This document shows, piece by piece, positions 1-64,000 of a stretch of DNA of 64,000 nucleotides. The translations under genes were made by a program, and so were the position numbers. Each line of letters begins with the position of its first letter. Position 1 is the stretch's first letter. Origin of the DNA: an uncultured Chloroflexia bacterium (GTDB lineage Bacteria; Chloroflexota; Limnocylindria; Limnocylindrales; CSP1-4); contig CAWDXA010000011.1 of assembly GCA_963806175.1 (NCBI GenBank), positions 602,065-666,064 on the forward strand. Reading direction: 5' to 3'. The notes under the pieces are model-generated. The model did no database searches. It saw nothing but the letters and a program-made list of their open reading frames with translations, and was not told the DNA's origin.

Positions 1-1
1 G

Positions 2-142
2 GTCGGCGAGGTCAAGGGTCTCGGCCGCCGGCCCGATCCGGTGGAGATGGCCGATCTCGGCGAGGCCTGGCGGCCCTGGCGCTCGGTCGCTGCGCGGCTC
101 TTCTGGCACGACTACCTGGCCCGCCGGGGCCGCGCCGGGTAG
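2..142 (+). CDS. C-terminal fragment of an HhH-GPD base-excision DNA glycosylase (AlkA-like); the gene starts upstream of the window
   Basis: Frame 2 reads ...GEAWRPWRSVAARLFWHDYLARRGRAG with stop at 140-142. The WRPWRS.A...W tail is typical of AlkA-type glycosylases. Only 46 codons are visible. Confidence 0.4.
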   Translation, partial: VGEVKGLGRRPDPVEMADLGEAWRPWRSVAARLFWHDYLARRGRAG

Positions 143-167
143 TCGCGGGCCATCCGGCCCCCAACCC

Positions 168-674
168 TCAGCGGTCCGGGCGGTACTCGGCCTCGGGCGG
201 AAAGTCGCCGACGTACTCGGCCAGGTCGGCATGCCCGAGCATCTGGCGGACCGCCGAGACCTCGCCGATGTGCGCCCAGTAGTGGTAGGTGACGTACTGG
301 AGCTGGCTGCCTGCCGACGGCGGGTGCTCTCGCGAGTCGTGTGCCAGCGGCAGTTCCAGGTCGGCGGTCACCAGCGCGTCGAGGAACGGGTCGGCGTCGG
401 CGACGATCCGTTCCCAGGCCTCCTGCATCCTCGCGAGCGACGGCGTCGACGTCGGCCGGCCCGTCGCGAAGGCGTCAATGACTCGTTCGACCTTGAGCCC
501 GCGGGCGCGTCGCATCCAGCACAACCGCTCGTGCCAGGCCATGTGGCCGACCATCCACGAGATCGAGTTCATGGGCAGGAACCGGATGCCGGCATCGATC
601 TCGCTCAGTCCGGCCAGCCCACGTTGCCACTCGCTGCGCGCAAATCGCAGCTGATCGACCCTCGGATGCACCAT
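168..674 (-). CDS. DinB-family (DinB_2-like) metal-dependent protein
   Basis: This is the C-terminal 168 codons of ORF 168..1409, starting at ATG 674 (MVHPRVDQLRF...). It has His-rich DinB-type helices (WMVGHMAWHERL, YHYWAHIGEV). The upstream part of the ORF is R/A-rich noise antisense to folE. Confidence 0.7.
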   Translation of the reverse strand: MVHPRVDQLRFARSEWQRGLAGLSEIDAGIRFLPMNSISWMVGHMAWHERLCWMRRARGLKVERVIDAFATGRPTSTPSLARMQEAWERIVADADPFLDALVTADLELPLAHDSREHPPSAGSQLQYVTYHYWAHIGEVSAVRQMLGHADLAEYVGDFPPEAEYRPDR

Positions 675-731
675 GCGTGAAGCATACGAGGGTCTGGCGT
701 ACGATCGCGGCTCGCACAGGAGCCCGACCAC

Positions 732-1436
732 GTGACGAGTCCGACCGACCTGCCGCCCAACGTCCGCCGCCTGGTGGACGAGATCGAATCGGAAATCGGC
801 GAGGGCGACGTCGGCGTCGACGACATCGTCGCGTCGCGATACGACGAGCGCGACGGTGTAGGCTCGCGCGACGGCCGGGTGGAGGCCGCCGTTCGCGAGA
901 TCCTCGTCGAGATCGGGGAGGACCCCGATCGCCAGGGCCTCGCCGGCACGCCCGACCGCGTCCACCGGATGTACACCGAGCTGACGGCCGGCTACCACGT
1001 CGACCCGGAGCGCCTGATCAACGGCGCGATCTTCGACATCGCCTACAGCGAGATGGTCGTGGTCAAGGAGATTCCGTTCTACTCCCTGTGTGAGCACCAT
1101 CTCCTGCCATTTTTCGGGACTGCCGCCGTTGCCTACATCCCGCGCGGCCGGGTCATCGGTCTGTCCAAGATCCCGCGCATCGTCGAGATGTACGCCCGCC
1201 GCCTCCAGATCCAGGAGCGCCTCACCCAGCAGATCGCCGACTTCCTGCAGGACCGCCTCGCACCGCAGGGCGTCGGCGTGGTCATCGAGGCGACTCACCT
1301 GTGCGCCGTCATGCGCGGCGTGCGCAAGCCCGGCACGATCATGACCACGTCGTCGGTGCTGGGCCTGTTCCGGACGCGCGACCGGACGCGCGCCGAATTC
1401 TTCGCCCATCTCGAGCGTCGAGCATCGGAGGCCTGA
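732..1436 (+). CDS. folE: GTP cyclohydrolase I
   Basis: ORF 732..1436 has GTP cyclohydrolase I signatures ([56 protein letters not shown]). It is intact. Confidence 0.95.
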
Positions 1437-1438
1437 CC

Positions 1439-2203
1439 ATGGATCTCGGCCTGCAGGACCGTGTCGTTCTCATCACCGGCGCCGGTGGCGGCGCGGGTCC
1501 GACCATTGCCCGGGCATTCGCCGCGGAGGGCGCCAGGGTGGCGCTCCACCAGCGGCCCACCAGGGAACGCCAGACGCGCGCCGGCAGCGCCGCCGCCGGG
1601 ATCGTCGCGGGCGGCGGACGGGCGATGGCGGTCGCCGCCGACCTCACCTCGGCCGACCAGGTCGCCGTCATGATCGAGCGCATCACCGCGGAGTTCGGGC
1701 CCGTCGAGGTTCTGGTGACCGGGACCTCGGCCTACCGTCCGGAGCGGTTCGCCGAGATCACCGACGAGTCCTGGGCGTCGATCGTGGACGACCTGCTCGG
1801 CGCGACCTTCCGCGCCTGCCGGGCGGTCGTCCCGGGGATGCAGGCCGCCGGATGGGGAAGGATCGTGAACATTGCCGCTCGTTCGGGCCTGGTCGGCGTC
1901 TCGCGGGCGGCACAGTACGGGGCAGCCAAGGCCGCGATCATCGGCCTGACCGCCTCCCTGGCGAAGGAGCTCGGCCCGAACGGAATCCTGGTCAACGCAG
2001 TCGCGCCGACGCAGCTGCTCACGGTGAAGGACGGCCAGCCATCGATCCCCGACGAGCGGGCCGCCGAGCTGGCCAAGGCGATCCCGCTCCGGCGGGTCGC
2101 CTCACCCGACGACCTCGCTTCGCTCGTGGTCTGGCTCGGATCGGCGGCGAACACCTACGTGACCGGCGAGACCATCTCGCTCCACGGCGGCGACCAGCGC
2201 TGA
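1439..2203 (+). CDS. SDR-family oxidoreductase (FabG-like)
   Basis: ATG 1439 gives MDLGLQDRVVLITGAGGGAG (Rossmann TGxxxG) and a YGAAK catalytic Tyr/Lys motif. It lies in the frame of ORF 1301..2203. Confidence 0.9.
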   Translation: MDLGLQDRVVLITGAGGGAGPTIARAFAAEGARVALHQRPTRERQTRAGSAAAGIVAGGGRAMAVAADLTSADQVAVMIERITAEFGPVEVLVTGTSAYRPERFAEITDESWASIVDDLLGATFRACRAVVPGMQAAGWGRIVNIAARSGLVGVSRAAQYGAAKAAIIGLTASLAKELGPNGILVNAVAPTQLLTVKDGQPSIPDERAAELAKAIPLRRVASPDDLASLVVWLGSAANTYVTGETISLHGGDQR

Positions 2204-2230
2204 TCCCCGCGATCCGACGACCGCGGCCGG

Positions 2231-2824
2231 TCAGCGCTGAACGATCTCGATCGCGCTGGTACCGCCGATGACCTTGACGTCGAACCGGTCGCCGGCGGCT
2301 TTCCAGCCGGACGACTCCAGGGTCGTCTCACCGCCTGTTGCGCCGATCGCCTGGCCGTCGAATTCGATCCGGCCGGCGCCACCCTGGACCAGGAGGCTCA
2401 GCGCGGCACCCGCCGGCCGCTCCAGCCGCAGGGCCTTGACGCCGCCGACGACGCGGATGGGCACGTCGCCGTTCGGCCGGCCGAGCTCGAGCTGGAGGCG
2501 CTCGGACCCGCCGGTCAGGTCGAATCGCCGCAGGTCGATCTCGCGCAGGTCGGCCTCGATGCGCACGACGCCGCCCACGATCTCGATGTCCCAGGGGATG
2601 GAGGGATTGAGATGCATCGTCGCGACGCGCTTGCGGACGTCGAACGGGATCCCGCGGTACTGGACGAGGACGCGCGCATCGCGGACGCGGACGTGCGGCG
2701 TCCCTCCCTCGAACCGGGCGCGATAGAGATCGGCCGGCGAGCGGCCGGGGCGCAGGCGCAGTTCCTGCGGCGCCGGATCGGAACATGAGCCGTGCCGCCC
2801 GGAGGCCACCGAGGGGCGCAGCAT
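2231..2824 (-). CDS. Hypothetical beta-rich protein with a LiaF-C-terminal/toastrack-like repeat domain
   Basis: ORF 2231..2824 has repetitive beta-strand segments (IEIVGGVVRIEADL, LQLELG, IRVVGGVKALRLE, IEFDG) resembling the C-terminal half of the LiaF-like protein at 19971..20936. The start is uncertain and may be linked to the upstream MarR reading frames. Confidence 0.5.
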   Translation of the reverse strand: MLRPSVASGRHGSCSDPAPQELRLRPGRSPADLYRARFEGGTPHVRVRDARVLVQYRGIPFDVRKRVATMHLNPSIPWDIEIVGGVVRIEADLREIDLRRFDLTGGSERLQLELGRPNGDVPIRVVGGVKALRLERPAGAALSLLVQGGAGRIEFDGQAIGATGGETTLESSGWKAAGDRFDVKVIGGTSAIEIVQR

Positions 2825-2829
2825 GCTCG

Positions 2830-3315
2830 GACGGGCCGGTCGGCTCGGACGCCTGGTCCTCGGGTGACGATCGCAGGCGCGCCGACTCGGTCCGGGTGAG
2901 ATCGGCCATGCGCGACAGGAAGTCGTTGATCAGCGCGAGCTGATCGGGCGAGTAGTGCTCGACCTCGCGCGCGGCGGCCCGTTCGAGCGAGGCGAGCAGG
3001 GATGTCGATCGAAGCCACGCGCTCCGGGACGACCTCGACGACGACGCGCCGGCGATCCGACGGGTCCGATTCCCGGCGGACGTAGCCGGCCTGCTCGAGA
3101 CGGTCGATGACCCGGGTGACGGCGCCCGTCGTCAGGCCCATCAGCTCGGCCAGCCGACCGGCGGTGGAGGCCCCGGTGTCGATGAGCAACTCGAGCGCGT
3201 CGATGTCCGATTCGCTGAGGCCCAGCCGGATGGCGACCGTCTGGCCGAAGATCGAGCCCTGGAAGTTGACGCGTCGAAGGGCCCGAACCACGCCCTCCAC
3301 TGCCGTGCGATCCAT
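2830..3315 (-). pseudogene. MarR-family transcriptional regulator (frame-shifted, 3' end uncertain)
   Basis: ATG 3315 gives MDRTAVEG...GRLAELMGLTTGAVTRVIDRLEQAGYVRRESDPSDRRRVVVEV (MarR wHTH). The frame breaks near 3000 and continues as LLASLERAAAREVEHYSPDQLALINDFLSRM in the frame of ORF 2328..2909. I found no clean stop. Confidence 0.7.
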
Positions 3316-3342
3316 CCTGACGACTGCTCCTGCTCCGGTGAT

Positions 3343-3363
3343 GTATCTGCGCCGATCAGATAC
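3343..3363. promoter_or_regulatory. Candidate MarR operator palindrome in the marR / mutase-subunit divergent intergenic region
   Basis: GTATCTG-cgccgat-CAGATAC has perfect 7-bp inverted arms. It lies 28 bp from the marR start and 110 bp from the mutase-subunit start. Confidence 0.4.
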
Positions 3364-3472
3364 TGTCCGGAGATGCTGAATCGCGCAAGTGACCGACCTC
3401 CAGCATAGGGGCAGCACGGGACACGGAGGGGCCCGCGTCACAGCCGCCACCGGCGGGCCTACAATCGCGGTC

Positions 3473-3878
3473 ATGACCGACCGCCCGATCAAGGTCCTGA
3501 TCGCGAAACCCGGGCTCGACGGCCACGATCGAGGTGCGAAGGTGCTCGCGCGCGGGCTCCGCGACGAGGGTTTCGAGGTCGTCTACACCGGGTCTCCGGC
3601 AGACGCCCGAGATGATCGCCACGGCCGCGCTCCAGGAGGACGTCGACGTGGTCGGCCTGTCCATCCTGTCGGGCGCCCACATGACCCTCGTCCCGCGGGT
3701 CACCAGGCTGCTGACCGAGCGCGGCATGGACGACGTGCTGGTGACCGTCGGCGGGATCATTCCCGACGACGACGTGCCGGCACTGCGGGCGACGGGTGTT
3801 GCCGAGATCTTCGGGCCCGGGACCACGATCGCCCAGGTCGCGACCTTCCTCCGGGCGAACGCGCGTCCCCGCGACTAG
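3473..3878 (+). pseudogene. Methylmalonyl/isobutyryl-CoA mutase B12-binding (small, C-terminal domain) subunit, one frame shift
   Basis: [40 protein letters not shown] (DxHxxG B12 motif) lies in the frame of ORF 3389. The protein continues [30 protein letters not shown]... in ORF 3534..3878. The break is near 3591. TACAAT at 3460-3465 sits 7 nt before the ATG, which suggests a leaderless start. Confidence 0.85.
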
Positions 3879-4894
3879 ATGGCGGACGCCGCGGCGCGAG
3901 CGATCGAGCTGGTCGAGGCGGCGGTCGACGGCGATCGGCGCGCGCTGGCACGACTGCTGACGGCGGTGGAGAACCGCTCGGCAGTCGGCGAGGCGGCCCT
4001 GCGGCGGCTGTACCCGATGGCCGGCCGGGCGCATCTCGTCGGGATCACCGGACCGCCGGGCTCGGGCAAGTCGACCCTCGTCGCGGCATTGATCGGCGAG
4101 GTCCGCCGGGCGGGCCGGACGGTTGCGGTCATCGCGGTCGACCCGTCGAGCCCGATCACGGGCGGGGCGCTGCTCGGCGACCGAGTCCGCATGCAGGCAC
4201 ATGCGTCCGACGACGCCGTGTTCATTCGATCGATGGCGTCGCGCGGCCATGCCGGCGGACTGGCGTCGACGTCGACGTCCGCCGCGGCCGTCCTGGACGC
4301 CGCCGGCTTCGACCTGATCCTGATCGAGACGGTCGGGCACCGGGCAGAGCGAGGTCGAGGTGGCGGCTGCCGCCGACACGACGGTCGTGCTGGAGGCGCC
4401 CGAGATGGGCGACGAGATCCAGGCGATCAAGGCCGGCCTGCTCGAGGTGGCCGATCTCGTGGTGGTCAACAAGGGCGACAAGCCGGGCGCCCAGCGCACC
4501 GCGGCGCAGCTCCGGGCGATGCTGGTGGCCGGGGCGGGACGCGATGCAGATCCGTCTCGGGCCGGCCGCCCGCGACCCGAAGCGGCCCGAGGTGATGATC
4601 ACCACCGCCGCGACCGGCGACGGCGTCCCCGAGCTGCTGGCGGCGCTGGACCGGCTTCGCATGGACGGCGCAGGCGGTGCCGGTCGTGCCGGGCAGGACG
4701 GACGGCTGACGCCGGCGCGGCTGGCACGTGCCGAAGCGCAGGTCTGGGCGGTCGTGGCCGATCGGGTCCGGGCGCGGCTCCACGATGCCGTCCGCGGGCC
4801 CGACGACCGCCGAGACGCTCGCGGAGGTCGCGGACCATCGACTGGATCCGTACGCGGCGGCCGACCGGCTGCTCGGAGCCTGGGCGGGGAGTAG
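3879..4894 (+). pseudogene. meaB: MeaB/ArgK-type methylmalonyl-CoA mutase-associated GTPase, at least 3 frame shifts
   Basis: It has Walker [15 protein letters not shown] (break ~4345), VVVNKGD (NKxD) and a C-terminal [16 protein letters not shown]. The pieces sit in the frames of ORFs 3879, 4360, the tail of 3389 and 4728, with breaks at ~4345, ~4540 and ~4790. The stop position is uncertain. Confidence 0.85.
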
Positions 4895-4970
4895 CGGGCC
4901 CGGAGGCAGGCGCGCCGTCGCCGGCACGCCGGAATCCCGCGGCGCCGCCCACGGTCGCTGGCACGCGGAT

Positions 4971-5075
4971 GTTCCTATTGAAGAAGGACGGCGTGTTGGC
5001 GGCGACGTCCGACCCCAGTTGGTGCCCGACTGTGCCAAACGACTGCTGGGCTCGTCCTCCTTCGTCGATTGGAAC
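4971..5075 (+). mobile_element. Copy 1 of a ~105-bp element bounded by imperfect terminal inverted repeats (MITE-like, hypothetical)
   Basis: The left end is GTTCCTATTGAAGAAGG. The reverse complement of the right end is GTTCCAATCGACGAAGG (14/17 match). The internal GGTGCC-N4-TGTGCC-RAACG block is shared with copy 2. Confidence 0.4.
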
Positions 5076-5092
5076 GTCTCGGTTCCATGAGG

Positions 5093-5211
5093 GCTCGGCC
5101 GCGGCAGGGCTCGGTGGCGGCGCTCGGCCGCGGCAAGGCTCGGCCGCGGCAAGGCTCGGCGGCGGCGCTCGGCCGCGGCAAGGCTCGGCCGCGGCAGGGC
5201 TCGGTGGCGGC
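5093..5211. repeat. Tandem minisatellite with 45-bp period, about 2.6 copies
   Basis: It is built from a 16-mer GCTCGGCCGCGGCARG (A) and a 13-mer GCTCGGYGGCGGC (B) in the order A B A A B A A B. Each A carries the palindrome GCCGCGGC. It is intergenic, downstream of both meaB and the XRE gene. Confidence 0.9.
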
Positions 5212-5235
5212 CGGGCCTGGCCCTCGTCGCGACCC

Positions 5236-5910
5236 TCAGAGAAACACGATCGAGTCGCCGCCTGGGTCGCGACCCCCGGCGAGCGCGGCAAGTGCAGCGC
5301 GCGTGGACATCGGGAAGCGGGCTCGAATGGCTGGGTACTCCGCGACGACCCGGCGGTTGTGGCGAGTGTCAGCGACCAGCAGGAGCAGTCTCGCGAGCTG
5401 CAGGTCGCGCTGCTTGGCGCTGAGCCGGCGCTCGAGGGCCTGGAGATCGTCGATGCGAGTCTCGGCCTCGATCAGCAACGCGACACCGTGTCCGTCGATG
5501 ACCGCGTCGGCGCTGCGCAGGTCGCCGGCAATGGGGATCGGCACCTCGGTTCGCCATCGGAGGTCCGGTCCCAGGCGCTTGCGAAGCCGCTCGAGGAGCG
5601 CGACGTGGGCGGTATCGCGGACCGGATCGCCATCCGGGTAAAGCGCAGTGGACAACTGGAGGCCGAGTACCGCCGCGATCCGCGCGGCCAGCTCGATCGT
5701 CAGTTGGCGCGCCTGTCCGCGTTCGACGCGCCCGATCTGCGTGTGCGAGACGTGGATTCGCCGAGCGAGCTCGCGCTGGCTCATCCCGGCACCTCGACGC
5801 GCGACGCGGAACTCGGCCACCAGCCGGGCAACGAGGAAGCGTGCTCGCTGTGCGCCGCGGTCGACCCGACGTTCGTAGACAGGCATCACGGCCATCTTCA
5901 GCTGCACCAC
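5236..5910 (-). CDS. XRE-family HTH protein with a C-terminal domain of unknown function (possibly nuclease-fold)
   Basis: ORF 5236..5910 has the HTH MSQRELARRIHVSHTQIGRVERGQ. The C-terminal ~130 aa has an acidic pattern (DAVIDGHGVALLIEAETRIDD). The alternative start Met9 is at 5886. Confidence 0.8.
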   Translation of the reverse strand: MVQLKMAVMPVYERRVDRGAQRARFLVARLVAEFRVARRGAGMSQRELARRIHVSHTQIGRVERGQARQLTIELAARIAAVLGLQLSTALYPDGDPVRDTAHVALLERLRKRLGPDLRWRTEVPIPIAGDLRSADAVIDGHGVALLIEAETRIDDLQALERRLSAKQRDLQLARLLLLVADTRHNRRVVAEYPAIRARFPMSTRAALAALAGGRDPGGDSIVFL

Positions 5911-5943
5911 TCACCCGGCGATTACCCGATCTCGGCCGTCGCC

Positions 5944-5959
5944 GGAACCTGCAGGTTCC
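5944..5959. promoter_or_regulatory. Perfect palindrome GGAACC-TGCA-GGTTCC, 34 bp upstream of the XRE start (candidate operator)
   Basis: The 16-bp perfect palindrome was read directly. A related GGAAC-N6-GTTCC occurs at 5071-5086. Confidence 0.35.
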
Positions 5960-6060
5960 AATTGACGGCCGATAGGCGTTGCGCTGCGACTACGGGCGCC
6001 GTCCGGTGCCGGTGTGTGCCGAACGGCCGTCGGAGCGCGCCGACCTTCAACGATTGGAAC
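5955..6060 (+). mobile_element. Copy 2 of the ~105-bp inverted-repeat-bounded element (MITE-like, hypothetical)
   Basis: It starts GTTCCAATTG and ends CGATTGGAAC. It has the same orientation and length (106 vs 105 bp) as copy 1, with roughly 60-65% identity over the right two thirds by hand alignment. Confidence 0.4.
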
Positions 6061-6174
6061 CGTGGGGTGCCACTGGCGCGGGACCGCCCTCGCGAATGGA
6101 GGCGGCCGGCTCGGGCGGTCCGAGGCGGCGCTCACGTTCCGTGGCGCCGCGCCCGACCGCGTACCATCGTGTTC

Positions 6175-7059
6175 ATGCCAAGGTCCATCGAGCGGGTCTT
6201 CGTGGCGGGCGCGGGGCTGATGGGCCACGGCATCGCCCAGGTACATGCCGCCGTCGGCCTGTCGGTCGTCCTGTACGAACCCGAGCTGGCACGGGCGGAG
6301 GCCGGCCGGGAGCGGATCGCCGGCAACCTGGAGCGGGCGGTCGTCAAGGGCCGGATGAGTGACGAAGAGCGGGACGCCACACTCGGCCGCATCTCGCTCG
6401 CGGACGACCCGGCCGCCGTCCAGGACGCCGACCTCGTGATCGAGGCCGTCTTCGAGGACGTCGACGTCAAGACTGCGCTATGGCGCGAACTCGACCAATT
6501 GGCGCGGCCCGACGCCATCTTCGCCTCGAACACGAGCTCGATCTCGATCGGCCGGCTCGTGGCGGCGGTGTCGCCGGCCCGGCGCGAGCGGTTCGTCGGG
6601 ATGCATTTCTTCAGCCCCGTGCCGGTCATGCCGCTGATCGAGCTGATCCGTGGCGCCGAGACGGACGGCCCGACGGAGGCGGCGATCCGTGGGCTGGCGA
6701 CGCGCCTCGGGAAGCAGGTGATCGTGTCGGCCGACCGGCCCGGCTTCATCGTCAACCGGATCCTGATGCCGTTCCTCGGCGAGGCGATGCGAGCCTTCGA
6801 GCAGGGTCTCGGGACGGCCGACGATATCGACACCGGAGCCCGGATCGGGCTGAATCACCCGATGGGTCCGCTCGAGCTCGCCGACTTCATCGGGCTCGAC
6901 GTCTGCCTTGGGGTCATGCGCGTCCTCGACGACGGACTGGGGGGCGAGCAGTTCGCGCCGCCGCAGGTCCTCGTCGACCTGGTGGCGGCCGGCAATCTCG
7001 GCCAGAAGACGGGCCGCGGCTTCCACGCCTACCCGCGGCCGGAGCGGGCCGGCCGGTGA
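6175..7059 (+). CDS. 3-hydroxybutyryl/3-hydroxyacyl-CoA dehydrogenase
   Basis: ATG 6175 gives MPRSIERVFVAGAGLMGHGIAQ (NAD fold), NTSSISI, HFFSPVPVMPLIELI and GFIVNRIL. It is the intact C-terminal part of ORF 4360..7059. Confidence 0.9.
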   Translation: MPRSIERVFVAGAGLMGHGIAQVHAAVGLSVVLYEPELARAEAGRERIAGNLERAVVKGRMSDEERDATLGRISLADDPAAVQDADLVIEAVFEDVDVKTALWRELDQLARPDAIFASNTSSISIGRLVAAVSPARRERFVGMHFFSPVPVMPLIELIRGAETDGPTEAAIRGLATRLGKQVIVSADRPGFIVNRILMPFLGEAMRAFEQGLGTADDIDTGARIGLNHPMGPLELADFIGLDVCLGVMRVLDDGLGGEQFAPPQVLVDLVAAGNLGQKTGRGFHAYPRPERAGR

Positions 7060-8219
7060 GCGGGGCGCTCACCCAGGAAGAGGTCCTCCTCCAGTCCACC
7101 ACGCGCGACTTCGCCGCCAGGGAGCTCGCACCCACCGCGATCGAGCGGGACGAGGCCGAGCGCTACGACCGATCGCTGTTCGCGAAGATGGGCGAACTCG
7201 GATTGACGGGAGCGCCGCTGCCCGAATCTGTCGGCGGGTCCGGCTTCTCCTATCTCGGCTGGTCGCTGGCCATGGAGGAACTGGGCGCGGTCGACATGTC
7301 GATGGCGGTGTCGCTGTCCGTCCACCTGCTGTCGCAGTACCCGGTGGTCACGTGGGGCACGCCCGAGCAGCAGGCACGCTGGCTGCCGGCCATGGTGACC
7401 GGCGAGGCACTGGGCGCCTTCGCCCTGACCGAGCCACACGCGGGCAGCGACGCCGCGGCGATCCGAACGCAGGCCGAACGGATCGGGCCGGGCGATGCGC
7501 CGGAGGGCTACCGGCTCACCGGCACCAAGATCTGGATCTCGAACGCGCCCGAAGCTGAGCGCTACCTGGTGTTCGCGACGCTGGACCCGACGGCTGGCGC
7601 CAGGGCGATCACGGCGTTCCTCGTCGAGCGGGGCACGACCGGGTTCCGGTTCGGGGCTCACGAACGCAAGATGGGCATCCGCGCCTGCCCTGCGACCGAG
7701 CTGGTGTTCGACGGCGCGGAACTCCCGGTCGCGAACCGGCTGGGCGCCGAGGGAGAGGGCTACAGGATCGCGTTGTCCGCCCTCGGCGAAGGGCGGATCT
7801 CGATCGCCGCCGCGTGCGTGGGGATCGCCCGGGCCGCGCTGGAGGCCGCGGCACGCTACGTGACCGCGCGCCGCGCCTTTGGCGGGCCGCTCTCCGAGCA
7901 GCAGGGACTCCGGTTCATGCTCGCCGAGATGGCTCGCGAGGTCGCGGCCGCGCGCGCCGTGACCAGGGAGGCGGCCCGGACCAGGGATCGCGGCGAGCCG
8001 CTCGCCGAGGTGTCGTCGATCGCGAAGTGGACGGCCTCGGACGCCGCGATGCGAGTGGCGACCGACGCGGTCCAGTTGTTCGGCGCCAGTGGCTACTCGC
8101 GCGAGACCGGCGTCGAACGGCTGATGCGGGATGCCAAGGGCGCCCAGATCTACGAGGGCACCAACCAGATCCACCGGCTGATCGTCGCCGACGAGCTGTT
8201 GCGGCACGTGACCGGCTGA
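7056..8219 (+). CDS. Acyl-CoA dehydrogenase
   Basis: GTG 7056 overlaps the hbd stop (GTGA). Motifs include ALTEPHAGSDAAAI, KIWISNA and GAQIYEGTNQIHRLIVA. It is intact. Confidence 0.9.
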   Translation: MSGALTQEEVLLQSTTRDFAARELAPTAIERDEAERYDRSLFAKMGELGLTGAPLPESVGGSGFSYLGWSLAMEELGAVDMSMAVSLSVHLLSQYPVVTWGTPEQQARWLPAMVTGEALGAFALTEPHAGSDAAAIRTQAERIGPGDAPEGYRLTGTKIWISNAPEAERYLVFATLDPTAGARAITAFLVERGTTGFRFGAHERKMGIRACPATELVFDGAELPVANRLGAEGEGYRIALSALGEGRISIAAACVGIARAALEAAARYVTARRAFGGPLSEQQGLRFMLAEMAREVAAARAVTREAARTRDRGEPLAEVSSIAKWTASDAAMRVATDAVQLFGASGYSRETGVERLMRDAKGAQIYEGTNQIHRLIVADELLRHVTG

Positions 8220-8268
8220 CGCCGGATCACGCTGCCGGCTCCCGCCGAGGCCGGTGTAGATTCGAGGC

Positions 8269-9510
8269 ATGACCCAGCCTGCTTCCGGCCCCAACGGCCA
8301 CGTCTACGTCGTCAGCGCCGCGCGCACGCCGATCGGCAAGTTCGGCGGATCGCTGGCCGGGGTGCCGGCGGTCGAGCTCGGGGGTGTCGCCATCCGCGCG
8401 GCGGTCGAGCGTGCCGGACTGCCCGACCGGACACCGATCGACGAGGTGCTGATGGGCCAGGTCCTCCAGGCCGGCGCGGGACAGGCGCCCGCCCGCCAGG
8501 CCGCCCTGCGCGGCGGTCTCCCGGACACGACCAGCGCCACGACCATCAACCGCGTCTGCGGATCGGGCCTCAAGGCCATCATGCTGGCGGCGGCCGAGAT
8601 CCGTGCGGGCGATGCCGAGGTGGCCGTCGCCGGTGGAATGGAGTCCATGAACGGCGCGCCGTACCTCCTGCCGGGTGCGCGGTTCGGGTACCGGCTCGGC
8701 AACGCGGAGGTCGTGGACGCGACGGTCAACGACGGGCTGTGGTGCGCGATCGAAGGCTGCCACATGGGCACCCATGCGGAACGAGTGGCGATCAGGGACC
8801 AGGTCGGCCGCGCGGACCAGGACGCCTTCGCGCTGGCGAGCCACCGGAAGGCCGTTGCCGCGATCGACGCCGGCCGTTTCGACGCGGAACTGGCGCCGGT
8901 GACGGTGCGGGACGCGAAGGGCCGCGAGACCGTGGTGACGGCGGACGAAGGCCCGCGCAGGGACACGAGCCTCGAGGCACTGTCGCGGCTCCGGCCGGTG
9001 TTCGATCTGCCCGACGCTGACGACCGGGGCGACGCGACCGACGGCACGGTCACCGCGGGCAACGCGCCCGGCATCACCGACGGGGCCGCCGCGACGGTCG
9101 TGGCCTCCGAACGTGCGGTCGAGCGGCTGGGCCTGACGCCGCTGGCGCGGATCGTCGGCTATGCCCAGGCCGAGGTCGCCCCGAAGTGGCTGTTCCTCGC
9201 GCCCGTCCAGGGCGTCCGGCGCCTGCTCGACCGGATCGAGCTGCCAATCGAGGCGTTCGACCTGATCGAGATCAACGAGGCATTCGCCGCGCAGGCGCTC
9301 GCCGACGGGCGTGAGCTCGGCTTCGACTGGGACCGGGTCAACGTCAACGGCGGGGCCATCGCGCTGGGGCACCCGATCGGCGCCTCGGGGGCCCGGATCG
9401 TGGCCACCCTGCTCCACGAGCTCCGCCGGCGCGAGGGGCGCTATGGGCTGGCGACGCTGTGCCTGGGTGGGGGCGGGTCCGTGGCGGCAGCCTTCGAACG
9501 CGTTCCATGA
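8269..9510 (+). CDS. Acetyl-CoA C-acetyltransferase (thiolase II)
   Basis: ORF 8269..9510 has NRVCGSGLKAI (active Cys), NVNGGAIALGHPIGASGARI and CLGGGG. TAGATT sits 6 nt before the ATG, which suggests a leaderless start. Confidence 0.95.
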   Translation: MTQPASGPNGHVYVVSAARTPIGKFGGSLAGVPAVELGGVAIRAAVERAGLPDRTPIDEVLMGQVLQAGAGQAPARQAALRGGLPDTTSATTINRVCGSGLKAIMLAAAEIRAGDAEVAVAGGMESMNGAPYLLPGARFGYRLGNAEVVDATVNDGLWCAIEGCHMGTHAERVAIRDQVGRADQDAFALASHRKAVAAIDAGRFDAELAPVTVRDAKGRETVVTADEGPRRDTSLEALSRLRPVFDLPDADDRGDATDGTVTAGNAPGITDGAAATVVASERAVERLGLTPLARIVGYAQAEVAPKWLFLAPVQGVRRLLDRIELPIEAFDLIEINEAFAAQALADGRELGFDWDRVNVNGGAIALGHPIGASGARIVATLLHELRRREGRYGLATLCLGGGGSVAAAFERVP

Positions 9511-9609
9511 GGTCGAGGAGACGACGATGAACGACGACGGCATGGTCACGTTCGAGGTGCGCGAGGAGGTTCGCGCGTTGCCGGGCAGGCTCGGTGCGGC
9601 GGGCGGACG

Positions 9610-11142
9610 ATGACCCAGGCAGCCGCCGCGGTCGACCCCGCGCTGGCCGGCGACATCCCGCCGTTCCGCCACTTCATCGCCGGGGACTGGTGCGAATCGA
9701 CCTCCGGGGCGACGTTCGAGAGTCGCAATCCGGCCGACGATGGCGACCTGGTCGGGCGGTTCCAGCAGGGGACGGCGGCCGACGTCGCGATGGCCGTCCG
9801 GGCCGCCGAGACCGCCCGGCCGATGTGGCAGCGGACGCCGGCGCCGAAGCGCGGCGAGATCCTGTACGCCTTCGGCGCGCTCATGACCCAGCACAAGGAG
9901 CGACTGGCGCGGGCGATGACCCGAGAGATGGGCAAGGTCCTGGCCGAGGCCCGCGGCGACGTCCAGGAAGGGATCGACATCGCGTTCCTGATGGCCGGCG
10001 AGGGCCGCCGGATGGCCGGCGAGACGGTGCCGTCCGAGCTGCCCGACAAGTGGGCGATGAGCATCCGCCAGCCACTCGGGGTGGCCGGGATCATCACCCC
10101 CTGGAACTTTCCGATGGCGATTCCCTGCTGGAAGCTGATGCCGGCGCTCGTGACCGGCAACACCGTCGTCTTCAAGCCGTCGTCGGACACACCGCACTGC
10201 GCCACGCTGCTGGTGGAGCTGCTGGCCGAGGCGGGCTTCCCGCCGGGTGTCGTCAACCTGGTGACCGGCAGCGGGGCCGAGGTCGGCAACGCGATCGTCG
10301 ACAACCCGGACGTCGCGGTCGTGTCGTTCACCGGGAGCTCGGCCACCGGAACCGGGATCGCGGAGCGGGCGGGACGCCGGCTGAAGCGCCTGTCGCTCGA
10401 GCTCGGGGGCAAGAACGGCGTGGTGGTCCTCGCCGACGCGGACCTCGACCTGGCCACGGACGGGATCCTCTGGTCGGCGTTCGGGACGACCGGCCAGCGC
10501 TGCACGGCCTGCTCGCGAGTGATCGTCGAGCAGGCCGTCCTCGATCCGCTCCTCCAGCGGCTCGAGGCGCGCACGCGCGAGCTCCGGCTCGGATCCGGGC
10601 TCGACCCCGATGTCGACGTCGGCCCGCTCATCAACGCGGCGGCGCTCGACAAGGTGTCGGACTACGTCCGCATCGGACGCACGGAGGGTGAGCTCGTCGT
10701 CGGTGGCGCGCGCGCCCTCGACCACCACCTGGCCACCGGCCACTTCTTCCAGCCGACGATCTTCTCGGGCGTCAGGCCGATGGATCGGATCGGCCAGGAG
10801 GAGATCTTCGGGCCGGTCCTGTCGGTCATCCCGGTGGCCGACTACGGATCGGCCGTGCTGGCGCTGAACCAGACCCGCTACGGCCTCTCATCGAGCATCT
10901 TCACGCGCGACGTGAACCAGGCGTTCCGGGCGATGCGCGACTTCGAGACCGGGATCGTGTACGTCAACGCCGGGACGACCGGCGCCGAGACGCACCTGCC
11001 GTTCGGCGGCTGGAAGGGGACGGGCAACGGCCATCGCGAGGCCGGCCACGTGGCGCTGGACACCTACACCGAGTGGAAGTCGATCTACGTCGACTTCAGC
11101 GGCCGGCTCCAGCGCGCCCAGATCGACAACCAGCCGGGCTGA
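9610..11142 (+). CDS. NAD(P)-dependent aldehyde dehydrogenase family protein
   Basis: ORF 9610..11142 has PWNFP, FTGSSATG, LELGGKN and GQRCTACSR (catalytic Cys). It is intact. Confidence 0.9.
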   Translation: MTQAAAAVDPALAGDIPPFRHFIAGDWCESTSGATFESRNPADDGDLVGRFQQGTAADVAMAVRAAETARPMWQRTPAPKRGEILYAFGALMTQHKERLARAMTREMGKVLAEARGDVQEGIDIAFLMAGEGRRMAGETVPSELPDKWAMSIRQPLGVAGIITPWNFPMAIPCWKLMPALVTGNTVVFKPSSDTPHCATLLVELLAEAGFPPGVVNLVTGSGAEVGNAIVDNPDVAVVSFTGSSATGTGIAERAGRRLKRLSLELGGKNGVVVLADADLDLATDGILWSAFGTTGQRCTACSRVIVEQAVLDPLLQRLEARTRELRLGSGLDPDVDVGPLINAAALDKVSDYVRIGRTEGELVVGGARALDHHLATGHFFQPTIFSGVRPMDRIGQEEIFGPVLSVIPVADYGSAVLALNQTRYGLSSSIFTRDVNQAFRAMRDFETGIVYVNAGTTGAETHLPFGGWKGTGNGHREAGHVALDTYTEWKSIYVDFSGRLQRAQIDNQPG

Positions 11143-11188
11143 CGCGCGACGCCTGGCGGATGACCGGCCGGAAGCGGTCGGCCGTGCC

Positions 11189-11671
11189 CTAGACGTCGAG
11201 CCGGGCTGCCAGGCGATCGATGAACGGCGCCTGGGCGGCCTTGATCCGCCGACGGGCCTCGTCGGTGTCGAACCATGCCACCCGGTCGATCTCCGGGAAC
11301 GCTGCGTGACGGCCGGAACGCGGGGGCCACTCGATGGTGAAGGTGTTGCTGACCGCGAGCGCCGGGTCCAGGTTGCCCTCGACCGCCCAGGCGACCACGA
11401 TCTTGCCGGATTTCTGGGTGATCTCGCCGAGCGGGAGGTCCTCATTGATCTCGAGGCGGGCGCCGGTCTCCTCCGCGAACTCGCGGCGGGCCACCTCGAT
11501 CCACGCCTCGCCGGGCTCGACCTCGCCCTTCGGGATCGTCCAATGGCCGAGATCCCTGGCCGCCCAGAACGGACCGCCGGGGTGACCGAGCAGGACCTCG
11601 AGTCGACCCCCTGGGCGCCGGAAGAGCAGGACACCGGCACTGACCACGCCGGCCTTCGAGGTATGAGCCAT
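11189..11671 (-). CDS. Nudix hydrolase
   Basis: ATG 11671 gives MAHTSKAGVVSAGVLLF... with the Nudix box GHWTIPKGEVEPGEAWIEVARREFAEETG. It is the C-terminal part of ORF 11189..13621. Confidence 0.85.
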   Translation of the reverse strand: MAHTSKAGVVSAGVLLFRRPGGRLEVLLGHPGGPFWAARDLGHWTIPKGEVEPGEAWIEVARREFAEETGARLEINEDLPLGEITQKSGKIVVAWAVEGNLDPALAVSNTFTIEWPPRSGRHAAFPEIDRVAWFDTDEARRRIKAAQAPFIDRLAARLDV

Positions 11672-11833
11672 GGTCGCGAGAGTACCGCCTGGCAGCCGCG
11701 GCCGCGGCCGCGGCCGGGGCCAGGCGGACGCGACGTCCCGCTCGGCGGGCATGGGGTAACGAACTGACTCGCTTTCGGTGAAGGTTCGTTCAGAGTGCCC
11801 CCGGGACACTGAATCGTTGACTACGGTGCCGGC

Positions 11834-12964
11834 ATGCACCTGTCGACTGCCGCCAACTCGCTCCGGATCCCGTTCGCCGCGACGGCCGGGCTGATCGTCG
11901 TCCTCGTGAGTGCCTGCGGACCATCGACCAGTCCGCCGCCCCCCACGCCGACTACGGCAGCGATCGCCCCGTCCGGGCGGCCCGACCGACCGCACATCGC
12001 GCCGGCGGTGCAGGACGTCCCGACCCCGCTGGGCCCACCGCCGCTCACCGCTCCGACCCAGACGTCCACGGGCCGCTTTCCCGGCGGGCTGCTCATCGCG
12101 GACCGTGGCAACGGCCGGCTCCTGGTCGTTTCGTCCACCGGCTCCACCCTGTGGCGATTCCCCACCAGCGGCAGCCTGCCGCGCGGCCAGGGGTTCGCCG
12201 CGGACGACGCCTTCCTGGCTCCGGACGGCAAGTCGATCGTCGCCAATGACGAGGGACATCACGTCATCGACCGGATCGACATCGCGACCAGGAGGATCGT
12301 CTGGCAGTACGGGCACTACGGCAGGCCCGGACGGGCAGCCGGCTACCTCAACACGCCCGACGACGCCTATCCGCTGGCCAACGGTGACGTCGTGGTGGCG
12401 GACATCCGCAACTGCCGCGTGATCGAGATCGCGCCGAGCAAGCAGATCGTGCGGCAGTGGGGGACGACGGGCAGGTGCGTCGCCTCGGCGCCGACCGCCT
12501 ATGCGTCGCCGAACGGCGACACGCCATTGCCCGACGGCGGCCTCCTCATCACCGAGATCCATGGCGCACGCGTCGTGCGGCTGTCCGCGACCGGCAAGGT
12601 GATCTTCGACATCCACGTGCCGGTGGCCTACCCGTCGGACGCGCATCTCGATGCCCAGGGCAACGTGGTCGTCGCCGACTACAGCACGATCGGCGCCGTC
12701 GTCGCGGTCACCCCGCACGGTCACCTCCTGTGGCGCTACGCCCCACGGTCCGGCAACGGCCGGCTGAACCACCCGAGCCTCGCCGTGCCGATGCCGGACG
12801 GCACCATCGTGATCAACGACGACTTCCGGGCTCGCGTCGTCGTCCTCGATCCGAAGACGATGCGGATCGTGTGGCAATACGGGCGGACCGGCGTCGCCGG
12901 CAGCGGGCCGAACCGGCTCTCCGACCCGGACGGCGTCGACCCGTTGCCGGCTTCCGGCCTGTAG
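11834..12964 (+). CDS. Lipoprotein, beta-propeller (PQQ/NHL-like repeats)
   Basis: It has a signal peptide with lipobox VSAC, a Pro/Thr linker, and repeated blades (LLIADRGNGRLLVV, IVANDEGHHVIDRID, VVVADIRNCRVIEI, LLITEIHGARVVRL, VVVADYS, IVINDDFRARVVVLD). Confidence 0.75.
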   Translation: MHLSTAANSLRIPFAATAGLIVVLVSACGPSTSPPPPTPTTAAIAPSGRPDRPHIAPAVQDVPTPLGPPPLTAPTQTSTGRFPGGLLIADRGNGRLLVVSSTGSTLWRFPTSGSLPRGQGFAADDAFLAPDGKSIVANDEGHHVIDRIDIATRRIVWQYGHYGRPGRAAGYLNTPDDAYPLANGDVVVADIRNCRVIEIAPSKQIVRQWGTTGRCVASAPTAYASPNGDTPLPDGGLLITEIHGARVVRLSATGKVIFDIHVPVAYPSDAHLDAQGNVVVADYSTIGAVVAVTPHGHLLWRYAPRSGNGRLNHPSLAVPMPDGTIVINDDFRARVVVLDPKTMRIVWQYGRTGVAGSGPNRLSDPDGVDPLPASGL

Positions 12965-12979
12965 CTCCCGGACACCCTG

Positions 12980-14018
12980 ATGCCGGCTCGCCATCTCCGC
13001 TGGCTGTTGGCCGGTGCGCTGCTCGTCGCCGGCTGCGGCGCAGCGCGCACGCCTGCGACGGCCGGGCCACCGGCCGCCCCGCAGGCAGCCGCCACATCCT
13101 TGGCCGCGTCGTCGTCCCGGGCAACCACGACCCGTCCGTCCGCCGCCACGCCGGCCATCCCGATCGCAGCGCCGACGAGGCTCACGATCGGGCTCAGCTC
13201 GCTCCGCCTGCCGACGCCGACCACCCGCGCCGTTGCGTTTCCAGCCGGATCCGGATTCCTGGTCGCCGGCGGCCTGACGCCGACGGGGACGACCGGGCGC
13301 GTGGTGCGCGTCCCCCTCGACGGGCAGCCGGCGTCGACGGTCGGCCGCCTCGTGCATCCGGTCCATGACGCGGCGGGAGCCGAGCTCGCATGGGTCGATG
13401 CTCGTGCTCGGTGGCGGGGCCGGCACCCAGGACGCCTGGGTGCAGCGCGTCGTGATCGACGGACGGAGTGCGGTTCCAGGTCGACTCCCGGCGGCTCGCG
13501 CGGACCTGGCCGCGGTGGTCGCCGGTTCGCAGATCATCGTGGCCGGCGGCGGGGCCTCCGGGCGAGCCGATCCCCGCGTGCTCGCCACGACTGACGGAAC
13601 CCGGTTCCACCTGGTGGCCAACCTCCCGGTCCCCGTCCGCTACGCGGCCATGGCCGTCGTCGGCTCGACGGTCCTGCTGATCGGCGGGACGTCGGCCGGC
13701 GGGGACGTGGCGGTCATCCAGGCCGTCGACCTGGCCCGTCACACGGCCACAGTCGTTGGGCGGCTGCCGGAGACGACGTCCCACGCGACCGCGCTGGTCG
13801 TGGGTGGCGTCGTGGTCGTGGCCGGCGGCCGGCATCGAGGCCGGGCGCTCGACAGCGTCCTGGAGGTCGACCCCCGGTCGTTCGCCGTCCGGCCGGCGGG
13901 CCGTTTGCCGACGGCGGCGTCCGACGCCGCCGGCGTCGTCGTCGACGGGGTCGGCTACCTCGTCGGTGGGGAAACGGCCGGGCCGCTGGCGACGATCGTG
14001 AGGATCACCGCCGGGTGA
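12980..14018 (+). pseudogene. Kelch-repeat lipoprotein, one frame shift
   Basis: It has lipobox LVAGC and Kelch-like blades (FLVAGG, MLVLGGG, IIVAGGG, VLLIGG, VVVVAGG, GYLVGG). The N-terminal part is ORF 12980 and the C-terminal part is ORF 13365..14018. The break is near 13375. Confidence 0.7.
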
Positions 14019-14052
14019 GGGACATCGGTCGAACTGGCTCGAAGGAGGCCAC

Positions 14053-14289
14053 ATGGGCGCGTTGTCGCCGACACACCTGATCATCGTCCTCGTCGTGGCG
14101 ATGCTGATCCTGGGTCCGGGCAGGCTTCCGGAGACCGGGGAGGCACTCGGCAAGGCGGTCCGCGAGCTCCGTCGGGCGATGGCCGACGAATCGACGGCGA
14201 CCCTGCCCCCGCCCGCCCGGCCGCCGGCGACGTCGTCCGTGGCGGACTCCACCACCGCGTCGACCGAGGGCCCGGTCCAGGGGTCATAG
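14053..14289 (+). CDS. tatA: Twin-arginine translocase subunit TatA/E
   Basis: The 78-aa product MGALSPTHLIIVLVVAMLILGPGRLPETGEALGKAVRELRRA has a TM helix followed by an amphipathic helix. Confidence 0.9.
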   Translation: MGALSPTHLIIVLVVAMLILGPGRLPETGEALGKAVRELRRAMADESTATLPPPARPPATSSVADSTTASTEGPVQGS

Positions 14290-14348
14290 CTCCAACCGGC
14301 AGGTTCCCACCGTCACCCCCGGTGTTGGGGCAGGGAGGCAAGACAGGC

Positions 14349-15947
14349 ATGCACCGGCGCGCGTTCCTCATCGCCTCCGGGCGGGTCGGGCTCGCAGCGA
14401 CTGCGGGCGCCCTCGGCCTGGCGCTGTCGCGCGCCCTGTCGCCGCTGGCAGCCGGCGGGTCGAGGCCGGCGCCCGCCGCCGGGAGCCGGCCGTCGGCGAT
14501 CCCGGGACTGGTCAGCCTCAAGTCCGCCGTCGCCGGCAGCGCGGCCGGGGGGACCACCGCTCACACCAACCTGGTCAGGCTGGAGAATGCGATGCGCGGC
14601 ACGGATCGCTGGCTGATCGGCGGCCAGCCGGCGACGATCCAGGGCTATGTCGACCGCGCCTCGGTGGCGCCTGGCGACCGGCTCGCGCTCCGCGTCGACG
14701 CCCAGGCGCCGTTCGACGTCGAGTGGTATCGACTCGGCTGGTACGGCGGCCTGGGCGGACGCCTGGTCCGTGTCGATCCGGCGCTGCCGGCCGTGCCCGG
14801 CAACGGAGCCCAGGTGGACACGTCCACGGGCCGCGCCGAGGCACCGTGGCAGGCGTCCCTCGAGCTCCAGGTTCCGCCGGACTGGTCGACGGGCATGTAC
14901 ACGGCGGTCCTGCGTCCGCGTGCCGGCAATCCGGGGTACGTCCCGTTCATCGTGAAGCGCCCGAAGGCCGACCCGGCTCCGGTCCTGTTCGTCAGTGCCG
15001 CCCTGACCTGGCAGGCGTACAACACCTGGGGCGGTGCGAACCTGTACGACGCGAGCATGTCCGACTCCCCCGAGATCTCGAGCGGTCGCCGGGCGGTCCA
15101 GGTGAGCTTCGATCGGCCATACGCGCTGCACCAGGGCGCCGGCTACCAGCCACGCTGGGAGCTCCAGTTCGTCCGCTGGCAGGAACGCGAAGGCGTCGAT
15201 GCCGACTACGCCGCGGATCTCGACCTCGAGCTGGATCCGGGGATCCTGTCAGGCCGCCGACTGGTGGTCTTCGCCGGTCACCACGAGTACTGGTCCCGGC
15301 CCATGCGGACCGCGCTGGAGACGGCCGTGGCGTCGGGGGTCAACGTCGCGTTCCTGTCGGCCAACGAGATCTACTGGCAGGTGCGGCTCGAGGATTCGCC
15401 GCTCGGCCGTGCGCGCCGCGTGACCTGCTACAAGTCCGCGCACCTCGATCCGATCGCGTCCACCCAGCCCGAGCTGACCACCTGCCGCTGGCGCGAGCGG
15501 CCGGTGAACGACCCGGAAGCCCCGCTGGTGGGGCAGATGTACGGGCACATCGTCCGGAGACCCGGAGACTGGGTGGCATCGCAGACGGACCACTGGCTCT
15601 ATGCGGGGACCGGGCTCCGGGAGGGCGATCACCTCGTCAACCTCGTTGGCCAGGAATATGACAGCTACTTTGCGGACCTCGGCAACCAGGGGACGGTCAT
15701 CCTCGCCCGGAGCCCGATCGACGCGGTGATCCAGGCCGATCAGCGGTCCGGGCGGTACGCGAGCCCGGCGCTCCACAACGCGACCATGTATACGGCGAAC
15801 TCCGGTGCGACCGTGTTCGCGGCCGGCACGTTCCAGTGGTCCTGGGCGGTCGACGAGTTCGGCGACCGATCGTATCGGGGCGCCGCGACCCCCTTCGACC
15901 CTCGAGTCGTGCGGATGACCCAGAACCTGTTCGACCGCCTGGGCTGA
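14349..15947 (+). CDS. Tat-signal secreted protein of unknown function (resembles N,N-dimethylformamidase beta-subunit-like / DUF6605 proteins; family recalled from memory)
   Basis: ATG 14349 gives MHRRAFLIASGRVGLAATAG (twin-Arg motif). The 532-aa ORF is intact and contains LTWQAYNTWGGANLY. Confidence 0.7.
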   Translation: MHRRAFLIASGRVGLAATAGALGLALSRALSPLAAGGSRPAPAAGSRPSAIPGLVSLKSAVAGSAAGGTTAHTNLVRLENAMRGTDRWLIGGQPATIQGYVDRASVAPGDRLALRVDAQAPFDVEWYRLGWYGGLGGRLVRVDPALPAVPGNGAQVDTSTGRAEAPWQASLELQVPPDWSTGMYTAVLRPRAGNPGYVPFIVKRPKADPAPVLFVSAALTWQAYNTWGGANLYDASMSDSPEISSGRRAVQVSFDRPYALHQGAGYQPRWELQFVRWQEREGVDADYAADLDLELDPGILSGRRLVVFAGHHEYWSRPMRTALETAVASGVNVAFLSANEIYWQVRLEDSPLGRARRVTCYKSAHLDPIASTQPELTTCRWRERPVNDPEAPLVGQMYGHIVRRPGDWVASQTDHWLYAGTGLREGDHLVNLVGQEYDSYFADLGNQGTVILARSPIDAVIQADQRSGRYASPALHNATMYTANSGATVFAAGTFQWSWAVDEFGDRSYRGAATPFDPRVVRMTQNLFDRLG

Positions 15948-16077
15948 GCCGCCCCTGCGCGCTGTCGCGCGTCGCGGCGAGGCGGTCCTCGCGGCGCCGC
16001 CGGCTGCCGCCGCGACGGCCGGATCGGGTTCCTGCCCGCCGGTATCCGGCCGGCTGCGGTATCATCCCCGGGCTCGT

Positions 16078-16152
<75 letters not shown>

Positions 16153-16273
16153 CGATGTCGCGCTCGAACGTACGTCCTTCCGGCGATTGGGACGGGCGCT
16201 CTGCCAGTGCTGACACGCAGGCCGACGGCCTGCTCGGGCTTCGGTCTCGCCGGTAGCCGACGACCACCACGAC

Positions 16274-16301
16274 GGAGCGCCGGCGTCTGCGCCGGCGCTC
16301 C
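16274..16301. terminator. Perfect 12-bp GC hairpin between the tRNA-Lys and the convergent surface-protein gene
   Basis: GGAGCGCCGGCG-TCTG-CGCCGGCGCTCC lies 27 nt past the stop of the minus-strand gene. There is no U tract, as in I-shaped terminators of high-GC genomes. Confidence 0.55.
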
Positions 16302-16327
16302 TCGGGTTGATGTCGTGCCGTCGGCCG

Positions 16328-18187
16328 TCAGGAGACCGAGTAGTACTCGTAGCCCGTCGGGAAGCTGTTGGCATTGACACTCGTCGGCTGGAGGTTCACG
16401 CGAAGTCGCCAGGTGCCCTTCGCATTGAACGTGACGCTGAAGGTGGCGGTGCCGCTCGACTTGCTGATCGAGACCACGCTGCTGACGACGGTCACCCAGG
16501 TCGAGCCGGACTTGCGTTCGACGAGGTATTGCGCCGACTGCGTGGGCAGCTCTGCCCGGTTGGGCCGGGCCGTCACCGTGAACAGGACCTTGGCCTTCTG
16601 GTGGACGCGGCACGGCGAGGACGACGTGCAACTGGTTGGGCGCAGGAACACCAGGGCACGGACCACGACGCGGATCGTGGGGCTGGTGGCGGGGCCGAGG
16701 TCGCCGGCGCCGGCGAACGTGACGCGGTAGTACCGGTTGTCAGAGGGGCGGTAGAACACGCTGGCATTGCCGGACGCGTCCGTCGTCGCGGGCTGGATCG
16801 TCGACCAGGTCACCAGGTCCTTGGAGAACTCGAAGGTGACGGCGCGATTCGCGCCGTTCGTCGGGAGATTGGCACGGAGCCAGACGCCCTCGGTGAGGTT
16901 CTGCGGCAGCTTGATGTTCGTCTGCGCCGGCGTCTTCGAAGCGTCCGAAGGGCACTGGTTCGAACCGCCGGTCGAGACGGGTGTGGGCGTGCCGCAGAAG
17001 GTGGTCAGCGAGATGGATGTCGTCGGAATGGGCGCCGCGACGGCGAAGTTGACGCCGGTCGCGTTGGCGAACCCGACGGTCGCGGTGAGCTGGTAGCCGG
17101 CGTCCTCGGTGGTCTGGGCGCAGCCCGTCCAGGCCGCCTCACCATTGACGGTCGTGCTGGTCAGCCCGCCCGTGCATGTGAACGAGGCCGCGTTCTTGTT
17201 GATGGCGAGGGTGATGGCGGTCGCCGGGAAGGTGGTGACCGTGTTGCCGCCCGCATCAGTGATGGCGACACGAGGCTGTGGCGTCAGGACGGACGGGGTC
17301 GTGCTGCCCGGATAGCTCCTGAACACGATCTTGGTGGCCGGACCCACGTTCACGTTGAACGTGCCGCTGTCGCTGGAGACGCTGCCGTTCGTCGCCCGGA
17401 CCTTGTACGAGCCGGCGAGATCGATCCTGCATCCCGCACCGCTGAAGTCGGCGACGCCACCCCCGTCGGTGTCGAGCGGATTGGTGGTGCACGTCAGGAT
17501 CGCGCCGGACGCGCCGGTGCCCGGCGTGATCGACAGGGTGATCGGAGCGTTGGCGGCGGTAGTGCCGAACTGGTCGCGCGCCAGGATCCTCGGCTGGGTG
17601 ACGAACGCGACGCCGCCGGAGTTCGACGCACTGGGCTGGGTGAGGTAGATGAGCTCCGTGATCGCACCTGCGACCTTCGTGAGGGTTCCGTAATTCGTCA
17701 CGCCGCCCGGCGCCGTGCTGGTGCCGGTCTTGGTGATGTTCCCGCTGGCGAAGCCCGGGCCGGCGGTGGGCTGCACCTGGAGCCCGACGAAGGTCGCGAT
17801 ACAGCCGCTGGCGGTCGAGGCGTGGGTCACCGTGAAGGTCGCCTGCGAGGCTGTGACCGTGAGCGTGCCGCTGAGATCGCAGGCGCCGCCGCCGATGCTC
17901 ACGTTGCCGCTGCCCGGGTTGAACCGGAAGCCCGTCGGGATGTTCAGGATCGTCGTTGAGCCAAGCACGAGCTCGCCTGCCGCTGCCTCGGCGATCGCAG
18001 GCCCGGTCAGCGTGGTGAAGTCGCTGGTTGCGAATTCGTCGGCGGAAATCGCGCCGCCACCGCTCGCCGGGTTGACGACCGTGGCGAGCACGTTCGACAC
18101 GGGGATCAGGGACCCGAAGAGTGCGAGCAGCAACACCGCCGGGGCGATCCGACTTCGGCGACCGAGAGAGGGCAGGGCCATCGTCAT
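16328..18187 (-). CDS. Large secreted surface protein with tandem Ig-like (Big-type) domains
   Basis: It lies in ORF 16328..18295. The probable start is MTMALPSLGRRSRIAPAVLLLALFGSL (18187 or 18181, with GGAGG just upstream). It is Thr/Ser/Gly/Asn-rich with repeated modules (QPRILARDQFG..., QPRVAITDAGGN...). The C-terminus has no LPXTG. Confidence 0.8.
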   Translation of the reverse strand: MTMALPSLGRRSRIAPAVLLLALFGSLIPVSNVLATVVNPASGGGAISADEFATSDFTTLTGPAIAEAAAGELVLGSTTILNIPTGFRFNPGSGNVSIGGGACDLSGTLTVTASQATFTVTHASTASGCIATFVGLQVQPTAGPGFASGNITKTGTSTAPGGVTNYGTLTKVAGAITELIYLTQPSASNSGGVAFVTQPRILARDQFGTTAANAPITLSITPGTGASGAILTCTTNPLDTDGGGVADFSGAGCRIDLAGSYKVRATNGSVSSDSGTFNVNVGPATKIVFRSYPGSTTPSVLTPQPRVAITDAGGNTVTTFPATAITLAINKNAASFTCTGGLTSTTVNGEAAWTGCAQTTEDAGYQLTATVGFANATGVNFAVAAPIPTTSISLTTFCGTPTPVSTGGSNQCPSDASKTPAQTNIKLPQNLTEGVWLRANLPTNGANRAVTFEFSKDLVTWSTIQPATTDASGNASVFYRPSDNRYYRVTFAGAGDLGPATSPTIRVVVRALVFLRPTSCTSSSPCRVHQKAKVLFTVTARPNRAELPTQSAQYLVERKSGSTWVTVVSSVVSISKSSGTATFSVTFNAKGTWRLRVNLQPTSVNANSFPTGYEYYSVS

Positions 18188-18353
18188 CCTCCAGGGACTG
18201 GGCACCGCGCGGCCGTCTGAGGATGGCTCCAGTCGTCGGAGCCCGACCGGCGGAGGGGACGTCCCCGAGTCTAGCGCGGCCGACCGTGAACGCAACCCTG
18301 TACGAGTTGCTGGCTCACCATGACGCCCGCCTCGCCCAGGGGGCGCTGCCGGG

Positions 18354-19274
18354 TCAGTGGCAGACCTTCGGATGCGGCGTGGGGTGCGCCGCGTCGTGGT
18401 CCGCCGCCGCCGTGCCGATCCGCGTGGCCACGACGATCAGCTTGTTCCTGGTGCCGTGCGGGCCTTCGGAGGTCTGCACCCAGAGCTGCTCGGTCTTCGC
18501 GCTGTAGGCGCCATCCAGGGTGTACACGTGCCGGCGCACCCGGACGATCCGGTAGGTCGACACGAGGTCGTTGCTGGTCCACACCCTGATGGTCATGCCG
18601 ATGAGGCTCGCGCCGTTCTTGACCTTCGAACGCTCGAGCAGCGGCAGGAACATTCCCGCACGGGCGTGGGCGTACAGGAAGGACACGCCGCCTTCACGTG
18701 GCTGGGAGAGCGAGGGGAAGTACATTGCCACGTTGCAGTACGGGTAGCCGCTCGGGCCACGGACCACCGGCAGGTCGATCTTGAGCGCCGGCATGGCGAT
18801 CCGTGTCGCGACCGGGAAGGTCAGCGGCGCGCAGCGGCCGAGCGCCCCGGTCCCGATCTTGATCGCGATGGCTCCGGTCCGGCCGTAGGCCCAGACGGAG
18901 TTCATGATCCGGGTCGACACCGCGGAGGTCTTCGAGACCGCGCCCGCGGCGTCGGTTACCGCGCCGGGGAGCCGGGTGATGACCTGTGGCGTGGCGCAGG
19001 ACCCGCGATAGGCGACGATCGGATAGGTCGTCGACGGCTGGAGTCCTCTCAGGTTGAGCTCGAGCGAGCCATCGCCCGCGACATAGCCGCGAAGGACGGC
19101 GGTGCCGTTGAGGCCGTTCGAGCCGACGTTGGCCGTCCACGTCCGTCGGACCGAGAACGCCGAGGCTGGTTGGGCGAACAGGCCGGCCAGGATCCCGGCC
19201 AGACCGAGGAGGACCAGGGCGCGGCGAACGAATCCGGGGCGGCGAATGGTCGTCTGCATGACCCAACCGTACAT
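18354..19274 (-). CDS. Secreted sortase-fold protein with Ser in place of the catalytic Cys, plus an N-terminal ~120-aa domain
   Basis: Its signal peptide ends ...LFAQPASA/FS. The sortase-like order of motifs is IDLPVV, YAHAR (His), LWVQTSEGP where TLxTC is expected (TCC codon at 18468-18470), and RNKLIVVA (Arg). Confidence 0.6.
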   Translation of the reverse strand: MYGWVMQTTIRRPGFVRRALVLLGLAGILAGLFAQPASAFSVRRTWTANVGSNGLNGTAVLRGYVAGDGSLELNLRGLQPSTTYPIVAYRGSCATPQVITRLPGAVTDAAGAVSKTSAVSTRIMNSVWAYGRTGAIAIKIGTGALGRCAPLTFPVATRIAMPALKIDLPVVRGPSGYPYCNVAMYFPSLSQPREGGVSFLYAHARAGMFLPLLERSKVKNGASLIGMTIRVWTSNDLVSTYRIVRVRRHVYTLDGAYSAKTEQLWVQTSEGPHGTRNKLIVVATRIGTAAADHDAAHPTPHPKVCH

Positions 19275-19372
19275 GACAGACGGCCCTGACAGCGGGGCAC
19301 GACCAAGTGCATCATCGCGGAACGGGACAATCCGACCCGACCAGCCCGACCTTTCGGCGGAGGCTCCTCCTG

Positions 19373-19974
19373 ATGTCTGACCACCTCCATCGATCGCGTG
19401 ACGATCGAATGCTCGCCGGCGTGGCGGGCGGTCTCGCCGAGATGTGGGACGCCGACCCGTCCCTCGTCCGGATCATCTGGGCATTGCTGGTCATCTTCAC
19501 CGGCGGCATCGCGCTGGTCGTCTACATCGTCATGGCCATCGTGGTTCCAGAGGACGACGACGAGGACGCCCGGTCGGCGCCGGCCTCGTTCGCTCCGCCG
19601 GCCGCGCAGGCGGGTGCCGCTTGGCCCGCGACGGCGCCCGATCCCGCGACCGCGCCCGGCCCGGGCCTCGGGCGGCTTCGCCGGAAGCCGGGCCCCCTCC
19701 GACGTACTGGATGCCCGGCACCCGTCCGTCGCGCGCCGACGAGCGCGCCGCCCGTCGCGCGGCCCGTCGCGAGTCGCGCCGTCGGGGCGACAGCTCCGCG
19801 CCGGCGGTGATCGGCGCGTTCCTGGTGCTCCTCGGCGGCTTCTTCCTCGCCCGGCAGTGGCTGCCCGAGCTGGACTGGAACTGGTTCTGGCCGACGATGC
19901 TGATCGCGCTCGGCGTGCTCCTCCTGGTGCTCGCCCTGGGTCGTCGACCGGACGACCATGGTGACCGGTCATGA
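19373..19974 (+). pseudogene. PspC-domain envelope-stress membrane protein, frame-shifted
   Basis: MSDHLHRSRDDRMLAGVAGGLAEMWDADPSLVRIIWALLVIFTGGIALVVYIVMAIVVP is the PspC domain. The C-terminal TM part (VIGAFLVLLGGFFLARQW...LIALGVLLLVLALG) is in the frame of ORF 19444..19974. The break is near 19680. Confidence 0.75.
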
Positions 19975-20936
19975 CGCGATCACGTCGCGGCTCGTTGATC
20001 GCCGCCACCTGGCTGATCGGCCTTGGCCTCGTCTTCCTGGTCCGGGAGGCGACCGACCTGTCGTGGTCCGAGGCCTGGCCGTTGTTCGTGATCCTGGGTG
20101 GGGCAGGTGCCTTCGTGTCGACCGCCGTCCGCGGACACCTCGGGATCGCGGGCATCTGGGCCTTCACCTGGCCGATCGCGTGGGTGGTCGTCGGCGCACT
20201 GCTCCTGCTCAGCACGACCGGAAACCTCGGCTCGGGACCCGGCGAGCTCATCTCGGACTGGTGGCCCCTGGCCCTCGTGGTCCTGGGGATCTGGTTCCTG
20301 ATCGGCGCCATCGTGCCGAGCTCCGGATCGGCGGAGGCGCTGGTCCTCCCCATCGGCGGCGCCACGAGCGCGAACGTGAGGATCCAGTACGGCGCGGGCG
20401 AGCTGACGACGCACGCGGCGGCTGCCGGCAATCTCGTCGACGGCCAGTTCGTCGGCGGCGTGTCGCACCGCAACGATGGCCCCGGACGCGTCGAGCTGCG
20501 CCAGGACACGAGCAACGGCTGGCCCTGGTTCGACCGGCGGTTCGCGTGGGACGTCGGGCTGACCGCCGAGCTGCCACTCGACCTTCGCGTGGACGGCGGC
20601 GCGACGCGCATGGTCCTCGACCTGCGCGATCTCAAGGTGCGAAGCCTTGAGCTGCACACCGGCGCCAGCGGCACGCGCGTGCTGCTGCCGCGCAGCGCCG
20701 GCGCAACGGCGGTCCGCGCCGAGAGCGGCGCCGCCGAGCTCGTGTTCGAGGTTCCGCCCGGCGTCGCGGCGCGGATCCGGAGCCGGATGGTGCTCGGCAG
20801 CACGCAGATCGACCAGGGTCGGTTCCCGCCGACCGCGGTCGGCTACGAGTCGATCGATTACGCGTCGGCTGAGAACCGCGTCGACATCGACGTCCAGGGC
20901 GGCGTCGGCTCGTTGAAGGTCGTGTCCGGCGTCTGA
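19971..20936 (+). CDS. LiaF-like membrane protein (N-terminal TM helices, C-terminal DUF2154/toastrack-like domain)
   Basis: ORF 19971..20936 starts with ATGA overlapping the pspC stop. It has 4-5 TM helices, then a beta-rich domain (LDLRVDGGATRMVLDL, LELHTGASGTRVLL, VDIDVQGGVGSLKVV). Confidence 0.75.
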   Translation: MTRSRRGSLIAATWLIGLGLVFLVREATDLSWSEAWPLFVILGGAGAFVSTAVRGHLGIAGIWAFTWPIAWVVVGALLLLSTTGNLGSGPGELISDWWPLALVVLGIWFLIGAIVPSSGSAEALVLPIGGATSANVRIQYGAGELTTHAAAAGNLVDGQFVGGVSHRNDGPGRVELRQDTSNGWPWFDRRFAWDVGLTAELPLDLRVDGGATRMVLDLRDLKVRSLELHTGASGTRVLLPRSAGATAVRAESGAAELVFEVPPGVAARIRSRMVLGSTQIDQGRFPPTAVGYESIDYASAENRVDIDVQGGVGSLKVVSGV

Positions 20937-21002
20937 TCGAGGCGGGATCGGGCCGATCCTCCGGCCGCCTTCCTCTGGTACTCTGCGGACGTCCTTTCAT
21001 GG

Positions 21003-21042
21003 CCGGTCCCGTGAGGCCGGCGTACCGGTCCCGTGAGGCCGG
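21003..21042 (+). promoter_or_regulatory. Two tandem copies of an 18-nt hairpin motif in the carA leader (candidate PyrR-type or other RNA-protein site)
   Basis: CCGGTCCCGTGAGGCCGG occurs at 21003-21020 and again at 21025-21042. A third partial copy, CCGGTCCCGT, is at 21111-21120. The loop UCCCGUGAGG resembles the Bacillus PyrR loop UCCAGAGAGG. Confidence 0.4.
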
Positions 21043-21060
21043 GAAGGAGGCTGATCGTCC

Positions 21061-21180
21061 GTGCCACCGCCGATCGGCGGACCGCGCCGCCGCGCCCGCC
21101 GCCAACGCGCCCGGTCCCGTTGGGTGCACGGTGAGCCCCCTTCCTCCGGCTCCTTGACGGGTCCCGACCTGCCCACGTGA
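21061..21180 (+). CDS. Candidate 39-codon upstream leader ORF, Arg-rich, translationally coupled to carA
   Basis: GGAAGGAGG (21042-21050) lies 10 nt before GTG 21061. The product is MPPPIGGPRRRARRQRARSRWVHGEPPSSGSLTGPDLPT. Its stop TGA 21178-21180 overlaps the carA GTG 21177 (GTGA). The composition could also be a high-GC artefact. Confidence 0.3.
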   Translation: MPPPIGGPRRRARRQRARSRWVHGEPPSSGSLTGPDLPT

Positions 21181-22334
21181 CCATCCCGCCGTCCCCGCGC
21201 GCCTCAGCCGTCGTCGACCCGCGGATCGGCGACCTCGGTCCGGCGCTGCTCGCGCTCGAGGATGGATCCGTCTTTCCGGCGATCGCCTTCGGGGCCGCGG
21301 CGTCCGTCGGGTGGCGACCTGGTGGTGAACACCAGCCAGACCGGCTACCAGGAGGTCTGCACCGACCCGTCGTATGCCGGCCAGGTCGTGGTCATGACCT
21401 ACCCGCTGATCGGCAACTACGGCCGGCTGCCTCGACGACGACCAGTCGCTCCGGCCCTGGCTCCGTGCCCTCGTGGTCGCCAATGCGACCGCGGCCGTCC
21501 TCGACGGCGCCCGCCAGCTGGCGGCGCTCCTGCGCAACAACGGGATCCCGGCGATCGCCGGCGTCGACACGCGGGCCCTCGCCCGCCACTTGCGGACGAA
21601 CGGCTGCCTGCGCGGGATCGTGACGTCGCCCGGCGACGTCGACCCTGCCGCGGCCGTCGATGCCGCGCGCGCGGTCGCCCGCTGGGAGGACCAGGACTTC
21701 GTGGGACAGGTGTCGCCGCCGCAGGTCACCGAGTATCCGGCCGACGGCCCCCGGCGGACCGCGGATCGGCATCGTGGACCTCGGACTGAAGGCCAACATC
21801 GTGCGGGCCATGCGGCATCGCGGCGCGAGCGTCCGGGTCTTTCCACACACGCGCGCCGCCCTCGGACGTCCTCTCCTCCGACATCGACGGGGTGATCCTG
21901 TCACCCGGTCCGGGCGATCCGGCCCGGCTCGAGGCGCAGGTTGCGCTCGCCCGCGCGGTGATCGCCGACGGGCGGCCGCTGCTCGGGCATCTGCCTTGGT
22001 CACCAGATCGTGGCGCGCGCCGCCGGCGCCGAGACGCGGCGCCTCCGGTTCGGTCACCACGGCGCGAACCATCCCGTCCAGGACGTCGAGCTCGGGCGGG
22101 TCCAGGTCACGGCCCAGAACCACGAGGTCCAGGTGGTCGGCGAGTCCGTGACGGCGAGCATCCGGCTTCCACGTGAGCCAGGTCAATCTCAACGACGGGT
22201 CGGTCGAGGGGCTCCGCCACCGCGAGCTCCCGATCGAGACGGTCCAGTACCACCCGGAGGGCGCGCCGGGCCCGCTCGACGCGCTCGAGGTGTTCGATCG
22301 GTTCGTGGCCGCGGCCCGGGAGCGGGCCGGATGA
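21177..22334 (+). pseudogene. carA: Carbamoyl-phosphate synthase small (glutaminase) subunit, at least 6 frame shifts
   Basis: [88 protein letters not shown], (C)[23 protein letters not shown] and [11 protein letters not shown] lie in six different frames. The breaks are at ~21312, ~21425, ~21750, ~21865, ~21985 and ~22155. Confidence 0.9.
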
Positions 22335-25300
22335 GCGGGCCGGGCCCGAAGCCCGCGTCCGTCCTGATCCTCGGTTCCGGCCCGGTCGTCATCGGCCAGG
22401 CCGCCGAGTTCGACTACGCCGGGACGCAGGCCTGCCGGGCGCTGCGAGCCGAGGGGATCCGGACGATCCTCGTCAACTCGAACCCGGCCACGATCATGAC
22501 CGACCCATCGGTCGCCGACGCCATCTACCTGGAGCCGTTGACCGTCGAGGTGGTCGAGGCCGTGATCGCCGCCGAGCGTCCGGAGGGATTGCTGGCCGGC
22601 CTGGGCGGACAGACCGCGCTCAACCTGACCGCGGCCATGGCCGACGCCGGCGTCTTCGCCCGCCATCCGATCCGGTTGCTCGGGACGCCCCTGGAAGCGA
22701 TCCGGATGGCCGAGGATCGTGAGGCGTTCCGCGACCTGCTGGACCGGATCGGCCAGCCGTACGCTCCCAGCCGGATCGTCGAGGGGGCGACGGCGGAGGA
22801 GCGGTCGGGCTCGGCCGACACGGCCCTCGCGGAGATCGGCCTGCCGGCGATCATCCGGCCCGCCTTCACGCTCGGCGGGACCGGCGGCGGCATCGTCGAG
22901 ACCGAGCCCGCGTTCCGGGAGCGGATCCGGGCCGGCCTCCGGGCGAGCCCGATCGGCCAGGTCATGGTCGAGCGCTACCTGACCGGCTGGCAGGAGATCG
23001 AGTACGAGGTGATGCGCGACGCGGACGACACCTGCATCGCCGTGTGCGGCATGGAGAACGTCGACCCGCTCGGCGTGCACACCGGCGACTCGATCGTGGT
23101 CGCGCCGATCCAGACGCTGACCGACGCGGTCCACCAGCGGCTCCGCAGCGCGGCGCTGGCGATCATCCGGGCGCTCGGTGTCGAAGGCGGCTGCAATGTC
23201 CAGTTCGCCCTGTCGCCGGACTCGACCGAGTACGCCGTGATCGAGGTCAACCCGCGCGTCTCGCGGTCGTCGGCCCTGGCCTCCAAGGCGACCGGTTACC
23301 CGATCGCCCGGGTTGCGGCGCAGATCGCGGTCGGCCGCCGGCTGGCCGAGATCCCGAACGTGGTGACCGGCACGACCGTGGCGGCCTTCGAGCCGGCGCT
23401 CGACTACGTCGTGGTCAAGCTGCCCCGCTTCCCGTTCGACAAGTTCCCGACCGCCGACCGGACGCTGGGCAGCCAGATGAAGGCCACCGGCGAGGTGATG
23501 GCCATCGACCGGACCTTCGGCTCGGCGCTCAACAAGGCGCTCCGTGGGCTCGAGCAGGCGGGCGTCGGGCCGCTCGCCGAGGACCCGTCATGGAGGGCCA
23601 CGTTCGACTACCTCGCCGCCGTCTACGCGCGACGACCAGGACGCGGACGAGCCGATCCGCTGGGTCGACGAGACGGGCGCCGCGTGCGAATCCACGCGCC
23701 ACGCGCAGCGTGCCGGGGCCCCGATCGTCCTGCGCCGGTTCCTGGAGCCGTCCGACAGCCGGCTGTGGCGGATCCTCGGGCTGATGCGCCGCGGCGTGCC
23801 GGAGGCCCTCATCGGCGAGGTGACCGGCATCGCGCCCTGGTTCCTCGGCGAGATGGGCCGCAACGTCGCCCTCGAGGGGGAGGCGCGGGCGGCCGGCGAA
23901 GGGCTCGCCAATGCCGGCGACCCGGCAGCCGCAGAGCTGCTCGCGACGCTCAAGCGGGCTGGGTTCGGCGATCGCGAGCTGGCCGGCCTGGCCGGCACGA
24001 GCCCGGCGGCGATCCGCGCCGCCCGCGTGGCCCTCGGGCTGCGGCCCGGCTACGCCATGGTCGACACCTGCGCCGCCGAGTTCGCCGCGGAGACGCCCTA
24101 CTTCTACTCGACCTACGCGGCCGCCGGATCGCCCCCGGAGGCGCCGCCGGTCGAGCGGGAGGCGGCGCTCGTGATCGGTTCCGGCCCGGTCCGGATCGGG
24201 CAGGGGATCGAGTTCGACTACTGCGCCGTCCAGGCGGCCGACACCCTTCGGAAGGCGGGCTGGCGGGCGGTCATGATCAACTCCAACCCCGAGACGGTGT
24301 CGACCGACTTCGACGCCAGCTCGCGCCTCTACTTCGAGCCGCTCGACCCGGAAAGCGTGCGCAACGTCATCGAAGCGGAGTCGCCCGACGGCGTCGGGCT
24401 GCTCCCCGCGGTGGTCGCCTACGGCGGCCAGACGCCGCTCAACCTCGCCAGCTCGCTGGCCGCCGACGGGGTGCCGCTGCTCGGCTCGGATCTCGAGGCC
24501 ATCGACCAGGCCGAGGAACGGACACGCTTCTCGGCCCTGCTCGACCGGCTCGGCATCCCGCAGCCCGAGGGTGGCATGGCCCACAGCGTCGAGGAGGCGC
24601 TGACCCTGGCCGATCGGATCGGGTACCCGGTCATCGTTCGGCCATCGTTCGTGATCGGCGGCCTCGCGATCGACTTCTGCTACTCGGCGTCGGACCTGGC
24701 CCGTCAGCTGGCGGCGGCCACGGTCGTCGACCCCGACCGGCCCGTCCGCATCGACCGCTACCTCGAGGGAGTCGAGGTCGACGTCGACGCCATCTCCGAT
24801 GGCCAGGTCGTGCTCATCCCGGGGCTCCTCGAGCACGTGGAGCGGGCCGGCGTCCACAGCGGCGACTCGGTCGGCATGTTCCCGCCGCAGACGGTCTCGA
24901 CCGGCGACCAGGAGCTGATCGTGGCGACGATGGAGCGGATCGCCCTGGCGCTCGGCGCGCGCGGGCTGGTGAATGCCCAGTTCATCGTCCGCGACGATGG
25001 CGTCTACCTGATCGAGGTCAACCCGCGGGCGTCGCGCACCGTGCCGTTCATGTCGAAGGTGACGGGCGTGCCGATGGTCGAGCTGGCGGTGCGGATCTCG
25101 CTCGGCGCGACCCTGCCCGAGCTCGGCTGGCAGGGCGGGCTGCTGGCTCCGCCGCAGCTGGTCGCCGTCAAGGCACCGGCCTTCTCGACCGCCAAGCTGC
25201 GCGGGGTGGATCCGTCGCTCGGCCCGGGCATGCAGTCGACCGGCGAGGTTATCGGGATCGCGACCGACCCGCGTGTCGCCCTGGCGAAGGCCCTGCTCGG

Positions 25301-25778
25301 CGCCGGGCTCATCCCGCCGCGTCCCGGCGCCGGCGGAACGGTCGCGCTGCTGTCGATCGCCGACCGCGACAAGGCGCTGCTGCCCCGGCTGGCGGCCGGC
25401 CTCGCATGACGCGGGCTACCAGTTGGCGGCGACCCCCGGGACGCGTGCCGCGCTGGCCGACGGCGGGCTTCGATTCCCGTCCGGTGGCGAAGCTCGGCGA
25501 CGCAGCCGACGACGGCATCGGCGAGGTCCCGATCCTCGACCTGATCCGCTCCGGGGAGGTGCGCCTCGTCGTCAACACGCCCACGCCGCGCTCCGGGGTG
25601 GTACGCGACGCGGCCGAGATCCGCCACGCCGCGACCGCCGAGGGGATCCTGTGCCTGACCGCGATCGAGACCGGCGGTCGCCGCCGCGGAGGCGCTCGAC
25701 CCGGCGATCGCCGAGCGGCTCGCCGAGGTCCGGTCGCTCGAGTCGTGGGTGCCGGCGGGGTCGGCCGTTCCCGCGTAA
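22331..25778 (+). pseudogene. carB: Carbamoyl-phosphate synthase large subunit, about 4 frame shifts
   Basis: ATG 22331 overlaps the carA stop (ATGA). [22 protein letters not shown], both ATP-grasp halves (second: [22 protein letters not shown]) and the MGS-like tail ...[10 protein letters not shown] are present. The breaks are at ~23600, ~25400, ~25465 and ~25675, and the stop is TAA 25776-25778. Confidence 0.95.
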
Positions 25779-25815
25779 CGGACGGCTCGTCCGGCCGCAT
25801 CCGGCCGCGTGCCGC

Positions 25816-27187
25816 TCAGCCGGCCGTATGCACCACGATCGCCTGGCCGAGCGACCAGAGGGTCAGCGTCGTCAGCCCGACCATCACGACGGCCAGCGGC
25901 AGCTGCAGCATCCGGAGCGCCCGCGAACCGAGTCCGGGCGCGGCCGACTCGGCGGCGACCACGTGACCGCCCCAGGCACCCAGCATGTGGCCGCCGACCA
26001 CGGCCGCGAGCTGGAGCGTCCAGATGAGACCGGGCGGCAGCCACGACCCGGTGGCGTGTAGAACGCGGTCCCGAACAGGTCCCAGCCCTTCTGGAAGCGG
26101 GTCGGACAGCGCGATGACGATCCGCTGGCCGTCGATGAGCAGGTACGTCAGGTAGTGCGCGATCAGGTACCCGAGTGCGATCGGCAGGAGCCCGGCACCG
26201 GTCGCCGCGAGGCCTACCGTCCGGGTCACCGCGAACGCGGCCACGACGATGATCCCGAGGAACGCCACGAGCAGGACGGTCTTCACGGCAGTGCCCGGCG
26301 CACCGAACAGGTCGAAGAAGATCTGCGTCTGGGACAGGCCGTCGAACAGGATCGAGCCGACGCCGAGCGCCACGAGCGTGACGTCGGCGCGCGACCAGCC
26401 CGGCTCGAGGAGCCCGCTGGCGAACGGCGCGGCGACGGACCCGCCCGTCCTCGTCGACGAGGGCGAACATGGCGCGAGCCGGCCGAGCAGGCGGAACCAG
26501 ACCGTGAACGCCTCCCCGTGCGCCCGCCACGCGTCGCGCCCGAACTGGGCCATCATCGCCAGCGTGTAGGCGGTGTAGCCGAGCGACCACCACGAACAGG
26601 GTCGACGGACCGGCGAGCGCGACGAGCTCGAGCCAGACGAAGCCGGCGAAGGCGACGATCGCCGGCCAGCGCCCGAGGCGCTCCGGGTAGTCGGCCGGCG
26701 CCCAGCCGGCCAGTCCGACGCGCCGGAAGGCCAGCGGCGCCGAGGTCGTGGAGCGTGGAGAACGGGTCGAGGAACTGCCAGATCGGGCCCACGACCGCCG
26801 AGACGATGGCCACGCCGACCCAGCCGTAGACCCACAGGAAGAGCGTCGCCACGCTGCCGTCGCTCGATCCGCCGGCGATCCCCTGGGCCATGATCCAGGC
26901 CCACCCGAGCAGGCCGACCACCCGGAGGACGACGCGCAGCGGCGCCGGGGGCAGCGCTGCCGGGACCGGTCGCCGGCGGGGCGGCCGCCCGGACGTCGCG
27001 AACGATCACGAACGCGAATGACAGGGCCACGGTCGTCGCGGCACCGACCAGGTAGACCGCCAGCGGCAGCCGGCTCTCGTACGTGGCGTTGAGGGTGTGG
27101 GCCGCGACCGATGCGGGCAGGACGAGCGCCAGGACGAGCGCGCCGGCGATCGCCGGCCGCGAGACGGCGAAGGCGATCGGCGATCAT
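25816..27187 (-). pseudogene. Polytopic membrane protein co-transcribed with CopC (copper-related partner, family unclear), several frame shifts
   Basis: ATG 27187 overlaps the copC stop (ATGA). The true frame reads ...IAGALVLALVLPASVAAHTLNATYESRLPLAVYLVGAATTVALSFAFVIV. Further TM pieces sit in the frames of ORFs 26553..26921, 25004..27187 and 25816..27030, and the protein ends ...[16 protein letters not shown]. Confidence 0.6.
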
Positions 27188-27819
27188 GCCGGACGGTTGC
27201 GCCGGACCAGGTAGACCACGCCGGCCGCGGCGACGATGAGCGCGATGACGATCGGCAGGATCACGTCCATGCCGCCGCTGCCCGCGTCAACCGGGGAGGC
27301 GGGCGACGGCGCGGGCGTGGCGGCGTCGGGCGTCGCCGGCGCGCTCGGGGGGTTCGTGCCTCGCCGGAGGGTTCGACGGTCGGGGCCGCCGATGCGTCGC
27401 GGCGGCCGACGCCGTGGCGGCGGCCGATGGACTCGAGCCGGCCGCCACGGTGAACGCGACGGTCCCGCGCAGCAGGTCACCGTCGTCGGCGATGCTCACC
27501 CACTCCACCGAGTAGTCCCCGGCCGCCAGCGACGACGGCAGGTCGATGGTCATCGTGCCCGCGTCGACGGTCGCCGACGCGATCAGCTGATGGCCCGGTC
27601 CGTAGAGGTCCGCCTTGCTGCCGATCGGCCAGCGACTCGGTGAAGGTCATCACGACGGGTCCGCTGAACGGCGACGGGACGACGGCGCCCTCCGCGGGAT
27701 CGGACGACTGGAGCTCGGAATGGGCGCTCACCGGCAGCGGGCAGCAGCAGGACGAGCAGCGCGGCTGCGAGGGCCAAGCTGGCCGAACGTCGGCACAGGC
27801 CGGTTGGGAGGGGCGACAT
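27184..27819 (-). pseudogene. copC: CopC-domain copper-binding protein with C-terminal TM anchor, about 3 frame shifts
   Basis: The signal MSPLPTGL...LLVLLLPA is followed by AHSELQSSDPAEGAVV (CopC N-terminal His), MTIDLPSSLAAGDYSVEWVSIADDGDLLRGTVAFTV, and the anchor ILPIVIALIVAAAGVVYLV. The pieces sit in ORFs 27583..27948, 27477..27731, 27287..27553 and 27184..27480. Confidence 0.75.
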
Positions 27820-27941
27820 CGCGAGGGAGTCTACGCAATAACGGCCAAGGTCGCTTGCGAACCGGACGGCGCCGGAGGCAGTACGATCGTCGCCAACCTG
27901 ACCCTCCGCGGCGGCCCACCGCCCCAACCCCGAGGTCCTGC

Positions 27942-29290
27942 GTGCCAACCTCCGTTCCTGAGGTCGTCTTCAGCGACCAGCGCCTCGCCAACGGCCTGCG
28001 GGTCATCGTGGCCGAGGACCACCTGGCCCCGGTCGTCGCGATCAACCTCTGGTACGACGTCGGTTCGAAGCACGAGGTCCCGGGCAAGACCGGGTTCGCC
28101 CACCTGTTCGAGCACGTCATGTTCCAGGGCTCGCGCCACGTCGGGAAGGCCGAGCACGTGGCCATCGTCCAGGCGGCCGGCGGCACGATGAACGGCTCGA
28201 CCTGGCTGGATCGGACGAACTACTTCGAGACCATGCCGGCCCACCAGATGGAACTCGGCCTGTGGCTCGAGGCGGACCGGATGGCGACCCTGCTCGAGGC
28301 CCTCAGCCAGGAGAACCTCGACAACCAGCGCGAGGTCGTCAAGAACGAGAAGCGCTGGTCGTACGACAACCGGCCGTACGGCTCGTGGCAGGAGAAGCTC
28401 CAGGCGCCACCTGTTCCCGCCGGAGCACCCGTACCACCATCCGACGATCGGCTCGATGGACGATCTCGACGCCGCCTCGCTCGAGGACGTCAGCGCCTTC
28501 TTCCGGACCTACTACGCGCCGAACAACGCGGTCCTGTCGGTCGTCGGCGACGTCGACACGGCCGAGGTGCGGCCGCGGCGGAGCGCTACTTCGGCCGGAT
28601 TCCCGGCGAACCCGGACATCCCGCCGCTGGGTGACCTGTCGCTCCCGCTGACGCTCGGCGGCGAGCGGCGCGAGACCGTCTACGACCGCGTCCCGCTGCC
28701 GCGCGTGCACCTCGGGTTCCGGGCGCCGGTCTTCGGCGACCCGCGCCTCGACGCGCTCGAGATGGCCGGCCAGATCCTGGCCGGCGGGAAGGGCAGCCGG
28801 CTCAACCGGCGCCTCGTCCGCGACGAGCGGATCGCCCAGGACGTGGTCGCTGTTCACGCTCGGGTTCATCGGCGGGGCGTCGGTCTGCGCCGGCTGGGCG
28901 ACCGTCCGGCCGGGCGTCGACGTCGCCCGCGTCGAGGCGGCCTTCAACGAGGAGCTGGCGCGCCTGACGACCGAGCTCGTCAGCGACGACGAGCTGGCCC
29001 GGGCCAAGGCGCTGACCGAGGCCGACGAGCTCGGTTCGCTCCAGCGGGTGGAGGAGCGCGCCGACCGGCTGTCGATGTTCGCGACGCTGTTCGACGATCC
29101 GGCCCTGATCAACACGATGCTGCCGCGCTACCTGGCGGTGAGCCCGGAGGCGATCCGCGATGTGGCCGCCGCGGTCTTCCGCGCCGACAACCGGCTGGTG
29201 ATCACGTACCTGCCCGAGGGACCGGCCGCCGACGACATCGCGCTCCCCGACGCCGGCGGCGAGTCGGCCGACGAGGAGGCGGCGGCATGA
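27942..29290 (+). pseudogene. M16 (pitrilysin-family) zinc peptidase, catalytic subunit, frame-shifted
   Basis: GTG 27942 opens a protein with the HxxEH motif GFAHLFEHVMFQG plus NQREVVKNEKR. The breaks are at ~28410 and ~28850, with a compensating pair near 28566/28605. The C-terminus is in ORF 29048..29290. Confidence 0.85.
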
Positions 29291-30827
29291 GCACGACGCG
29301 TCGGGCCCGGACCGCGACGACATCGTGGTCGGCGACCGGCCGCGGCCCGGCGCGCCGCGGCCGTACGAGTTCCCGGCGGTCGACCGTCGCACCGGCTGTC
29401 GAACGGCCTGTCCGTCCTGGTCGCCGACCTTCCGGGCCGGCCGCTCGTCGTCGGCGTCGATCGTCGTTCGCGGCGGGGCCGTCCGAGGAGCCGGCCGAGC
29501 TCGCCGGGAGCACCGTGCTCGCCGCTCGCGCGCTGTCGGAGGGCACCGAGCGCTTCGACGCGATCGCGCTGGTCGAGGCCGCCGAGCGACTGGGCGCGTC
29601 GATCCATGCCGAGGCCGGCTGGGACGCGTTGAGCGCCAGCGTCGACGTCCCGGCCGACCGGCTCGCCCCGGCGCTCGAGCTCGTCGCCGAGGTCCTGCTG
29701 CGGCCGACCTTCCCGGCGTCGGAGGTCGAGCGCCTGCGCGACGAGCGCCTGAACGACCTGCTCCAGGCCCAGGCCGACCCGCGGCGGCGCGCCGAGCAGG
29801 CGTTCGCCGACACCATCTACGCGCGCGGCCTCGCCGTATCACCGGCCGTCGGGCGGGACGCGCGAGACCGTGGAGCGGCTGACCGCCGCCGACCTTCGAA
29901 CGGCCTACGAGCGCAACCTCGATCCGCGTCGGGCCACGCTCGTGGTCGCCGGCGACCTCGGCGGCCAGGATGTCGTCGAGCTGGCCGAGCGGATGTTCGG
30001 CTCGTGGCACGGGCCGTCCGGGCCGGCCCGCGCCGACGGGTCGATCGTCGACACGGCGGCGTCGAACCGGCGGCTCGTCCGGGTCGTCCATCGGCCGGGC
30101 TCGGTCCAGACCGAGATCCGCATCGGTCACCGCGGCCTGCCGCGGCAGATCCCGGATTTCCACGCGGTCTCGGTGATGAGCGCGATCCTGGGCGGCCTGT
30201 TCAACTCGCGGCTGAACATGAAGCTGCGCGAGGAGAAGGGCTACACGTACGGCGCCGGCGCCGGGTTCGACCTGCGCCGCGGCGCGGGCCCGTTCGCGGC
30301 GCGGGCCGCGGTGAACACGGAGGTGACCGTGGCCGCGACGCTCGACACGCTGGCCGAGCTGAGCCGGATGCGCGAGCAGCCGGTCGAGTCGTCCGAGCTG
30401 GACGCCGCGCGCGACTTCCTCATCGGCGTCTTCCCGCTCCGGTTCGAGACCGCCGGGGCGGTGGTCGGGGCGCGTCTCCGGGCTCGCCGTCCACGGCCTG
30501 CCGCTCGACGAGCTGGTCGGCTATCGCGCCCGGATCGAGGCGGTCGACGGCGCGGCCGTGGAAGCGGCCGCCCGCGCGCATCTCCACGTCGACACGGCCG
30601 CGATCGTGCTGGTCGGCGACGTCGATGCCTTCGGCGCGGAGCTCGAGGCGGCCGGTCTCGGACCGATCGTCATCGAGCGCGACGACGTCGTCGAGCCGGC
30701 ACCGCCGCCGGAACCCGAGGCGGCGCCCGGCCCGGTCGATCGCGAGGACGAGGAGGGACCGACGGCCGGCGCCGAGGAGCCCGAGCTGCCGGGCGTCCCC
30801 GAGGAGACGGCGGTCGAAGAGCACTGA
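29287..30827 (+). pseudogene. M16-family peptidase, non-catalytic (beta-like) subunit, frame-shifted
   Basis: ATG 29287 overlaps the upstream stop (ATGA). I saw no HxxEH motif. It has conserved M16 C-terminal modules (LNMKLREEKGYTYGAGAGF, FPLRFETAG). The pieces lie in the frames of ORFs 28456, 29325, 29870 and 30558..30827. Confidence 0.8.
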
Positions 30828-30865
30828 GCCGCACGATCGCCGGCCGAGGCGCGTACGCTGGGCCG

Positions 30866-31524
30866 GTGATCGTGTCATCGGGTCCCCGGTCGGCTGGTTG
30901 CGCGACGAAGCGATCGTGCCGACCGGCACGCCGGCGCGGGTCGCCCTCGCCGCGGCCGCCGCCGGTCGCGAGGTCCAGCTCGTCGGGCGGACCGGGGACG
31001 ATCCGACCGCCGACGGGCTCCTGCTGGCCCTCGCCCGCGGCGGTGTCGGCCACGTGGCGCTCCTGCGCGACCCCGCCCGCCCGACCCCGCTGCGTTCCCG
31101 AGCCTGCGAGCGACGACCTGGCGGCCGGCGCAGCCGGACGACGCAGCCAAGCCCGTCGGCGGAGCCGCCCGTCGATCCCGTCGCTCGATGCCGGCGACGT
31201 CGACCTGGGCCTCCGCTACCTGACGAACTATCGCCGTCGTCGTCCTGGCCGAGCCGGCCGGCCCTGATGTCGTCCGGGTCGTCGCGGACGCCGCCGGCTG
31301 GAACGGCGCCCGCCTGGTCGTGGTCGTCGAACCGGGCACGGAGCCGCCCGACGGGCCTGCCGCCGGACGCGATCGTGTTCGAGGCCCCGGCGAGGATCCC
31401 GACGGCGACTTCGCCGCGCTCGTCGGACGGTTCGCGGCCGCGCTCGACGACGGCTCTGATGCGGCCGACGCGTTCCGCTCGTCGCTCGCCGAGGAAGGCT
31501 GGACCGCAGGCCGTCGGCGACTGA
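30866..31524 (+). pseudogene. PfkB/ribokinase-like domain protein (degenerate, frame-shifted)
   Basis: It contains GTPARVALAAAAAGREVQLVGRTGDDPTADGLLLALARGGVGHVALL and, later, VVVLAEPAGPDVVRVVADAAGWNGARLVVVVEP and DGDFAALVGRFAAALDDG, all in different frames. The assignment is weak. Confidence 0.4.
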
Positions 31525-31534
31525 CCGACCGGAC

Positions 31535-32219
31535 TCAGGCCGAGGCGGCGAGCGGGACGATCAGGGCGGGACCGTCCTGCCGGACGTCGTTGACCAGCCG
31601 GCTGACCGCCTGGACGCGGAGGTCGACCGATCTCGTTCGGCTCGAGCAGGCCGATGAGCTCGTCGAGACCCGTCGGCGCCCGGCGCCAGCCAGCGACGCC
31701 CAGGCGTCCTCGGGGACGATCACCGGCATTCGGTCGTGCAGGTCGGCCAGCGACCTCGTTCGGGGTCGTGGTCACGATCGTGAAGGTCCGGCGGACGGCG
31801 TCGGTCGAGGGGTCGTGCCAGCCGGCCCACAGCCCGGCCAGCGCGAGCGGCCGGCCGCCGACCTGGTCGACCAGGTACGGCTGACGGACGGTCCCTTCGC
31901 GCTTCCACTCGTAGAACGCGTCCACCGGCACCAGGCAGCGCCGCCGCCGGAAGGCCTCACGAAAGGCCGGGCTGGCCGTCAGCGTCTCGGCCCGGGCGTT
32001 GAACATGCGCGAGCCGACCTTCGGGTCGGTCGCCCAGTGCGGGATCAGCCCCCAGCGGTAGGCGGTCACCGCCCGACGGTCGTCGCGCTGCACGACGACG
32101 AGCGCCTCGTCGGTCGGGGCGACGTTGTAGTGGCCGCCCGGGTCGTCGACGAGCGGCTCGGCCCCGAAGATCTCGGCCAGCTCCGAGACCGGGCGCTGCT
32201 GGGTGAACCGTCCGCACAC
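31535..32219 (-). pseudogene. SOS-response-associated peptidase (SRAP/YedK family), about 3 frame shifts
   Basis: GTG 32219 gives MCGRFTQ (catalytic Cys2), YNVAPT, WGLIPHW, FNARAET, RCLVPVDAFYEW and MPVIVPEDAW, ending VSRLVNDVRQDGPALIVPL (ORF 31535..31729). Confidence 0.85.
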
Positions 32220-32246
32220 GCCTCGAAGTCTAGTATCGTCCGCGCG

Positions 32247-33519
32247 ATGGACGAGACCAGACCGCCGTCCCCAGCGCCCGACCCCGGGGTCGGCGGTCCG
32301 CTCACCCGCGACGACGCCCTCGCGCTGCTCGATCGCGCCGCGCGAGCTGCTCGTCCGTCGGCGACTTCCAGGCGGCCGGTGAGCACTACGCCCGGGTCAT
32401 CGGCTTCGACGATCCGTCGATCACCGCGGCGGCGCTCCTCGGGCTCGGCGAGGTCCGCTACCGGCTCGACGACGAGGCCGCGGCGGTCGCGACCTGGTCG
32501 GCCGTCCTCCGCCTCGGCGAGACGCCGTCGACCTACACGGCCTGGCGGAACGTCGCCGCGGCGCGGGTCCGGGCCGGCGAGCTGCGGGGCGCCATCGACG
32601 CCTACCGAGAGGCGGACCAAGCGTGCGCCACGCGAGGACAAGGCCGAGATCGCCAACCGGCTCGGCTGGCTGACCAAGGAGACCGGGGATCCACGCGCGG
32701 CGCGGCGGTACTTCGCCGCCGGCCGCGGCGACAGCCCGCTGCTCACGGTGACGCTCGCCCTCATCGCGGTCACCTCCATCATCTCGCTGACGGCCCAGTG
32801 GGCAGACGATCCGTCGCTGTACCTGAACCTCGAGCTCGACAAGCTCGCGCGTGGCGGCCGGGGAGTACTGGCGACTCTGGACGGTGACCCTGGTCCATGG
32901 ATCGTTCCACGGTGACCCGATCCACCTGCTGTTCAACATGTACGCGCTATGGATCGGCGGGGCCGATCGTCGAACGCTGGTACGGCCGTGCACGTTTCCT
33001 GCTGTTCTACCTCGTCTTCGCGGCCGCGGCGTCGACCTCCAGCTTCGTGTTCGGCGGCGACATCGCCGGCGGTCGGCGCCTCGGGGGCGATCTTCGGGCT
33101 GTTCGGCGTGCTGCTGGCGGCCGGCCGGCTCCATCACCCGGTCGATCGGCAGAGCCGCGCGCTCGTCAGCCAGATCGGGACGCTGATCGTCATCAACCTG
33201 GTGTTCGGGTTCGCGTTTGCCGGCGTCGATCGACAACTTCGCCCACGTCGGCGGCCTGGTCGCCGGGCTCTGGATCGGAGCGATCGCCGTGCCGACCGGC
33301 GTGCCGACGCTGTCCTCGTTCTGGTCGCGACCGGCCGGGACGCCCGCGTCCGCCCAGCGCGCCGCGACATCGCCGTTGCTCGAGCTGATCGGCGTCGCCG
33401 TGGTGGTGGCGGTCGTGGCCGGCGGGGTGGCCGTCGGGACCGCCGAGCGGCACGGCCGGGGCAGTGCCACCGGTCCGCCGACGCGGCCGCCGGTCGCGCT
33501 CGTCGATCGCACCGGCTGA
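32247..33519 (+). pseudogene. TPR-repeat / rhomboid-family intramembrane serine protease fusion, multiple frame shifts
   Basis: The N-terminal TPR-like part is AGEHYARVIGFDDPSITAAALLGLGEVRY...AIDAYREA. The rhomboid core is YWRLWTVTLVHGS, HLLFNMYALW, GASGAIFG (Ser) and FAHVGGLVAGL (His). The pieces are in 4-5 frames and the protein ends at 33519. Confidence 0.8.
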
Positions 33520-33546
33520 CACGGGTCGCCGGGCTGCCGCGCAGCC

Positions 33547-35010
33547 TCAGCGAGCTGCCGGCACGGTCGGCAGCACGACGCTGACCCGGGCGCCGTGGGG
33601 CGCCACGTTCTCGGCGTGGACGGTGCCGCCGTGGGCCGTCGCCAGCTCGCGGACGATGGCGAGGCCGAGACCGCTCCCCGGGCCGGTCCGCGCCGGGTCC
33701 GCGCGATAGAAGCGTTCGAACACGTGCGCGGCGGTGCCCGGCGGGAACCCGGGCCCATCGTCGGTGACGGCCAGGACGACCGATTCGGCAGTGCCCTCGG
33801 CGCGCGACGGGCCCGCCGTCGCCGACAGCCAGACGTGCCCGCCGGGCCGGGGTGGCCGCCAGGGCGTTGTTGACCAGGTTGGCCATGATCCGCTCGACGG
33901 CGCCGCGGTCGGCGACGAAGGCCAGCGAGTCCGGGCCCGGGGCCGCGTCCGCGGGCCGGTGGACTCGGATCGCCCGCGAATGACCGTCAGCTCGACGCCG
34001 GCCGCGACCGCCGCGCTGTCGAACCGGGCCGCCGAGCTCAGCACGATCTCGTTCGCGTCGAGCGGCTCCGGGCGGAGCCCGTCGGCCCCCTGGCGGAGCC
34101 GTTCGACGGCACCGAGCTCGTCGACCAGTCGTTCCAGCCGCGCGGCCTCCTCGCCGATCGTGCGGGCCGCTCGCTCGGCGTCGGGACCGGTGGCCGTTCC
34201 GTCGGCGAGGGCCGCGGCGTACCCGCCGATCACCGTGAGCGGCGTCCGCAGGTCATGCCGGAGGTCGGCCAGCAGCTCGGTCTCGCGCTGGCGGGCGTCG
34301 GTCAGCTCGCCGGCCATGGCGTTGAACCTCGCGGTGAGCTCGCGGACCTCGCTCGGGCCCTCGAGCGGCAGCGGATCGTGGCCCGACCGGACGGGCAGGT
34401 CCGCGGTCGCCTCGGCCAGCCGTCGCAACGGGCCACCCACCGATCGGGACAGGAGGACCACCAGCGGGAGCCCGACGACGGCGCTCAACAGGATGACCAG
34501 CGGCAGCGTCCGGACCAGGTCCGCGATGGCCGCCGCGCGCGAGCGGTCCGGCAACGACAGGACGACCGCGCGCGGCCCGGCCGCGCCGGCCGGTCGCAGG
34601 ACCGTCGCCGCATAGAGGTGCGACTGGCCGTCGGTGAATGGCGCCGACCCGGTGATCGTGGCGCCACGCACGGCGCCGGGCGGAATCGTGATCGGGCCGA
34701 CGGGCACGGCCGGCCCGCCGGTCGCGCCGAGATCGACATAGCGTCCCGTCGGCACGCAGCACCTGGACGCTGATGTCGGTGCCGGCCACGGCGTCCTGCA
34801 CCTCCCCGACGAGCGCCCGAAGGTCGCGATCGAGGACGGCGTGCGGAACCGCGCGATCAGGGTCTGGCCGATGTCGCCGAGCGAGGACTTCGTGGCGTCG
34901 GCGTGGAGGTTGCCGAGGATCACGGTCAGGGTCAGGCCCATCGCCAGCCACGCCGCGAGGATCGGGAGGACGACGACCAGGACGATCCGGCCGGTCAGCG
35001 AGCGCGGCAC
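33547..35010 (-). CDS. Sensor histidine kinase (TM-HAMP-HisKA-HATPase); the ORF stays open but contains two internally out-of-frame stretches
   Basis: It has ELLADLRHDLRTPLT (H box), DDGPGFPP and GSGLGLAIVRELA (G boxes). The N box MANLVNNALAATP lies in another frame (ORF 33134..33886), between compensating indels at ~33985 and ~33847. A second pair is at ~34850 and ~34745. Confidence 0.85.
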   Translation of the reverse strand: MPRSLTGRIVLVVVLPILAAWLAMGLTLTVILGNLHADATKSSLGDIGQTLIARFRTPSSIATFGRSSGRCRTPWPAPTSASRCCVPTGRYVDLGATGGPAVPVGPITIPPGAVRGATITGSAPFTDGQSHLYAATVLRPAGAAGPRAVVLSLPDRSRAAAIADLVRTLPLVILLSAVVGLPLVVLLSRSVGGPLRRLAEATADLPVRSGHDPLPLEGPSEVRELTARFNAMAGELTDARQRETELLADLRHDLRTPLTVIGGYAAALADGTATGPDAERAARTIGEEAARLERLVDELGAVERLRQGADGLRPEPLDANEIVLSSAARFDSAAVAAGVELTVIRGRSESTGPRTRPRARTRWPSSPTAAPSSGSWPTWSTTPWRPPRPGGHVWLSATAGPSRAEGTAESVVLAVTDDGPGFPPGTAAHVFERFYRADPARTGPGSGLGLAIVRELATAHGGTVHAENVAPHGARVSVVLPTVPAAR

Positions 35011-35013
35011 GGG

Positions 35014-35730
35014 TCAGGCGTGTCGAGGTCGGGGATCGGCGTCGGGCAGCGCCTCGCGTCCGGGCGGGACGAGCCGGTAGCCGAGGCCGCGGACCGTCTC
35101 GATCGCCGGGCCCTCCGGCCGGAGCTTCTTGCGGACCTCGGACACGTGGACGTCGACCGTCCGGGTCTCGCCGGGGAAGTCGGTGCCCCAGACGTCCTCG
35201 AGGAGCGCGTCGCGGGTGAGGACGACGCCCGGGTCGCGGGCCAGGGCCACCAGCAGGTCGAACTCGCGCGATCGGAGGTCGAGCCGGCGCCCCGCCACGG
35301 TGGCTTCGCGCCGGCGCGGATCGATGCGCAGGTCGCCGACCTCGATCGGACGTCCGCCACGGCTGGTCACCTCGGTCCGGCGCAGGATCGCCTTGACGCG
35401 GGCCATCAGCGCCCGGGGGTTGAACGGCTTGGTGACGTAGTCGTCGGCGCCGAGCTCGAGCCCCACGATCGCGTCGATGTCGTCGTCGCGCGCGGTCAGC
35501 ATCAGGACCGGCGTGTCGCCGCGTCGGCGGAGCTCGCGGCAGACCTCGAAGCCGTCCTTCCCGGGCAGCATCAGGTCGAGGATCACGAGGTCGGGATCGT
35601 GCCGGGCATGCAGGGCAAGGGCCTCGTCGCCGTCGCCGGCGGCCAGCACGGCGAAGCCCTCCTTCTCGAGGTAGAGCCGCACGAGGTCGACGATGTTGCG
35701 CTCGTCGTCGACGACCAGGATCGTCTTCAC
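35014..35730 (-). CDS. OmpR/PhoB-family response regulator
   Basis: GTG 35730 gives VKTILVVDDERNIVDL...LDLMLPGKDGFEV...VTKPF and the winged helix TVDVHVSEVRKKL...VRGLGYRL. It is intact. Confidence 0.95.
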   Translation of the reverse strand: MKTILVVDDERNIVDLVRLYLEKEGFAVLAAGDGDEALALHARHDPDLVILDLMLPGKDGFEVCRELRRRGDTPVLMLTARDDDIDAIVGLELGADDYVTKPFNPRALMARVKAILRRTEVTSRGGRPIEVGDLRIDPRRREATVAGRRLDLRSREFDLLVALARDPGVVLTRDALLEDVWGTDFPGETRTVDVHVSEVRKKLRPEGPAIETVRGLGYRLVPPGREALPDADPRPRHA

Positions 35731-35844
35731 TCGACCAACGATAGCGTCGGGCGTCGGGGCGATGGCCCTCGACGTAAGCTGCGTGTAAGCGGCGGTGCCG
35801 ACGGCCATGGATCGGGCACGCCGCGTCGCTGGGAGCACCATCCG

Positions 35845-36762
35845 ATGTTCGCGACGCTGCTCGGACCGCTGCCGCGCCCGCCCCTGGCCGCCCGACGCGA
35901 GCGATCTCGACCTCGTCGAGGCGGCGGTCCGGGCGCAGGAAGCCGCCGGGCTCGAGCCGGTCACCGACGGCGGGCTGGAGAACGGCCGATCGCCGCTCGA
36001 GCGCTGGCTGGCGATGGCCGGGCTGACGTCGAAGGCCGCCAAGCAGGACCTGGTCGGCCCGCTGACCACGGCCCGGGGAGGAGATCGGGCGGCCGTGCCT
36101 CGCGGCGGCCGAGACCCTCAACGCGGATCTCCGGGCACTGGCCGCCGCCGGCTGCCCGATGATCGAGATCCACGAGCCGGCGGCGATCGAGATCGGGTCG
36201 CGACGAGGCGGCGCGGCGGCTCTTCCGGGAGGCGCATCGTCGCCTGCTCGACGGGGTGGACGGGCCGCACCTGTCGCTGGCGATCATCGGCGGCAATGCC
36301 GACGCCGACCGGGATCGACACGCTGCTGTCGGCCCCGTACGCCAGCCTGGCGGTCGACCTGATCGCCGGGCCGGACAACTGGCGGCTGGTGGTGGCCACA
36401 CCCGGCGACCGGGGCATCGTGTGCGGCGCACTCTCGCCCGAACCCGAGCTCGGACGACTCGCCGGAGGTCCTCCTGTGGGCCGCCGCCTACGCGGCGTCG
36501 ACCGCCGGCCGCGGGCCGTCCCGCGTCGGGCTGGCGACGGCCGGTTCGCTCGGCGGGCCTGACCTGGGAGGCCGCCGTCGCGAAGATGCGCCGGCTCGGC
36601 GAGGCGGCCCGGCTGGCCGACCTGCCGCCCGACGAGCTCCGTCGCTCGATCGACCCGCGGGCCGTGGACATCCGGAGTGCCGCGTTCGGGCGAGTCGACG
36701 CCCCGGCCGCCCGTCGCGGGGTCGCCGTTCCGGGCGCTGAACCTCGGCCGGGCAGCGCTTGA
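35845..36762 (+). pseudogene. Cobalamin-independent methionine synthase (MetE C-terminal-like / UROD-fold) family protein, multiple frame shifts
   Basis: MFATLLGPLPRPP, LVEAAVRAQEAAGLEPVTDGG, CPMIEIHEPAAIEIG, HLSLAIIGGNADA and LSAPYASLAVDLIAGPDNWRLV are spread over at least 4 frames. Confidence 0.6.
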
Positions 36763-36854
36763 TTCCGTCGCGCTCCGGTGCCACCATCCTCGCCTCCAGG
36801 ACTTCAGCGCTCGCCGATTCGTCTCCACCAGTGCGTCGCAGGAGGTTCTCGTCC

Positions 36855-37352
36855 GTGGGCGAACACATCTCGTTCGTGGTCAACGGCACACCCCGGGAGC
36901 TGGACGTCGAGCCCAGACGGCTGTTGGTCCAGGCCCTCCGCGAGGACCTGGACCTGACCGGGACCCATGTCGGTTGCGACACCAGCCAGTGCGGGGCCTG
37001 CACCGTCCACGTCGACGGCATGGCCGTCAAGTCGTGCACGATGCTGGCCGTCCAGGCCGACGGCTCGGACGTCCGCACGATCGAGGGGCTCGCCGACGGC
37101 GAGACGCTCCACCCGCTCCAGGCCGCGTTCTGGGAGAAGCATGGCCTGCAGTGCGGGTTCTGCACGCCGGGCATGATCATGACCGCGGCCGACCTGCTGG
37201 CGCGCAACGCGGATCCGTCCGACGACGAGATCCGGCACGCGATCGAGGGCAACATCTGCCGCTGCACCGGCTACCAGAACATCGTCGCCGCCGTCCGCGA
37301 GGCGGCCCGCGTCGTCCGCACCGACGGCGCGCCGGTCGCGGCCCAGGGCTGA
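36855..37352 (+). CDS. coxS: Form II CODH/xanthine-dehydrogenase-family small subunit, [2Fe-2S]
   Basis: AGGAGG is followed by GTG 36855. The protein has [12 protein letters not shown] and [10 protein letters not shown]...CRCTGY and is intact. Confidence 0.9.
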
Positions 37353-37363
37353 GGAGAAGCGCC

Positions 37364-39768
37364 ATGGCAGTCGACGTGCTCGGCTCCCCGGTCAAGCGAA
37401 CCGAGGACCCCCGGTTCATCACCGGCAAGGGTCGCTACCTCGACGACATCAAGCTCCAGAACATGGCCCACATGGCCATCCTCCGCAGTCCGTACGCCCA
37501 CGCCAACATCAGGTCGATCGACACCTCGGCGGCGAAGCGCGATGCCCGGCGTCATCGCCGTCATCGTCGGGGCCGACATCCCGTACAACCCGCTGCCGAT
37601 GGCCTGGCCGGCCGGCGGCTCGTCGGGCATCCAGAACAACGTCAACACGCCGCGCGCGCTGGCCACCGACAGCGTCAAGTGGACCGGCGAGGGCGTCGCG
37701 GCGGTCGTCGCCGAGACCCCGGAGCAGGCGGTCGACGCGCTCGAGGCGATCGCCGTCGACTGGGAGCCGCTGCCGGCCGTGGTCGATGCCGAGAAGGCCA
37801 CCCAGCCCGGCGCGCCGCAGCTCCACGAGAACGCCCCGAACAACGTCGTGTTCGTCTGGAACGTCGGCGACAAGGCCGGCACGGACGCCGCCATCGAGTC
37901 GGCCGAGGTCGTGGTCAGGCAGCGGATCGTGAACCAGCGGCTGATCCCGAACCCGATGGAGGTCCGCGGCGACATCGGCCTGTACAACCCCGGCACCGAC
38001 GAGTACACGGTCTGGATGTCGAGCCAGACGCCGCACATCCAGCGGCTGCTCCTGACCGCGTTCGTGACCGGCATCCCCGAGCACAAGGTGCGCTGCATCT
38101 CCCCGGACGTCGGGGGCGCCTTCGGAACGAAGATCTTCTGCTACGCGGACATGGCCCTGGTCATGTTCGCCAGCAAGGCCATCGGCGGACGCGCGGTCAA
38201 GTGGGTCGAGAGCCGCCGCGAGAGCTACGGCTCCACGATCCACGGCCGCGACCACATCACGTACCTCGAGATCGCCGGCACGCGCGACGGCCAGGTCACC
38301 GGGCTGCGGGTCAAGACCTACGCGAACCTCGGCGGCCGGCTGTCGACCATCGGCCCCGGCATCCCGACCACGCTCTACGGACGCGTCCTGTCGGGGCCCT
38401 ACAAGTTCCCGAACGTGTCGTGCGAGGTGACCGGCGTCTACACGAACACGACCTTCGTCGACGCCTACCGCGGCGCGGGCCGACCCGAGGCGACCTATGT
38501 CGTGGAGCGGGCCATGGACCTGTTCGCGGCCGAGATCGGGATGGACCCGGCCGAGCTCCGCCGGCGCAACTTCATCGCGCCGGACCAGTTCCCGTACGAC
38601 AACCCGTCCGGCCTCGGGACGGCCGTCAACGGCGAGAAGATCTTCATCGACTCGGGCAACTACGAGCCGGCGATGGACAAGGCGCTGGCGACCGTCGGCT
38701 ACAGCGGACATGGCCGCGAAGAAGGCCGAGGCCCGGGCGCGTGGCAAGTACCTCGGCGTCGGCCTGTCGACCTACATCGAGGTCTGCGGCGTCGCGCCGT
38801 CGAAGTGGATCGGCGCGGTCGGCGAGGGCTGGGGCGCCGCGATGTGGGAGTCGGCCAACATCAAGGTCCACCTGACCGGCAAGATCATCGCCACGGTCGG
38901 CACCCAGCCGCAGGGCCAGGGGCACGAGACGACCTACGCCCAGGTGATCTCGCACGAGCTGGGCGTGCCGATGGAGGACGTGATCGTCCAGCACTCGGAC
39001 ACGCAGGGCACGCCGTTCGGCTACGGCTCGTACGGCAGCCGGACCAGCTCGGTGGGCATGACCGCCGCGGTCAAGGCGGCGGCCAAGGTCCGCGAGAAGG
39101 CACGGCGGTACGCCGCCCACATGCTCGAGGCGAACGTCGAGGACATCGAGGTCGACGGCGCCAACTACCGGGTCAAGGGGTCGCCGGACAAGGTCAAGAC
39201 CATCCAGGAGATCGCGTTCGCGATCGATCTCGGCTTCAGCCTCCCGCCCGACATGGAGCCGTACCTCGACGAGACCGCCTATCACGACACGCCGAACTGC
39301 ACGTGGCCGTTCGGCACCCACATCGCGGTCGTGGAGGTCGACGAGGAGAGCGGGGTGGTCGACCTCGTCCGCTACGTCGCGGTCGACGACGTCGGCAAGA
39401 AGATCAACCCGCTGATCGTCGACGGCCAGCTCCACGGCGGGATCGCCCAGGGTGTCGGCCAGGCGCTCTGGGAAGGCGCGATCTACGGCGACGACGGCCA
39501 GCTCCAGTCGGGCTCGCTGCTCGACTACGCGCTGCCGCGGGCGTCGTGGTTCCCGAACCTCGAGCTCGACGAGACGGTCACGCCGTCGCCCGTCAACCCG
39601 CTCGGCGTCAAGGGCGTCGGCGAGGCCGGGGCGATCGCCAGCACGGCGGCGGTCTCCAACGCGGTGATCGACGCGCTGCGTCCGCTCGGCATCCGCCATC
39701 TCGACATGCCGTACACGGCGCAGACCGTGTGGCGGGCGATCCAGGGTTCGAAGGGAGGCCGGGCGTGA
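37364..39768 (+). pseudogene. coxL: Form II CoxL-like molybdopterin large subunit (substrate unknown), 2 frame shifts
   Basis: It starts MAVDVLGSPVKRTEDPRFITG. The form II signature AYRGAGR is at 38463-38483. The breaks are at ~37540 and ~38705, and the pieces are ORFs 36677-frame, 37542 and 38497..39768. Confidence 0.9.
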
Positions 39769-40632
39769 TCCCCGCGGCGTTCGACTACCAGCGCTCGGCC
39801 ACGCTCGACGACGCGCTCCGGGCCATCTCCGGCGCGAAGGGCACGGTCAAGTTGCTGGCCGGCGGCCAGAGCCTGCTGCCGCTGCTCAAGCTCCGGCTCG
39901 GATCGGCGGACCTGCTGGTCGACATCGGCCGGCTGGCGGAGCTCAAGGGCGTCCGTCCGCTCCCGGACGGCAGGCTGGCGATCGGCGCCATGACCACGTA
40001 CAGCGAGCTGGCCGAGTCAGCGGCCAGGAACTACGGGCTGCTCCGAGACGCGCTGCCGACGATCGGCGACGTCCAGGTCCGCAACCGGGGCACGGTCGGG
40101 GGCGCGATCGCCCATGCCGACCCGCGTCTGACCTGGCCGCCTGCCTGCTGGCCCTCGACGCCGAGATCGTCGCCCGCTCGGTCAGGGGCGAGCGGACGAT
40201 CCCGATCGACGGGTTCTTCACGGGTCCGTTCTCGACCGGGCTCGCGTCCGACGAGCTGATCACGGAGGTCCGGCTGCCCGGCCCCCGCGACGACGCCGGG
40301 TCGGCCTATGCCTGCCTCGAGCAGCCGGCCTCCGGCTACGCGATGGTCGGCGTGGCAGCGGTCGTGTTCGTGGCCGGCGACGGCTCGATCGCCGGGGCGA
40401 ACGTCGCCCTGACGGGCGTCGGGCCGACATCCCGTACCGGGCTCGGGCCGTGGAGGCGGCACTGGCCGGCTCGGACCGCTCGGCCGCGTGGCCATCCGGG
40501 CGGCCGCGGCGCACGCCACCGACGGCGATCGACGTCGTCGGTGACATCCATGCCGACCCGGCCTACCGAACGGCGATGGCCGCCGTCTACACCCGCCGCG
40601 CGATCGAGGCCGCCCTCGCCCGGCTCGCCTGA
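39765..40632 (+). pseudogene. coxM: Form II CODH-family medium (FAD-binding) subunit, frame-shifted
   Basis: GTG 39765 overlaps the coxL stop. It has LLAGGQSLLPLLKLRL, VRNRGTVGGAIAHADP and the C-terminal DIHADPAYRTAMAAVYTRRAI (ORF 40450..40632). The breaks are at ~40125 and ~40430. Confidence 0.85.
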
Positions 40633-40647
40633 CGGGCCGGTCACCGC

Positions 40648-41699
40648 GTGCGAGTCGAGCGGGTCACCCCGGGCAAGCGCCCGCCCGCTCGACTGGCCGG
40701 GTCCGTCCTGGCGCGCGACCTGGCGCTCGGCGGCGCCCGCTGGGCCAAGGGCCGGCGGCTGACCGCCGACGACCTGCTGGCGATCGCGGCAGCCGAGCCC
40801 GACGGAACCGGTCAGCGTGCTGGTCCCGGACTCCAGCGAGCTCCACGAGGACGAGGCAGCGCTGCGGCTGGCCGCGGCGGTCGGCGGGCCCGGGCTCACG
40901 GTCGCGCGGGCCCGTCCCAGAGCCGGGTCGACCTGGTCGCCGCAGCGCGGCCGGCGTCGCCAACGTGCGGATCGCCGACCTCGAGCGGCTCAACCGGATC
41001 GATCCGCTCGAGGTCTTCACCGTGTTCGACGGCCAGGTCGTCGAGGCCGGGCGACCTCGTCGCCAGCGTCAAGGTCGCCCCGCACCTGGTCGAGGCCGCG
41101 ATCGTGGAGGAGGGCGCGCGCCTGGCCGACTTCGGTGGCCGCCCGCTCGTCTGGGTCGCCCCGTTCGTCCCGAGCCGGGTCGGGGTGATCGTCAAGGAAT
41201 CGGTTCGGGCCACGGCCCGGGAGCGGTTCGAGACGAGCGTCCGCGCGAAGGTCCAGGGGCTCGGCTCCGACGATCGCCTCGATCGTCTATGTCGAGGACG
41301 ATCCGGAGGCGGTGGTAGCCGCGATGTCCGCCTTCGTCCGCGGCCCCGACACCGTCGACCTGATCCTGACCGCCGGCGCGGCCAGCACGGACCCGCTGGA
41401 CGCCTGCTTCGTGGCGATCGCCGCTCTCGGCGGGCGCGTCGTCCGGCGGGGAGTGCCCGGCCCACCCCGGGTCGATGCTCTGGCTGGCCCGGATCGGGCG
41501 GACGGCGATCCTCGGCCTGCCGACCTGCGGTGCCTACTCGAAGGCGACCGCCGCGGACCTGCTGCTGCCCCGGCTGCTGTCCGGCGAACCGGCCTCGGAA
41601 CGGACGGTCGCCAAGCTCGGCCACGGCGGGATCCTGACCCGCAGCCAGCGCTTCCGGTTCCCGCCCTACGCTCGCGAACTGGACGCGCCGGATGGCTGA
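40648..41699 (+). pseudogene. Molybdopterin-binding (MoCF-biosynthesis, MoeA/CinA-like) domain protein, multiple frame shifts
   Basis: It contains VGVIVKESV, VDLILTAGAASTDPLD and HPGSMLWLARIGRTAILGLPTCGAYS, and ends in ORF 41475..41699. The pieces are in 4-5 frames. Confidence 0.55.
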
Positions 41700-41727
41700 C
41701 GCGCCCGGCGTGTAGGATCGGCCCACG

Positions 41728-42646
41728 ATGCGCGACCGCGACCAGCGCCCAGCCGGCACCCGTTCCATCGAGGCGATCCAGGACGACTTCCGCGCCCGCA
41801 ACTACATCGCGGACCGGTCGGTCGCCACGGCCGTCTTCCTGGCCCTCGAGCTCGAGCGGCCGCTGCTGCTCGAAGGCGAGGCCGGCGTCGGCAAGACCGA
41901 GCTCGCCAAGGTGCTGGCGGCGGCGCTCGACACCCGCCTGATCCGCCTCCAGTGCTACGAGGGCCTGGACGTCAACACCGCGGTCTACGAGTGGAACTAC
42001 CCGCGCCAGATGCTCGAGATCCGGCTGCTCGAGGCGCGTGGCGAGGCCGAACGGGCTACCGCCCACGACATCTTCGGGCCCGACTTCCTGATCCGCCGGC
42101 CGCTCCTCCAGGCGCTCGAGGCGGCCGACGGCAACGCGCCGGTCCTGCTGATCGACGAGATCGACCGGGCCGACGAGGAGTTCGAGGCGTACCTCCTCGA
42201 GATCCTGTCGGACTTCCAGGTGACGGTCCCCGAGATCGGCACGATCCGGGCCGAACGCGCCGCCCCGGGTGATCCTGACCTCGAACCGGACCCGCGAGGT
42301 CCACGACGCGCTCAAGCGCCGCTGCCTGTACCACTGGATCGACTACCCGACGGCCCAGAAGGAGTACGAGATCGTCCTGGCCAAGGTGCCCGAGGCTCCC
42401 GAGCGCCTGGCCCGCGAGGTCGTGGCCTTCGTCCATCGCCTGCGCCAGGCCGACCTGACCAAGGTCCCGGGGATCGCCGAGACGCTCGACTGGGCGGCCG
42501 CGCTCCTGTCGCTCGGGGCCCGCGAGCTGGCGCCGGAGCTCGTCGACGAGACCCTCGGCGTCGTCCTCAAGTACGAGGAGGACATCCGCCAGGTCCGCGG
42601 CGACGGGACCCGGCGGTACCTGACCGAGGCCGCCGCCGGCGGCTGA
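41728..42646 (+). pseudogene. coxD: MoxR-type AAA+ ATPase (CoxD-like), one frame shift
   Basis: It has Walker A EGEAGVGKTELA and Walker B VLLIDEIDRAD, then ILTSNRTREVHDALKRRCLYHWIDYP in ORF 42269..42646. The break is near 42265. Confidence 0.85.
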
Positions 42647-42661
42647 CCGACCCGTCCCAAG

Positions 42662-44057
42662 GTGCAAGCCATGCCGGATCCCGCGATCGTCAAGGCGCCC
42701 TGGGGGCCCGAGGTCGACGGGCGCCGGCTGCTCGGCGAGGCCGTCGGGTTCGGCCGGTCGCTCCGGGCGGCGCGCCTGTCGATCGACCTCGGCGCCGCCG
42801 TCGACTTCGCGCGCGCCCTCACCCTGGTCGACATCGCCGATCGCGAGCAGGTCCGGGCGGCCGGGGCCGCCATCTTCGTTCGCCGGCGCGACGACCGGCC
42901 GTCTACGACGCCGCCTTCGACCGCTGGTGGCGCCGCCGTGCCGGCCAGGTCGACGCAGGAGTTCCAGCCCTCCTCGCTCCGTCGCGAGGAAGAGGCCGCC
43001 GCCGAGGAGGAGGTCCAGGGCGCGACCCCGCCGGAGCCCGGGTCCGAGCAGGCCACGATGCGCCCCGAGGAACGCGGCACGCCGATCCCCTCCGATTCCG
43101 ACGAGGACGCCGACGACGAATCGCCGATCGAGGGCGTCGTGGTCTCGCCCGACGCGTACTCCCGCGGCGAGGTCCTGCGCCACCGCGAGTTCGACCGGAT
43201 GACGCCCGGCCGAGCTGCGCGAGGCCGAGCGCCTGGTCGACCTGCTCGTCCCGCGGCTCGAGCGTCGCCGGACGCGCCGCTACGAGCTCCACACCCACGG
43301 CCGCCGGCTGGCGCCGCGGGCGATGTTCCGGCGCAACCTCGGGACCGGCGGCCAGCTGCTCTCCTGGGTCTGGCGCCGGCAGATCCGCGAGCCGCGTTCG
43401 CTGGTCGTGCTGTGCGACATCTCGGGCTCGATGGAGCGCCACTCGCGCCTGCTGCTGCGGTTCATCCAGGCCCTGTCGGCGGCGTCGGAGGTGCGGACCG
43501 AGTCGTTCGTGTTCGGGACGCGCCTCACGCGGGTGACTCGGCTCATGCGCGACCGCGACCGCGATCGGGCGCTGGCCCGCGTGGCGGACTCGGTCAACGA
43601 CTGGGCCGGCGGGACGCGGATCGGCGACTCGTTCCGGACGTTCAACCAGCACTGGGCGCGGCGATCGCTGCGGACGTCCGGCGTCGTGGTCGTCGTGTCC
43701 GACGGCTGGGACCGCGGCGACCCGACGATCGTGGCCGCCGAGACGGCCCGCCTCCGTCGCAACTGCCACCGCCTCGTCTGGCTCAACCCGCTGGCCGGCA
43801 CGCCCGGCTACCAGCCGCTGGCCGGCGGCATGCGGGCGGCCTACCCGTACATCGACGACTTCCTGCCGGCCGGCACGGTCGCCAGCCTCGAGCGGCTCGG
43901 CGAGATCCTGGGCGGCGTCCGGGCCGGCGACACGCGACGGGGCAGCGAGGCGGCCGCCCACGCGGCCCTGCCGGCCGACGGACCGCTGGTGTACGGCCTG
44001 CCGGGCGTCGTCGGCGGCGAACCCGTCGATCCCGGAGTTGCGAGGCCACTGCGATGA
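42662..44057 (+). pseudogene. coxE: VWA-domain CoxE-like protein, frame-shifted
   Basis: The MIDAS region is LVVLCDISGSMERHS. VVVVSDGWDRGDP and RLVWLNPLAG lie in ORF 43323..44057. The N-terminal part is in ORF 42662, with additional breaks at ~42900-43210. Confidence 0.8.
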
Positions 44058-45179
44058 AGGAACTGCTCGAGACGCTGGCCGGCTGGGAGCGCGACGGCGT
44101 CGGGCATCGGCCGCGCCGTCGTCGTCCGGACGTTCGGGTCCGCGCCACGACCCGAGGGTGCCGTCCTGCTGTACGCGAGGGACGGCCGGATCGCCGGCTC
44201 GGTCAGCGGCGGCTGCGTCGAAGGGGCGGCCGCGGAGGAGATCGAGCACGCCTGGACGAACGGCCACGCCCGGGTGATCCGCTACGGGATCAGCGACGAG
44301 CAGGCCTGGGACGTCGGGCTCGCCTGCGGCGGCACGATCGACGTCCTCGTCGAGCCGGTCGCGCCGGCCGTCGTGATCGACGCGGCGCGCGGGTCCGTGG
44401 GCGCGAACGGCCACGGCGCGGCGGTCATCACGCCGCTCCCCGCCGACTCGCCGCCGGGCGAGTTCGGGCCGCACCAGCCGGGGCCGGGCGCGCCGCCGGC
44501 GGCCGAGCTGGTCGTCTCGGACGCGGGACGCCTGACCGGCACGCTCGGCAGCGCCGAGCTGGACGCCGCGCTCGTCGTCCGCCGCCACGGAGGCCCTCCG
44601 CCGCGGGCTGTCGCGGACGGTCGAGCTCGGCGGTCGCTCGCTGTTCATCGAGGTCTTCCCGGTCCGCCCGCGCCTGGTCCTGGTCGGCGGCGTCGAGGTC
44701 GCCCGGTCGCTGGTCCGGCTCGCGCGCGAGCTCGGCTTCGAGACCGTCGTGGTCGACGGTCGCGCGTCGTTCGCCACGCCGGAGCGGTTCCCCGACGTGG
44801 ACCGGCTGGTCGTCGGCTGGCCGGACGAGGTCGCCGACGAGATCGGCCTCGGCCCCAACGACGCCGTCGCCGTCCTGTCGCACGACGTCAAGTTCGACGA
44901 GCCGGCGATCGTCGAGGCGCTCCGCCGCGGCTGCCGCTACGTGGGGGCGGTGGGCTCGCGCAAGACCCAGGCGGACCGGCAGGCGCGCCTCCTGGCCGCC
45001 GGCGTCGCGACGGCCGACCTCGCGCGGCTCCGCGGACCGGTCGGGCTGGACCTCGGCGGACGGGCGCCGGCGGAGACGGCGCTGGCGATCCTGGCCGAGA
45101 TCGTGGCCGAGCGCTACGGCGGCTCCGGCGCCCCGATGCGCGAGCGCGCCCTCGCCGCCGGCGGCGAGGCCGGGCCTGA
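44054..45179 (+). pseudogene. XdhC/CoxF-family molybdoenzyme maturation protein, frame-shifted
   Basis: ATG 44054 overlaps the coxE stop. It has GSVSGGCVEGAAAEE, DVGLACGGTIDVLVEP, a Rossmann part (LVLVGGVEVARSL) and GAVGSRKTQADR. The stop is unclear: the open frame runs on into the next domain. Confidence 0.8.
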
Positions 45180-45805
45180 CCTTGTCGCCGCGCGCAGGCC
45201 GCCGGGACCGACCGTCGCGCTCGTGCTGGCCGCCGGCGCCGGATCGCGCTTCGGCGGCGGCAAGCTGCTCGCGCCGCTCGCCGGCCGGCCGATCCTGCAG
45301 CACGTCCTCGACCCGCTGGCCGCCGCCGGGACTCGCCGACGTGACCGTCGTCCTCGGGCGCGACGCGCCGGCGATCGAGCGGGCGATCGCCTGGCGAACC
45401 GAGCGGCGGGTCGTCAACCCGGACCCGGAGCGCGGCCTGTCGAGCTCGCTCCAGGTCGGGATGGCGACGCGTCCCGGCCGATGCCGACGCGGTCCTGATC
45501 GCCCTCGGCGACCAGCCGCTGGTGGCGGTCGGCGACGATCCGGGCGTTGCTGGCCGCCGCCGTGCGAGCCGTCCAGGCCGGTCGTGGTGCCCGCCTACGC
45601 CGGCGATCCCGGCCGCAATCCCGGTGCTCCTTCGGCGGCGCGGCCTTCCGCCTGGTCGGCGAGGCCTCGGGCGATCGCGGGCTCGGACCGGTCCTGGCGG
45701 CCCATCCCGGACGTCGTGCAGGAGGTTCCGATCACCGGCGACAATCCCGACGTGGACACCCAGGCCGACCTCGCCCGGGCCGTCGAGGCGGCGTGGGCCG
45801 CCCGG
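45136..45805 (+). pseudogene. MobA/MocA-like molybdenum cofactor nucleotidyltransferase domain; boundaries uncertain
   Basis: It has VALVLAAGAGSRFGGGKLLAPLAGRPIL, NPDPERGLSSSLQ, LIALGDQPLV and DNPDVDTQADL. No stop separates it from the XdhC tail upstream or the methyltransferase downstream. The breaks are at ~45330 and ~45480-45620. Confidence 0.6.
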
Positions 45806-46608
45806 GTGCGCGCCAACCGCGAGCAGGTGGAGCGGGTTCGCGAGGTCCCCGACGGAGCCGACTTCTACGCCCCGGTGCGCTCGCTCTTCCGAGCCGACCC
45901 GACGCGAACCGACGACCCGATCCTGGATGTCCTGCTCGACCTGGTCCGGTCCGGCGACCGCTGGCTCGACGTCGGGGCGGGAGCCGGTCGGTTCGCGCTG
46001 CCGCTCGCCCGGGCGCTCGACCCGTCGGGTGGCTCCGTGGTCGCGCTCGACGCGTCGCCCTCGATGCTCGAAGGCTTGCGCGAGATCGCCGAGGACTACG
46101 CGATCGAGAACGTCCGGGCCGTGGAGGCCCGCTGGCCGCCGGCGGACGCCGGGGCCTTCGACAGCGGACGTCGCGCTGATCGCGCACGTCGGCTACGACA
46201 TCGAGGCGATCGGTGCCTTCATCGACGCCCTGGAGGCGACCGCGCGACGCCTGTGCGTGGCCGTCCTGACGGAGCAGCCACCCGCCGCCGCCGCCGACCC
46301 GTTCTGGCCGGCCGTCCACGGTGAGGCGCGGTCGACCCTGCCGGCGCTGCCCGACCTCGTCGAGCTGCTCGTGGCGCGGGGCCGCGAGCCGTCCGTCGTC
46401 CGCATCCTCGGGGAGCCACGCCGGTTCGAGACCGCGCGACGCGCTCGAGGGGTTCGTCCGGCGGCAGCTGTGGATCGACCCGGCCGGCCGCAAGGCGGGC
46501 CGTCTTCGCGCGGCGCTCGACGACCTGGCGATCGCCGACGGTGACGGCTGGACGATCCGCGGGCGACTGCCGACCGATACCGGGGTGGTGACCTGGAGCC
46601 CGCACTGA
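45806..46608 (+). pseudogene. Class I SAM-dependent methyltransferase domain, frame-shifted
   Basis: It has RWLDVGAGAGRFALPLA (motif I) and VVALDASPSMLE, and ends ...GVVTWSPH at 46608. The breaks are at ~46165 and ~46430. The start given is the first in-frame GTG after the MocA DxDT motif. Confidence 0.6.
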
Positions 46609-46765
46609 GCGCACCCTCCCCCGGATGACCCCGTTGCCCCCGAAGGGATGATCCCGCCGGTGGATGGCGGGCCAGGCAATCCGGCGGCGCTCCGGCGGCG
46701 TACGGGGATCGAAGGGCGACGACGGACGCGCTCGATGCACGAGGTGACCCGACCCACGAGACACG

Positions 46766-46795
46766 TTGACGTGCGAACGACCCGAGGCGGATACT
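46766..46795 (+). promoter_or_regulatory. Candidate sigma-A-type promoter for the form I cox operon
   Basis: TTGACG (46766-46771), an 18-nt spacer and GATACT (46790-46795). The -35 lies inside the near-palindrome CACGT-TG-ACGTG. The ATG of coxM is ~150 nt downstream. Confidence 0.4.
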
Positions 46796-46947
46796 CCGCC
46801 GCAGCGCATTCCCAACACCCACCGGACCCCCGGTCGACGCCCCCCGACGTGACCGCCGGCCCGCGATCGTCGCCAAGGTTCTGGGCCCATCCGGGCCGGA
46901 TGGCGCCGACATCGTCCCGCTTGTGCGGGGAGGAGGGTCCCAGCGCG

Positions 46948-47841
<894 letters not shown>

Positions 47842-47845
<4 letters not shown>

Positions 47846-48354
47846 CCACCCAGCACGTCACGGTCACCGTCAACGGCACGACCCACGAAGCCGACGTCGA
47901 GCCTCGACTCCTCCTCGTCCATTTCCTGCGCGACAGCCTCGGCCTGACCGGCACCCACGTCGGCTGCGACACCAGCAACTGCGGCGCGTGCACGGTCCAT
48001 ATCGACGGCCAGAGCGCCAAGTCCTGCACCCGGCTGGCCGTCCAGGTCGACGGCTGCCAGATCAAGACGATCGAGGGCATGGCCGACGAGCCGCACCTCC
48101 ATCCGCTCCAGCAGGCGTTCTGGGACCAGCACGGGCTCCAGTGCGGGTTCTGCACCCCGGGCATGATCATGCAGTCGGCCTGGCTCCTGGACCAGAACGC
48201 CGATCCGTCCGAGGCGGAGATCCGCGAGGGGATCAGCGGCAACCTGTGCCGCTGCACCGGCTACGTGAACATCGTCAAGTCCATCCAGCAGGCGGCCGCC
48301 GAGATGCGGACGGCCGCCGCAACCCAGACCGGCGCGCCGGTCGCGGCCGGTTGA
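47842..48354 (+). CDS. coxS: Form I CO dehydrogenase small [2Fe-2S] subunit
   Basis: ATG 47842 overlaps the coxM stop (ATGA). It has [12 protein letters not shown] and [10 protein letters not shown]...CRCTGY and is intact. Confidence 0.95.
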
Positions 48355-48369
48355 GCGGGGAGTGACGAG

Positions 48370-50758
48370 ATGACCACCGAAGCAGACACCCCGCACGACG
48401 TTCGAGATGGGTGGCATGGGCCACTCGGTCAAGCGCAAGGAAGACCCGCGGATGATCCGCGGCCAGGGCGAGTACATCGACGACGTCAACCTGCCCGGCC
48501 AGCTGTGGCTGGACATCGTCCGCAGCCCGTACGCGCACGCGACGATCAAGGGGATCGACGCCAGCGAAGCGCTCAAGATCCCGGGCGTCCTGGCGGTCGT
48601 CACCGGCAAGGATCTCGAGGGCTACAAGCTCCACTGGATGCCGACGCTGGCCGGCGACATGCAGATGGTGCTTCCGACCGACACGGTCATGTACCAGGCC
48701 CAGGAAGTCGCCGCGGTCATCGCGACCACCAAGTACATCGCCGCCGACGGCGTGGCCGCGGTTCTCGTCGACTACGAGCCGCTGCCGGTCATCGTCGATC
48801 CGTTCAAGTCGCTCGAGCCCGACGCGTTCGTGCTCCGGCCGGACCGCGGACCCGACAAGCAGAACAACCACATCTGGCACTGGGAGTCCGGCGACCGGGC
48901 GGCGACCGACGCCGACCTCGCCGCGGCCGACGTCCACATCGAGCAGGACATCTACATCCCGCGGATCCACGTCGCGTCGATCGAGACGTGCGGATGCGTC
49001 GCCGACTGGAACCCCGTCCGCCAGCAGCTCACGCTCCACATGACGTCCCAGGCGCCGCACGCCATCCGCACGGTGCTGGCGCTCGTCGCCGCCGGCGCCG
49101 GCCTGCCGATCAGCGAACAGAACATCCGGGTGAAGACCCACGACATCGGCGGCGGGTTCGGCGGCAAGGTGCCGGTCTACCCGGGGTACGTCCTCGCCGT
49201 CGCGGCGTCGTTCCTCATCGGCAAGCCGGTCAAGTGGATCGAGGATCGCTCGGAGAACCTCCAGGCCGACTCGTTCGCCCGCGACTACCACATCCACGCC
49301 GAGCTGGGCGCGACCAAGGACGGCAGGATCACCTCGCTCAAGGCGAAGACCATCGCCGACCACGGGTACAGCGACGCCGCGGCCGACCCGTCGAAGTACC
49401 CGGCCGGGCTGTTCAACGTCATCACCGGCTCGTACGACTTCCCGAACGCCTTCGTCGAGGTCGACGGCGTCTACACCAACAAGCCGCCGGGAGGCGTGGC
49501 CTACCGCTGCTCGTTCCGGGTGACCGAGGCCGTCCACGCCGTGGAGCGGATGGTCGACATCCTCGCCCACCAGATCGGCAAGGACCCGGCCCAGCTGCGG
49601 ATGGAGAACTTCATCCAGCCCGAGCAGTTTCCCGTACAAGACCCCGACCGGCTGGTCGTACGACTCCGGGAACTACCCCGCCGCGCTCCAGAAGGCCATG
49701 GACATGATCGACTACGCCGGCCTCCGCAAGGAGCAGGCGGAGAAGCGCGCCAGGGGCGAGCTGATGGGCATCGGCATCAGCAGCTTCACCGAGATCGTCG
49801 GCGCCGGTCCGTCGCACGACTTCGACATCCTCGGGCATCAAGATGTTCGACGCCTGCGAGATCCGGGTCCATCCGACCGGCAAGGTCATCGCGCGGCTCG
49901 GCGTCCAGTCCCAGGGCCAGGGCCACGAGACCACGTTCGCCCAGATCATCTCCGAGGAGCTCGGCTTCCCGGTCGCGGACATCAAGATCGAGGAGGGCGA
50001 CACCGACACCGCGCCCTACGGCCTCGGCACGTACGCCTCGCGGTCCACGCCGGTCGCCGGCGCGGCCACCGCCATGGCGGCCCGCAAGATCCGCGACAAG
50101 GCGCGCAAGCTGGCCGCGCACCTGCTCGAGGCCAATGAAGAGGACCTCGAGTGGGAGCCCGGCAAGTTCAGCGTCAAGGGCTCGCCGGACCGGTTCAAGA
50201 CGATCCAGGAGATCGCCTTCGCGGCCTACACCAACCACCCGCAGGGCATGGAGGCGGGTCTCGAAGCGGTCGACTACTACGACCCGCCGAACCTGACCTT
50301 CCCGTTCGGCAGCTACATCTGCGTCGTCGACATCGACAAGGCGACCGGCCAGGTCCACGTCCGCCGCTTCGTGGCGGTCGACGACTGCGGCAACATCATC
50401 AACCCGATGATCGTCGACGGCCAGATCCACGGCGGCCTGACGATGGGCCTCGCCCCGTCGCTGTACGAGGAGATCACCTACGACGAGCTGGGCAACAACC
50501 TGGCCGGCACGTTCATGGACTACCTGCTCCCGACGGCGGTCGAGACGCCGAGCCTGGGAGACCGGCAAGACGATCACGCCGTCGCCGCATCACCCGATCG
50601 GCGCGAAGGGGGTCGGCGAGTCGGCCACGGTCGGCGCGCCGCCGGCGATCGCCAACGCGGTCGTCGACGCCCTCTGGCATCTCGGCGTCCGCAACGTCGA
50701 CATCCCGATGACGCCCCAGAAGATCTGGGCCATCCTCCACGAGAAGGGCGTGGCCTAG
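48370..50758 (+). pseudogene. coxL: Form I CO dehydrogenase large Mo-Cu subunit, about 4 frame shifts
   Basis: The form I active-site loop VAYRCSFR is at 49496-49519. It also has KRKEDPRMIRGQG. The pieces are ORFs 48370, 48407..50296, 49698-frame and 49843-frame, with breaks at ~48400, ~49640, ~49835 and ~50560. The stop is TAG 50756-50758. Confidence 0.9.
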
Positions 50759-50767
50759 GTCGCCGCG

Positions 50768-51805
50768 ATGACCGCGCAGTCGATCTTCGCAAGGGCCGCC
50801 GAGCTCGAGGCGGCAGGCCGGTCGTTCGTGGTCGCCACCGTCGTGGCGGTCCGGCGGCCGACCTCGGCCCGCCCGGGCGCGTCCGGGATCGTCCATCCCG
50901 ACGGCACGATCGAGGGCTGGGTCGGCGGCAGCTGCGCCCAGCCCGTCGTCGTCCGCGAGGCGCTCCGGGCGCTGGTCGACGGCCAGCCGCGCCTCCTCCG
51001 CCTGTCGAAGGACGTGCCGGCCGAGGGCCGGCGCGGCGACGGGATCGTGGAACTGGTCATGACCTGCCATTCCGGGGGAACACTGGAGATCTACGTGGAA
51101 CCGCACCTGCCTGCGCCGGTCCTGTGGGTGGCCGGAACGACCCCGATCGCGGGCGCGCTCGTCGCGCTCGGTTCGGCGGCCGGCTGGCGCGTCTCGGTCT
51201 TCGACCCGGTCGCCGACCCGGCCGCCTTCCCGGGCGCCGAGCACGTCGGGCTCCGGCAGCCGAGCTCCGGGACACGGACCCGGCGGCGGCGCCGGCCGTC
51301 GTGTCGCCACGCAGGGCGTCTGGGACGAGGAGGCGCCGGCCGCGGCGCTGTCGCGGAACGCCGCCTATGTCGGGCTGGTCGCCTCGCCGACGCGGGCCGG
51401 CGTCGTGCGCGCCTGGCTGCGCGACGAGGCGCGGATCCCGGATGAGCGGCTGGCCGCGCTGCGCGCGCCGGCCGGTCTCGACCTCGGGGCCGAGACGGCC
51501 GAGGAGGTGGCCCTCTCCATCCTGGCCGAGCTGGTCCAGGTCAGGCGCGGTACCGCGACGTTCGTCGCCTCGCCGGGACCGGCGACCCTCGCCGGCGCCG
51601 GCGAACCCGCCGTCGATCGAGCCGGTCGTCGACGACATCGTGCTGCTGGACCCGGTCTGCGGGATGACCGTGGACCGGGCGCACGCGCGGCACCTCGCCG
51701 AGCACGACGGAGTGGTCTACGCCTTCTGCTCGATGGGCTGCCGGACGAGCTTCATCCGCGAGCCCAGCCGCCTATCTGCCGCCCTCGGTATCATCCCCGG
51801 ACTGA
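50768..51805 (+). pseudogene. XdhC/CoxF-family protein with C-terminal YHS (TRASH-type metal-binding) domain, frame-shifted
   Basis: It has GWVGGSCAQPVV and CHSGGTLEIYVEP (XdhC N-terminal domain), a Rossmann part, and then DPVCGMTVDRAHARHLAEHDGVVYAFCSMGCRTSF (YHS) at ~51649-51770. The breaks are at ~51250, ~51590 and ~51757. Confidence 0.75.
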
Positions 51806-51839
51806 TCCGGGCCGCATCTCGTAGCGCTGGAGTATCGGC

Positions 51840-52282
51840 ATGCGTTTCGAAGGCACCGTCCCAATCCGCGCGTCACGTGACCGCGTCTGGGCGTTCGTGA
51901 TCGATCCCCAGCAGGTTGGCCAGTGCGGCCCCGGCGTCGAGAAGATCGAGGTCGTCGACGCATACACACTTCAAGGCGACGGCCAAGGTCGGGATCGGCT
52001 TCATCAGCGCCCGCTTCGTGGTCGACATGGAGTTCGCCGAGTCCGCAGCCGCCGGACCGCGCGCTCATCAAGGCCCACGGGCAGGCGCCCGGCAGCGCGG
52101 TCGACGCGACCGCCGAGATGCGCCTGTCGGACGGCCCGGATGGCACGACCGTCATGGACTGGAATGCGGACGTCAACATCGCGGGGACGCTCGCCAGCAT
52201 GGGTGCGCGGCTGATCGAGGGCACGGCCAACAAGATGATCGGCCAGACCTTCGAGTGCATGCGCGCGAAGCTCGAGGCGTGA
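51840..52282 (+). pseudogene. coxG: CoxG-like SRPBCC protein (CO dehydrogenase subunit G), 2 frame shifts
   Basis: MRFEGTVPIRASRDRVWAFVIDPQQVGQCGPGVEKIEVVD is followed by FKATAKVGIGFISARFVVDMEF and then MDWNADVNIAGTLASMGARLIEGTANKMIGQTFECM (ORF 51923..52282). Confidence 0.8.
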
Positions 52283-52313
52283 CCGATCGGCCCATGGCCG
52301 TGCGCCTCGCCGC

Positions 52314-53255
52314 GTGACCTTCTCGATCGTCGCGCTCGACCCGGCCAGCGGCGACCTCGGCGTCGCGGTCCAGTCGAAGTTCCTGGCCGTTGGTTCGGTG
52401 GTGCCCTGGGCGATCGCCGGGGTCGGCGCGATTGCCACCCAGTCGTTCGCCAACGTGGCATACGGCCCGGACGGTCTGGCGCTCCTGGCCGGCGGGCGCT
52501 CGGCGCAGGATGTCCTGACCCGGCTCGTGTCCGATGACAGTCTGCGCGACCAGCGCCAGGCCGGGATCGTCGACGCCCAGGGCCGCGCGGCGACCCACAC
52601 TGGCCGGCACTGCTTTGCCTGGGCCGGTGGGCGCACCGGCGCGGGTTTCGCGGCGCAGGGCAACATCCTGGCTCGCGCCGAGGTCGTCGACGGGCTCGCG
52701 GACACGTTCCTGGCCGGTGGCCGGCCGTTTCCCGAGTTGCTCGTGGCCTGCCTGGCCGCCGCCGATGCGGCCGGCGGGGATCGGCGCGGTCGCGAGTCGG
52801 CCGCCCTGCTCATCGTCCGTGCCGCGGGCGGGTATGGCGGCGGCAACGATCGATGGCTGGACCTCCGCGTCGATCACCACGCCGACCCGATCGGTGAGCT
52901 GGCCCGCCTGGTCGACCTCCAGCACCTCTACTACGACCGGCCGTCGATCGACGATCTGCAGGCCGTCGACGAGGAGGTCGCCGCCGAGATCCGGACTCTC
53001 CTCGAGTCACTCGGGGCCGGTCCGGGCGGGCGCTTCGGCGCCGTCTACACCCACATGGGCGGCGCCGTTGCTGGCGACACCGAGCCGCGCCCGTTCGTCG
53101 GGGAGTCGCGGCCCTATCCGTCCAACTGGGACGAGCGCTGGCAGCGTGCCCTCGACGACTGGATGGGGGTGGCGAACCTCGAGGAGCGAGCGGCCGCTCC
53201 CGGCTGGGTCGACGGACGCGTGCTCGCGGTGCTGCGCGATCAACGGCCCGCCTGA
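52314..53255 (+). CDS. DUF1028 (Ntn-hydrolase fold) protein with a C-terminal extension
   Basis: GTG 52314 gives MTFSIVALDPASGDLGVAVQSKFLAVG, the typical DUF1028 N-terminus with Thr2. The 313-aa ORF is intact. Confidence 0.8.
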   Translation: MTFSIVALDPASGDLGVAVQSKFLAVGSVVPWAIAGVGAIATQSFANVAYGPDGLALLAGGRSAQDVLTRLVSDDSLRDQRQAGIVDAQGRAATHTGRHCFAWAGGRTGAGFAAQGNILARAEVVDGLADTFLAGGRPFPELLVACLAAADAAGGDRRGRESAALLIVRAAGGYGGGNDRWLDLRVDHHADPIGELARLVDLQHLYYDRPSIDDLQAVDEEVAAEIRTLLESLGAGPGGRFGAVYTHMGGAVAGDTEPRPFVGESRPYPSNWDERWQRALDDWMGVANLEERAAAPGWVDGRVLAVLRDQRPA

Positions 53256-53308
53256 CCGCTCGACCCACCGGCATCGGCCTGCATCGGTCGTCTGCCACAA
53301 TCGGACCG

Positions 53309-53948
53309 ATGGAACGCCTCACCCGCGTGGTCGGCCCGGTCGCGACCAACGTCCACGTCCTGGCCGATGAGCAGTCGCACGAGGCGATCGCGATCGACAC
53401 CGCGACCCCGAGCCTGGCCTGGATCTCCGAGGCGCTGGCCGAGCGTGGCTGGACGCTCAAGCTGATCGTGTCCACGCACGGCCACTGGGATCATATCGGC
53501 GACAACGCTGCGGTCGCGGCCCACACCGGGGCGCCGATCGCCGTCCACCCGCTCGATCGCGACCGACTCGAGCACCCGCGTGCCGCTCTTCGCTCCGTTC
53601 GACATCCCGCCGTCGGTGCCGGCCGTCGAGCTGGCCGAGGGCGGGCTGGTCCGCTTCGGCGACATCCGCCTGCGCGTCCTCCACACGCCCGGTCACACCG
53701 AGGGGTCGGTCTGCCTGCTGTCCGAGGACGACGGCCTGCTGTACAGCGGCGACACGCTGTTCGCGGCCGGCTGGGGCCGGGTCGACCTGCCCGGCGGTCA
53801 CGCCGAGGCCATGGTCGAATCGATCGGACGGCTGGCATCCCTCGACGACCGGGTGGCGGTCTTCCCCGGCCACGGCAAGTCGACCACGATCGGGCGCGAG
53901 CGAGCCTGGATGGAGCTCGTCCGCGACAGCGGCCGGTTGTTCGCCTGA
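53309..53948 (+). pseudogene. MBL-fold metallo-hydrolase (glyoxalase II-like), one frame shift
   Basis: It has STHGHWDHIG (HxHxDH), then VLHTPGHTEGSVCLL and VFPGHG in ORF 53580..53948. The break is near 53580. Confidence 0.85.
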
Positions 53949-53949
53949 C

Positions 53950-54913
53950 TCAGCGCTCGAGTGGTCGCCCGTACGCCGTCGACCGGCGGAAGACCGTGAA
54001 CCCGAGGCGCTCGTAGAGACCGAGTGCGCCGGTCGGGTTCTGGGCGTCCACTCCAAGCATCGCCTCGTCCATCCCGGCATCGCGTACCTTGCGCAGCGCC
54101 GCCGCGGTCAATGCCCGGCCGAGCCCGCGCCGCCGCCACGGTCGGCGCACGCTGATCCGCTCAAGCCAACCACGGCGGACGCCGAGTCGTTCGTTCTCGG
54201 TCGGCCAGATCCAGGTCTCGACGACACCGGCAACGTCATTGCCGTCCCACGCCACGACCCACAGGCCCGTGTCGTTTTCGTCCTGGTCGAACGTCTGGCG
54301 AAACGCCTCTTCGCCCATCTCGTGATGGCCCCAATGGTCCCGGAAGGCCTCGTTCTCGGCCTCGAAGACCGCGCGATGGTGCTCCGGCTGAACGGGTCGG
54401 ACCTCCAGTCCGTCCGGCATCGGCACGGACGGGTACGCGGTCCAGGTCGGTGTGGCGCATCAGGAAGAAATGGCGGACGGGGACGAAGCCGGCCTGCTCG
54501 TACAGGGTCCGTGCACCGACTTCCGGCTCCTCGGCGTCGGCGAGGATCTCCACCGCGCCGTCCGGGTCCTCGACCCGGGCACGCTCCGCCACCCGACGAA
54601 GGCTCCAGTCGAACAGCCAGCGCCCGATGCCGCGGCGGCGCATCTCGGGGGCGACCCGGCCCCACAGGTCGTAGGTGGGCGTGTCGTCGCGCAGTTGCCG
54701 CTGCACGGACGTGACCGCGATCAACCGCCCGCCCGCCTCGACGAGCACCACGTCGCGAGCCGGATCGATGCCTTCGCGCCGCATGGAGAGACGCAGGTTG
54801 TCGGCGGTCGGCAGCCACGGGATGTCGTCGTGGGCGTGGCACTCGCGGACGAGGGCCGACAGTGGCTCGAAGTCCGCGTCGTTCGTGACGAACCGAACCT
54901 GCAGGCCGTCCAT
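53950..54913 (-). pseudogene. Tandem-GNAT acetyltransferase, mycothiol synthase (MshD)-like, one frame shift
   Basis: The N-terminal GNAT is ORF 54236..54913 (RRRGIGRWL). The C-terminal GNAT is ORF 53950..54426 (VRRPWRRRGLGRALT...LGVDAQNPTGALGLYERLGF). The break is near 54430. Confidence 0.65.
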
Positions 54914-54961
54914 CGGCGGCGCGTCCGGCAGGTCGGTCCTGGGTGCTGGTTCCGTGCGCTG

Positions 54962-56058
54962 TCATCGATCGTCTCCGTACTTGCGCGCCATGTGCTCGTT
55001 CACGGATTTCGAGATGATCCGCCAGGTTCGGCGGTGCTCGGCTCGGGCCCGCGGATCGCCCTGGCGGGCGGCGTGGGCCATCTCGCGCTCGAGCTTGCGG
55101 TGACTGGCCAGGCGGTCCTCGCTCAGCCGGCCGTCGGCGACGGCGGCACCCACCGCACAACCCGGCTCGCCGGCGTGCGCGCAGTCGCTGAACCGGCAGC
55201 CGGCCGCCAGGGAGGCGACGTCGTCGAAGGCCGGCGCGAGCCCTTCGTCGGCGCCGAGCACCTCGAGCGCGCGGATCCCCGGGGTGTCGACCAGCAGGGC
55301 GCCGCCCGGGCAACTCGAACAGCTCGCGGTGGGTCGTGGTGTGGCGGCCTCGCGAATCCGAGACGCGGACCTCGGCGGTCTTCTGGCGAGCCTCGCCGAG
55401 GAGGGCGTTGACCAGGGTGGACTTGCCGACACCCGACGATCCGAGGATCGCGGCGGTCGTCCCGGGCCGGAGGTGCGCGAGCAGGTCGTCGAGCCCGGCA
55501 CCGGTCCAGGCGGAGACGGCGACCACCGCCACGCCGGGCGCGATCGCGTCCGACCGCGACCAGCCGCCCGTCGGTGTCGCCGTCGAGGTCGGCCTTGTTC
55601 AGGACGACGACCGGGATGATCGCGCTCGACCAGGCGACCGCCAGGTAGCGTTCGATCCGGCGCAGGTTGAAGTCGTTGTCCAGCCCGGCCACGAGCAGCG
55701 CGACGTCGACGTTGGAGGCCATGATCTGCTCGTCGTCGAGGCCGCTTCCATGGCGGGTCCCGTCCGCGGCCATCCGCTTGAAGACGCTTCGACGCGGGAG
55801 GATCGCCGTGATGACGCCGTCGCCGTCGAGGGCGACCCAGTCGCCGACGGTCGGATAGTCCGACGTCGCCAGCGCCTCGAACCGGAACGAGCCCGAGACC
55901 GCGGCCGGCCGGTCGCCCGCGCCGTCGCGGACGATCGAGGTCTCGCGATGGACGGCGACAACCCGGGCCGGGCGCCGGCCCCGGGCCGCGTGCGGCGCGA
56001 AGGCATCGGTCCAGCCGACGTCCCAGCCGAGGGCGCCCAGCGCGCGACCGTCGCCCAT
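54962..56058 (-). pseudogene. rsgA: Ribosome small-subunit-dependent GTPase A, about 3 frame shifts
   Basis: It has an OB-fold N-terminus (GDWVAL), VVLNKADL, GSSGVGKSTLVNALLG, GRHTTTHRELF, DTPGIR and the zinc knuckle CRFSDCAH..EPGCAV. The pieces lie in the frames of ORFs 55123, 54108 and 54962. Confidence 0.85.
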
Positions 56059-56081
56059 CTCCGGCCCTGCCGAATCGGGGA

Positions 56082-57102
56082 TCACGGCTCGACCTCCGGC
56101 TCGAGTGGCTTGCGCCACGCGGTCGAGCGATAAGCGACCTCGAACCCGAGACGTTCGTACAGCTGGAGCGCACCGTTGGGGTTGTCGGCATCGACGCCGA
56201 GACCGGCGGAGGTCAGGCCGCGCTCCCGAAGACGTCGCAGCGATTCGACGATGAGCGCCCCGGCGAGTCCGCGCCGTCGCCACGGCCGGCGGGTGAAGAC
56301 GCTTCCCAGCCAGCCCCGTTCCAGGCCCATCACCTCGTTCTCGGCAGCGTCGATCTTGTTGAGCACCCCGCCTGCCAGCTCGTTGCCATCGAAGGCTACG
56401 ATCCAGAGCGACAGGTCCGTCGACGGCTGGGCTAGCTGGCGCCCGAGTCGCTCCTCCGATTCGTCGACGCCGCCCCAGTGGTCCTGGAATGCCTCCGCCT
56501 GCGCGTGCCAGACCGCGGGTGCCAGGTCGATCGTGATCGGCCGGATGTCGAGTCCACTGGGCAACGGTTGCTCCGGGATGGCCTCGAGGTTCGGCCTCGT
56601 CATGTCGAAGAAGAACCGCGCCGGGGCGAACCCGGCGGCCGTCAGCAGGGCAACGTCGCCCGGCTGGCTGTCGCCGCTGAACGATCCGAACACGCAAGCG
56701 CCGCCCGGTCCATCGCTCCTGGCAAGCGCGCGACTGCGCCGCTCGCTCTCGGCCAGCAGGGCTGTGCCGATGCCGCGCCGGCGCCACGAAGGGTCGACCG
56801 CGCCATCGATGCGGTATTCGCGCAGCCCGTCCGTCGTCTCGACCCATTCTCGCGACGCGACGGCCACCGGCCGCCCGTCGAGCTCGGCGATCGTGACGTC
56901 GCGAACGGGATCGAAATGAGGGCTCGGATGGGCGAAGCGCACCGCCAGCGACTCGATGATCTGCACGTTCAGGCAGGCGATCGGCCTCGGCCTCCGCGTT
57001 CTCGATGCGGACGATCTCGGCCAGGTCGGGCTCGCCCGCGAAGGGACGCAACCGGAGCCCGGCCGGTGCGGCCCGGGGCATGGCCAACGGCGAGTCGCTC
57101 AT
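56082..57102 (-). pseudogene. Second tandem-GNAT acetyltransferase, MshD-like paralogue, one frame shift
   Basis: ORF 56082..56966 (WRRRGIGTALL and TRRPWRRRGLAGALI...LGVDADNPNGALQLYERLGF) is joined to the N-terminus MSDSPLAMPRAAPAGLRLRPF from ORF 55123..57102. The break is near 56975. Confidence 0.65.
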
Positions 57103-57103
57103 C

Positions 57104-57908
57104 TCAGCCGACCCGCTTGAGCTTGCCGGTCCGCTTGGCGTAGCGCTCGGCGCGGCCGAAGGCCCACAGCCCGAACGGGATGAACACGACGCCCATCACG
57201 ATCAGCGGCCAGACGTCGCCGAACAGGTCGAGGACCGAGGTGCCCTTGAGCAGCCCGGCGCGGACGCCGTGGAGGACGTACGTCGCCGGCGACAGGTGCG
57301 ACAGCACCTGCATCCACGGCGGCAGGATGTCGACCGAGTAGTACACGCCGCTGACCAGCAGCAGGCACGACTGCAGCACGAACGTCATCTGCGCGCCGCG
57401 CTCCACGTAGAGCAGCGGCAGGATCGCCGCGATCATGCCGATCCCGACGAAGCTGAACGAGCCGAGGAGCATGAACGCCAGCACGGTCACCGGGTTCGCG
57501 CCGTGCGAGGTCGAGCTGCGGGAAGAACAGGATCAGCACGATGAGGATGACCGTGGTGTGGACCAGGCCATAGACCATCGCGTACAGGACCGACCCGAGC
57601 AGCTGCGACCAGCGCCGGATCGGCGCCATCATCGTGTACTCGAGGGTGCCCTCCCAGCGTTCGACCGAGATCGTCTCGGCGATCCAGCTGAAGACGACCG
57701 ACAGGTAGTTCCAGAAGATCGCCCCGACCATCAGGGTCAGCAGCAGCGTCGGGCTGCCCTGGTCGGCACCGATGAGCGAGATCGACAGCGCGCCCGCGAC
57801 CGAATAGACCAGGAAGGCGATTTCCCAGCCCCAGTAGCGGCGTGTCAGGAAGAAGTTGCGCTCGATGAAGGCGTACGAGGCCTTCAGCTCATGGGCGACG
57901 ATGGTCAC
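57104..57908 (-). pseudogene. ABC-2-type (DrrB-like) exporter permease, one frame shift
   Basis: MTIVAHELKASYAFIERNFFLTRRYWGWEIAFLVYS... is ORF 57099..57908. The C-terminal half is ORF 57104..57490 (LSHLSPATYVLHGVRAGLL). There are six predicted TM helices. The break is near 57500. Confidence 0.8.
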
Positions 57909-57944
57909 GGGAGGATCTCCAGGTGGGGGAGCTGGCCCGGCCCC

Positions 57945-58132
57945 CTAGCGGGACCGGGCCAGCTCCAGACGGGACTCCGCCGCGATTCGCTCGCCGACCG
58001 CGATGACGCGGCGGCCGATCGACCGGCGGATGGACGAGCGGCCGTCGTCGAGCAGGCGCTCGCGCGCGAGCTCCTCGATCAGTCGCTCCTGGCGCTCGCG
58101 CGCCAGTTCGTAGGCCAACTGGTTCAGTTCAT
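57945..58132 (-). pseudogene. Small coiled-coil-like hypothetical protein (~61 aa) between the ABC ATPase and the permease; needs one indel correction
   Basis: AAGGAGG lies 8 nt before ATG 58132, but the frame reads ATG AAC TGA. A shift of one base gives ...LNQLAYELARERQERLIEELARERLLDDGRSSIRRSIGRRVIAVGERIAAESRLELARSR, ending at 57945. Confidence 0.3.
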
Positions 58133-58147
58133 GGTTCTCACCTCCTT

Positions 58148-59051
58148 TCAGTCGTCAGATTCGGTCTCGTCTTCCTCGACGTCGTCGTCGAGGGAGCGAC
58201 CGGTGAAGGTCATGAACACGTCCTCGAGGGTGGCCGGCCGGCCGAGCCGGCTCGCCACCAGGGCGATCAGCCCGTCGGGCGTGTCCTCGGCGACGACACG
58301 GCCGTCGTTGAGGATCGTGATCCGGCCGCACAGGCGTTCTGCCTCGGCCAGGTCGTGGGTCGTCAGGACGATCGTGGCGTCATGGGTCTCGCGAAGCTCC
58401 TCGATGAAGGTCTGGACGTCGAGCTTCGAGCGCGGGTCCAGGCCGGTGGTCGGCTCGTCCAGGAGCAGCAGGGTCGGGCTGGTCAGCAGTGCTCGCGCGA
58501 TCGCGACCTTCTGCTGCATGCCCCGGCTCATCTGCTCGATCGGACGGGTCGTCCGGTTGGCGCCGATGCCGAGCCGGGCGAGGATCTGGAGCGCCTCGCG
58601 CTTTGCCGTGGTCCCGTCCATGCCGTACAGGCGGGCGGCGAACAAGCAGGTTCTCCATCGGGCTGAGCTTCTTGAAGAAGGCAGCGTCCACGCTGACCCG
58701 GTTGATCAGCCGCTTGACCGCCATCTCGTCGCGAACGATGTCGTGCCCGAAGACCTCGACCCGGCCCTCGTCGAGGGTCAGGAGCCCGCAGATCAGCCGG
58801 ATGAGCGTCGACTTGCCCGAGCCGTTGGCCCCCAGGATCCCGTGGATGTCGCCGCGCTCGAGGCGCATCGACACGTGCGAGATCGCGCTGACCGGCTTGC
58901 GCTTGCGCCCGACGATGAACCGCTTGCTGGCGTCCTCGATCAGGAGGGCGGGCAGGGCGGGATGCCGCTGGGCGATTGCGACCGGCTGGGTCGGCCGGCT
59001 CGGCGAGCCGTTCGATCCGTTCTTCAGTTCCGGGAGAAGGGTGGCGGTCAC
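58148..59051 (-). pseudogene. ABC transporter ATP-binding protein (DrrA-like), one frame shift
   Basis: It has Walker A GANGSGKST (frame of ORF 58380..59381), the signature MSRGMQQKV and Walker B LLLLDEPTTGLD (ORF 58148..58645). The GTG start at 59051 is tentative. The break is near 58650. Confidence 0.85.
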
Positions 59052-59193
59052 GGTTGGTGCTCCAGGTGTTGCGGGAGGTTCGGGGATGGCGTCCGAAAAC
59101 GACAAGAGCCGCGGGCTCCGACCCGACGTGCTCGACGTCGGGGGCCTCGCGGCTCCTGGTGTCCGGTCCTGCGGGACGCAGGCACTGGGCATC

Positions 59194-59226
59194 AAAAAAG
59201 CCGGGGGCCCGATCTGGCCCACGGCT
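59194..59226 (-). terminator. Intrinsic terminator: 11-bp GC stem (one mismatch) followed by U6
   Basis: The minus-strand RNA reads AGCCGUGGGCC-AGAUCG-GGCCCCCGGCU-UUUUUU. It lies 38 nt after the stop of the 28-codon ORF and 143 nt before the ABC ATPase start. A T6 run is rare in this genome. Confidence 0.7.
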
Positions 59227-59263
59227 CGTGGTTCGTCCGGTCGGCGGTCCTGCCGCCTGCGGT

Positions 59264-59350
59264 CTAGCTCGAGATGGGCACAGATCTCCCGATGCCATCG
59301 GCGCCGGTAGGCGCAACGCATCGGTTGAGGAGGAACGTCTTCGTCGTCAT
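59264..59350 (-). CDS. 28-codon leader/small peptide ORF (MTTKTFLLNRCVAPTGADGIGRSVPISS)
   Basis: AAGGAGG lies 9 nt upstream of ATG 59350, and the stop is TAG 59264-59266. It has its own consensus-like promoter and is followed by an intrinsic terminator. Confidence 0.5.
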   Translation of the reverse strand: MTTKTFLLNRCVAPTGADGIGRSVPISS

Positions 59351-59402
59351 TCGGAGCCGCCTCCTTTGTCGTGATCTGCACGCGACATGCGAGCCGGACG
59401 GG

Positions 59403-59432
59403 AGTCTACCCGGGCTGTCGAGCCGGTGTCAA
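59403..59432 (-). promoter_or_regulatory. Near-consensus promoter driving the 28-codon ORF
   Basis: On the minus strand, TTGACA (59432-59427), an 18-nt spacer and TAGACT (59408-59403). The -35 overlaps the stop codon of the upstream GNAT gene. Confidence 0.55.
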
Positions 59433-60031
59433 CCCGATACCCGACCCTCGTGGCGGACGAGGTCGAGCCGCACGATCGGTCGGACCGGGGTCGTCGCGTT
59501 CCATTGCCGCCGGGCCACGACCTCGAAGCCCGCGCGCTCGAACATCGCGAGCGTGCCGCGGAAGACGTCGCCCGACGCGATCCGACCACCCGCGGGGATC
59601 TCGACCGGGTAGGCCTCCAGTGTCGTTGCGCCGAGCTCGCGGGCGTAGCCGATCCCCGCATCGAGGAGCGCCCGTGCCAGTCCGTGTCCACGGGCCCGAC
59701 GTGCGACGACGAAGCAGACGATCGACCAGACCGGCCGGTCATCGACCGGGGCCAGGACCTTTGAGTGGGCGAGGCGCTCATAGTCCTCGCGCGGCCCGAT
59801 GCTGATCCAGCCGACCGCGCCATCGGCATCGTAGGCCACCAGACCGGGCGCGCGGCCCAGCGCCACGCCATCCTCGACCGCGGTCTCGAGCACCGCCCGA
59901 TGCCGGACCTTGGCCGCGCCCGAGAATTCGACGCCGCGGACGCGGAAGTAGGCGCACCAGCACCACTTGGGGTCGCCGCCCTCCTCGAAGAGGTCGGCGA
60001 GATCTGGCAGGCGTTCCGGCGTCAGGGGCAT
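59429..60031 (-). CDS. GNAT-family N-acetyltransferase
   Basis: It lies in ORF 59429..60190, with the probable start MPLTPERLPDLADLF at 60031. It has VVARRARGHGLARALLDAGIGYARELG (acetyl-CoA site) and is intact. Confidence 0.8.
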   Translation of the reverse strand: MPLTPERLPDLADLFEEGGDPKWCWCAYFRVRGVEFSGAAKVRHRAVLETAVEDGVALGRAPGLVAYDADGAVGWISIGPREDYERLAHSKVLAPVDDRPVWSIVCFVVARRARGHGLARALLDAGIGYARELGATTLEAYPVEIPAGGRIASGDVFRGTLAMFERAGFEVVARRQWNATTPVRPIVRLDLVRHEGRVSG

Positions 60032-60104
60032 GATCGACAGGTCTTTGAGCGTCACGCGGGGATCCTCACCTGCAATCCTGCCATCTGCTGTCGACATCGA
60101 TGGG

Positions 60105-61148
60105 TTACCCGAGGACATACCGCTCGGCCAGCCGGCTGACCTGGGCGAGGGCGTCGTCGCGCAGCTCGAGGCGGCCCCATTGGGCGTCATCCACGGAGAG
60201 CGCGACCAGCCCTGCGTACATGAGGATCCGGACGTGATGCTGGAGGCTGGTCCTCGGGACCCCCAGTCGCTCCGCGAGGTCCGTGAGGGTGAGCGGTCCG
60301 TGGCGCAGCTCGCGCAGCGCCTTCAGCCGCAGCGGGTCCCCAAGCGCCTTGCCCAGGCGGACCAGAGTCTCGGGAGGAATGTCGGGATCGACACCGGATG
60401 CCCCGGCCGGATAGGCGATCAGCAACGTCGATCCGTGGTCACCGATGACGTACCCGGGGCGGAGGACGAGGTCGGGGATCAGGACGACGAGCGACTGACC
60501 GACCTCGCGGGCGAAATTGATCCCGGGCGCGATCCGTTCGAGGACGGCGTCGAGCTCCATGGCGCCGGTCAGCTCACGAACCGCCCGGGCGTCCTCGAGC
60601 TGGGCGTTGCCGATCCCAAGCTCGAGCTCGGCGAACCCGCGTTCGTACCAGGCCCGCAGGACGTCGACCACGTCAGCCCGGACGCGGTCCGGCGGTGCGG
60701 ACAACAGGTGGCGAAGGCTGGCCTGCCAGTAGCGAAGGTCCGGAAAGGATGTGCGCCGGAATTCCCATCGCGCATCTTCGTCGCCATCGACGGCGGCCCG
60801 AATGACCGCGGCCGGTGTCACGAGGCGCATCGCCCGGCGGTGGTAGCCGACGAGGGCACGGACGACCTCGCGGTCCGTCGCCGAGGCGAGTGCCGTCAGC
60901 GCCGCTTCGGCGGTCGGCTCTTCGGTCATCGCGTGGACGAAGCCGAGGAGGTTGATGAACGGCTCGCGGCCGATCCGGCGGATGCCGCCCAGGATGTCCG
61001 GGCCTGCCGCCTCGGCTCGCTTCCGCCAGTCAAGCGCGTTGTCGAGCGAGCGACCGGCCTGTCGCTCGGCCACGATCATGGCGCTGAGCAACAGTTCGTA
61101 GCCGGTGCCCGGCTGGACGATCACGCGAACGCTCTCCATGTACCGCAA
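60105..61148 (-). CDS. ArsR/SmtB-type wHTH regulator with a ~250-aa N-terminal domain of unknown function (DUF5937-like; family recalled from memory)
   Basis: ORF 60105..61148 has the C-terminal LGDPLRLKALRELRHGPLTLTDLAERLGVPRTSLQHHVRILMYAGLV (ArsR HTH). It is intact. Confidence 0.8.
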   Translation of the reverse strand: MRYMESVRVIVQPGTGYELLLSAMIVAERQAGRSLDNALDWRKRAEAAGPDILGGIRRIGREPFINLLGFVHAMTEEPTAEAALTALASATDREVVRALVGYHRRAMRLVTPAAVIRAAVDGDEDARWEFRRTSFPDLRYWQASLRHLLSAPPDRVRADVVDVLRAWYERGFAELELGIGNAQLEDARAVRELTGAMELDAVLERIAPGINFAREVGQSLVVLIPDLVLRPGYVIGDHGSTLLIAYPAGASGVDPDIPPETLVRLGKALGDPLRLKALRELRHGPLTLTDLAERLGVPRTSLQHHVRILMYAGLVALSVDDAQWGRLELRDDALAQVSRLAERYVLG

Positions 61149-61208
61149 GACTATCGAGTCCGTCCCCGCTCATGCGACCGATCTGGCTCGTTGCGTCCGC
61201 TGTGTATG

Positions 61209-61235
61209 ATCGGCGCGTGCCGATATTTGTCGGCA
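61209..61235. promoter_or_regulatory. Overlapping palindromes in the divergent ArsR-like / lipoprotein intergenic region (candidate operator)
   Basis: ATCGGC-GCGT-GCCGAT is at 61209-61224 and TGCCGA-TATTTG-TCGGCA is at 61218-61235. TATGAT and GATATT -10-like hexamers are adjacent. Confidence 0.35.
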
Positions 61236-61278
61236 TGCCCTCCGCGCGGCGTACCCAGGACGATCCAAGGAGAGCCTC

Positions 61279-62349
61279 GTGATCAAGGCATCGATCGCGT
61301 GCGCGGCCACGATCGCGATCCACGTGCTCGCCGGCTGCGCCGGGGCATCGACCGGACCCTCGCCGACGGGCTCCATCGATGCCAATGCCTCGTTCGAGGC
61401 GACGACGCCCGCCGTCGAGCCGACTCCGGCATTGGCTGCCGGCTCACCCGCAGCCGGCTCATTGGCCGCCGCCGATCTCGCGGTCGCCCGGATCGAGGCG
61501 ATCCCGAGCCCGTGTGAACTGGCAGAAGGACTCGGCCTTGTCTGGGTGACCTCCTATGCCCGCAGCGAGGTCGACGCCATCGACGCGTCGACGAACGCGG
61601 TCGTGCGCACGTTCGCGGTGCCAAACGGCCCGTGCGGCGTGGCGATCGGGTTCGGCTCGATCTGGGTCAGCGGCGGGACGAAGACGGTCGCCCGGCTCGA
61701 CCCGACATCAGGCGTGCAGCTCGCGTCCATCCCGGTCCCCGGCGAGATCTACGACGTCCAGGTCGGTCCGGACGCGGTCTGGGCGAGCGATCGGACGAAC
61801 GGATCGCTCGTGCGCATCGATCCGGCGAGCAATTCGATCATCGCGACGATCAAGGTCGGTGCCAGCGCCGACGGGTTCCGGATCGCCGACGACGCCATCT
61901 GGGTCGCCAGCGATCGCGACTCGGCGGTGATCAGGATGGACCCGACGAGCGGCTCGGTGGTTGCGACCATCGCGGTCGGTACGAAGCCGAACTGGCTGAC
62001 GATCGCCGACGGAGCGGTCTGGGTGGAAAACACGGGTGATGGGACCGTCAGCCGGATCGATTCGGCGACCAATGCCGTGACCGGAACGTTCAAGGTCGGG
62101 CGAGGGCCGGTGTATCTCGCGGTGGCCGGTGGGCGCCTCTGGGTGGCCAACGGCCTGGCGCGATCCGTGAGTGTGCTCGACGCGAACAGCGGGGAACCGG
62201 TCGCCGAGATCGGGTTCGAGACCGGCGTTCACGGCCTCGCCGCCGCCGCCGGGGCGGTCTGGGTCCTCGACCTGCACGGGCGGTCGTTCCTCGGCAACCT
62301 GAAGGGGACCACGATCTGGCGTTTCGACCCTGGGAGGATCAGCCAATGA
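61279..62349 (+). CDS. Lipoprotein, YVTN/NHL-type beta-propeller
   Basis: AAGGAG precedes GTG 61279, and the lipobox is LAGC. There are seven repeats of the pattern ...VW(V/A)S/...RIDP.SN.V.ATI.VG. It is intact. Confidence 0.8.
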   Translation: MIKASIACAATIAIHVLAGCAGASTGPSPTGSIDANASFEATTPAVEPTPALAAGSPAAGSLAAADLAVARIEAIPSPCELAEGLGLVWVTSYARSEVDAIDASTNAVVRTFAVPNGPCGVAIGFGSIWVSGGTKTVARLDPTSGVQLASIPVPGEIYDVQVGPDAVWASDRTNGSLVRIDPASNSIIATIKVGASADGFRIADDAIWVASDRDSAVIRMDPTSGSVVATIAVGTKPNWLTIADGAVWVENTGDGTVSRIDSATNAVTGTFKVGRGPVYLAVAGGRLWVANGLARSVSVLDANSGEPVAEIGFETGVHGLAAAAGAVWVLDLHGRSFLGNLKGTTIWRFDPGRISQ

Positions 62350-63374
62350 GTGGCATCGCATCGCTCGCCGGCCGGCGCTCCAGGTCGGCGGTCATCGCCT
62401 GGGTCGTGGCGGCCCTCGTCACCGGCTGTGCTGGACCGGGCTCGGCAACGAGTCAAGCGTCGTCCCCCGGTCCGTCGGCGGCGACCACCAGCCGCACCCC
62501 GGACAACGCGACCGCCGTCGCCTCCGCAGCACCAGCGACGCCCGGCGCGAGCGTCGACCTCGCGGCGGCGCGATCCGCCTTCGACTACGACGTCGCCGAG
62601 CCGGCGTTCGTGGAGGTCGCGAAGACAACGAAGGGCGGCGTCACCGTGAGCGACGTCACCTACGCCTCGGTCGGCGGCCGGACGCTGTCGGCCCTCCTGG
62701 TCGCGCCGGCCGGTGGGTCTGGCCATCCGGTCGTCCTCTTCCTGCACTGGTACGCGACCAACGAACCGGACGGCAACCGGACCGAGTTCCTCCAGGAGGC
62801 GACCGCGCTGGCCGCCCGCGGCGTCGTGTCGTTGCTGCCCGAGCAGCAGTTCCCGTGGCACAAGCCACCCGCCGGCACCGCCCAGGACCACCAGGCGGTC
62901 ATCGACCAGGTCGTCGACGACCGGGTCGGGCTGGACGCGCTCGTGGCGCTGCCCGGCGTCGACCCGAAGCGCGTGGCGGTCGTCGGGCACGATTTCGGCG
63001 CGATGTACGCGGCACTGGTCGCCGGCCTGGATGACCGGGTGGGTGCGACCGTGATCATGGCCGGCGTGCCGCATTTCGCGGACTGGTACCTGCGCTATTG
63101 GCACCCGGTGGCGGCGTCCGAACAGGCGACATACAAGGCGACCATGCTCGAAGTCGATCCCGTGACCTTCCTGCCCGAGGCCGCTGGCCCGGTGCTCTTC
63201 CAGTTCGCCGATTTAGACCAGTACGTCTCGCCGGCGGCGATCGATGCCTGGATCGCGGCGGCGCCCGGTGGCGCTTCGGTCAAGACGTACAACTGGAACC
63301 ACAGCCTGCGGACGGACGCAGCCAGTACCGACCGCGACGCCTTCCTTGCAACGGCACTCGCCCTCGGTCACTAG
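62346..63374 (+). CDS. Lipoprotein alpha/beta-hydrolase (dienelactone-hydrolase-like) with an Asp at the nucleophile elbow
   Basis: ATG 62346 overlaps the upstream stop (ATGA), and the lipobox is VTGC. It has HPVVLFLHWY and the elbow VVGHDFGAMYAA (GxDxG instead of GxSxG). It is intact. Confidence 0.75.
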   Translation: MSGIASLAGRRSRSAVIAWVVAALVTGCAGPGSATSQASSPGPSAATTSRTPDNATAVASAAPATPGASVDLAAARSAFDYDVAEPAFVEVAKTTKGGVTVSDVTYASVGGRTLSALLVAPAGGSGHPVVLFLHWYATNEPDGNRTEFLQEATALAARGVVSLLPEQQFPWHKPPAGTAQDHQAVIDQVVDDRVGLDALVALPGVDPKRVAVVGHDFGAMYAALVAGLDDRVGATVIMAGVPHFADWYLRYWHPVAASEQATYKATMLEVDPVTFLPEAAGPVLFQFADLDQYVSPAAIDAWIAAAPGGASVKTYNWNHSLRTDAASTDRDAFLATALALGH

Positions 63375-63467
63375 CGGACTGATCCCGCGACGGGGCCGTT
63401 TGACGCTCCGGGGACCCGGCCGTACGCTGCCGGTCCGATCCGTCCATCTCGCTCCCGTGGAGTCACC

Positions 63468-64000
63468 GTGGCCAACACCTCCCCCGCGCAGGGCCGGTGG
63501 GCCGTTCGCCCCGTTCCACCGGAACCTCGCTCGATCGTCGAGCTGATCCGTGCCGGCACGCTCGATTCCGAGCTGGCCGCGACGATCTGGTTGCTGATCG
63601 AGGCGGGCGTCCCGATCGTGGTCGCCGGCGAGGGCCAGGGCACGGGCAAGTCCACGCTCCTCGGTGCCCTGCTCGCGTTCGTGCCGCCGGACACCACGAT
63701 CGTCGAGCTGCCGCGGCGCGTCGGAGACGTTCGGCTGGCTGCCGCAGGCCACGGAGCTCGGCTGGGCGGGCGTCGCGAGCGCGGCCCCGCTCCCGGATCG
63801 CGCGGTCATCAGGCCCGATCGCACCGTGCTGCTCGCGAGCGAGCTGTCGGACCACCTGCCGGCCTACACGTGGGGCGAAGCCGCGCGGCTCGCGGTTCGG
63901 GCCGCCTCGATCGGCTACGGCCTCGCGACCACGATCCACGCCGACTCGCTCGAGGCGGTCTTCGACGAACTGCGACCGCGCCCAGTTGCGCTGACCGAGG
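63468..64000 (+). pseudogene. Type II/IV secretion-family (GspE/VirB11/CpaF-like) P-loop ATPase, partial at the window end, one frame shift
   Basis: It has IVELIRAGTLDSELAATIWLLIEAGVPIVVAGEGQGTGKSTLLGALL (Walker A). After a break near 63715 it continues ETFGWLP...LLASELSDHLPAYTWGEAARLAVRAASIGYGLATTIHADSLEAVFDEL. The start codon is tentative. Confidence 0.6.

Follow-up and report, generated by a model that had tools for sequence, protein, structure and literature searches.

A conserved candidate leader-peptide attenuator upstream of a DrrAB-like ABC-2 exporter operon in Limnocylindria

The DNA under study comes from an uncultured Chloroflexota soil bacterium of the class Limnocylindria, and the whole stretch analysed, 64 kb in length, is referred to here as the window. 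All of the elements described below lie on its minus strand, where three genes make up an exporter operon. The first encodes an ABC ATPase (58148–59063, counted from a GGAG Shine-Dalgarno sequence at 59063–59060, with a GTG start at 59051 and a stop at 58148) that matches the Pfam family ABC_tran with E = 3e-32. The last encodes an ABC-2 permease (57104–57908; Pfam ABC2_membrane, E = 3e-18). Between them, tblastn located a small Arg/Glu-rich protein of approximately 62 amino acids (57945–58132), which is full-length in 60 of the 80 loci compared and for which neither Pfam nor NCBIfam returned a family. The best NCBIfam match of the ATPase was to the DrrA subfamily with a score of 220 bits, under the cutoff of 312 bits, and the permease matched the DrrB subfamily with 50 bits, under the cutoff of 223 bits (models TIGR01188 and TIGR01247). 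Since the Pfam domains are present while these curated cutoffs are not reached, the pump is described as DrrAB-like in architecture only. One neighbouring gene encodes a GNAT protein, and the product of another contains an RsgA GTPase domain.

A preliminary description of this DNA had named a DrrAB-like exporter operon with an ATPase, a small ORF and an ABC-2 permease. The three genes are indeed present, but none of them is uninterrupted, as each carries a frameshift of one nucleotide: an insertion near 58643 in the ATPase (mapped against L001–L003), a deletion near 58126 in the gene of the 62-residue protein, and an insertion near 57504 in the permease. Homologues of the ATPase are intact, with about 300 amino acids and up to 97% identity, and the reconstructed permease matches 78 loci over residues 1–267 with up to 98.5% identity. 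With all three genes frameshifted, the system may be inactive in this genome, or the frameshifts may be assembly errors.

The leader of this operon was compared across 80 species-level genomes and 120 metagenome contigs. Every one of the 80 species-level loci has recognisably conserved leader DNA 5' of its ATPase, and the ATPase follows the element in 94 of the 99 contigs with enough sequence. The five apparent exceptions, considered as cases in which the element might precede other genes, have the appearance of deletions or remnants. No further copies were found within the window. Judged by this conservation in 80 genomes and 120 contigs, the module is a conserved unit rather than a chance arrangement, and in the sequences compared it sits almost only upstream of the operon of ATPase, 62-residue protein and ABC-2 permease.

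Each of the elements listed in the preliminary description was found on the minus strand where it had been placed. The first is a near-consensus σ70-type promoter (59403–59432) with TTGACA at 59432–59427, an 18-nt spacer and TAGACT at 59408–59403, and the predicted start of transcription is near 59396. In a consensus scan it was the sole σ70-like match between 50 and 64 kb (14 kb). Among the 53 related loci listed (up to L060, which contains Ns), the hexamers are kept at a score of at least 9.5 in 51, the sequence of the spacer drifts, and the end of the −10 hexamer lies 52–61 nt 5' of the start codon of the small ORF in 47. The −35 hexamer shares nucleotides with the stop codon of the GNAT gene upstream.

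The 5' untranslated region that follows contains a tentative anti-antiterminator, segment 1 (59373–59395, GGCUCG...GCAGAUC), which is complementary to the 3' end of the small ORF and pairs with it in the minimum free energy structure of a transcript ending at the first terminator. A motif of the GCGCAGAUCGCCCGC type is present in many loci. As a general feature, however, this pairing is marginal over background (−24.6 versus −19.5 kcal/mol, with 25 of 64 loci no higher than the 5th percentile) and is convincing in a subset of loci only, so the outcome for an untranslated leader may differ among clades. Further downstream, the Shine-Dalgarno region (59353–59366) has AAGGAGG at 59366–59360, 9 nt 5' of the ATG, followed by CUCC at 59356–59353 with which it could form a small predicted hairpin; GGAGG...CUCC is also visible in the alignment of related loci (A1).

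The upstream ORF (uORF) consists of 28 codons and a TAG stop (59264–59350; ATG at 59350, TAG at 59266–59264) and encodes MTTKTFLLNRCVAPTGADGIGRSVPISS. Its conservation is that of an ORF. An in-frame ATG 23–31 codons upstream of the stop, followed by an open frame, is found in 76 of the 80 loci compared to none and three in the other two frames, and 74 of the 80 have a Shine-Dalgarno sequence 5' of it. The mean number of in-frame stops across 27 codons is 0.01 versus 0.99 and 0.19 in the other frames. Among 160 unique ORFs, the length varies by whole codons from 25 to 30 with a mode of 27, and the stop is fixed in place while interchangeable in type (TAG 130, TGA 27, TAA 3). The uORF is also present in 94 of 113 metagenome contigs. 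What is expected of an attenuator in this respect, a short leader ORF with its own ribosome-binding site, is thus apparently present.

The amino acid sequence follows a different pattern. The N-terminal half of the peptide is poorly conserved, and the conserved residues, A-P-x-G and G-R-S-V/A-P-I-S-S, coincide with the stems of two RNA helices described below, which would account for their conservation. Non-synonymous changes obey the rules of base pairing: a change from S to F through C to U gives a G·U pair, and V and A exchange at a bulged nucleotide. No known drug-arrest motif was seen to be conserved in a comparison of the orthologous peptides, and searches of the 28-residue peptide against Pfam and NCBIfam gave no matches. 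Near its end, the uORF contains a pair of rare codons, AGA (59287–59285) and UCU (59284–59282). In the long ORFs of the window these are the rarest codons, with 0.5 and 0.7 occurrences per 1000 codons or about 1% of their amino acid families. The pair is near-invariant across loci, with the qualification that the metagenome subset was itself selected on that motif, and the AGA at position −7 is conserved in 97%.

Downstream of the uORF lies the first predicted terminator, T1 (59194–59227, GAGCCGUGGGCC-AGAUCG-GGCCCCCGGCU followed by U6 at 59199–59194), which corresponds to the GC hairpin with a T6 tract noted previously. The stem has 6+5 bp with one U·C mismatch and a folding energy of −21.3 kcal/mol (z = −3.35), and the exact T1 sequence occurs only once in the window. 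Its T6 tract is the one A6/T6 run of the entire 64 kb. Across the 80 species 98.9% of pair cells are paired, with no compensatory pairs. The preliminary description saw no second promoter 3' of the terminator and 5' of the ATPase, and the σ70 consensus scan likewise detected none there, although high-GC promoters can escape such scans. The blocks that are conserved between T1 and the ATPase are the arms of a second hairpin, the Shine-Dalgarno sequence and start region of the ATPase and a short GAUGCC just after the U-tract, none of which is promoter-like. T1 therefore lies, as an intrinsic terminator of this kind should, between the leader ORF and the operon with no intervening promoter-like site.

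The 5' arm and loop of T1 constitute segment 3 (59211–59228, CGAGCCGUGGGCCAGAUC), which is nearly invariant in the 80 species and has two alternative partners. One is segment 4, the 3' arm of T1 (59210–59198). The other is segment 2, formed by the last sense codons of the uORF (59270–59286, GAUCUGUGCCCAUCUCG), with which it would form the antiterminator AT1. An antiterminator of 6+4 bp had been proposed from hand pairing; the pairing is real and longer, as 59286–59270 matches 59228–59211 over 16 bp, from the last eight sense codons to the 5' arm and loop of T1. In the 80 species 95.9% of its pair cells are paired; one pair has changed in a compensatory way, from U-A to C-G in L051, and several other changes are compatible with wobble pairing. 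The fold of AT1, with a further hairpin nested inside, has an energy of −35.9 kcal/mol (z = −2.86). As modelled, AT1 has the properties of an antiterminator, since it shares one strand with T1 and its other strand could be masked by a translating ribosome.

Conservation of the helices was scored by explicit pair counts, as the percentage of pair cells that are paired across the 80 species, because RNAalifold, applied to the whole leader, returned T1, hairpin B, one small local helix and nothing more; its output is sparse because the switch regions are nearly invariant. The comparison of orthologous loci shows the ORF kept in 76 of the 80 and the complementarities of terminator and antiterminator kept across the 80 species, with covariation that is thin since most helix positions do not vary. 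All helices of the window fold better than shuffled sequences (z from −2.9 to −4.1).

Two additional hairpins have no assigned role in the alternative pairings. The first, P1, lies within codons 9–21 of the uORF (59289–59324) with an apex of GCGCC-UACC-GGCGC at 59314–59301 and an energy of −20.9 kcal/mol (z = −4.05). In the apex helix 79.8% of cells are paired, and three of the five pairs have changed on both sides, for example from GCG/GGC to GCA/GGU. P1 would presumably act as a pause or timing element. The second, hairpin B, directly follows the stop codon (59237–59262; core GGCGG-CAGGA-CCGCC at 59257–59243). It is paired in 99.3% of cells with compensatory changes in two pairs, and may be a spacer or a pause site for RNA polymerase.

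Beyond T1, the preliminary description had listed two further hairpins. Their sequences are present; however, they are better read as a single long terminator-like hairpin, T2 (59096–59155). It is composed of segment 5 (59155–59142, GAGCCGCGAGGCCC), an inner hairpin (59142–59122, CCCGACGU-CGAGC-ACGUCGGG), segment 6 (59119–59106, GGAGCCCGCGGCUC) and a U-rich tail (59105–59096, UUGUCGUUUU), such that GAGCCGCG at 59155–59148 pairs with CGCGGCUC at 59113–59106 around the inner hairpin. The energy of T2 is −37.4 kcal/mol (z = −3.87). Its arms are conserved, its interior varies, and six helix pairs have changed on both sides.

The 3' arm of T1 can also pair with the 5' arm of T2, so one decision may switch both terminators. 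This pairing of segments 4 and 5, AT2, is present in 89.5% of cells versus 28–49% when the segments are slid against each other, with a mean duplex energy of −20.5 kcal/mol versus a background of −9.4 kcal/mol. Covariation measures for segments 4 and 5 do not exceed shuffle controls, and part of the complementarity follows automatically from the likeness between the T1 and T2 arms; what points to the relay is conserved complementarity and duplex energy.

Folding of the leader with and without masking of the ORF had been proposed as a check. When the footprint of a ribosome was modelled with its P site within eight codons of the stop, AT1 was abolished in all 65 leaders. With the P site at least 11 codons upstream, AT1 formed in 78–97% of leaders, and with no ribosome in 85%. 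A ribosome placed at the stop left T1 and T2 together in 43 of 64 leaders and AT1 together with AT2 in none. Equilibrium folding was also considered as an arbiter of the default state and rejected, as the results disagree between transcript end points and species. Transcripts ending at T1 fold into T1 in 62 of 75 cases even without a ribosome, and full-length leaders fold into T1 and T2 in 36 of 64 cases and into AT1 and AT2 in nine, the window among them. As folding energies do not settle the matter, the direction assigned to the switch rests on a kinetic, co-transcriptional argument.

Taken with the conservation of the ORF and of both complementarities in 80 species, the footprint models support the suggestion, made in the preliminary description, that the position of the ribosome chooses between terminator and antiterminator. 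We infer that transcription terminates in the leader, that termination depends on the ribosome and that the switch runs in the direction given below. The element is accordingly read, with a probability of about 0.75, as a ribosome-mediated transcription attenuator of the leader-peptide type that controls the DrrAB-like ABC-2 exporter operon.

The σ70-type promoter would give rise to a leader of approximately 345 nt, comprising the translated uORF and six segments with two mutually exclusive sets of pairings. In the proposed off state, a ribosome reaches the last eight or so codons of the uORF or its stop, where it is probably slowed by AGA-UCU, and covers segment 2. Segments 3 and 4 would then form T1 with its U6 tract, transcription should stop about 200 nt from its start, and any polymerase that escapes would meet T2, formed by segments 5 and 6. 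In the proposed on state, the ribosome lags at least 11 codons behind the stop, or is absent, as segment 3 emerges. Segments 2 and 3 would form the 16-bp antiterminator, and the freed segment 4 could pair with segment 5 so that T2 is blocked too, allowing RNA polymerase to read into the genes for the ATPase, the 62-residue protein and the permease. Since ribosome position on the uORF would select the fold, the read-out would be the speed of translation on the uORF. The natural triggers are most likely ribosome-targeting compounds or general translation stress; a link to antibiotics is plausible only by analogy with known systems.

A more elaborate version is put forward tentatively, as a possibility with the odds against it. 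The uORF would be a general gauge of translation capacity rather than a sensor for particular drugs, in which AGA-UCU on the antiterminator strand serves as a parking site that holds the ribosome while RNA polymerase completes the terminator. The six segments would act as a relay, the 3' arm of the first terminator being the antiterminator of the second, so that one decision on ribosome position switches both. A further role in trans is conceivable for the abundant terminated leader of about 200 nt or for the peptide it encodes.

Instead of a drug, a translated leader could alternatively gauge charged tRNA, with a trp/his-type response to limitation of amino acids or tRNA at the Arg codons CGA/CGC at −20/−19 or at AGA-UCU. 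Arg is the commonest residue at −20 (49%) and −19 (57%), often through the rare CGA, the AGA at −7 is 97% conserved with AGA, UCU and CGA all rare in the genome, and footprint modelling indicates that the antiterminator would stay available during a stall at −19/−20. The leader lacks a run of one regulatory codon, however, and about half of the sequences lack Arg at −20 or −19. Base pairing (GAGAUCUG:CAGAUC) also holds AGA-UCU constant, and a ribosome stalled on these two codons would promote termination rather than induction. With an exporter and no biosynthetic pathway downstream, such a sensor appears unlikely. If the small ORF were incidental and a ligand or protein selected the helices, as in a riboswitch or protein-binding leader, the strongly conserved nucleotide blocks and the hairpins P1 and B would find a use, and RNA constraints could explain the conservation of the peptide. 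This is quite improbable given that coding features are conserved: the frame is kept in 76 of 80 loci versus 0–3 of 80 for the others, is free of stops, and ends at a stop that varies in identity and not in position. No conserved multi-helix junction or ligand pocket is obvious, and loop sequences vary. A permissive search of 56000–61000 against Rfam 15 returned no family at its gathering score; the best match, Xoo2, was far under it (26 versus 45 bits, E = 0.058), and nothing else had E < 0.3.

The strong hairpin and U6 of T1 would equally suit a plain terminator that ends a stand-alone small-protein gene or insulates the GNAT gene, with the operon expressed constitutively from a non-consensus promoter 3' of T1 of the type that a σ70 scan can miss at high GC. 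It is very improbable that this is all, as it would leave unexplained the conserved 16-bp complementarity between the ORF end and the terminator arm, as well as the second conserved hairpin and its complementarity to the 3' arm of T1. Moreover, the conserved blocks 3' of T1 include none that resembles a promoter, and the module is strictly linked to the operon. The preliminary description had also raised the alternative that the 28-residue peptide is what the transporter exports, with the hairpin setting the stoichiometry of peptide to transporter; such a peptide would be a signal or an antimicrobial. A short ORF with a strong Shine-Dalgarno sequence does adjoin an exporter and precede a partial terminator, and some leader peptides are known to act in trans, such as peTrpL (PMC7298713). 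Even so, this explanation scarcely merits belief: conservation is poor in the N-terminal half, the conserved residues fall on RNA helices, and amino acid substitutions are tolerated where they keep the pairing or where nothing pairs. Neither a leader or cleavage motif nor a modification enzyme or peptidase-domain transporter was found, and the pump is of the ABC-2/DrrAB-like type.

As a ribosome-mediated attenuator, the element may be compared with several known systems. In the enterobacterial his leader, six segments A–F form A:B, C:D and E:F or else B:C and D:E, and the helix relay proposed here, 1:2, 3:4 and 5:6 versus 2:3 and 4:5, is alike. In leaders of the trp/his type generally, the upstream antiterminator strand is covered by a ribosome that has come to the leader stop codon or close to it. 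Amino acid leaders (trp, his, leu, thr, phe) differ in having a codon cluster and biosynthetic genes, whereas the present element has no codon run and is followed by ABC genes. Unlike in the trp/his leaders, segment 1 is in the 5' untranslated region, outside the ORF, and is weakly supported; furthermore, a terminator-like form is seen in two of the three off helices, compared to only the last in amino acid leaders.

A close parallel is bmrB-bmrCD of Bacillus subtilis, an experimentally demonstrated ribosome-mediated attenuator in which efficient translation of the leader favours termination, slowed translation favours read-through, and rare leader codons influence the outcome (PMC4191407). 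Both systems have a short leader ORF 5' of ABC exporter genes, a terminator, an antiterminator and a possible anti-antiterminator, and the logic proposed here matches the one demonstrated for bmrB-bmrCD. The bmrB peptide has 53 amino acids and its terminator is inside the coding region, whereas the present uORF has 25–30 codons and both terminators are 3' of the stop. BmrCD belongs to the heterodimeric type-I ABC exporters rather than to the ABC-2/DrrAB-like pumps, and there is no sequence similarity between the two elements, one from Bacillota and the other from Chloroflexota.

Leader-peptide-dependent attenuation of efflux and resistance genes is also described for mef/mel and msrD, which are induced by macrolides when stalling prevents a Rho-independent terminator (PMC4335068, PMC10314930). 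Those leaders use defined drug-dependent arrest peptides and regulate an MFS pump and an ABC-F factor. The present leader precedes an ABC-2 pump, and among its orthologous peptides no arrest motif was seen to be conserved independently of RNA structure. For mycobacterial whiB7, a uORF in a long 5' leader is reported to be tied to read-through of a downstream stress and resistance gene, sensing translation stress (PMC10274678). By that description, rather than in structural detail, the likeness is a high-GC bacterium with a uORF-containing leader; whiB7 encodes a transcription factor instead of a transporter, and sequence and taxon are unrelated. The mechanism is familiar in kind, and the family itself is previously undescribed and absent from Rfam. 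A literature search found nothing specific on this element, on attenuators in Chloroflexi or on attenuators of DrrAB-type pumps.

The Limnocylindria are an abundant yet uncultured class of soil and groundwater Chloroflexota. To our knowledge, essentially no gene regulation has been described in them. The element provides this class with a well-defined and testable cis-regulatory family and suggests that, at the sequence level at least, classical ribosome-coupled attenuation operates in the lineage. Noteworthy details of its design are the proposed coupling of two terminators and the placement of two rare codons on the strand that forms the antiterminator. As the preliminary description had anticipated, the system escapes default annotation, and the family could enter the RNA and uORF annotation resources that now miss it. 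With its proposed function in mind, the element would mark a core ABC-2 exporter as one that is switched on when translation falters, which offers a lead to what the exporter does, possibly the export of ribosome-targeting natural products in soil.

The leader of the exporter operon is most probably a ribosome-dependent attenuator, a reading to which we give a probability of about 0.75 from the arrangement and conservation of its parts. All leader and operon features lie on the minus strand, where every element named in the preliminary description was found in place. A −35 hexamer TTGACA (59432–59427) is followed by an 18-nt spacer and a −10 hexamer TAGACT (59408–59403). The Shine–Dalgarno (SD) sequence AAGGAGG (59366–59360) lies 9 nt 5′ of the ATG at 59350, which opens a 28-codon small ORF (uORF) ending at a TAG stop (59266–59264). 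Downstream are a GC-rich hairpin with a T6 tract (59227–59194), the first terminator or T1, and additional hairpins 5′ of the GTG start of the ATPase gene (59051). The window has a G+C content of 72% and, as had been claimed, T6 is rare: the tract at 59194–59199 is the sole six-long run of A or T in 64 kb, one other run of five occurs at 1110, and the terminator sequence is unique within the window.

A promoter scan identified the TTGACA/TAGACT pair as the sole promoter-like site in 50–64 kb. The hexamers are kept in 51 of the 53 related loci listed (score of at least 9.5, at most one mismatch), and in 47 of these 51 the −10 hexamer ends 52–61 nt 5′ of the uORF start codon. The spacer sequence drifts freely among the 53 loci. 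Such a pattern is expected of a functional promoter and not of general sequence conservation, and the pair is regarded as functional. The TGA stop of an upstream GNAT acetyltransferase ORF (59429–60190, also minus strand) overlaps the −35 hexamer. The GGAGG of the uORF SD is complementary to CUCC just downstream (59356–59353) and, alternatively, to CCUCCU in uORF codons 7–8 (59332–59327), and an invariant GGGAG at codons 21–22 resembles an SD. These features could limit ribosome loading or provide extra alternative pairings.

The related loci used for comparison are the closest 80 of 420 relatives, one genome per species, and their divergence is modest. The small ORF of the preliminary description held up in this set: an open frame with an ATG 23–31 codons 5′ of the aligned stop is present in 76 of 80 loci, with an SD before the ATG in 74 of those 76. 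The other two frames have an ATG and open frame in 0 and 3 of 80 loci, and the mean number of in-frame stops across 27 codons is 0.01 in the uORF frame versus 0.99 and 0.19. Length varies from 25 to 30 codons (mode 27). The position of the stop is fixed and its identity varies (TAG 130, TGA 27, TAA 3; n = 160 unique ORFs). The consensus peptide is M-x-M-x-x-L-L-R-R-T-V-A-P-I-G-A-x-D-R-G-R-S-[V/A]-P-I-S-S, in which the conserved A-P and G-A encode the GCGCC/GGCGC stem of P1, a hairpin inside the uORF, and G-R-S-V-P-I-S corresponds to the antiterminator strand. An S to F substitution in seven species is a C to U change that yields a G·U pair, the V/A alternation falls on a bulged nucleotide, and the synonymous P1 changes GCG to GCA and GGC to GGU are mutually compensating in L012 and L069. 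Because the features of the ORF are kept while its residues track RNA helices, it is concluded that translation of the uORF matters and that the identity of the peptide is probably without importance. No conserved arrest motif separable from RNA constraints was found in the uORF peptide.

Pairs were counted explicitly for each structure on an alignment of 80 leaders. T1, formed by segments 3 and 4, has 98.9% of cells paired and an energy of −21.3 kcal/mol (z = −3.35). The antiterminator, AT1, joins segments 2 and 3 by pairing GAUCUG-U-GCCCAU-CUCG (59286–59270) with CGAG-CC-GUGGGC-CAGAUC (59228–59211). Hand pairing had earlier suggested an antiterminator of 6+4 bp; the pairing is real, and its length had been underestimated, as AT1 spans 16 bp with 95.9% of cells paired. 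AT1 has a single compensatory change, U-A to C-G in one locus (L051), and wobble-compatible one-sided changes at two additional pairs. Most T1 and AT1 positions are invariant, as expected where a strand is constrained two or three times over, and this limits the covariation evidence. Hairpin B (GGCGG/CCGCC, 59257–59243), just 3′ of the stop, has 99.3% of cells paired and two compensatory pairs, and P1 (59324–59289; −20.9 kcal/mol, z = −4.05) covaries at three of the five pairs of its apex. Several helices rest on conserved complementarity rather than covariation.

Conservation between T1 and the ATPase gene is found mainly in two arms, GAGCCGCG(A)GGCCC (59155–59142) and GG(A)GCCCGCGGCUC (59119–59106), with a variable interior between them and a U-rich tail (59105–59096) after the second. 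Together they make a second terminator-like hairpin, T2 (segments 5 and 6), with an energy of −37.4 kcal/mol in the window (z = −3.87) and changes on both sides at six pairs. The two downstream hairpins reported previously have the correct sequences but are better regarded as the interior and 3′ arm of T2. The T1 3′ arm and the T2 5′ arm are complementary over 12 pairs, with 89.5% of cells paired compared to 28–49% in a slid control, and the mean duplex energy is −20.5 kcal/mol versus −9.4 kcal/mol for 15-mers taken from coding sequence of these loci. One clade places GGGUCCACGG opposite CCG[C/U]GGACC in this segment 4:5 helix. Covariation measures for the helix were no higher than in shuffle controls, and part of the complementarity is automatic, arising from the likeness of the two terminators. 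A segment 4:5 relay is nonetheless likely to be real. The minimum free energy fold of the full-length window leader contains AT1 and the 4:5 helix together, and a fold in which a ribosome footprint covers the stop codon contains T1 and T2 together.

Folding with and without masking of the ORF, as had been proposed, revealed that AT1 depends on ribosome position in the modelled leaders. When leaders were folded to the end of segment 3, a stage at which the T1 3′ arm is not yet made, and 30 nt were masked as the ribosome footprint, AT1 formed in 0 of 65 leaders with the P site within the last eight codons, in 78–97% with the P site at least 11 codons 5′ of the stop, and in 85% with the ribosome absent. 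Folding longer transcripts to equilibrium gives a less clear picture: T1 is preferred in 62 of 75 transcripts ending at T1, and full-length leaders divide between the T1/T2 and antiterminator states. As a result, the direction of the switch rests on a kinetic argument in which the first available partner of segment 3 would win. On that argument, the modelling leans toward termination with a timely ribosome and read-through with a delayed or absent one. Segment 1, a 5′ UTR stretch (59395–59373), is complementary to the uORF end both in the window and where a locus has the GCGCAGAUCGCCCGC motif; overall this pairing is just marginally above background, so the fate of untranslated leaders, including their termination, may differ between clades.

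In the proposed mechanism, transcription is predicted to start near 59396 and a ribosome would load at the uORF. With translation keeping pace, the ribosome would occupy the last codons or the stop as segment 3 emerges, T1 would form, and transcription would end after approximately 200 nt, T2 serving as a back-up. With the ribosome delayed upstream or absent, segment 2 would capture segment 3, the freed T1 3′ arm would capture the T2 5′ arm, and RNA polymerase would continue into the exporter genes. The adjacent uORF codons 22–23, AGA-UCU (59282–59287), lie on the antiterminator strand and are near-invariant across loci. At 0.5 and 0.7 per 1000 codons they are the rarest in the long ORFs of the window, where GC3 is 0.91 and they account for about 1% of the codons for Arg and Ser; CGA, GUU, and CCU of the uORF are rare too. 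Slowing of the ribosome at AGA-UCU may aid termination, since segment 2 would stay masked as RNA polymerase finishes T1. These codons are also fixed by base pairing, and cause and effect are inseparable.

The window leader matches the region directly 5′ of the ATPase gene in 80 of 80 loci by blastn, with the strongest conserved core (59314–59186) extending from the uORF end through the T-tract. The element pattern matches at least 120 metagenome contigs, chosen by a pattern drawn from the element itself. Among the matches listed, 99 contigs extend far enough downstream; in 94 of them the ATPase gene lies 3′ of the element in the same orientation, and the other five have the appearance of deletions or remnants. 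From this linkage, the leader module is assigned to the operon of the ATPase, a 62-aa protein, and the permease. Variant contigs (L153, L162, L122, L166, L096) present two kinds of rearranged or decayed leader: in some it is fused to the last ATPase codons and the small ORF, so that the ATPase is deleted, and in others a degenerate remnant lies beside unrelated sequence. Such contigs may reflect natural deletion or chimeric assembly. In one species the leader is divergent (L067:3586–3783): it is missing the aligned stop, has an ORF about five codons longer, and still has an A-like segment and the GGGCCCCCCGGCUUUUUU terminator arm. Typical Limnocylindria-type leaders and operons also occur in MAGs labelled Patescibacteria, Methylomirabilota, and Zixiibacteriota (L030, L046, L072), probably due to mis-binned contigs.

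Metagenomes and MAGs under the label Candidatus Limnocylindria/Limnocylindrales (phylum Chloroflexota) supply hundreds of close relatives of the ATPase, of about 300 aa and up to 97% identity. By Pfam, the ATPase contains an ABC_tran domain, and the membrane protein encoded downstream contains ABC2_membrane. The top NCBIfam models were the DrrA and DrrB subfamilies, both well under curated cutoffs, and the pump is therefore considered DrrAB-like in architecture only. The intervening Arg- and Glu-rich 62-aa protein (MN.NQLAYELARERQERLIEELARERLL...; 57945–58132) is kept in 60 of 80 loci and matched no family in Pfam or NCBIfam; it is probably helical and may be an accessory or regulatory pump subunit. 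Relatives of the GNAT protein occur in 52 of 80 loci. The C-terminal part of a 659-aa ORF downstream of the operon (55123–57102, minus strand) contains an RsgA GTPase domain, and relatives of this ORF occur in 68 of 80 loci. Relative to three close relatives with intact genes, all three operon genes (59051–57104) are broken by indels of one base, located near 58643, 58126, and 57504. These are either errors of assembly, many of the relatives being long-read MAGs, or a sign that the entire operon was inactivated very recently; none of the indels is within a long homopolymer.

In its logic the leader follows the classical leader-peptide attenuators. The Salmonella his leader is of a six-segment relay type, to which segments 1–6 may be likened. 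The element is not an amino-acid leader, there being neither a codon run nor biosynthetic genes. In bmrB-bmrCD, leader translation, a terminator, and rare codons have been demonstrated by experiment to control an ABC exporter (PMC4191407). By analogy with that system, the trigger is likely to be slowed translation, via ribosome-targeting compounds or translation stress; that antibiotics are the natural signal is a more tentative proposal. The leader matched no Rfam family, and a full-text literature search identified no description of the element and no attenuators in Chloroflexi or before DrrAB-type pumps. Judged from its sequence, the element is thus a new family of a known mechanistic type, and it comes from a lineage for which no regulation is known to have been described.
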